The notes below the pieces were generated by a model that was given only the letters and a program-made list of their open reading frames with translations, made no database searches and had not been told where the DNA came from. From positions 1-23,515 of the forward strand of contig CAYUTF010000051.1 in assembly GCA_964447495.1 (NCBI GenBank): a stretch of DNA of 23,515 nt. The letters are read 5' to 3'. Of the stretch, positions 1 to 23,515 are shown piece by piece. This DNA comes from an uncultured archaeon. GTDB taxonomy: Archaea; Asgardarchaeota; Lokiarchaeia; Sigyniarchaeales; SOKP01. The translations under genes and the position numbers were made by a program. Positions within the stretch are counted from its first letter, which is position 1. Every line of letters begins with the position of its first letter.

Positions 1-88
1 CTTGCTTGGTTAATTCTCTGTCAATATTCAATATTCTGGGATGCCCAAAGTTTGGACTAACTAAAAATAAGCCTTTAGAAATCATCAT
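1..88 (-). CDS. 5' part of a hypothetical protein running off the window edge (MMISKGLFLVSPNFGHPRILNIDRELTKQ...)
   Basis: ATG ATG at 88-83 on the minus strand; frame stays open to position 1; only 29 codons visible. Confidence 0.4.
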   Translation of the reverse strand, partial: MMISKGLFLVSPNFGHPRILNIDRELTKQ

Positions 89-464
89 AACAATCGCAAT
101 CTTAATTTTAATTTAATATATCTTTAATATCCTTTACTCTTGTTCTTAAAGTCACTTCAGTAATTTTAGTGCTTATTGTTCTATCATCACTATTTAAATA
201 ATTTGTCCATGTAATTAAAAGAGTTATCAAATATTTTTACATTTTTATTGAAAAAATAAATTAAAAAAATTCTAGCTAGTAAAAGATATATACAATGAGA
301 GTGCTTTAAGATTATAAGAAAAAAAATTTAATCAAATGAAAGATTTGCTAATTTGAGATAAATTTGAAAGAAAAAATGGAGAAATCTAAGAGAAATAGTG
401 ATATTGATGGATTTGAGTCTTAAATCTAATAGAAAAATATTGCAGAAGGATGATAATTTGATAG

Positions 465-528
465 TCTCATTTATTTTTGAAAATGGTCTCATTTATTTTT
501 GCAAAAATCTCATTTATAATTGAAAGTT
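465..528. repeat. Three imperfect direct tandem repeats, core TCTCATTTAT, period 22 and 21 bp
   Basis: TCTCATTTAT starts at 465, 487 and 508; units are TCTCATTTATTTTTGAAAATGG / TCTCATTTATTTTTGCAAAAA / TCTCATTTATAATTGAAAGTT. Confidence 0.85.
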
Positions 529-534
529 ACAATT

Positions 535-1461
535 ATGTATTTTGTTGAGCAATTAATTCAGCTAGTTAGAGAAAAAAAAAGCGTAGTAAGTATGGGTCTT
601 GATCCGAGAATGGATAATGAAGGAGAGATTCCTGAATATTTAATAAAAGAATATGAAGATCCTAACAGAATTATTTTAGAATTCAACAAAGAATTAATTG
701 AATCTACATATGATTTAATTCCAGTAATCAAACCTCAGATTGCTTTTTATGAAAAATATGATGCTCTAAAAGCATTGAAGGAAACTATAAAACTTGCTCA
801 TAGAGTTGGACTGTTAGTAATACTCGATTCAAAAAGGAATGATATTGGAACTACATCGAGTGCTTATGCGTATTCCACATATAAAGTATATGGCGCTGAT
901 GCTTGTACAGTTAATGCTTATTTAGGGTTTGATGGAATAAAACCATATTTAGATGATTATAAAGAAAAAGGTCTGTTTGTCTTAGTAAAAACCTCTAATC
1001 CAAGCAGTAATGATTTTCAAAATCTCTTTAGTGTTCGATTAGAGAATGTCGATGGTTTTAAAACAGAAATTGAAATGGTAAAAGGAAAATTAGAACGTAA
1101 TTATATTCACATGGCAAAGTTAGTTAAGGTTTGGTCAGAAAAATTAAAATCTTTCTCGAATTATAATAATCTAGGTGTGGTTGTAGGTGCTACTTTCCCG
1201 AACGAATTAAAAGTCATCCGAGAGCTATTAAAAAAATCCTTCATTCTCATTCCTGGTTATGGTTATCAGGGTGCTCAAGCTAAAGAAATTAAATATGGAT
1301 TTAATCCAAACGGTTTAGGTGGAATCGTAAATTCTTCACGATCGATAATTTACGCTTACAATAATAATTCAAAATACACTCCTGATAAGTTTGCTAGCGC
1401 TGCTCGTGAAGAGATAATCAATATGAATAAAAAAATTAATTTTGAGATAAATCTCAAGTAA
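535..1461 (+). CDS. pyrF: Orotidine-5'-phosphate decarboxylase (subfamily 2 type)
   Basis: GLDP, KPQIAFYE, catalytic DxKxxDIxxT (DSKRNDIGTT), LVKTSNPSS, VVGAT, LIPGYGYQG and NSSRSIIYA motifs; ATG at 535 preferred over TTG at 520, which lies in the repeat. Confidence 0.95.
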   Translation: MYFVEQLIQLVREKKSVVSMGLDPRMDNEGEIPEYLIKEYEDPNRIILEFNKELIESTYDLIPVIKPQIAFYEKYDALKALKETIKLAHRVGLLVILDSKRNDIGTTSSAYAYSTYKVYGADACTVNAYLGFDGIKPYLDDYKEKGLFVLVKTSNPSSNDFQNLFSVRLENVDGFKTEIEMVKGKLERNYIHMAKLVKVWSEKLKSFSNYNNLGVVVGATFPNELKVIRELLKKSFILIPGYGYQGAQAKEIKYGFNPNGLGGIVNSSRSIIYAYNNNSKYTPDKFASAAREEIINMNKKINFEINLK

Positions 1462-1473
1462 AAACAAGCTTTT

Positions 1474-1890
1474 TCATAAGCTTGATAAATATTGAATTAA
1501 AAATGACATTGCAAATATTATTGGGACTAAAATAATTATAGTTACAAAGAAAGACCGTTTTAATCCAATTTTATGAATTACATTGATCAAATTTAAATCC
1601 AAAAATGCAGACCCAACAATCGCAAGTATAATAAATCCCGCAGGAGGACCTTCATGGAATGCACCTGTAAATCCTAATATTAACATAGGGGAACTAATAA
1701 AGAAAATCGCTCCAAACTGAATGAGAAAGCTGACACCTACCCATTTTATTTTGGTTCTATATTCTGCTTTTGCCACTAATAAACCAATTTTTAATAAAAA
1801 TATATCTACAACAATTAAAATAACACTAAAGATGATCTCCTCGTAATCACCTATTGACGTCATTCCCGTTTGAAGAATACTTAGCAACAT
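1474..1890 (-). CDS. Hypothetical membrane protein, about 4 TM helices
   Basis: 138 aa ORF with four long hydrophobic stretches; convergent with pyrF; TGA stop. Confidence 0.8.
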   Translation of the reverse strand: MLLSILQTGMTSIGDYEEIIFSVILIVVDIFLLKIGLLVAKAEYRTKIKWVGVSFLIQFGAIFFISSPMLILGFTGAFHEGPPAGFIILAIVGSAFLDLNLINVIHKIGLKRSFFVTIIILVPIIFAMSFLIQYLSSL

Positions 1891-2102
1891 AATATTTCCT
1901 CTAATTAGTATTATTCAATTTAACAATCAATCTTAAATTGCTTTTTTAATAATCTAAATTATACAAATTATATAAAAGATTTTTGATTTAAAGTTAATTT
2001 TTTGGGATAAGATATTTTAAATTAGGATAAATAATTTTGAATTATATTATTTGTAAAAACAATTGGAGGATATTTAAAAAAAAATAAAAGGTTTGATATG
2101 CA

Positions 2103-4073
2103 ATGGTAGAAGCGAAAGTTGCTAAAGATAACGATGAAATTCGAATCTTCGTTGCTGTCTGTCAGTGAGGTATAAACATTGCTGAAATAATTGATACAAA
2201 AGCACTAGTAGAATTCACTAAATCTTTGCCAAATGTTGTTGATGCTTTGGATTATATTAGTCTGTGTACTGAATCCGGAGCAGAGTTTATTAAGCAAAAT
2301 ATGATTGAAAGTAACGCTAATAGACTTGTTGTAGCATCTTGTACTCCAATCACCCATGAACCGGTTTTTAAAAGTGTTTTAGAAGCAATGGGAATAGATC
2401 CCTCATACTTGGAATTTGTTAATATTCGAGAGCATGCAAGTTTTGTTCATAGGCAAGATAAGCCAGGAGCACAAAGAACTGCCGAAGATGCTATTAAATC
2501 TGGTGTTGCTCGAGCAGCTGTATTAGAGCAAATCTTGGTAAAAGAAGTAGATATTACTAAGAAAGCATTAATAATTGGTGGAGGTGTTGCTGGACTATCA
2601 GCAGGTATTGACTTAGCTGATGAAGGTTTTGAAGTTTTTCTTGTTGAAAAAAGCCCCACTATTGGCGGTAAAATGGCAATGCTCGATCGTACTTTCCCTA
2701 CTGATGATTGTAGTATCTGAATTCTCGGTCCTGTTATGCTTCAGTCTGCAAGAAGTCCCGGATTAAACATTTATACATACAGTGAAGTAGAGGATGTTTC
2801 TGGATTTGTTGGGAATTTTAAAGTTAAAATTCGCAAAAAAGCAAGATATGTAAATAATGATTGTAATGGATGTGGCTCATGTTTCGAAGTGTGTCCTGCT
2901 TACGGGTATGATGAATTTAATGAGGGTATGAATCCTCGTAAAGCTATATATGTTTCATTTGCCCAAGCAGTTCCGTCAATGGCTCAGATAGATATGAGTA
3001 AATGTATCAAATGCGGAATGTGTCAGCAGGTATGTGAAGTGAATGCTATAGACTTCAATCAAAAAGATGAAATCATAGAATTAGAAGTTGGCTCAATCAT
3101 AGTTGCTACTGGTTGGGACGAATATGAACCTGAAACTGGATATTTGGGATATAATAAATATCCTAATGTAATAACTCAAATGAAGCTTGAACGCATCTTG
3201 GCACCGAACGGACCCACTTTAGGTCACCTTGTACGCCCATCTGATGGTAAAAGGCCAGAAAAAATTCTTTTTATACAATGTGTGGGGTCAAGAGATTTAA
3301 ATAAGCAGACTTATTGCAGTGCTGGAGTATGTTGTATGATTTCAATAAAAAATACAAAACTCATAAAACAACATTATCCCGATGCGGATATAACTGTAGC
3401 GTATATGGATATAAGAGCTGCCGGAAAAGACTATGAAGAATATTATACAGCTTCACGAAAAGAAGGCATCAAATACGTAAGAACAAATATTTCTAAAATA
3501 TACGAGGATCCTAAGACTCATAATTTAAAAGTAATTCTACAAAATACCTTGAGTAATACGGGCTTAAAAGAGTTTGAGTATGATCTAGTAGTATTATCGT
3601 GTGCTATGGTACCAGCCATAGGTGTTGAAAAAGTTAGTAAATTACTAAAACTTGAAACAAGCCAAGATGGATTTTTTAAAGAATTCCATTCTCGATTGAA
3701 TCCTATAGACACAAAGATACCTGGAATTGTGCTTGCCGGCGTCGCTCAAGGGCCTAAATCAATATCTGAGTCAATATCTCAGGGAAGAGCTGCAGCATCT
3801 TCTCTTGCGAGAATTTTGGGTAAAGATAAATACAGAATACTTTTAATTCGAGCCACAGTAGATAAAGAAAAATGCGCTAAATGCGGTTTATGCGAGTTAA
3901 ATTGTCCGTATGATGCGATAATTTTAAATCCTGATGGTGCGGAAGTGAATGAAATATTATGTCGTGGTTGCGGTTCGTGCTTAGCCAATTGTCCATCAGA
4001 AGCGATAACACTTAGATATTATCGCGAACCCCAATATGAGAAGCAAATAGATGCTATATTAGAGGAAATTTAA
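2103..4073 (+). CDS. hdrA: Heterodisulfide reductase subunit A (HdrA)-like flavo-iron-sulfur selenoprotein, 656 aa, Sec at codon 22 (TGA 2166-2168) and codon 206 (TGA 2718-2720)
   Basis: ATG 2103 and ORFs 2226-2720 and 2736-4073 are one frame, separated only by TGA. N-terminus RIFVAVCQ[TGA]GINIA matches the HdrA CxCGxNIA motif; TFPTDDCSI[TGA]ILGP matches TFPTxDCxxCIL. Also ASCTP, FAD motif GGGVAG, four CxxCxxCxxxC ferredoxin motifs, QCVGSRD...YCSAGVCC; ends in TAA. Confidence 0.95.
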
Positions 4074-4079
4074 GGAGGT
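4074..4079 (+). promoter_or_regulatory. Shine-Dalgarno site for mvhD
   Basis: GGAGGT directly after the hdrA TAA and 7 nt before ATG 4087. Confidence 0.8.
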
Positions 4080-4086
4080 AAATTGA

Positions 4087-4551
4087 ATGTCGACTAATAG
4101 TGAAATGAAAATTATTACTTTCATGTGTTGGAAATGAGGATATGGAGCAGGAGATATGGCAGGAACTATACGAGCTCAATATCCTGCTACAATTAGACCA
4201 ATAAGAATAAACTGTACCGGACGTGTTACTCCTAGCTTAATGATGCGAGCAATTGGCAAAGGTGCTGATGGAGTAATCGTTGCTGGATGATATGAAGGAG
4301 AATGTGATTACGAAACCGGTAATTTAATTGCGGCAAAAAACGTACAATACACGAAAGAAATATTAAAAACTGCAGGTATATCTCCGGAGCGAATACAAAT
4401 GTTCCATTGTAGTGCAGCGGAAGGCCAAAGATTCCAAGAAGAAGTAACTCGTATCTCTCAAGTTATTGAACGTTTAGGCAGCAACCCAATGAAAGAATCA
4501 ATATCTTTAGAAAAGGAAAAAAGTAAACCTAAAGACGAAAAACAGAAGTAA
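4087..4551 (+). CDS. mvhD: Methyl-viologen-reducing hydrogenase delta subunit (MvhD/VhuD/FlpD family, [2Fe-2S]) selenoprotein, 154 aa, Sec at codon 17 (TGA 4135-4137) and codon 68 (TGA 4288-4290); absent from the ORF track
   Basis: Manual translation: MSTNSEMKIITFMCWK[U]GYGAGDMAGTIRAQYPATIRPIRINCTGRVTPSLMMRAIGKGADGVIVAG[U]YEGECDYETGNLIAAKNVQYTKEILKTAGISPERIQMFHCSAAEGQRFQEEVTRISQVIERLGSNPMKES...KQK*. Matches MvhD motifs CxxCxYxxAD, CxGRV, GADGVxVxGCxxGxCxY, ERxxxxxxSAxE; SD present; TAA at 4549-4551. Confidence 0.95.
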
Positions 4552-4554
4552 TAA

Positions 4555-4623
4555 TCCGAAAGAATGAATCTTATGAAAAAATAATAGTTGTAAGATGACA
4601 AACCATAAAGCAATGGTTTCGGA
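4555..4623 (+). promoter_or_regulatory. Eukaryote-like SECIS element in the 3' UTR of hdrA-mvhD
   Basis: AUGA 4564-4567; 9-bp helix AUCUUAUGA (4568-4576) with UUGUAAGAU (4588-4596); loop AAAAAUAAUAG (4577-4587); GA 4597-4598; lower helix UCCGAAA (4555-4561) with UUUCGGA (4617-4623). Confidence 0.8.
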
Positions 4624-4630
4624 ATAAAAA

Positions 4631-4651
4631 TTTTATCTATTTTTTAATTTT
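4631..4651 (+). terminator. Probable archaeal oligo-T terminator of the hdrA-mvhD transcript
   Basis: T-rich tract TTTTATCTATTTTTTAATTTT just downstream of the SECIS-like structure. Confidence 0.4.
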
Positions 4652-4764
4652 GAATCCCTATTCATAATATATCAAAAAGATTGTAAATCTTTTTAAATTG
4701 GGGTGTCTTGTATAATCGTGTTAGAAATCATCTAAATAGAAAAAACATATAAAGTGAAAAAATA

Positions 4765-5412
4765 ATGGCTGAAGTTAAAACAGAAAGTAAAATTACGGCG
4801 CCAAAATTACTCGTATTCATTGGTATGCTCTTTACACTTGCATTAGGTATTACATATTTCTATGGAGCTGGAGATCCCCTAAACATTCTTTGGGGAATAA
4901 TCTGTTTAGTAATTGCGTTCTTAATTTTTGTATCATTAGAGCTGATTAGTTTTAGACCTGTGAAAATTCTATATCAATGGTGGATAATTCTTATCTTTGG
5001 TATAGTTTTAGTGCTATTAGTATACTTTTTCGGTGGTGGATATTTTCCTGCAATTCTACTATTATTAGCTGCTTTAATTGAATTAATAATGGCAAAGAAA
5101 CCCTATAAAGCCTCAAAAATGGTACTACTAGTGGGTATCGGTTTTTCTATATATGAGTGTTTTATGCTATTTCTCTCTGGAAATACACTCGCAATTATAA
5201 ATGGAGTTTTCGGTCTAATTTTATTAATAATTTTAGTTCTGATACTCTTTGACCTCGTAGATTTTAAAGTATTGAATTATTCATGGTGGTTAGTGCTAAT
5301 AGTCGGGTTTGTTATCTTTACTTGGGTATCACCTCTTGCAGGAGGCATACTTACCGGATATGGAGGAACACTTATTTTAATAGCATTTGTACTAATGGTA
5401 TTGGCATTATAA
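4765..5412 (+). CDS. Hypothetical polytopic membrane protein with an internal duplication (about 2x4 TM)
   Basis: 215 aa, almost wholly hydrophobic; the halves align (KLLVFIG...ILWGII...YQWWIILIFG...GGGY vs KMVLLVG...IINGVF...YSWWLVLIVG...GYGG). Confidence 0.8.
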   Translation: MAEVKTESKITAPKLLVFIGMLFTLALGITYFYGAGDPLNILWGIICLVIAFLIFVSLELISFRPVKILYQWWIILIFGIVLVLLVYFFGGGYFPAILLLLAALIELIMAKKPYKASKMVLLVGIGFSIYECFMLFLSGNTLAIINGVFGLILLIILVLILFDLVDFKVLNYSWWLVLIVGFVIFTWVSPLAGGILTGYGGTLILIAFVLMVLAL

Positions 5413-5437
5413 CCAAATCGAATATTTATATATCAAC

Positions 5438-5448
5438 TTTTTTTTTTT
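5438..5448 (+). terminator. Oligo-T terminator
   Basis: T11 run starting 26 nt after the stop at 5412. Confidence 0.5.
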
Positions 5449-5554
5449 AATATTTTTGATTATTATTTTGAAATTAGTCTACTTTTAGGAGTAATTTTTA
5501 ATTTTAAAATTACTTTTAAAATTTAAATTAGTAATTATTATTTTGGTTTTTTAA

Positions 5555-6844
5555 TTGGATGTAGAAGATAAATTCTTAAAAGCAGAGCAATTATATAAAG
5601 CTCATCAATTTAAAAAATCAGGTAAAACATTCCATGCAGTTGGAATGTCATTTCTTGATTTAGGAGATTATAATCAAGCAAAGAGCAGTTTTATCAATGG
5701 GGCTAATGCTTTTATCGAAGCGCAAAAATTTGATACTGTTTTAGAGCTCTTAAGACTAGCCAGTGAAGTATCTCTTAAAGTAGAAAACTATATGGATGCT
5801 AACCAAATTTATAAGGATGCGATTAATTACATTTCAAACTTAAAAAAAGAAAATGATAGGAATCAAAACTACATACTATTCTCTGTTTTATCATATCTCT
5901 GCCTGTTTGTAAATGGAAGGCAAGAAGAAGGTTTAGACTATCTCAAACGAATGATTAAAAAGGTGGATAATACATATTTTAAAGAACACCCATTAATTCG
6001 ATTAGTTACTGATTTAACTATTGCTTTACGCAATAAAAATCAAAATACTATAGATAAAATTAAAGATACTATAAGTAATTTAAAATTTAGGAAAGAGGAA
6101 CAAAATTTATTAAAAAAAGTAATTCTGCTTGTTCAAACGCAAATTTTATTAGATCCTACAGTAGAATTAGATAAACAAGAATATACAACCAATGAACTTA
6201 TTAATTTAACAATAAATTTTGATACAATCTCGTTATTACAAGAATTTAAGAAAACTTTTTATGAATTTAAAGTAGAAAGTTTTGTACTTACAAAAATTAC
6301 CTTAGATTTATCAGATAACTTAAGTCTAAATAGAAAACCAATTTTTCCTATCAATGTAATTTTAGGTAAAAGTAATCCTATTGGATTCATATTAAAACCC
6401 CATTTTCAAATGGATAAGCCTTTCATCGGACCGATCAACATTACTTGTGTATTAAACAATAATCTAACTTTTGTATATGAAACAAAAACTATTGAATTGA
6501 ATTTAACATCTCCATTGCCAACTCTCAATATAGCAATAAAAAATTTAAGGCCTCCATTGATTGGTCAAAGCTTTCCTTTAGAAATACTGGTGGAAAATAA
6601 AAGTGCAGGAGAAGCACTTGATGTTAAAATATTCGTAGAATTTCCTGAATTATTGCAAGTTATGAGAGGCACAACAGAAAAACAGATATATTCTCTTCGT
6701 TCAAATGAAGAGTTGAAATGGGAACTTAATATAAAACCGATTGAAGCGGGAGATTATATTATAAAAGTAAAAGTGAATTTTCAGGACCCTGATCAAAATA
6801 ATATAGAAGAAATTAAGGAGTTCCCATTTTCAATAAAATTATAG
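5555..6844 (+). CDS. Alpha-SNAP/TPR-like helical protein with C-terminal Ig-like (CARDB-type) beta-sandwich domains
   Basis: N-terminal ~195 aa of helical hairpins with a TPR/SNAP-like pattern; C-terminal beta pattern GQSFPLEILVENKSAGEALDVKI...IKPIEAGDYIIKVKVNF; TTG start. Confidence 0.65.
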   Translation: MDVEDKFLKAEQLYKAHQFKKSGKTFHAVGMSFLDLGDYNQAKSSFINGANAFIEAQKFDTVLELLRLASEVSLKVENYMDANQIYKDAINYISNLKKENDRNQNYILFSVLSYLCLFVNGRQEEGLDYLKRMIKKVDNTYFKEHPLIRLVTDLTIALRNKNQNTIDKIKDTISNLKFRKEEQNLLKKVILLVQTQILLDPTVELDKQEYTTNELINLTINFDTISLLQEFKKTFYEFKVESFVLTKITLDLSDNLSLNRKPIFPINVILGKSNPIGFILKPHFQMDKPFIGPINITCVLNNNLTFVYETKTIELNLTSPLPTLNIAIKNLRPPLIGQSFPLEILVENKSAGEALDVKIFVEFPELLQVMRGTTEKQIYSLRSNEELKWELNIKPIEAGDYIIKVKVNFQDPDQNNIEEIKEFPFSIKL

Positions 6845-6849
6845 TAGTA

Positions 6850-7989
6850 TTATATTAAAATTGGATTCTTTGGGACATAAGTTATTTGTTCACATTTTTC
6901 TTTTCCAATAATTACGTCATCTTCTAATCGAACACCCCATTCTCCTAGCCAATATAATCCTGGTTCATTAGTATAAACCATATTTTCTTTAAGAGTAAAG
7001 TTATCTGGAATAGATTGACTTATTCTCATTCCAATATCATGGGGTTCAAAACCAAGAGAATGACCTAAACCGTGAAAAAAAAGCTTTAAATGATCAAAAC
7101 CATATTCGGCTAAAGATTCTCTACATTTAATCGCTGGTATGTTATTCTTGGTACCATCAGTATAAAATTGATTGGCAGCTTTTTTTGCTTCAAGAAGTGC
7201 ATTATACGCCTTCATGAATCTGTCTGGTGGGTTTTTACCTATCCAAAAGGTCCAAGTTATATCCGAACACATCTCATCAATTTGTAACCCTGTATCAATC
7301 AATAATACACCGGGTTCTATTTTTTTAGTAGAAGTATTATGATGGGGATCAGCTGAATGAGCTCCTGTCGCTACAATGGCTTCGAATGATGGCTTTCCAA
7401 GTTTCATATATTCATATTCTATTTTTGCTCTCACTTCTCTCTCAGTCATCCCTACTCTGACCCAATCAGATACCGTTTCTAAAATCTCAAGTGTACATTT
7501 ACATGTATTTTTCAAATCTTTTTGTTCCCCTTTAGATTTGACGCTTCTAAGTTCAGATATAATAGGTGCTGAAGAAATGAAATCAGTTTGGGGTGATAAC
7601 TTTTTTACAGAAAAATAATCTCCTGCACGTAAATAATCCGCATATGCCGTTCCTTCAAAACTTAGAATATTCTCGCCATAATTTAATGCTATTCGCGGTT
7701 TTCTTAAGATATCTTTAAGTTTTGTAATTAAGTCATCAGATGATTTATATGCAATTACTTTCGCATCAACAGCTTTATCTTTAAGAGACTTTTGAATCAT
7801 AGGCGCTTCCATTTCAACAGCTAAGATAAGGTGATTGCCATCTTGTGCAACGTAAACGTAATTTCGGGCATGGGAACTTACTCCTAACATAAACCGCGAG
7901 TTAATATCACTATCTTCATTGCATATTATTAACCATCCATCAGCATCAATTTTTTCAAGAATTTGTTGCGCTCTCTCGAATTTATTCAT
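6850..7989 (-). CDS. Xaa-Pro peptidase family (M24B) metallopeptidase
   Basis: LRSVKS, ADPHH, LLIDTG...SDITWT, HGLGHSLG..PHD, TNEPGLY and GVRLEDD metal-binding motifs. Confidence 0.93.
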   Translation of the reverse strand: MNKFERAQQILEKIDADGWLIICNEDSDINSRFMLGVSSHARNYVYVAQDGNHLILAVEMEAPMIQKSLKDKAVDAKVIAYKSSDDLITKLKDILRKPRIALNYGENILSFEGTAYADYLRAGDYFSVKKLSPQTDFISSAPIISELRSVKSKGEQKDLKNTCKCTLEILETVSDWVRVGMTEREVRAKIEYEYMKLGKPSFEAIVATGAHSADPHHNTSTKKIEPGVLLIDTGLQIDEMCSDITWTFWIGKNPPDRFMKAYNALLEAKKAANQFYTDGTKNNIPAIKCRESLAEYGFDHLKLFFHGLGHSLGFEPHDIGMRISQSIPDNFTLKENMVYTNEPGLYWLGEWGVRLEDDVIIGKEKCEQITYVPKNPILI

Positions 7990-8191
7990 TTTTAATCGTC
8001 ATTAAATTGTTATTGATATAGATTCTCGAAATATCTCTATATTTACTTTTTAAAATGAATATTTCTAAATAAAATAATATGCATTTTCTGTACCATCTAG
8101 AGTTATGACAAGAAGAGAATTTAAAACGTTTAAATATATTTAGTAAACTAAATTCTATGTATTATACAATTAAATAATTAAACTGACTAAA

Positions 8192-9730
8192 ATGAAACTA
8201 AGAGTCAAAACAATTAATTTTGAAACAGGAAACACTAAGGATGTCGTAATAAATAAAAAGGATGCCCAAGAATTGGGCCAAAAGGCAGGAGAGCGTGTTT
8301 ATATAAAAAACATTAAAGCTACCTCTCTTGAGAATAAATATTGGGTAGCTATAATTCAGATTGATTATTCAAATTCAATTGTAAAACCCGGCGAAATTGG
8401 AATTTTTATTGATATTCTTAGAGAGAAAAAAGAGCTTATTGATGGAGCAGTTATTTCAGTAAAACCAGCAGATCCACCTGATTCGTTTAGATTTATAAAA
8501 AAGAAAATTAATGGAAAGAAATTATCAAGCGAGGAGATAAATAGCATAATTGCAGATGCGGTATCGGGATCTCTATCTAAAATTGATTTAGCTGCTTTTA
8601 TTACCAGTGTATCAATAAATGGAATGGATAATGAAGAAATGACGGCACTCACTTTATCAGAAGTAAGAAGCGGAGATGTATTCTATTTCGGAATGGATGT
8701 ATATGATAAACACAGTACGGGAGGCGTCCCAGGCAATAAAGTATCCCTAATTATCGTTCCAATTGTGGCTGCTGCTGGTTTAACGATTCCAAAATCATCT
8801 ACTAGAGCAATAACCTCACCATCAGGAACAGCAGATTCTATGGAGACCTTAGCCCCAGTGGCTTTTAAGTCAGATCAACTAAAAGAGATCGTATCGAAAG
8901 AGAATGCATGCATAATTTGGGGAGGTGCTCTTAATACCTCGCCTGCTGATAATATCTTAATTGAAATTGAGAGACCATTACATATGGATCCTATTGGATT
9001 AATGATCCCTTCTATTCTAACTAAGAAGCTTTCCTTAGGTGTGAAGAAACTCGTATTGGATATCCCTGTTGGTCAAGGAACAAAATTTTCTACTCCGGAT
9101 GATGGAAAACAGTTTGCCTATATATTTAAAGAAATAGCTAGAAATGTCGGTATAGAGGCTGAGTGCGCTTTAACGCTCGCACATCAACCAATTGGTCATG
9201 CTATAGGACCAGCCTTAGAAGCAAAGGAAGCATTGAAATTATTAATGGACTATGACGCAGGACCTAACTCTTTAATTGAAAAATCTACAGAATTAGCGGG
9301 GATTCTTCTTGAAATGGGTGGTAAAGCACAGAAGGGGAAAGGACAAACTTTAGCGAAAGAAATCTTAAAATCAGGAAAAGCTTATGAGAAAATGAAGAAA
9401 ATAATTCAAGCTCAAGGGGGTAATCCCGAAATAAAACCTGATGATATTAAACTTGGACCCCATATTAAAGAGTTCTATACTACCAAAGAAGGGCATATTA
9501 CTGAAGTGAATAATGCTTTAATTAACCAAATTGCAAAAGCAGCGGGTTGTCCTCATTCTAAAAGCGCTGGGGTAGAACTCTTTAAAAAACAGGGAGCAAG
9601 AATAAAACAAGGAGATTTAATATTTAGAATTTATTCTGATAGCCAAAATCGATTGAAAAAAGCAGAGAAAATCTATAACTCTACAGGGGGCCCAATAATC
9701 TTAGGTGGAATGATGATTGAGAGAATATGA
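8192..9730 (+). CDS. deoA: AMP phosphorylase (archaeal thymidine phosphorylase family)
   Basis: Extra N-terminal domain, DKHSTGGVPGNK, PKSSTRAITSPSGTAD, QPIGHAIGPALEA; 512 aa is typical of archaeal AMPpase; TGA stop after ...MMIERI. Confidence 0.93.
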   Translation: MKLRVKTINFETGNTKDVVINKKDAQELGQKAGERVYIKNIKATSLENKYWVAIIQIDYSNSIVKPGEIGIFIDILREKKELIDGAVISVKPADPPDSFRFIKKKINGKKLSSEEINSIIADAVSGSLSKIDLAAFITSVSINGMDNEEMTALTLSEVRSGDVFYFGMDVYDKHSTGGVPGNKVSLIIVPIVAAAGLTIPKSSTRAITSPSGTADSMETLAPVAFKSDQLKEIVSKENACIIWGGALNTSPADNILIEIERPLHMDPIGLMIPSILTKKLSLGVKKLVLDIPVGQGTKFSTPDDGKQFAYIFKEIARNVGIEAECALTLAHQPIGHAIGPALEAKEALKLLMDYDAGPNSLIEKSTELAGILLEMGGKAQKGKGQTLAKEILKSGKAYEKMKKIIQAQGGNPEIKPDDIKLGPHIKEFYTTKEGHITEVNNALINQIAKAAGCPHSKSAGVELFKKQGARIKQGDLIFRIYSDSQNRLKKAEKIYNSTGGPIILGGMMIERI

Positions 9731-9754
9731 TTACATTTAGCTAATGATTTAGAA

Positions 9755-9768
9755 TTTTATTTTTTTTT
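9755..9768 (+). terminator. Oligo-T terminator after AMP phosphorylase
   Basis: TTTTATTTTTTTTT about 25 nt after the stop. Confidence 0.45.
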
Positions 9769-9975
9769 AAAATTTACATTTATTATAGATAGAAGAGAAT
9801 ACCGGCATCTTCAATCTAGTTATCCTAAATTATCTAAGCTGAATGAATTAAATTTGGAAACGTATTACAACTTTAAACTCTAATTTTTTAAAATATTTTC
9901 TTGGAAGAAGATAACATTCTAATAGTTACCTACTTGTTATTTTTAATAAATACTATAGGCTAATAAATAATAAAA

Positions 9976-11475
9976 ATGGAATTTTCTCCTAAAGAAATCT
10001 ACAATAATTATATTAGTAAAAAAATTGATAGATCAACTCTCATTTCTCAATTAATCTCTATAATCGAAAGCAGTGATAATATAAGCAAAAGAATTAAGAG
10101 TATCGATACTTTAGCTAGTTTAGAAGTAAAAGATAAAAGAGTTTTTAAATTAATCGAGAATCTTTCGATATCTGATTCAAATGAATTTGTTAGATTAAGT
10201 GCATTAAAATATATAAGTAATTATTTTTTGGAATATTCCCTAGAGCCAATGAAATGGGCGTTTTTTCATGAAGAAATTCTACAATGTTTATTAGTAATAG
10301 CTGATACTTTAGGAAGTATCAATGACCCTGCTTCACGGGAATTTCAAATTCTAGTTTTAAAAAACATAGAAATTGAAGAATTTAAAAAACATATCAAATT
10401 AATGCTTGAGAGTGATAATCTTGATGACTTAAATAATAATGAAATATCAGGCATGATTAAAGATTATCTTATCATTAAGGAATTAAAAAGAAAATATGGA
10501 CATATAAATTTTATAGTAAACAACGGTAGAGTCTGTGAATTAGATCTCTCAGATATAAGCAGTCATGTATTTGGTTGGAATGCAATAAAGAAATTTCCTG
10601 ATTTTATAAGTGAATTGAAATTCTTGAAGGTTTTAGATCTGAAATTCAATAGATTAATAAACATTCCTGAAATATTAGGTGCATTAGTTAATTTAGAGTC
10701 CTTAGACTTAAGTTATAATAAAATTAAAAAACTACCTGATTCAATTGGCTTATTGAATTCACTTCATACTTTGAAATTAAGATACAATCAACTAAAATCT
10801 ATACCAAACTCAATTAGTAAGATTCAAAATCTAAAAAAATTCGATTTAAGATCTAATCAGTTAAATTCACTCCCAAATTCCTTAAATGAAATATTTAGTC
10901 TTGAAGAATTAGATTTGCATGGTAATAATTTAAAAAGTTTCAATATTAATTTACCTTCATTGACAACTTTGCATTACCTAGAATTAGGATTAAATCATTT
11001 AGATAAAATACCCGATTGGGTTAAAAATATTAAAAATTTAGTGAAATTAGGATTAGGAGGGAATAAATTAAAAATCCTTCCTGATTGGATTGGGTTATTG
11101 CAATCCCTCGAGGAATTACATATATATGATAATGAGCTCGTAACACTCCCAGAGACTATCGGCAAATTAAAGAATTTGCATGAGTTAAGTTTGTGGAATA
11201 ACAATCTCTCCTCTCTTCCACAATCTTTCTCTTCATTATCAAAATTAAAAGTATTAAATTTAAGTTGGAATAATTTTGATGAACTTCCCACTTGGATTGG
11301 CTCACTTAAATCTCTTGAAACATTGAGCTTATGGGGAAATAAATTAGAGAATCTTCCGAAATCTTTATCTCAATTGAGTTCCTTAAGGATATTGGATTTA
11401 AACTTTAATAAAATAAGTATTATCCCAGATTTTTTAAGACAACTAGAAAAAGAAGGATTAATTATTTATAAGTAA
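9976..11475 (+). CDS. Leucine-rich repeat protein with an N-terminal HEAT-like helical domain (~12 LRRs of 23 aa)
   Basis: Repeats LxxLxLxxNxLxxLPxxIxxL; N-terminal LIENLSISDSNEFVR...MKWAFFHE. Confidence 0.92.
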   Translation: MEFSPKEIYNNYISKKIDRSTLISQLISIIESSDNISKRIKSIDTLASLEVKDKRVFKLIENLSISDSNEFVRLSALKYISNYFLEYSLEPMKWAFFHEEILQCLLVIADTLGSINDPASREFQILVLKNIEIEEFKKHIKLMLESDNLDDLNNNEISGMIKDYLIIKELKRKYGHINFIVNNGRVCELDLSDISSHVFGWNAIKKFPDFISELKFLKVLDLKFNRLINIPEILGALVNLESLDLSYNKIKKLPDSIGLLNSLHTLKLRYNQLKSIPNSISKIQNLKKFDLRSNQLNSLPNSLNEIFSLEELDLHGNNLKSFNINLPSLTTLHYLELGLNHLDKIPDWVKNIKNLVKLGLGGNKLKILPDWIGLLQSLEELHIYDNELVTLPETIGKLKNLHELSLWNNNLSSLPQSFSSLSKLKVLNLSWNNFDELPTWIGSLKSLETLSLWGNKLENLPKSLSQLSSLRILDLNFNKISIIPDFLRQLEKEGLIIYK

Positions 11476-11523
11476 CCTAAAATCGCCCTATAGTAAAGCT
11501 TCATTAACAATATATAAAAAAAC

Positions 11524-12903
11524 ATGGAAATCAATCCAAGAAATTTATATAAAGATTACACCAAAAAGATCATTGATAAAGATTCACTTATCAAACAGCT
11601 GATTGCTTTAATCGAAAATAGTAGGAATATACATATAAGAATTCAAAGTATTCGAATTATTGGCCAATTAGATTTAAGTTCTAATGATTATTTAATAAAA
11701 CCGAGTAAACTTTATCATATATTAGAGAATCTCTTGATCTCTGATTCAAATGATCAAATAAGAAATGAGGCAGCAATCCTCCTTAACAAATATTATAAAA
11801 AAATCTCATTATCCCCAATGAAATGGGCTCTACTTCATGATGAGTCTCCTGAATGTTTAAAAACCATCCATGCATCTCTAATTGAAATTATAGGTGAATT
11901 AGAAAGAAGTAATGATGAAGAAACAGTTTCTATTCTAAAAAATGAATTATTTTCAATCGACGATAAGGATTTTAAAATTAATATTCACCAATATATCACA
12001 TTTGGAAATAAAAAATTTTTAACAAAGAGTAAAATCACCGAAATTTTAATAAATTTTTTCACGATAGTATATCTAAGAAAGATATTTTGGCGTCTAAAAT
12101 ATCGTGTGATAAATTCTAGGGTTGTCGAATTAGATTTTAGCTTTAAAGTTCTAACTAAATTACCTGAAGCTCTAAAATTTCTTAAATCACTCAAAAGATT
12201 GACTTTGAAATATAATCAAATCTTAGAGATTCCTGATTGGATTGGTGAACTCACATCTTTAGAATATTTAAACTTAAATATTAACAATGTTCCAAAATTA
12301 CCAAATTCATTTTCCAATTTGCATCATCTAAATGAATTATTATTATGGAAAAACGAGCTAGAAACTCTTCCGGAAGGTATAGGTAATTTAACGCAATTAA
12401 GAAAGTTGAATTTACGCCTCAATCAAATAAAAAAATTACCAAATACGTTAACTAACTTAAGCAATCTTGTAGAATTGGATTTACATGATAATAGATTGCA
12501 AATTCTCCCAGAATCAATAACTCTCTTAAAATCTTTAGAAAAATTAAACTTAAGTTGGAACATATTGCACGAACTTCCCGATTCTATACAATATTTATCG
12601 TCATTAAAGATTTTAGATATAGAAAGAAACGAATTGCGGTCAATTCCCTCCTCATTTGGTAATCTTAGCTCACTAGAAGTGCTAAATTTAAGTGAAAATC
12701 AATTAGTAGAATTACCCGAGACAATAGGAAGATTAAATTCTCTAAGAATTTTAAATTTATCTCGAAATGAACTAAAATACCTACCACATACATTAAGTTC
12801 TCTTCAATTACTGGAAGAGCTATATTTAGTAGATAATCCTTTAGAAGAGATTCCGTCTACCTTACGAAAATTAGAGGATAATGGTCTTAAAATTTTCATT
12901 TAG
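11524..12903 (+). CDS. Leucine-rich repeat protein, tandem paralog of the upstream gene (~10 LRRs)
   Basis: Same architecture: MEINP, ILENLLISDSNDQIR, MKWALLHDE, 23-aa LRRs, C-terminal cap LRKLEDNGLKIFI. Confidence 0.92.
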   Translation: MEINPRNLYKDYTKKIIDKDSLIKQLIALIENSRNIHIRIQSIRIIGQLDLSSNDYLIKPSKLYHILENLLISDSNDQIRNEAAILLNKYYKKISLSPMKWALLHDESPECLKTIHASLIEIIGELERSNDEETVSILKNELFSIDDKDFKINIHQYITFGNKKFLTKSKITEILINFFTIVYLRKIFWRLKYRVINSRVVELDFSFKVLTKLPEALKFLKSLKRLTLKYNQILEIPDWIGELTSLEYLNLNINNVPKLPNSFSNLHHLNELLLWKNELETLPEGIGNLTQLRKLNLRLNQIKKLPNTLTNLSNLVELDLHDNRLQILPESITLLKSLEKLNLSWNILHELPDSIQYLSSLKILDIERNELRSIPSSFGNLSSLEVLNLSENQLVELPETIGRLNSLRILNLSRNELKYLPHTLSSLQLLEELYLVDNPLEEIPSTLRKLEDNGLKIFI

Positions 12904-12924
12904 TTCCATTGATCATCATATATT

Positions 12925-14682
12925 TTATTGCGTTTCATATAATTGATTGATTTCTTTTACTGTTGTTATGTCTTTAGGACCCTTTTCCGGGCGTAGACGT
13001 TGAAAAACGGGGAATCTCATTGAATATCCGAGTGATGAGAATTTATCACTTATTGTAATTTCATCTCCAATTATCTCAATAACTACTTCTGGTTTTAACC
13101 ATTGATCGGGTGTATCTTCACAAATAACATTAGGAGATTTTCGAGGAATTTTAAATTGTTCCATCTCAGTCATCAACATTTCCATGATCTCATCCGTCCA
13201 TCCTGAAGCGATTCGAGTAAAGGCTTCGAATTTATCATTTTCAGGATCATAAACGGCACCAATATATGTCCCATACCATCCTTTTCGTCTTCCCCGTCCA
13301 AAATTTGCTCCTACTAATACAACATCAATCGAATCTTTTAATTTTCCCCCTTCCAAACCTTTTAATTTAATCCAGATGAAACCACGATTACCTGCTTGAT
13401 ATATCGAGTCTTCTTTTATAGATTTTGCCATAATTCCTTCAGCACCAGCACTTCTAGCCTCATTAAAGAAATCTAATAATTCCTCAGTAGAATTAATTAG
13501 TACTGATTTAGCCAGTTGTAATTCATCTTTTTGTGTAACAATGCGTTCTAGCGTTTTGCGTCGTTCAGGAAGGGGTTTATTAATAAAAGATTCCTCTTCC
13601 AATTTTAATAGATCAAATAGGAATAAACAAACCGGAATTTCTTTTACCATTTCATCAACATCATATTTTCTTCTTCTTTTGCTTAACACTTGAAATGGCA
13701 ACATTTTTTCATAAAAGGCATCCATAGCAACAACTTCCCCTTCGAGGATAACTTTTTTCGCTTTTATATTCTCAATAATAACCTGGCATACATCAGGATA
13801 TTGATCAGATATTTCGAGTAACCTTCTTGAAAATAATTGGATATTATCTTCCTGCTTATGTATTTGTAGTCTTTCCCCATCTAATTTATATTCTGCCGTA
13901 AATGGTGTCCCTAATTTTACAGCGATCTCTCCATAAGGCAAGCGTGATGCCAACATACTTCTTATAGGTGTGCCATACTCTATCTTAACTTCTTTTACTG
14001 ACTCTATTCCCTTTTCAGCTAACAATTGAGTTATATCACCTAAATCAGGGTGTAAATTATACGCATTTTCAATGTAATCTCGATTTTCTTTTTTATCCGT
14101 AAATCCTAAGGCTAAACCATCTATAATTGTTAGAGTTGATACTCCTACCCGGAGAGTGGATGTAATAATTCGTAAGATATACTTCGTTTCTAAAGGGGTA
14201 CTTTTACTCATAAGACCTCTTAACGTAGCTAATTTTGTTTCTTGGGATCCTGACCCTTCTGTAGTAGATATTTTTTGAAGAGCTTTATATAAATCTGAGA
14301 TTTCTAATTTTGATTCCATTGCTTCATTAGCTTGATTAAAGTCGAAAAGAGATTTCTGTTTTTTCTTTTTTGCCAAAATTAATTCCGCTGTTGCGCCAAT
14401 ATCACCCTTTTTAATTAAAATTTGTTTAATATTTTTCTTGTCTATACCTGAATGAAGAGAAAGCGCTTCAATAATCATCTTTTCTGCAATTCCAATCTTA
14501 GGGGCCTGTTTTATGTTTGAAACTAATTGACCTTGTAATAAGTAAATAATCTTACTTAAATCTTCAAAATTTTTACTTATCTTTATGTGTCTAAAAAATT
14601 GTGAAAGATAATCAATCATCTCAAGTCGTTTTGAGGTGGATTCTAATTCTGAAAAAAGTATCGCTAAATTTTGGAATTTCAT
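12925..14682 (-). CDS. lig: ATP-dependent DNA ligase (archaeal/eukaryotic type)
   Basis: Motif I EYKLDGER, LEGEVV, LFLFDLL, EGIMAK, WIKLK, motif VI SMRFPVFQRLRPEK; N-terminal DNA-binding domain. Confidence 0.97.
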   Translation of the reverse strand: MKFQNLAILFSELESTSKRLEMIDYLSQFFRHIKISKNFEDLSKIIYLLQGQLVSNIKQAPKIGIAEKMIIEALSLHSGIDKKNIKQILIKKGDIGATAELILAKKKKQKSLFDFNQANEAMESKLEISDLYKALQKISTTEGSGSQETKLATLRGLMSKSTPLETKYILRIITSTLRVGVSTLTIIDGLALGFTDKKENRDYIENAYNLHPDLGDITQLLAEKGIESVKEVKIEYGTPIRSMLASRLPYGEIAVKLGTPFTAEYKLDGERLQIHKQEDNIQLFSRRLLEISDQYPDVCQVIIENIKAKKVILEGEVVAMDAFYEKMLPFQVLSKRRRKYDVDEMVKEIPVCLFLFDLLKLEEESFINKPLPERRKTLERIVTQKDELQLAKSVLINSTEELLDFFNEARSAGAEGIMAKSIKEDSIYQAGNRGFIWIKLKGLEGGKLKDSIDVVLVGANFGRGRRKGWYGTYIGAVYDPENDKFEAFTRIASGWTDEIMEMLMTEMEQFKIPRKSPNVICEDTPDQWLKPEVVIEIIGDEITISDKFSSLGYSMRFPVFQRLRPEKGPKDITTVKEINQLYETQ

Positions 14683-14770
14683 TTAGATTTCCTATTTTAC
14701 ATTCGTTATTGAAAATAATAAAAATAACTAGATTTATAAATTATATTTAAAAAAATAGGAAAAAATGATT

Positions 14771-15643
14771 TTATAATAATTTTGAAAGTTCCACAAATTT
14801 CCTTTGTATTTCTGCTTTCACATTAGTAGCTATTCCTGCAAATGAATTTGCAGTGAACTTTATTTTACCTTCGGATATTGTGAATTCACAAACTTTACCA
14901 TCCATATGTTCTACAGCATATATGCCATTTTCTTTTTTAGAGATCCAAATATCATTATAATGATCTAAAATTCCAATTAAAACAAAGGCAATTTTAGCTT
15001 GAATATTCACATTTAGCGGCAATTTGGTGGGGGATGATGGTTTTGGCATAAGTGTTGATTTTTCTTCAACTTTAGGTTCTGATTTAACGATTGGTAATTC
15101 TTTTGATTTATTATCATATTCTGTGGCTGCGAGGGGTATCTCCGATTTAATCACTTGAGTCGGTTTAGATTGAATAACAGGTACTGGTTCTGCAGGTACT
15201 GCTTCTTTCTTTGGCATAGGTTTGGGTTCTGGTTTCGCAACTGGTTTTACCGGAGCTGTTTCTAGATCTTTAGCGGAGTAAGAAATTATGAAATTGTCTA
15301 ATTCTTTGATCTCTTTATTAAATAAAACTTGAAGTTCTTCATTATATCTGTCTGTTTCTGGGTCTCTTCCAATCTTTCTTTGATCAATTTCCTTTAATCT
15401 TTTAATATCTCGACCTACAATGCTTTTACCTACTGTATAACCGTGTCCTTTCAATGACTCAGCTTGTCTCAATGCGGTTCTTCGAGCAACTAGACCTTGA
15501 TTCATCCCATACCATAAATATAAAGACGATGAACCTTCATCAAGAATGATAATATTTTTATCTCCTGTAAGATTCTCTTTATCCCATGCTATAGGCTGAC
15601 TGACACCCCCCTCTAAAACATCAAACATTAACGCGTATTCCAT
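14771..15643 (-). CDS. Gelsolin/villin-like domain protein with a Pro/Lys-rich linker and an unknown C-terminal domain
   Basis: NLTGDKNIIILDEGSSSLYLWYGMNQGLVARRTALRQAESL matches the gelsolin repeat consensus (LxxxDxxILD...xxWxG...xxxA...AxxL); linker APVKPVAKPEPKPMPKKEAVPAEPVP. Confidence 0.7.
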   Translation of the reverse strand: MEYALMFDVLEGGVSQPIAWDKENLTGDKNIIILDEGSSSLYLWYGMNQGLVARRTALRQAESLKGHGYTVGKSIVGRDIKRLKEIDQRKIGRDPETDRYNEELQVLFNKEIKELDNFIISYSAKDLETAPVKPVAKPEPKPMPKKEAVPAEPVPVIQSKPTQVIKSEIPLAATEYDNKSKELPIVKSEPKVEEKSTLMPKPSSPTKLPLNVNIQAKIAFVLIGILDHYNDIWISKKENGIYAVEHMDGKVCEFTISEGKIKFTANSFAGIATNVKAEIQRKFVELSKLL

Positions 15644-15955
15644 GACTAAAACTCAACAATATATCTATCAATCTAAAATTTTGTTATAAAATTAATAGGT
15701 TTAATAAATATAAAAATTAAGTTTTTTATTGAATCTTTTTTTCTTAACTATAAATTTTATAAGAGTATTATAAAAATAGGGTATATTTTGTTAAAAATTA
15801 ATCTAAATATCTATTATTGTAGAAGCCTACATAGGTTAAATATGAAATAATGGAGTAATATTATAACACAAAAATTATATTATATTAAGTAATAAGATAA
15901 ATAAATCGATCTTACATTAACGGCAGATTAAGTATAAACATTTATAGAATCAAAT

Positions 15956-17059
15956 ATGGTAAAGAATATGGAAATTGAAAATTTATTTAGAGATATTTTA
16001 AAAAGATATTCTGCTTATGAGACGGGGGAAATTCCTATCGGAGATAATTGGCTCTTATTAGATACCAACGAAAATCCTTATCCTCCAGTTCCCGAGATTT
16101 TAGATGATCTAAGAAAGGCAATTGAAAATTCAAATATGTTACGAAAATATCCGGATCCTTTGGCACTCGAAGTACGTAAGGCAATATTGAATCAACTTTT
16201 AAGGGATGAGGAAACCTTAACTAATCGGAATACAGTTTTTGTTGGTAATGGTTCCAATGACATTTTAGATATACTTTTTAAAGTTTTTATCGATCCTGGA
16301 GATGATGTAATTATCTTTTATCCAAGCAATGGAATCTATAAAACTTTAGCGACATTATATAATGCAAAAATTACTGAAATCAAATTAAATGAAGATTTTT
16401 CTATTCCTGAAGAAGTTTTTAATGCCAAGGGAAAAATATTGATTATTAACTCTCCTAATGATCCAAATGGAAAATCTTATGATAATGATCAGATCTTAAA
16501 AATCTGCCAGCATTTCCCCGGAATTGTAATAATTGATGAAGAATATGCTGATTTTTCAAATAAAACTTGTGTTTCCTTACTAAAAAACAATAATAACCTT
16601 ATTGTTGTGCGCTCCTTTTCGAAAGCTTTTTCTTTAGCGGCTTTTAGAATAGGGTTTGCTTTAGCTGATGCTCAAATAATAAAAGAAATGAATAAAGTAA
16701 AATTACCGTTTAATACTAATTATTTAGCTCAAATCGCAGCATTATCTTGTATCAAACATAAAAATAAAGTTTTTGCGCAAAATGAACAAATATTATCCCA
16801 AAGAAAGAGATTAACGGATGAATTAAATACATATGAAGGAGTAAGCGTATTACCCTCTGATGCAAATTTCATTTTTATTAAATTTGATGATAAATCCAAA
16901 ACTCTTAAATTTATTTGGGATTTAAAAGAATCTAAAATACTCTCTCGCCATTTTAGTAAACCTGGTTTGTACAATTATATTCGAGTGACAATTGGGACCG
17001 AAGAAGAAAATAGTAAATTTTTATATGAATTTGAAAAAATTGCTCAAAAGTACTTATAA
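15956..17059 (+). CDS. hisC: Histidinol-phosphate aminotransferase (PLP, class II)
   Basis: LDTNENPYPP, RKYPDP, GNGSNDI, SPNDPNG, IDEEY, RSFSKAFSLAAFRIG, PSDANF and IRVTIGTEEEN motifs. Confidence 0.88.
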   Translation: MVKNMEIENLFRDILKRYSAYETGEIPIGDNWLLLDTNENPYPPVPEILDDLRKAIENSNMLRKYPDPLALEVRKAILNQLLRDEETLTNRNTVFVGNGSNDILDILFKVFIDPGDDVIIFYPSNGIYKTLATLYNAKITEIKLNEDFSIPEEVFNAKGKILIINSPNDPNGKSYDNDQILKICQHFPGIVIIDEEYADFSNKTCVSLLKNNNNLIVVRSFSKAFSLAAFRIGFALADAQIIKEMNKVKLPFNTNYLAQIAALSCIKHKNKVFAQNEQILSQRKRLTDELNTYEGVSVLPSDANFIFIKFDDKSKTLKFIWDLKESKILSRHFSKPGLYNYIRVTIGTEEENSKFLYEFEKIAQKYL

Positions 17060-17155
17060 ATGTCTTTTATTTTAACAAACTTTTTTATTTCTTTAATTTA
17101 AATTATTTATTATAAGAGAAGACATATCTATACTAAATCATATCGATCTACGGAG

Positions 17156-18355
17156 TTGATTCCCTTTTCTAACCCTATATTTCCTAAAAAAAAAGATATA
17201 ATAACTTGTCAGTACTGTGGATATAAAATTGCAAAACCTTATCCGAAAGATCAATTATGTCCAAATTGTGGTAAATTTCTACCTGACTATTATGAATATA
17301 AAGAGCCTGTTAATAAGAGTGGGTTAGAAGATAAAAAAGTTAAAGAATTTGATACTCGCACAACAACCCCCTCCTCAAAATTTGGGGAAAAGGTTAGAGT
17401 AAAAGAAAGAAATATGGAGGATTTTTCTTTATCCGATGATATGATTTTGCTTGATCAAAATAATGAATATGTAAGATTTTTTGGTGTAGCTACCAAAGAA
17501 GGACGAAAAAAGCTCTATTTTAGCAATGAAAAATTTAAATATCTATTAGAATTATCCAATAATTTAGATTATATTGCCACAGGTATTTTAGGAGGGGAAC
17601 TTGATAAAATGCTTTTAATATCCAGAGAAAATGTCAAGGAGAAATGTCAGTTTCTTGTTAAAGACAATTTAATCTATATAGTATTTGGAATTTTTCCAGA
17701 TAAGAAAGGTAAATGGATACTTGAACAGATGGCGAAGTATTTTTCAGAATTAGTAGGAAATGAAGATGAGGATAATTTAACAGAAATAGTAAGGTATGAT
17801 ATAGAAAGAAAGTTCACGGGGAATATTCATTTTATAATAAGGGAATATATGAGATTACAAGGGGTTTTTACTGATAAGGAAATACCATATTTAGAGGATT
17901 GGATGAGAACTGATTATTTAGGATTATCACATATGTCTATTGGTGTTATTTCACTCCTTTTAGACAAAGAAAATCATTTAGATGTTGAAGTTCCAGGAGA
18001 ATTTAAAAATCAAGATGAAGAAAATGAAATGAAAGAATCATTATTAACAGCCAAAATTGAGGCAATCGCAGCAAACACCCTCGGAAACACGGGATCATAT
18101 CCAAGATGGATTGCTGTAAAGTTAGGTTTCCAAAGATATCGCTTTCTAACTTTTCATAAGTATCAAAATGATTATTTTCTTTCTCTACTTTCTGAAGGTA
18201 ATTTACAAAAGCTCGATGCAATTGAGAATAAGATTGAACCCTATCTTTATCATGGCATTGATAAACCATTTTCTGGAAATTTAAGACCATTTAATAAGCT
18301 CAAAGCTACGATTAAAGAATTGTTTGGTAATATACCTGAACGCAAGATTAAATAA
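17156..18355 (+). CDS. Hypothetical protein: N-terminal Zn ribbon plus two putative longin-like domains
   Basis: CQYCG...CPNCG; two segments with a beta-beta-alpha-beta-beta-beta-alpha-alpha pattern, each ending in F(T/S)GN; TTG start, exact start uncertain. Confidence 0.6.
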   Translation: MIPFSNPIFPKKKDIITCQYCGYKIAKPYPKDQLCPNCGKFLPDYYEYKEPVNKSGLEDKKVKEFDTRTTTPSSKFGEKVRVKERNMEDFSLSDDMILLDQNNEYVRFFGVATKEGRKKLYFSNEKFKYLLELSNNLDYIATGILGGELDKMLLISRENVKEKCQFLVKDNLIYIVFGIFPDKKGKWILEQMAKYFSELVGNEDEDNLTEIVRYDIERKFTGNIHFIIREYMRLQGVFTDKEIPYLEDWMRTDYLGLSHMSIGVISLLLDKENHLDVEVPGEFKNQDEENEMKESLLTAKIEAIAANTLGNTGSYPRWIAVKLGFQRYRFLTFHKYQNDYFLSLLSEGNLQKLDAIENKIEPYLYHGIDKPFSGNLRPFNKLKATIKELFGNIPERKIK

Positions 18356-18431
18356 AATTACTTATAATTGCATCAATAATCTTATGTTTATTTGATAAAT
18401 TCATATATAATTACACCTTTTCATAATCAGA

Positions 18432-20891
18432 ATGCTTGATATTAGAACAGATACAGATGAAATTATTGAAATATATAATGGAAAAATAGGGTTAAAGATT
18501 TTCAAAAGTGGAGTAGCTCAGGGATCATATGAAGTGACCTATAATAATCTTAAAGGTTCAAGTTCTATTTTAAAAGAATGTTATTGTAATATTTTGCTTC
18601 ATGATGATGAATCTGAACAATTAATTGAATTAAAATCTACAGATATCCCCTATTTTAACACCGTAGATAAAATCTCAACTCAATTTGGAAATGGGGTTAA
18701 AATTGTTCTTTCTCCAATCCCAAAAGATAATCTAGCTATTTCATTTAAAATCCAATTTATAATATATGAAAATCAAGATTTTTTTCTAGTTAGATTTATA
18801 AAAATAAAGGATGTATCTGAAAATAACAGAAGGATTCACAGTATCTCCCCTTTTGTTATAAAAAATAGTAAATTATGGTTAAGAGGGGCAAAATCGCCTA
18901 CAAATTTAAATCAAATAACATGGTTTAAAAATGGGTTTCAAAGCTGGAGTCCGTCTACTATATTCTTTGGTCATGAACAGGACGTTAAGGGGCCTTCTAT
19001 GGAAATTCTTAATTTAACATATGACAATCAAGATTATCATATTGAAGGAAGATTTTATAGCGAATACATTACAGTAATCACAGATTTAGATTCTGAAAAT
19101 TCTCTTGTTATTGGATTTGTAACTAATAAAGATCAGTTTACCCGTGTTGTTATGGATTATGAGGACTCAATAGATTTAAAATTATTAACCGCATTTGGTT
19201 GTATGGACGGGGTTAAATTTAGCGAATCCTCAATTGATTCCTCTGAAGAACTATTTATAGGTTTTAAAGCCCAAAATCAAGGATATTATGGTCTACTTGA
19301 TTATTCAAAAGTGCTCAAATCCAAGATTGAAACAAGTCTTATAACGAATGTACCAATTGGGTGGTGCAGTTGGTATTATTACTATACAGATATTACAGAA
19401 AACGATATGCTTAAAAATTTGAATTTTTTTAAAAATAATACAGATTTTCCCATCGATTTTTTCCAATTAGATGATGGGTACTTCACTAAAATTGGAGATT
19501 ATTTAAATCTCAATGAAAAATTTCCTAATGGTCTAGAGTATTTATTTACACAAATAAAAAAAAGTGGATTGAAAGCAGGAATCTGGAGTGCACCATTCTT
19601 TGCTGTTAGGAACTCAAATCTTTTTAAAACACATCGCAAGTGGTTCTTAACTAAAAATAATAAATTATTGAAAGTGCATTTTAACTGGAATTCCTTCCAA
19701 TACGCTTTAGATTTATCTAAAAGTGAGGTTCTTACTTATATTCTCAACTTTTTTAACAATCTTCATCGAATAGATGAAAAATTAACTATGGATTTTTTTA
19801 AAATTGATTTTCTTCACGCTGCCGTACCATACGGGGCTGATTATTCCAATAAGTCCTTAACGAGAGCTCAGATATTACATCAAGGAATTAAAAAAATCAG
19901 GGAAGCAATTTCTCATCAGTCATTTTTATTGGGTTGTGGAGCACCACTAGGTCCTTGTATAGGGCTAGTTGATGCTATGAGAATAAGTGAAGATACCGCT
20001 CCTATTTGGGATGCAGGGTTTTACGAGAAATATTCTAACAACAAAGGAATAGAGCATGTTGCCTTAAAATGTGCTTTAATCAATATTCTATATCGCTCTT
20101 TTATGCATAAATATTTCTGGATTAATGACCCCGATTGCTTAATGATAAGACGTAAAAATACTAAATTATCTTTAGCGGAAATACGACTTCAAATGACCGT
20201 GTTTGGTATATCAGGAGGACAAATCCTTATTTCAGACGATATGACTATACTCTCAAAAGACGAAATAAATGATGCTAAATTACTAATACCTCCATATAAT
20301 CCCATAGGTTTTGATGCTGTTGTAATTGATGCATTTAAAAGTCCAATTCCCTCTATTTATATGTTAGAAACAAATGAAGTAATTGGCCACAGATTCTTAG
20401 TAGCAATTATTAATTGGAAAGATCAGAAAGATACAAAGAAAGTAAAAATCTACGATTTAATAGGCAAATATATCGATAAGAATAAAAAGTATTATGTTTT
20501 CAGTTTTTGGGATAAAAACTTTATTGGAAAATTTGAACTAGATGATATTATAGAGATTCAAGATATATATGCCCATTCTTGCTCTTATTTAAGTATTATT
20601 CCGATTGATAACAATTCAGAAAAGGATATTATATTAGTCTCTTCTGATTTTCATATCTCTCAGGGATGTAATGAAATAACTTCATTTGAATTTCAGAAAA
20701 ATAATAATAAAATTCTTTTGAATCTGCGCGTGGTAGGGAAACAAAAAGGGAGTATTTATCTAAAAATCCCTATTAATAAAAAAGTAATAGCCTATGATAA
20801 CACCTCGCTTGTGATCGACGAACATGAGAATATATGGAAATTCGATGTTGATATTGAAAACAACAAAGTTATCGAAATTTACTTATCTTAA
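18432..20891 (+). CDS. Alpha-galactosidase, glycoside hydrolase family 36 (clan D)
   Basis: PIGWCSWYYYY, FQLDDGY, EKFPNGL, nucleophile motif FFKIDF, LLGCGAP, acid/base MRISED, WINDPDC. Confidence 0.88.
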   Translation: MLDIRTDTDEIIEIYNGKIGLKIFKSGVAQGSYEVTYNNLKGSSSILKECYCNILLHDDESEQLIELKSTDIPYFNTVDKISTQFGNGVKIVLSPIPKDNLAISFKIQFIIYENQDFFLVRFIKIKDVSENNRRIHSISPFVIKNSKLWLRGAKSPTNLNQITWFKNGFQSWSPSTIFFGHEQDVKGPSMEILNLTYDNQDYHIEGRFYSEYITVITDLDSENSLVIGFVTNKDQFTRVVMDYEDSIDLKLLTAFGCMDGVKFSESSIDSSEELFIGFKAQNQGYYGLLDYSKVLKSKIETSLITNVPIGWCSWYYYYTDITENDMLKNLNFFKNNTDFPIDFFQLDDGYFTKIGDYLNLNEKFPNGLEYLFTQIKKSGLKAGIWSAPFFAVRNSNLFKTHRKWFLTKNNKLLKVHFNWNSFQYALDLSKSEVLTYILNFFNNLHRIDEKLTMDFFKIDFLHAAVPYGADYSNKSLTRAQILHQGIKKIREAISHQSFLLGCGAPLGPCIGLVDAMRISEDTAPIWDAGFYEKYSNNKGIEHVALKCALINILYRSFMHKYFWINDPDCLMIRRKNTKLSLAEIRLQMTVFGISGGQILISDDMTILSKDEINDAKLLIPPYNPIGFDAVVIDAFKSPIPSIYMLETNEVIGHRFLVAIINWKDQKDTKKVKIYDLIGKYIDKNKKYYVFSFWDKNFIGKFELDDIIEIQDIYAHSCSYLSIIPIDNNSEKDIILVSSDFHISQGCNEITSFEFQKNNNKILLNLRVVGKQKGSIYLKIPINKKVIAYDNTSLVIDEHENIWKFDVDIENNKVIEIYLS

Positions 20892-20964
20892 CGTTTATTA
20901 GACTCCAATGTTTTAAATACACATATAAGTAGCAGTCTTCCTTTCAACACTTTAAGATAATATT

Positions 20965-21930
20965 ATGGATTTAAACCCAATAAATCTTTATGAAAAGTTT
21001 TGCAATACGGAAATTGATAAAACATCATTAATAAAATCTCTTTCAGTATTAATTGAAGATTCTAATGATGATACCATTAGAATTCAGGCAATTAATATAT
21101 TAAAAAAATTGGGCATTAAAACTACTTATATTTTTAAAATAATGGAAAGCTTGTTGCTTTCTGATACAAATGAAAAAATAAGGAATAATGCTGCTACTTA
21201 TATAGGGGCTCTTTTTATTGAAAAATCGTATAATGTAATAAAATGGGCAATTCAACATGAAACCTCCTATGAGTGCGTAATCACATTGATAAATACTCTT
21301 AGGAAAATACAAAATAATGATTCCAAAGAACTCCTAATTTCTGAAATTTCAAAAATTAAGAAATTAAATAAATCTATAGCCTATAAGCAACATATCTTCA
21401 AAAAATATAAAAAAGGATTAAAAAAAGTATTTAAAATGAAAAATATAGAAGAATTTTCCATAAACGAATTGGCAGAGATCTTCATTAATTATAAAACAGT
21501 CATAAATTTAGCGAATATGTTTCCTAATTTTTATTTTGAGTTAGATACTGAAAATGGACTCGTTTCCGAGTTAGATTTAGCAGATTATCTTCAATATGAA
21601 GTTAAAGGAACTCCTTGGGGTTGGAAAAATAACATAAAAACCCTTACCGAAATTAGAGGACTTGGAAATTTGAAATATATAAAAAAAATCGACTTATCAA
21701 ATAATTTAATTGAATATATAGATGGCCTTTTAGAACTTAAGAATTTAAAGACTATAATTTTAGCAAACAATAAAATTTATGATCTTGAAAATCTAAAATA
21801 TCTCAAATCACTTTCGAATCTCCGTTATATTGATTTAAGTGGTAATGAAATTTCAAAAAAGCTCTCAGAAATAGACTTTAAACCGAACATTAAAGTTATT
21901 TTAGAAACATTTCATGAGCACTTTGAATGA
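20965..21930 (+). CDS. LRR protein of the same helical-domain plus LRR family, with a short SDS22-like array (~3-4 LRRs)
   Basis: MDLNP, IMESLLLSDTNEKIR, IKWAIQHE; LRRs IKKIDLSNNLIEYIDGL, LKTIILANNKIYDLENL, LRYIDLSGNEI. Confidence 0.88.
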   Translation: MDLNPINLYEKFCNTEIDKTSLIKSLSVLIEDSNDDTIRIQAINILKKLGIKTTYIFKIMESLLLSDTNEKIRNNAATYIGALFIEKSYNVIKWAIQHETSYECVITLINTLRKIQNNDSKELLISEISKIKKLNKSIAYKQHIFKKYKKGLKKVFKMKNIEEFSINELAEIFINYKTVINLANMFPNFYFELDTENGLVSELDLADYLQYEVKGTPWGWKNNIKTLTEIRGLGNLKYIKKIDLSNNLIEYIDGLLELKNLKTIILANNKIYDLENLKYLKSLSNLRYIDLSGNEISKKLSEIDFKPNIKVILETFHEHFE

Positions 21931-21956
21931 ACCTAATTAGTATGCTTAAAATTAAT

Positions 21957-21973
21957 AAAAAAAGAAAAAAAAA
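21957..21973 (-). terminator. Oligo-T terminator (minus strand) for the RuBisCO-like gene
   Basis: A-tract on + (T9-C-T7 on -) immediately after the stop at 21975. Confidence 0.45.
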
Positions 21974-21974
21974 T

Positions 21975-23294
21975 TTATTTTTCAATTAAAGCTGTTTTAC
22001 CTGATCCCCACACACCAAGTGCTCTGCCTAATTCTTTGTGCTCCTTAGCGGCATCTTTTACTGGGATACCTTTCATTACTGCGTCAATAGCCTGCCTAAA
22101 AGCTTTAGCTCCATCAATAGGTCCATCTGGATGGCTATGAATTCCACCACCGCTCCCAATTAAAATATCCTTACCTGCTTCACTCATACATTTCTCAACC
22201 ATTCCTGGTGTGATCCCTCCTGAAGGCATAGGAAGAGTTGGTTTAATATGTTGAAGTCTATATCGTAATGCTTTGAGATTTTGTTCATAACGTTCATCTA
22301 AAATCTCTGCTTTTCCGTAAGGAGCAGGAATCACCACAGTATCAGCCCCACAAATTCGTGGAAGTTTAGCCAACGTTAACATGCTCGTCATGCCTGTCCA
22401 TTCTCCCCCAAAATATGCTCCAGCAAAATCCATATGCCCTAATATTGGTACTTTAATCGATGGGTCCTCAGCTAATTGTCTTAAAGCTTCAAATCCAGCG
22501 GTAAGAAAGTTAATCATTAAAGCATTTGCCCCTAATTCAATCATTTTATCAGCATATTCAAACATATCTGGAAACTTGGTAGTAATATTAATTGTATATA
22601 ATGTCTTCTCTCCCTTTTCTGAATCAGCTCTATCAATACCTTCCATAACTGCTACAATTCTATCTTCCAATGTGTTAAAGGAAGGATTCGAAATTAACTC
22701 ATCATCTTTAACGACATCACAACCACCAACAGCAGCTTTATAAACAAGATCCGCAGCAACTTCGCATGTGTGTCCCGTGCATGGCTTTACCATATTATTC
22801 AATAACGGTCTTTCTGGAACCTTTAATAGCTCTCGAAGTCCATCTATTCCAAATTTAGGACCTTTAAAATCTTGAAGGTATTCTTTTGGGAAGGCTAAGT
22901 CAACCAATTTAAGTCCATGGGTAATAGAAATATTTCCAATCACAGTTGTGAATAACATGGGTATTCCCATTCCTTTAATATTTACGATGGGAAATGCAAT
23001 CTGAACAAAATAATAACGATCTTTTATATCTTTTGGTATTACGTATTCATAGTGAGGGAGTTCATATACACCAATTACTCTAGCGACGTGATGCTTTCTA
23101 ACTTCAGCAGTTTCAGCAGGAACTCTTACCCACGTACCTGTTGATTGTTCTATAGCCGCAAATCGAGACAAATAATTGACATTCATTCCTTTTGGGCGTT
23201 TTATGATATAGCTTGCTATAATGTATTTTTCTAAATCGATACCATCCAAACCAATAGCTTCAGGAACATCCAAATATTGTTCTGTACTATCCAT
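21975..23294 (-). CDS. RuBisCO-like protein (form IV RLP)
   Basis: AAIEQSTGTW, FKGPKFGIDG, DVVKDDE, PSGG and GGGIHSHPDG show the RuBisCO fold; KPCTG (K177 equivalent is C), HMDF (R295 equivalent is M) and loss of H327 argue against a true carboxylase. Confidence 0.9.
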   Translation of the reverse strand: MDSTEQYLDVPEAIGLDGIDLEKYIIASYIIKRPKGMNVNYLSRFAAIEQSTGTWVRVPAETAEVRKHHVARVIGVYELPHYEYVIPKDIKDRYYFVQIAFPIVNIKGMGIPMLFTTVIGNISITHGLKLVDLAFPKEYLQDFKGPKFGIDGLRELLKVPERPLLNNMVKPCTGHTCEVAADLVYKAAVGGCDVVKDDELISNPSFNTLEDRIVAVMEGIDRADSEKGEKTLYTINITTKFPDMFEYADKMIELGANALMINFLTAGFEALRQLAEDPSIKVPILGHMDFAGAYFGGEWTGMTSMLTLAKLPRICGADTVVIPAPYGKAEILDERYEQNLKALRYRLQHIKPTLPMPSGGITPGMVEKCMSEAGKDILIGSGGGIHSHPDGPIDGAKAFRQAIDAVMKGIPVKDAAKEHKELGRALGVWGSGKTALIEK

Positions 23295-23381
23295 AATTAG
23301 ATCACAAAAAATAAATCTACTAAAATTGAAAAATTTAATTATTTTATAACAATAAGAAAAAAAAAAATAAAAAATAAGAAA

Positions 23382-23515
23382 TTAATCTTTTGATTTTGCT
23401 GCTGCTTTTAGATTTATGTAGGTGTTCTCCAATACATTCAGATATTCAACCAGCACTTGATCTGCTTTTGATTTCTTTTCATACTCCTCTTTGATAATAT
23501 TAATAAGATATTTGG
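23382..23515 (-). CDS. 3' end of a hypothetical protein entering from the window edge (...KYLINIIKEEYEKKSKADQVLVEYLNVLENTYINLKAAAKSKD*)
   Basis: Open frame from 23513 to TAA at 23384-23382, followed by a T-tract on the minus strand. Confidence 0.55.
   Translation of the reverse strand, partial: KYLINIIKEEYEKKSKADQVLVEYLNVLENTYINLKAAAKSKD

What the first reader, a model, noticed from the sequence alone, without database searches (positions are those of the whole stretch)
2103..4623. Hidden bicistronic selenoprotein operon: four UGA-Sec codons in hdrA-mvhD, apparently served by one distal 3' UTR SECIS region
Seen: four in-frame TGAs (2166, 2718, 4135, 4288), each aligned to a conserved Cys position of HdrA or MvhD, while both genes end in TAA. 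TGA is a real stop elsewhere in the window (9728-9730, 21928-21930, 1476-1474) and Trp is TGG, so this is site-specific recoding. The hdrA-mvhD gap is only 13 nt and holds just an SD, leaving no room for a separate hdrA 3' SECIS. Known: HdrA and VhuD are archaeal selenoproteins, and eukaryote-like SECIS elements were reported in Lokiarchaeota (Mariotti et al. 2016, Mol Biol Evol), so the system type has precedent. Inference: one SECIS region acts up to ~2.4 kb upstream, across a stop codon and a re-initiation site, on a polycistronic mRNA. Standard annotation would give two hdrA fragments and no mvhD.
Basis: partly seen in the sequence, partly recalled or inferred. Interest (0 to 1): 0.9.

Follow-up and report, generated by a model that had tools for sequence, protein, structure and literature searches.

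The report
Asgard hdrA-vhuD selenoprotein pair, shared SECIS
Two adjacent redox-enzyme genes of an Asgard archaeon each carry two selenocysteine codons and appear to rely on one eukaryote-like signal behind the second gene, an arrangement that is real here but was already described in print in 2016 and 2024.

Summary
hdrA (2103-4073) and vhuD/mvhD (4087-4551) each carry two in-frame TGAs at positions that are Cys or a non-standard residue in solved HdrA/MvhD structures. Both genes end in TAA and lie 13 nt apart. The genome has tRNA-Sec, SepSecS, an EFSec-like factor, a PSTK-like gene and a Sec-containing SelD. One textbook 'lokiSECIS' lies 12 nt after vhuD: AUGA, 9-bp stem, 11-nt loop AAAAAUAAUAG, GA (4564-4598). 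Two models and a relaxed pattern scan found no second SECIS in or before hdrA. In 80 related Asgard loci, vhuD has both TGAs in 80/80. hdrA sits directly upstream in 79/80 and never ends in TGA (0/79). One strong SECIS hit lies just after vhuD in 79/80. Co-transcription and Sec insertion remain unproven here and in what I read of those papers. Two additions: the SECIS hairpin sits in a conserved larger fold (closing helix plus a second covarying hairpin, 4555-4623) that the main texts I searched do not mention. Elsewhere in the genome lies a conserved, apparently unreported 'GCUU' double-Sec protein beside HgcAB-like genes.

The parts
2103..4073 (+). hdrA, heterodisulfide-reductase subunit A-like flavo-iron-sulfur protein, 656 aa, TAA stop
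   Evidence: Translation with TGA=U. PDB 5odc_A E 2.1e-200. NCBIfam HdrA2 768.6 bits, below its 1100-bit cut-off. Pfam Fer4 and FAD-binding families.
2166..2168 (+). UGA, Sec22 of HdrA, 2398 nt before the SECIS AUGA
   Evidence: Opposite Cys in 5odc_A and 9sfi_A. TGA at this position in 65 of 67 related loci that cover it.
2718..2720 (+). UGA, Sec206 of HdrA (the canonical HdrA Sec site), 1846 nt before the SECIS
   Evidence: Opposite Cys in 5odc_A and 'X' in 9sfi_A. TGA in 67 of 67 related loci that cover position 22 onward. Confirmed in the independent DNA run X2.
4074..4086 (+). 13-nt intergenic spacer with Shine-Dalgarno-like GGAGGT
   Evidence: Sequence. The gap is 13 nt in 41 of 56 related loci where an ATG start could be assigned. 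Its first 7 nt, (A/G)GAGGTG, are 85-100% conserved.
4087..4551 (+). vhuD/mvhD, hydrogenase delta subunit-like [2Fe-2S] protein, 154 aa, TAA stop
   Evidence: Pfam FlpD 1.3e-42. NCBIfam VhuD 151.7 bits, below its 215-bit cut-off. PDB 9sfi_K 4.8e-35.
4135..4137 (+). UGA, Sec17 of VhuD, 429 nt before the SECIS
   Evidence: Opposite 'X' in 9sfi_K. TGA in 80 of 80 related loci. Confirmed in DNA run X2.
4288..4290 (+). UGA, Sec68 of VhuD, 276 nt before the SECIS
   Evidence: Opposite 'X' in 9sfi_K. TGA in 80 of 80 related loci. Confirmed in DNA run X2.
4564..4598 (+). lokiSECIS core: AUGA 4564-4567, 9-bp stem 4568-4576/4588-4596, 11-nt loop 4577-4587 (AAAAAUAAUAG), GA 4597-4598
   Evidence: Pattern scan. 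Model R1, built without the window, scores 61.9 bits, E 3.6e-13; the next best hit scores 11.8 bits. All 9 stem pairs covary across 58 loci.
4555..4623 (+). Larger fold around the SECIS: closing helix I (UCCGAA 4555-4560 with UUCGGA 4618-4623) and a second hairpin hp2 (ACCAU 4602-4606, loop 4607-4612, AUGGU 4613-4617)
   Evidence: MFE fold of 4552-4626 is -14.1 kcal/mol, z -3.14. Model R2, built without the window, scores 88.2 bits. Pair counts: helix I 96.1% paired; hp2 94.6% paired with 4 of 5 pairs changed on both sides.
4631..4651 (+). T-rich tract (TTTT, TTTTTT, TTTT), a possible archaeal transcription end
   Evidence: Sequence only. The function is inferred and not tested.

Best explanation
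This is an instance of the published Asgard (Lokiarchaeia-type) HdrA-VhuD selenoprotein gene pair. The two genes are most likely transcribed as one mRNA. Ribosomes translating hdrA meet UGA at codons 22 and 206, and ribosomes translating vhuD meet UGA at codons 17 and 68. At each of these codons, Sec-tRNA(Sec) is delivered by the EFSec-like factor. That factor is recruited, directly or through an unknown adaptor, by the single eukaryote-like kink-turn SECIS in the 3' UTR (4564-4598, within the fold 4555-4623). A 3'-UTR SECIS acts on whatever ribosome is decoding UGA on the same mRNA, so the hdrA stop codon and the vhuD start between them are no barrier. hdrA must end in UAA or UAG to avoid read-through, and it does. 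Shown here: the codons, the homology, the Sec machinery genes, the unique SECIS, and conservation across relatives. Inferred: co-transcription, actual Sec insertion, and which protein binds the SECIS.
For: Codons and homology. Sec machinery in the same genome: tRNA-Sec 57.7 bits, called tRNA-SeC(tca) by ARAGORN; SepSecS 475.2 bits beside it; SelB/EFSec-like factor 245 bits against a 242.25-bit cut-off on the same contig; SelD 176.9 bits with one in-frame TGA ('HGUSCK'). One SECIS only: R1 gives one hit in the 23.5-kb window at 61.9 bits with filters off, and the next best scores 11.8 bits at 7054. R2 gives 88.2 bits at 4552-4625. A relaxed [A/G]UGA-stem-GA/AA scan of 1801-4090 found 1 hit against 2.33 +/- 1.5 in 200 shuffles, with none A-rich or perfectly paired. 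There are no local hairpins 3' of the hdrA UGAs (z +1.10 and +0.88). Rfam found nothing but chance hits in 1900-4800. Comparative evidence from 80 related loci: vhuD has TGA at both sites in 80/80; hdrA is adjacent in 79/80, and the remaining locus starts at a contig end. The hdrA stop is TAA in 31, TAG in 48 and TGA in 0, whereas the vhuD stop is TAA in 27, TAG in 33 and TGA in 20. One strong R1 hit (42-68.4 bits) lies just 3' of vhuD in 79/80 loci. Inside hdrA there are only 3 weak hits (15.7-17.4 bits, E 0.39-0.96), each covering the bare hairpin part of the model. A second hdrA-vhuD pair on contig C25 of the same genome has the same layout and its own SECIS. Published statement of the same model: PMC4989117 (passages) and PMC11227280 (passages). 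In Methanococcus maripaludis a 3'-UTR SECIS worked at 520-679 nt with similar efficiency (PMC9622424, passages).
Against: No RNA evidence links the two genes. In the three RNA-library runs laid, no contig bridges 4071-4089, and RNA-library contigs cannot prove transcription. The PSTK-like hit (144.8 bits) is below the family cut-off of 290.5. R1 is strongly tuned to this orthologue's SECIS: it scores the other hdrA-vhuD SECIS of the same genome at only 9.3 bits. A divergent second element could therefore escape the models, and only the pattern scans cover that case. TGA 2166 was not covered by the independent DNA run. The RNA-library contig X20 that covers it has one A>G difference at a place the tool did not list. 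The SECIS sequences used for covariation were picked by a pattern that demands pairing, so the percentage paired is partly circular. No SECIS-binding protein (SBP2 or L30-like) was looked for here.
Confidence: 0.85

Rival explanations
1. hdrA has its own unrecognised recoding signal, such as a divergent SECIS in its coding region or 5' UTR, or a codon-context signal. In that case the element after vhuD serves vhuD only.
For: R1 misses a true but divergent lokiSECIS of the same genome (9.3 bits), so the models are not exhaustive. Methanococcales hdrA is said to have had its own SECIS (PMC4989117 discussion).
Against: No hit by R1 or R2 in or before hdrA, in the window or in 80 loci with about 4 kb of upstream flank. 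The relaxed kink-turn hairpin scan gave no more hits than shuffles. There is no stable local structure after either hdrA UGA. Rfam found nothing. The hdrA stop is never TGA in 79 loci, while the vhuD stop is TGA in 20 of 80. That pattern is expected only if a SECIS downstream acts on hdrA's ribosomes.
Confidence: 0.08
2. The hdrA UGAs are not decoded as Sec. The gene would then be broken or truncated, or the UGAs would be read through by a near-cognate tRNA or a general reassignment of TGA.
For: Under table 11 the gene is in pieces. No protein-level data exist.
Against: The TGAs sit exactly at conserved Cys/Sec positions. They are conserved in 65-67 of 67 (hdrA) and 80 of 80 (vhuD) related loci, while flanking codons vary. 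TGA ends 3 of 15 other long ORFs in the window. A full set of Sec genes is present.
Confidence: 0.03
3. The element acts on two transcripts. An internal promoter late in hdrA gives a short vhuD-SECIS mRNA in addition to the long hdrA-vhuD-SECIS mRNA. This is a refinement of the main reading and not a true alternative.
For: Nothing excludes it. The conserved SD-like (A/G)GAGGTG in the 13-nt spacer shows that vhuD has its own ribosome entry.
Against: No data either way. Archaeal promoters were not modelled. hdrA would still need the long transcript.
Confidence: 0.3

Closest known systems
Lokiarchaeota HdrA-VhuD tandem pairs sharing one lokiSECIS (Mariotti et al. 2016, PMC4989117; extended to Asgard genomes by Huang et al. 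2024, PMC11227280)
   Same: Same two genes, same order and strand, and a very short spacer. VhuD has two Sec. HdrA has the canonical Sec (about position 200) plus an extra one. HdrA ends in UAA/UAG. A single AUGA / 9-bp stem / 11-nt A-rich loop ending in G / GA element lies just after vhuD (passages; my data).
   Different: Nothing essential: it is another genome of the same group. I add counts over 80 loci and the larger fold around the hairpin. I could not see the papers' supplements, which may list this very MAG.
Methanococcales/Methanopyrus hdrA and vhuD selenoprotein genes with archaeal-type SECIS
   Same: Orthologous genes and the same Sec positions. Solved chains 9sfi_A and 9sfi_K carry a non-standard residue exactly opposite U206, U17 and U68. 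The hdrA-vhuD synteny is the same (paper passage).
   Different: According to the 2016 paper, those organisms use a different SECIS type, and VhuD there was the record holder for one SECIS serving two Sec codons 50 codons apart. Here one element would serve four UGAs over 2.4 kb and two cistrons.
Eukaryotic type I SECIS (kink-turn, AUGA...AA...GA, 3' UTR)
   Same: AUGA before the upper stem, GA after it, unpaired adenines at the start of the apical loop, a 3'-UTR location, and action at a distance.
   Different: The upper stem is shorter (9 bp). Rfam's SECIS models do not detect it at E <= 10. No SBP2 is reported in Loki (paper passage). A second hairpin is inserted on the 3' strand between the GA and the closing helix.
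k-junction, a kink-turn elaborated into a three-way junction (Wang et al. 2014; recalled from memory, seen only as reference 69 in PMC11227280)
   Same: The topology is helix I, an unpaired 5' strand, tandem G-A pairs, and an upper helix, with a third helix inserted on the non-bulged strand right after the GA.
   Different: This is a resemblance of predicted secondary structure only. No 3D or probing data exist, and membership was not tested.

Membership tests
lokiSECIS / Asgard eSECIS-like type I | AUGA immediately 5' of the stem and GA immediately 3' of it | tested here: met
   AUGA 4564-4567 and GA 4597-4598.
lokiSECIS / Asgard eSECIS-like type I | 9-bp stem and 11-nt apical loop | tested here: met
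   9 of 9 pairs, two of them G-U, and an 11-nt loop. The definition comes from PMC4989117.
lokiSECIS / Asgard eSECIS-like type I | The first five loop nucleotides are adenine-rich; the last loop nucleotide is G, usually preceded by A | tested here: met
   The loop is AAAAAUAAUAG. G is invariant in 58 loci. The feature is taken from the paper.
lokiSECIS / Asgard eSECIS-like type I | Lies close behind the stop codon of a selenoprotein gene | tested here: met
   12 nt after the vhuD TAA. In 62 loci matched by the strict pattern, the distance ranges from -4 to 26 nt.
lokiSECIS / Asgard eSECIS-like type I | Directs Sec insertion at UGA | not testable with these tools
HdrA (selenoprotein form) | Full-length homology to heterodisulfide reductase subunit A, with Sec at the canonical site near residue 200 | tested here: met
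   5odc_A E 2.1e-200 over residues 11-653. U206 lies opposite Cys in 5odc_A and opposite X in 9sfi_A. NCBIfam scores are below the equivalog cut-offs (768.6 against 1100), so it is an HdrA-family protein and not a named equivalog.
VhuD/MvhD (FlpD, PF02662) | FlpD domain with two Sec/Cys positions | tested here: met
   PF02662 1.3e-42 over profile positions 1-123 of 123. U17 and U68 lie opposite the two X residues of 9sfi_K.
Archaeal/eukaryal Sec-decoding trait | tRNA-Sec, SepSecS, SelD and a Sec-specific elongation factor | tested here: met
   all are over their cut-offs.
Archaeal/eukaryal Sec-decoding trait | PSTK | tested here: inconclusive
   The best hit is 144.8 bits, E 4.2e-42, below the curated cut-off of 290.5.
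Shared-SECIS bicistronic operon | Only one SECIS for both genes | tested here: met
   within the sensitivity limits described.
Shared-SECIS bicistronic operon | Both genes on one mRNA | tested here: inconclusive
   No RNA-library contig spans the junction. The only support is the 13-nt spacer and conserved synteny.
k-junction | Three-way junction with a kink-turn fold in 3D | not testable with these tools
   Only secondary-structure prediction and covariation are available.

The most novel reading that the evidence does not exclude
The functional SECIS of Lokiarchaeia-type archaea is not the bare 35-nt hairpin described in print. It is a roughly 70-nt three-way element: a closing helix, the kink-turn hairpin, and a second covarying hairpin inserted right after the GA, giving a k-junction-like topology. 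The second hairpin occurs behind unrelated selenoprotein genes with unrelated arm sequences. It may be what allows one element to work over 2.4 kb and two cistrons without a recognisable SBP2.
Probability: 0.35. Interest if true: 0.55.

Novelty: already known. Interest (0 to 1): 0.25.

Why it matters
A single 3'-UTR SECIS that serves four UGAs in two cistrons is the most extreme known case of Sec decoding at a distance. It bears on how the eukaryotic SECIS system arose. That point was made in 2016, so this window adds only another example and broader counts. What could still matter is untested. No experiment reported in the passages I read shows that the two genes share an mRNA, or that the element works across a stop codon. 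The extra conserved hairpin and closing helix give concrete mutational targets. Automatic annotation still breaks these genes, so the practical value lies in correcting gene calls in Asgard MAGs.

Tried and rejected
Rfam scan of 1900-4800 at E <= 10: three chance snoRNA/sRNA hits only and no SECIS family. Known models therefore do not see the lokiSECIS.

Folding 4549-4660 with long flanks gave z -0.72. The signal appears only for the exact element 4552-4626 (z -3.14).

A stable hairpin right after UGA 4135 (z -2.97) looked like a possible Sec-redefinition element. In 76 related sequences it shows no covariation: score 0.024 against 0.028 in shuffles, with 469 of 500 shuffles as high. The pairing comes from invariant codon positions, so I rejected it.

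RNAalifold on a plain MAFFT alignment of the extended SECIS region recovered only the main stem, because the flanks were out of register. I replaced this with a model-guided alignment. That alignment is fitted to the structure, so its pair counts lean towards it.

An MFE-based test for the full three-way fold was weak. The vhuD-linked set gave 41/61 against 269/1220 with shuffled flanks. The UU-linked set gave 7/18 against 63/360. The closing helix is therefore not general. Only the second hairpin is: 48/57 against 12% in shuffles, and 17/17 against 7.6%.

RNA evidence: three RNA-library runs hold only short pieces, namely X20 at 2091-2354, X19 at 2875-3140, and relatives' pieces in X21. None spans the hdrA-vhuD junction or the SECIS. 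This says nothing for or against co-transcription.

Fold search of the GCUU protein model gave only weak beta-grasp-like matches (best E 6.1e-4, TM about 0.3), so I name no family. Pfam and NCBIfam found nothing for it.

Locus L090 has no R1 or R2 hit. By eye it carries a SECIS of the C25 type after a remnant of the usual 5' part. This was not tested further. Locus L076 is titled as a Kosmotogaceae bacterium MAG. I take it to be a mis-binned 4.2-kb contig but did not check.

Literature: searches for 'SECIS' + 'k-junction', 'selenoprotein' + 'archaea' + 'Sec-Sec' and 'HgcA' + 'selenocysteine' + 'archaea' found no description of the second hairpin or of a GCUU archaeal selenoprotein.
Full report
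THE OBSERVATION. The window (23,515 bases, 30.3% G+C) is a whole contig (C51) of a 3.81-Mb, 223-contig genome with 31.3% G+C. Positions 2166, 2718, 4135 and 4288 are TGA, and 4071 and 4549 are TAA. Reading TGA as Sec gives an uninterrupted 656-aa protein from 2103 to 4073 (U22, U206) and a 154-aa protein from 4087 to 4551 (U17, U68). The two are separated by 13 nt, GGAGGTAAATTGA. Each gene has one TGG codon.

WHAT THE GENES ARE. The long protein matches solved HdrA chains end to end (5odc_A, E 2.1e-200). U22 and U206 lie opposite cysteines. In a second solved HdrA (9sfi_A), the residue opposite U206 is the non-standard letter X. The short protein is a full FlpD/MvhD domain (PF02662, 1.3e-42). 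Both of its U positions lie opposite the two X residues of chain 9sfi_K. NCBIfam's HdrA2 model, which describes a fused HdrA-MvhD protein, matches the first protein over model positions 1-643 and the second over 646-774. The two cistrons therefore correspond to the two halves of a protein that is fused elsewhere.

THE ORGANISM AND ITS SEC MACHINERY. The 80 best related loci come almost entirely from records titled Promethearchaeota, Promethearchaeia, or Hod-, Odin-, Thor- or Hermodarchaeota, that is, Asgard archaea. A few are titled 'uncultured archaeon', and one 4.2-kb contig is labelled Kosmotogaceae (L076). The genome holds:
- a tRNA-Sec (57.7 bits; ARAGORN calls it tRNA-SeC, anticodon tca);
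- SepSecS directly beside it (475.2 bits);
- a SelB/EFSec-like factor 4 kb away on the same contig (245 bits, cut-off 242.25);
- a SelD with one in-frame TGA at its active site;
- a PSTK-like gene that scores below its cut-off (144.8 against 290.5 bits).

THE SECIS. Twelve nucleotides after the vhuD stop lies AUGA, a 9-bp stem, the 11-nt loop AAAAAUAAUAG, and GA (4564-4598). A genome-wide pattern scan found only four sites of this exact 9/11 form. One is this site. One lies behind a second hdrA-vhuD pair on C25. One lies behind a vhuU-like gene on C76, where the UGA of the AUGA is the stop codon. One lies behind an unknown gene on C1. These features are those listed for the 'lokiSECIS' by Mariotti et al. 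2016 (passages).

I built a covariance model from 58 related loci, leaving the window out. With filters off it finds one hit in the whole window, 4558-4604, at 61.9 bits and E 3.6e-13. The next best hit scores 11.8 bits at 7054. In the training alignment all nine stem pairs show changes on both sides. Those sequences had been chosen by a pattern that demands pairing, so the paired percentage is partly circular.

IS THERE A SECOND SECIS FOR hdrA? I found none.
- The models give no hit in or before hdrA in the window.
- In 79 of 80 related loci there is exactly one strong hit, just after vhuD. Inside hdrA there are only three weak hits (15.7-17.4 bits, E 0.39-0.96) that cover just the hairpin part of the model.
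- A relaxed scan of 1801-4090 for any [A/G]UGA-stem-GA/AA hairpin gave 1 hit against 2.33 +/- 1.5 in shuffles.
- The 70 nt after each hdrA UGA fold no better than shuffles (z +1.10 and +0.88).

The limit of this evidence is that model R1 is tuned to this orthologue. It scores the other hdrA-vhuD SECIS of the same genome at only 9.3 bits.

COMPARATIVE SUPPORT. Across the 80 loci:
- vhuD has TGA at both sites in 80/80.
- hdrA lies directly upstream in 79/80; the exception starts at a contig end.
- Of 67 loci that cover HdrA from position 22, the TGAs lie at 22+206 in 42, at 22+55+206 in 23, and at 206 only in 2.
- The spacer is 13 nt in 41 of the 56 loci where an ATG start could be assigned. It begins with a conserved (A/G)GAGGTG.
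- hdrA ends in TAA (31) or TAG (48) and never in TGA. vhuD ends in TGA in 20 of 80. Fisher's test gives 4.9e-7, but the loci are kin and not independent.

This asymmetry is what one expects if the downstream SECIS acts on ribosomes in hdrA but not on a UGA too close to the element. The 2016 paper makes the same argument.

SEQUENCE RELIABILITY. Contigs of an independent DNA run reproduce 2545-3828 and 3949-4523 without a difference. They cover three of the TGAs, the hdrA stop, the spacer and the vhuD start. TGA 2166 lies in a gap of that run. RNA-library contigs do cover it, but one of them has an A>G difference at a place the tool did not list. Conservation of this TGA in 65 of 67 relatives argues that it is real.

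WHAT IS KNOWN. Mariotti et al. 2016 (PMC4989117; passages read) report the following:
- Only a single lokiSECIS lies downstream of VhuD.
- One element may serve up to six UGAs spanning about 2 kb.

Huang et al. [quoted passage not shown] A 2026 review repeats the framework (PMC13188914; passages). In none of the passages I read is the sharing tested by experiment. In Methanococcus maripaludis a 3'-UTR SECIS worked equally well at 520-679 nt (PMC9622424; passages).

HOW IT MOST LIKELY WORKS. One mRNA runs from upstream of 2103 to the T-rich tract at 4631-4651. The SECIS in its 3' UTR recruits the EFSec-like factor carrying Sec-tRNA(Sec). Any ribosome pausing at UGA on that mRNA, in either cistron, can receive it. 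vhuD is translated from its own SD-like site 7 nt upstream of its ATG. The codons, the homology, the machinery genes, the unique SECIS and the conservation are shown here. Co-transcription, Sec insertion and the SECIS-binding partner are inferred.

WHAT I CAN ADD: A LARGER FOLD AROUND THE SECIS.
- A closing helix pairs UCCGAA (4555-4560) with UUCGGA (4618-4623).
- A second hairpin pairs ACCAU with AUGGU (4602-4617) and lies between the GA and the closing helix.
- The 75-nt element folds this way at -14.1 kcal/mol (z -3.14; 1 of 200 shuffles folds as well).

A second model with all three helices, built from 28 loci without the window, hits the window at 88.2 bits. It also hits 79 of 80 loci, and the SECIS behind the unrelated gene on C1 at 40.2 bits. 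On the model-guided alignment, which leans towards the structure, the closing helix is 96.1% paired but nearly invariant (CCGA/UCGG). The second hairpin is 94.6% paired, with 4 of 5 pairs changed on both sides.

The SECIS elements on C25 and C76 fold into the same three-way shape with unrelated helix sequences. A second hairpin of 4 bp or more, starting 1-5 nt after the GA, is found in 48 of 57 distinct vhuD-linked flanks (12% of shuffled flanks) and in 17 of 17 flanks of the C1 gene family (7.6% of shuffled flanks). The closing helix is less general.

The main texts of the two papers contain neither 'hairpin' in this sense nor 'three-way'. The 2024 paper mentions family-specific lower stems only for frhA and selD. 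I could not see their supplements. The topology recalls the k-junction. That comparison is from memory and is untested.

NOTICED IN PASSING: A CANDIDATE NEW DOUBLE-SEC PROTEIN FAMILY. The fourth lokiSECIS of the genome (C1) follows a 158-aa ORF with two adjacent in-frame TGAs, '...IQLQPDVGCUUEKVK...'.
- Conservation: relatives occur in 61 of 81 related genomes searched. Nearly every full-length match carries exactly two TGAs, down to 22-30% identity.
- In the 20 best loci, the CUU motif and the 34-aa tail after it are conserved, and 19 have a 9/11 lokiSECIS a few nucleotides after the stop.
- Family assignment: Pfam and NCBIfam find nothing. A confident AlphaFold model (pLDDT 87.2) has only weak beta-grasp-like neighbours in the PDB.
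- Gene context: the gene follows an HgcB-like ferredoxin in 19 of 20 loci. In this genome that ferredoxin follows a CpaM-like methyltransferase fused to an HgcA-like corrinoid domain and an ACR3 arsenite exporter, with a divergent ArsR-type regulator.
- Literature: the family is not among the seven Asgard selenoprotein families named in the 2024 paper or the 2026 review. A 2022 preprint reports that bacterial HgcA proteins are mostly CU-motif selenoproteins (passages), which gives a parallel.

I suggest, as inference only, a metal(loid)-binding role for the C-U-U triad.

VERDICT. Interest for the finding as given is low. The larger SECIS fold and the GCUU protein are the parts worth a further look.

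Noticed in passing
G000 contig C1:137780-138253 (-), locus L112/L132; SECIS at C1:137728-137762 (-): A 158-aa ORF has two adjacent in-frame TGAs ('DVGCUUEKVK') and a lokiSECIS 14 nt after its TAA stop. Homologues occur in 61 of 81 related genomes, and nearly all carry exactly 2 TGAs. 19 of the 20 best loci have a SECIS. Pfam and NCBIfam find no family. The AF2 model has pLDDT 87.2 with only weak beta-grasp matches. The gene sits after an HgcB-like ferredoxin (19/20 loci), a CpaM-like methyltransferase fused to an HgcA-like domain, and ACR3, with a divergent ArsR. It is not among the Asgard selenoprotein families named in the papers I read. It is a candidate new double-Sec family.
   Followed up: partly
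G000 contig C25:14576-17068 (-), locus L028: A second hdrA-vhuD pair in the same genome (HdrA U27, U212; VhuD U16, U67). It has a 13-nt spacer, TAA stops, and its own lokiSECIS of quite different sequence 18 nt after vhuD. Model R1 scores that SECIS at only 9.3 bits.
   Followed up: partly
G000 contig C76:11478-11512 (+), locus L030: A vhuU-like small hydrogenase gene ('FDCULSCAAH') whose stop codon is the UGA inside the SECIS AUGA. The 2016 paper describes the same for Loki VhuU.1.
   Followed up: no
G000 contig C19:37873-44471: A Sec-machinery cluster: SepSecS, tRNA-Sec directly beside it, and an EFSec/SelB-like factor within 7 kb. SelD on C55 is itself a selenoprotein.
   Followed up: partly
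locus L090, about 4460-4560: The only related locus without a model hit. By eye, a remnant of the usual 5' part (AAACCGAAUAGAAUGA) is followed by a SECIS resembling the C25 type. This suggests replacement of one SECIS type by another.
   Followed up: no
window 8192-9730 (+) and 21975-23294 (-): A nucleoside/AMP phosphorylase-like gene (Glycos_transf_3 + PYNP_C) and a RuBisCO large-subunit-like gene lie in the same window. Both are reminiscent of the archaeal AMP salvage pathway. That pathway assignment is recalled and not tested.
   Followed up: no
window 9976-12903 (+) and 20965-21930 (+): Three leucine-rich-repeat proteins, two of them in tandem, with strong LRR Pfam hits. This is a eukaryote-like repeat family in an Asgard genome.
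   Followed up: no
window 2103-4551: NCBIfam's fused HdrA2 model (777 positions) is matched over positions 1-643 by hdrA and 646-774 by vhuD. The two cistrons are therefore the split form of a protein that is fused in some methanogens.
   Followed up: no
locus L076: A 4.2-kb contig carrying the Asgard-type hdrA-vhuD-SECIS is filed under a Kosmotogaceae bacterium MAG. It is probably a binning error.
   Followed up: no

What the first reader, a model, noticed from the sequence alone, without database searches (positions are those of the whole stretch)
4555..4623. Eukaryote-type SECIS (AUGA/GA kink-turn core, A-rich apical loop) in an archaeal 3' UTR
Seen: AUGA (4564-4567), a 9-bp helix with two G-U pairs, loop AAAAAUAAUAG, then GA (4597-4598), closed by a 7-bp helix UCCGAAA/UUUCGGA. 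The core begins 12 nt after the mvhD stop. Known: this is the eukaryotic SECIS layout (tandem G-A core, AAR loop), not the methanogen GAA/A type or the bacterial in-frame type. Differences from the eukaryotic consensus are a shorter upper helix (9 bp against ~11-12) and an extra hairpin CCAU-AAAGCA-AUGG (4603-4616) on the 3' side, which makes a three-way junction.
Basis: partly seen in the sequence, partly recalled or inferred. Interest (0 to 1): 0.8.

Follow-up and report, generated by a model that had tools for sequence, protein, structure and literature searches.

The report
Known Asgard SECIS, three-way-junction base
This is the selenocysteine-insertion RNA signal already described for Lokiarchaeota, sitting behind an hdrA-mvhD gene pair; the only fresh point is that its base is a conserved three-way junction.

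Summary
The fold is better than chance: MFE -14.1 kcal/mol, z -3.8.

The element at 4555-4623 fits every published feature of the 'lokiSECIS' (Mariotti 2016, PMC4989117):
- AUGA, a 9-bp stem, and GA;
- an 11-nt loop that starts AAAAA and ends AG;
- a position 12 nt after the stop of mvhD/vhuD, the second gene of an hdrA-vhuD pair.

The pair carries four in-frame UGA codons, and this is the only such element in the window. The genome has tRNA-Sec, SepSecS and a Sec-containing selD. The nearest relatives are Promethearchaeota (Lokiarchaeota) MAGs.

The eukaryote-like reading is therefore right, but it has been known since 2016 and was surveyed in over 400 Asgard genomes in 2024 (PMC11227280). 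This scan has already filed the same kind of element on another piece of this genome.

- A closing helix plus a 3'-strand hairpin, forming a three-way junction, recurs with covariation.
- A G-C/U-A/A-U pair just below the core gives a canonical k-turn with a 3-nt bulge.
- The topology is that of a k-junction.

I found no mention of this in the texts I could read.

The parts
2103..4073 (+). hdrA (656 aa) with two in-frame UGA codons at 2166-2168 (residue 22) and 2718-2720 (residue 206, the canonical HdrA Sec position)
   Evidence: Pfam Fer4 and FAD/NAD-binding families
4087..4551 (+). mvhD/vhuD (154 aa) with two in-frame UGA codons at 4135-4137 and 4288-4290; it starts 13 nt after the hdrA stop, behind a GGAGG
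   Evidence: Pfam FlpD E 1.3e-42; orthologues at 77-84% identity all carry 2 TGA
4549..4554 (+). tandem stop codons TAA TAA
4555..4561 (+). 5' strand of the closing (C) helix; pairs with 4617-4623
   Evidence: covariation across relatives
4562..4562 (+). G proposed to pair with C4599 (k-turn position -1b:-1n)
   Evidence: 99 of 101 distinct elements pair at this register (GC 80, UA 13, UG 3, CG 1, AU 1, GU 1)
4563..4565 (+). proposed 3-nt k-turn bulge (A, then the A and U of AUGA)
   Evidence: inference
4566..4567 (+). GA of AUGA; proposed sheared G.A/A.G pairs with G4597 and A4598
   Evidence: invariant in 18 of 18 orthologues; pairing geometry inferred
4568..4576 (+). 5' strand of the 9-bp upper (NC) helix
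   Evidence: 5 of 9 pairs change on both sides within the genus, 9 of 9 across the family
4577..4587 (+). 11-nt apical loop, AAAAA at the start and AG at the end
   Evidence: matches the lokiSECIS description in PMC4989117 section 11
4588..4596 (+). 3' strand of the upper helix
4597..4598 (+). 3' GA of the core
   Evidence: invariant
4599..4599 (+). C that pairs with G4562
4600..4602 (+). AAA linker (A4602 can instead extend the side hairpin)
4603..4616 (+). side (T) hairpin, 4-5 bp with a loop containing GCA, inserted in the non-bulged strand
   Evidence: 96.7% of cells paired and 4 of 4 pairs change on both sides; 27 stem variants
4617..4623 (+). 3' strand of the closing helix
4631..4651 (+). 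T runs (4631-4634, 4640-4645, 4648-4651), a likely archaeal oligo-T terminator that would keep the element inside the transcript
   Evidence: similar T tracts follow the orthologous elements; function inferred. The bacterial-type terminator scan found nothing here

Best explanation
The element is the SECIS of a bicistronic hdrA-mvhD mRNA in a Lokiarchaeia-type (Promethearchaeota) Asgard archaeon. It is a lokiSECIS.

Proposed mechanism:
1. The element is transcribed with the two genes, upstream of an oligo-T terminator.
2. It folds into a k-turn-type core: a G-C pair, a 3-nt bulge, and tandem G.A/A.G pairs. A 9-bp helix with an A-rich 11-nt loop sits above the core.
3. Below the core lies a three-way junction made of a closing helix and a short side hairpin in the 3' strand.
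4. The folded RNA recruits the archaeal Sec elongation factor with Sec-tRNA(Sec), either directly or through a k-turn-binding protein.
5. The four UGA codons, 276, 429, 1846 and 2398 nt upstream, are then read as selenocysteine.

Shown here: the sequence features, the conservation and covariation of all three helices, the exclusive link to UGA-containing genes, and the presence of the Sec machinery.

Inferred: the k-turn geometry, the binding partner, and the action on the hdrA codons.
For: Sequence and fold.

The element matches every published lokiSECIS feature (PMC4989117 section 11).

Covariance model R1:
- It hits the window once, at 96.3 bits and E 6e-19. The next hit is 17.7 bits, E 0.1, with filters off.
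- It hits 5 places in the own genome. The regex adds 3 more.
- Of these 8 places, 4 follow hdrA-mvhD pairs with UGA codons. One follows a vhuU-like ORF after a NiFe hydrogenase large subunit. Three follow small ORFs with UGA.
- 131 of 151 genomes of the order have a hit, 130 of 131 in the same family, with 3-7 hits per genome as a rule.

Covariation:
- In the genus alignment A1, 5 of 9 upper-stem pairs change on both sides.
- In the family alignment A2 (64 distinct rows), 92.6% of cells are paired and 20 of 20 pairs change on both sides. Slid controls give 35-50%.

Three-way junction in samples chosen by protein, not by RNA:
- 33 of 46 mvhD paralogue loci.
- 65 of the 66 orthologue loci that have a regex core, out of 80 loci.
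- Shuffled flanks give 23-25%.

Sec machinery: tRNA-SeC lies next to SepSecS on contig C19, and selD has one TGA.
Against: - No experiment exists for any Asgard SECIS.
- No Rfam SECIS family matches, even at E up to 10. The authors of the lokiSECIS also reported this for eukaryotic models.
- RNA contigs from three metatranscriptomes cover parts of hdrA and mvhD of relatives, but none bridges the element. Its presence in the transcript is therefore inferred.
- Alignment A2 was both selected and fitted by a model that contains the junction, so its counts lean towards it.
- Within the genus, the closing helix and side hairpin are conserved in sequence and show no compensatory change.
- 11 of 46 and 14 of 80 protein-anchored loci failed my regex.
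Confidence: 0.9

Rival explanations
1. The element serves only mvhD. The two UGA codons of hdrA, 1.8-2.4 kb upstream in the preceding cistron, are recoded by another, unrecognised signal, or hdrA is made as fragments.
For: The distances are long and a cistron boundary lies between. No experiment shows action across cistrons in archaea.
Against: There is no second match in the window with filters off; the next best hit is 17.7 bits. The gap between the genes is 13 nt. All four hdrA-mvhD pairs of this genome have one element, always behind mvhD. The same was reported for all Loki pairs (PMC4989117 section 11) and for almost all Asgard pairs (PMC11227280 section 14).
Confidence: 0.06
2. It is a 3' stabilising or terminator hairpin, or a general k-turn protein site (for example L7Ae autoregulation, or a C/D-box-like sRNA), with no role in recoding.
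For: It lies at the 3' end before T runs. The weak Rfam hits are to C/D snoRNAs (19.4 and 14.7 bits, far below their thresholds), because the AUGA/GA core resembles box C/D k-turns.
Against: In this genome all 8 elements lie behind ORFs with in-frame UGA. The conserved non-pairing AUGA/GA and the A-rich loop are not needed for a terminator. There is no D box (CUGA) or guide arrangement. The bacterial-type terminator scan found nothing at this place.
Confidence: 0.03
3. The three-way junction is a by-product of A/U-rich flanks and shared ancestry, and only the published core, stem and loop matter.
For: Shuffled flanks reach my junction score in 23-25% of trials. Within the genus there is no compensatory change in these two helices. 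Most elements share CCGA/UCGG.
Against: The observed frequencies are 65 of 66 and 33 of 35 loci with a core. There are 41 variants of the closing helix and 27 of the side hairpin that keep pairing. Paralogues in one genome use unrelated sequences for both helices. Other families of the order, which the model did not hit, show the same layout (L024, L127, L128, L137, L139).
Confidence: 0.12

Closest known systems
lokiSECIS of hdrA-vhuD pairs (Mariotti et al. 2016, PMC4989117); 'type I eSECIS-like' of Huang et al. 2024 (PMC11227280)
   Same: AUGA, a 9-bp stem, an 11-nt loop starting with adenines and ending AG, GA after the stem, a position just behind vhuD, and a single element for the gene pair.
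   Different: Nothing in the published features differs. The closing helix, the side hairpin and the G-C pair below the bulge are not mentioned in the sections and passages I read. I could not see the figures or the 2016 supplement.
Eukaryotic SECIS (type I)
   Same: AUGA...GA core read as a k-turn-like motif, unpaired adenines in the apical loop, 3' UTR position, and action at a distance on several UGA codons.
   Different: The upper helix is 9 bp instead of the longer eukaryotic one. There is no Rfam SECIS match. A hairpin is inserted in the 3' strand. The core fits a canonical 3-nt-bulge k-turn closed by a Watson-Crick pair. No SBP2 is present; only two L7Ae-family genes were found.
k-junction of TPP riboswitches (Wang et al. 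2014, PMC4005666)
   Same: [quoted passage not shown] G.A/A.G pairs lie 3' of the loop. The linker between the third helix and the C helix is short or absent, which would allow coaxial stacking (table; definition from section 12).
   Different: Function and sequence are unrelated. The insertion lies one base pair below the bulge, behind a 1-4-nt linker. The 3D fold is not known here.
Euryarchaeal SECIS (Methanococcales, Methanopyrus)
   Same: It lies in the 3' UTR of the same gene families. The VhuD versions also carry AUGA and GAC/AAC next to an extra stem (PMC4989117 section 11).
   Different: There is no GAA_A bulge and no run of G-C pairs in the upper stem; the window's upper stem has one G-C pair.

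Membership tests
lokiSECIS (Mariotti 2016) | AUGA directly 5' of the stem, and GA (or AA) directly 3' of it | tested here: met
   4564-4567 and 4597-4598; invariant in 18 of 18 orthologues
lokiSECIS (Mariotti 2016) | 9-bp stem and 11-nt apical loop | tested here: met
lokiSECIS (Mariotti 2016) | First five loop nucleotides mostly A; last loop nucleotide G, mostly preceded by A | tested here: met
   the loop starts AAAAA and ends AG
lokiSECIS (Mariotti 2016) | Lies close behind the stop of a selenoprotein gene; one element behind vhuD for an hdrA-vhuD pair | tested here: met
   12 nt after the stop; a single hit in the window
lokiSECIS (Mariotti 2016) | Genome encodes the archaeal/eukaryotic Sec pathway | tested here: met
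   tRNA-SeC, SepSecS (475 bits) and selD with TGA; PSTK and EFsec not searched
lokiSECIS (Mariotti 2016) | Directs Sec insertion at UGA | not testable with these tools
   no experiment for any Asgard SECIS in the papers read
Eukaryotic SECIS (Rfam SECIS families) | Match to the family covariance model | tested here: not met
   0 matches at gathering score; no SECIS family among the 5 matches at E up to 10
Eukaryotic SECIS (Rfam SECIS families) | SBP2 as binding protein | tested here: inconclusive
   only 2 L7Ae-domain genes in the genome, taken to be L7Ae and eL30 but not checked; the published searches found no SBP2
Euryarchaeal SECIS | GAA_A bulge between two stems, and consecutive G-C pairs in the upper stem | tested here: not met
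   read from the sequence
k-turn / k-junction | C helix, 3-nt bulge, tandem G.A and A.G, NC helix | tested here: met
   met at the level of sequence and covariation only: the -1b:-1n pair is kept in 99 of 101 elements, against 18-63% in neighbouring registers
k-turn / k-junction | Third helix inserted in the non-bulged strand | tested here: met
   met at the level of secondary structure
k-turn / k-junction | Kinked 3D geometry, cross-strand hydrogen bonds, T helix coaxial with C helix | not testable with these tools
   needs probing or a solved structure
C/D box sRNA | C box RUGAUGA, D box CUGA, and a guide between them | tested here: not met
   only sub-threshold Rfam hits (19.4 bits against a gathering score of 90); no D box in the sequence

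The most novel reading that the evidence does not exclude
The Asgard SECIS is not a shortened eukaryotic stem-loop. It is a k-junction: a canonical 3-nt-bulge k-turn whose non-bulged strand carries a conserved hairpin with a GCA-containing loop, stacked on the closing helix.

On this reading, the side hairpin and the junction are a second recognition surface for the still unknown archaeal SECIS reader (L7Ae or eL30 plus EFsec, or a new protein). This surface was lost on the way to eukaryotes when SBP2 took over.
Probability: 0.4. Interest if true: 0.55.

Novelty: new member of a known kind. Interest (0 to 1): 0.3.

Why it matters
As a SECIS it adds nothing new. It is one more copy of a signal known since 2016.

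The junction could matter for an open question: which protein reads the SECIS in archaea that lack SBP2. A canonical k-turn closed by a Watson-Crick pair is the preferred site of L7Ae-class proteins. A conserved side hairpin also gives concrete mutants and a defined RNA of about 70 nt for binding and structural work. Search models that include the junction also find these elements cleanly; here the true hit scored 96 bits against 18 bits for the best false hit in the window.

Tried and rejected
- **Rfam.** The whole window at gathering score gave nothing. Positions 4480-4720 at E up to 10 gave only chance-level hits: C/D snoRNAs, a CRISPR repeat, a leader and a miRNA.
- **Promoter and terminator scan.** The bacterial-type scan gave no more than shuffles do, and nothing at the element.
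- **RNA runs.** Three metatranscriptome runs held small shares of the stretch. Laid at 88% likeness, their contigs cover pieces of hdrA and mvhD from relatives. One ends at 4546 and none spans 4555-4623. This is no evidence either way about the transcript end.
- **MFE-based junction call.** Calling the junction from the MFE with 55-nt flanks was too loose: 65 of 85 observed against 241 of 850 shuffles. I replaced it with a geometric enumeration.
- **Model R1 in other families.** With strict filters it found nothing in the three other families of the order, 0 of 19 genomes. The protein-anchored loci of those families do show the layout, so this miss reflects the narrow model.
- **2016 supplement.** The zip was too large to read.
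- **Literature on the junction.** I searched SECIS + 'three-way junction' + archaea (3 papers, none relevant). SECIS + k-junction gave only Huang 2024, which cites it for GA_AA pairs. SECIS + Asgard + junction gave nothing relevant. I also ran term searches inside both key papers and the 2026 review.

Full report
**Observation.**
- mvhD ends with TAA at 4549-4551, followed by a second TAA.
- AUGA lies at 4564-4567.
- A 9-bp helix (4568-4576 with 4588-4596, two G-U pairs) carries an 11-nt loop that starts AAAAA and ends AG.
- GA follows at 4597-4598.
- A small hairpin lies at 4603-4616, and 4555-4561 pairs with 4617-4623.

RNAfold returns this three-way junction as the MFE. The only difference is that U4617 joins the side hairpin. 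The MFE is -14.1 kcal/mol against -5.75 +/- 2.18 for 200 shuffles, z -3.83, and one shuffle folds as well.

**Context.** Read with TGA as Sec, 2103-4073 is a 656-aa HdrA with U at residues 22 and 206. 4087-4551 is a 154-aa MvhD/VhuD with U at residues 17 and 68. Pfam gives FlpD at E 1.3e-42 for the second protein. It gives ferredoxin plus FAD-binding families for the first. The two genes are 13 nt apart, with a GGAGG between them.

The genome (3.81 Mb, 31% G+C) has the Sec pathway:
- a tRNA-SeC next to SepSecS on contig C19;
- a selD with one in-frame TGA.

The closest public relatives of the MvhD are MAGs titled Promethearchaeota, the current name for Lokiarchaeota, at up to 88% identity.

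**What it is.** Mariotti et al. 2016 (PMC4989117; abstract, sections 10, 11 and 17, and term passages read) describe the 'lokiSECIS' as follows:
- always AUGA before a 9-bp stem;
- an 11-nt apical loop whose first five positions prefer A and whose last is an ultraconserved G, mostly preceded by A;
- GA (AA in VhuU) after the stem;
- a position close behind the stop;
- for the invariably tandem hdrA-vhuD pairs, a single element behind vhuD.

The window's element meets each point. Huang et al. 2024 (PMC11227280; abstract and sections 7, 14 and 16 read) found eSECIS-like structures in 85.1% of Asgard selenoprotein genes from more than 400 genomes. They also state that hdrA and frhD/vhuD almost always share one. 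The scan's own notes on another piece of this genome reached the same verdict.

**Tests made here.** I aligned 18 orthologous elements of the genus. Five of the nine upper-stem pairs change on both sides, while AUGA, GA and much of the loop are invariant.

A covariance model of this alignment (R1) gave these results:
- It hits the window once, at 96.3 bits and E 6e-19. With all filters off, the next hit has 17.7 bits. hdrA therefore has no element of its own.
- In the own genome it hits five places. A core-only regex adds three more.
- Four of the eight follow hdrA-mvhD pairs with 2-3 plus 2 UGA codons.
- One follows a vhuU-like ORF (motif DCUxxCxxH) behind a NiFe hydrogenase large subunit.
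- Three follow small ORFs with UGA and no Pfam family above threshold.
- Across 151 genomes of the order, 131 have hits. That is 130 of 131 in the window's family and 0 of 19 in the other three families under strict filters.

No Rfam family matches, SECIS families included. This agrees with the 2016 report that eukaryotic models do not detect these elements.

**The junction.** It is a constant feature.

I enumerated a perfect closing helix of at least 4 bp plus an enclosed hairpin of at least 3 bp, in tight geometry.
- 80 of 85 distinct regex-defined elements score 8 or more, against 388 of 1700 flank shuffles. Many of these elements had been picked by R1, which contains the junction, so I repeated the test on loci chosen by protein only.
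- Of 46 loci of UGA-containing mvhD paralogues (three are duplicates), 33 have core plus junction. Two have a core but fail the strict rule.
- Of 80 orthologue loci from the public genome collection, 66 pass the regex and 65 of those have the junction, against 324 of 1320 shuffles.
- Of the 14 misses, 12 show the element by eye with two internal mismatches in the upper stem. The one failure among the 66 was a wrongly picked core.

In the model-fitted alignment of 64 distinct elements, all 20 pairs change on both sides. The share of cells paired is 87.5% for the closing helix, 94.6% for the upper helix and 96.7% for the side hairpin. With slid partners it is 35-50%. This count leans towards the model.

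Paralogues inside one genome use unrelated sequences for both helices. Across 101 distinct elements there are 41 variants of the inner closing helix and 27 of the inner side hairpin. The side loop very often contains GCA.

Within the genus these two helices are conserved in sequence and show no compensatory change. The covariation evidence therefore comes from paralogues and other genera.

**A canonical k-turn.** The base two positions before AUGA pairs with the base after the 3' GA in 99 of 101 elements: G-C 80, U-A 13, U-G 3, C-G 1, A-U 1, G-U 1. Neighbouring registers pair in 18-63%. These two positions played no part in selecting the elements.

In the window this pair is G4562-C4599. It leaves a 3-nt bulge (A4563, A4564, U4565) before the tandem G.A/A.G, which is the standard k-turn layout. 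The side hairpin is then an insertion in the non-bulged strand, one pair below the bulge, usually with no linker to the closing helix (table).

Wang et al. [quoted passage not shown] The topology here fits. The 3D fold is inference.

**Is the junction in print?** I found no mention of it.
- The main text of the 2016 paper has no 'junction' or 'lower stem'. It uses 'extra stem' only for Methanococcales VhuD.
- The 2024 paper models only core, upper stem and loop. [quoted passage not shown]
- The 2026 review repeats the type I/II models.
- Three full-text searches gave nothing relevant.
- I could not see the figures or the 2016 supplement. I did not open the 2024 supplements. The junction may be drawn there.

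**Mechanism and rivals.** The best reading (0.9) is a functional SECIS for all four UGA codons of the operon.
- Only two L7Ae-family genes are present. The literature found no SBP2.
- A role for mvhD alone (0.06) is disfavoured by the absence of any second element.
- A plain terminator or general k-turn site (0.03) is disfavoured by the exclusive link to UGA-containing ORFs.
- A junction that is a by-product of A/U-rich flanks (0.12) is disfavoured by its frequency and by the variety of sequences that keep pairing.
- Whether the element lies inside the mRNA is inferred from the T runs at 4631-4651. The RNA contigs were uninformative.

**Verdict.** This is a correct observation and a correct but already published interpretation. 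The conserved three-way, k-junction-like base is a modest addition worth a structural test.

Noticed in passing
L002-L005, L007, L009, L011, L012, L014, L020; G000 contigs C5, C34, C76: In 10 of the 20 orthologous loci L001-L020, and in three other elements of this genome, the first in-frame stop of the upstream ORF is the UGA inside the AUGA core, so termination would occur within the SECIS. The window itself has TAA TAA 12 nt upstream.
   Followed up: partly
G000:C48:18184-18267 (-) = L033:1502-1584; small ORF L033:1605-1718 (-): A full element (42 bits, with junction) lies between divergent genes. The only ORF before it is a 36-aa CxxC...CxxC zinc-ribbon-like peptide whose last codon is UGA followed directly by UAA. 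This could be a C-terminal Sec or an orphan element.
   Followed up: partly
G000:C34:12393-12482 (-) = L034; ORF L034:1576-1779 (-): A 68-aa ORF with an N-terminal hydrophobic stretch and the motif GGGGUGC lies before an element. It has no Pfam family and is a candidate small membrane selenoprotein.
   Followed up: partly
G000:C1, ORF L105:1281-1754 (-), element near C1:137762 (-): A 158-aa ORF with two adjacent UGA codons (motif GCUU) has no Pfam family. It lies next to a ferredoxin-like gene. The closing helix of its element is weak, but the side hairpin is 5 bp.
   Followed up: partly
G000:C55:11915-13006 (+) and about 140 nt downstream: selD has Sec in the motif HGUSCK. The RNA behind it has AUGA, a shorter stem with an apical ministem (the published SPS type), GA, and again small hairpins on the 3' side inside a closing helix in the MFE fold.
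   Followed up: partly
G000:C19:37873-39343: The tRNA-SeC gene lies directly beside the SepSecS gene.
   Followed up: no
window 9976-11475, 11524-12903, 20965-21936 (+): Three paralogous proteins share a similar N-terminal region followed by leucine-rich repeats. Another LRR protein lies on contig C48. No family search was run.
   Followed up: no
window 8192-9730 (+) and 21975-23294 (-): By eye these look like an AMP/thymidine phosphorylase and a RuBisCO-like large subunit, which would be parts of the archaeal AMP salvage route. This was not tested with any family search. The first ends at a TGA with no element nearby, so TGA also serves as a stop in this genome.
   Followed up: no
side-hairpin loops of 101 elements: The loop of the side hairpin very often contains GCA (for example GCA, AAAGCA, GAGCA, CGCAA). 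It may be a recognition or tetraloop-like motif.
   Followed up: partly
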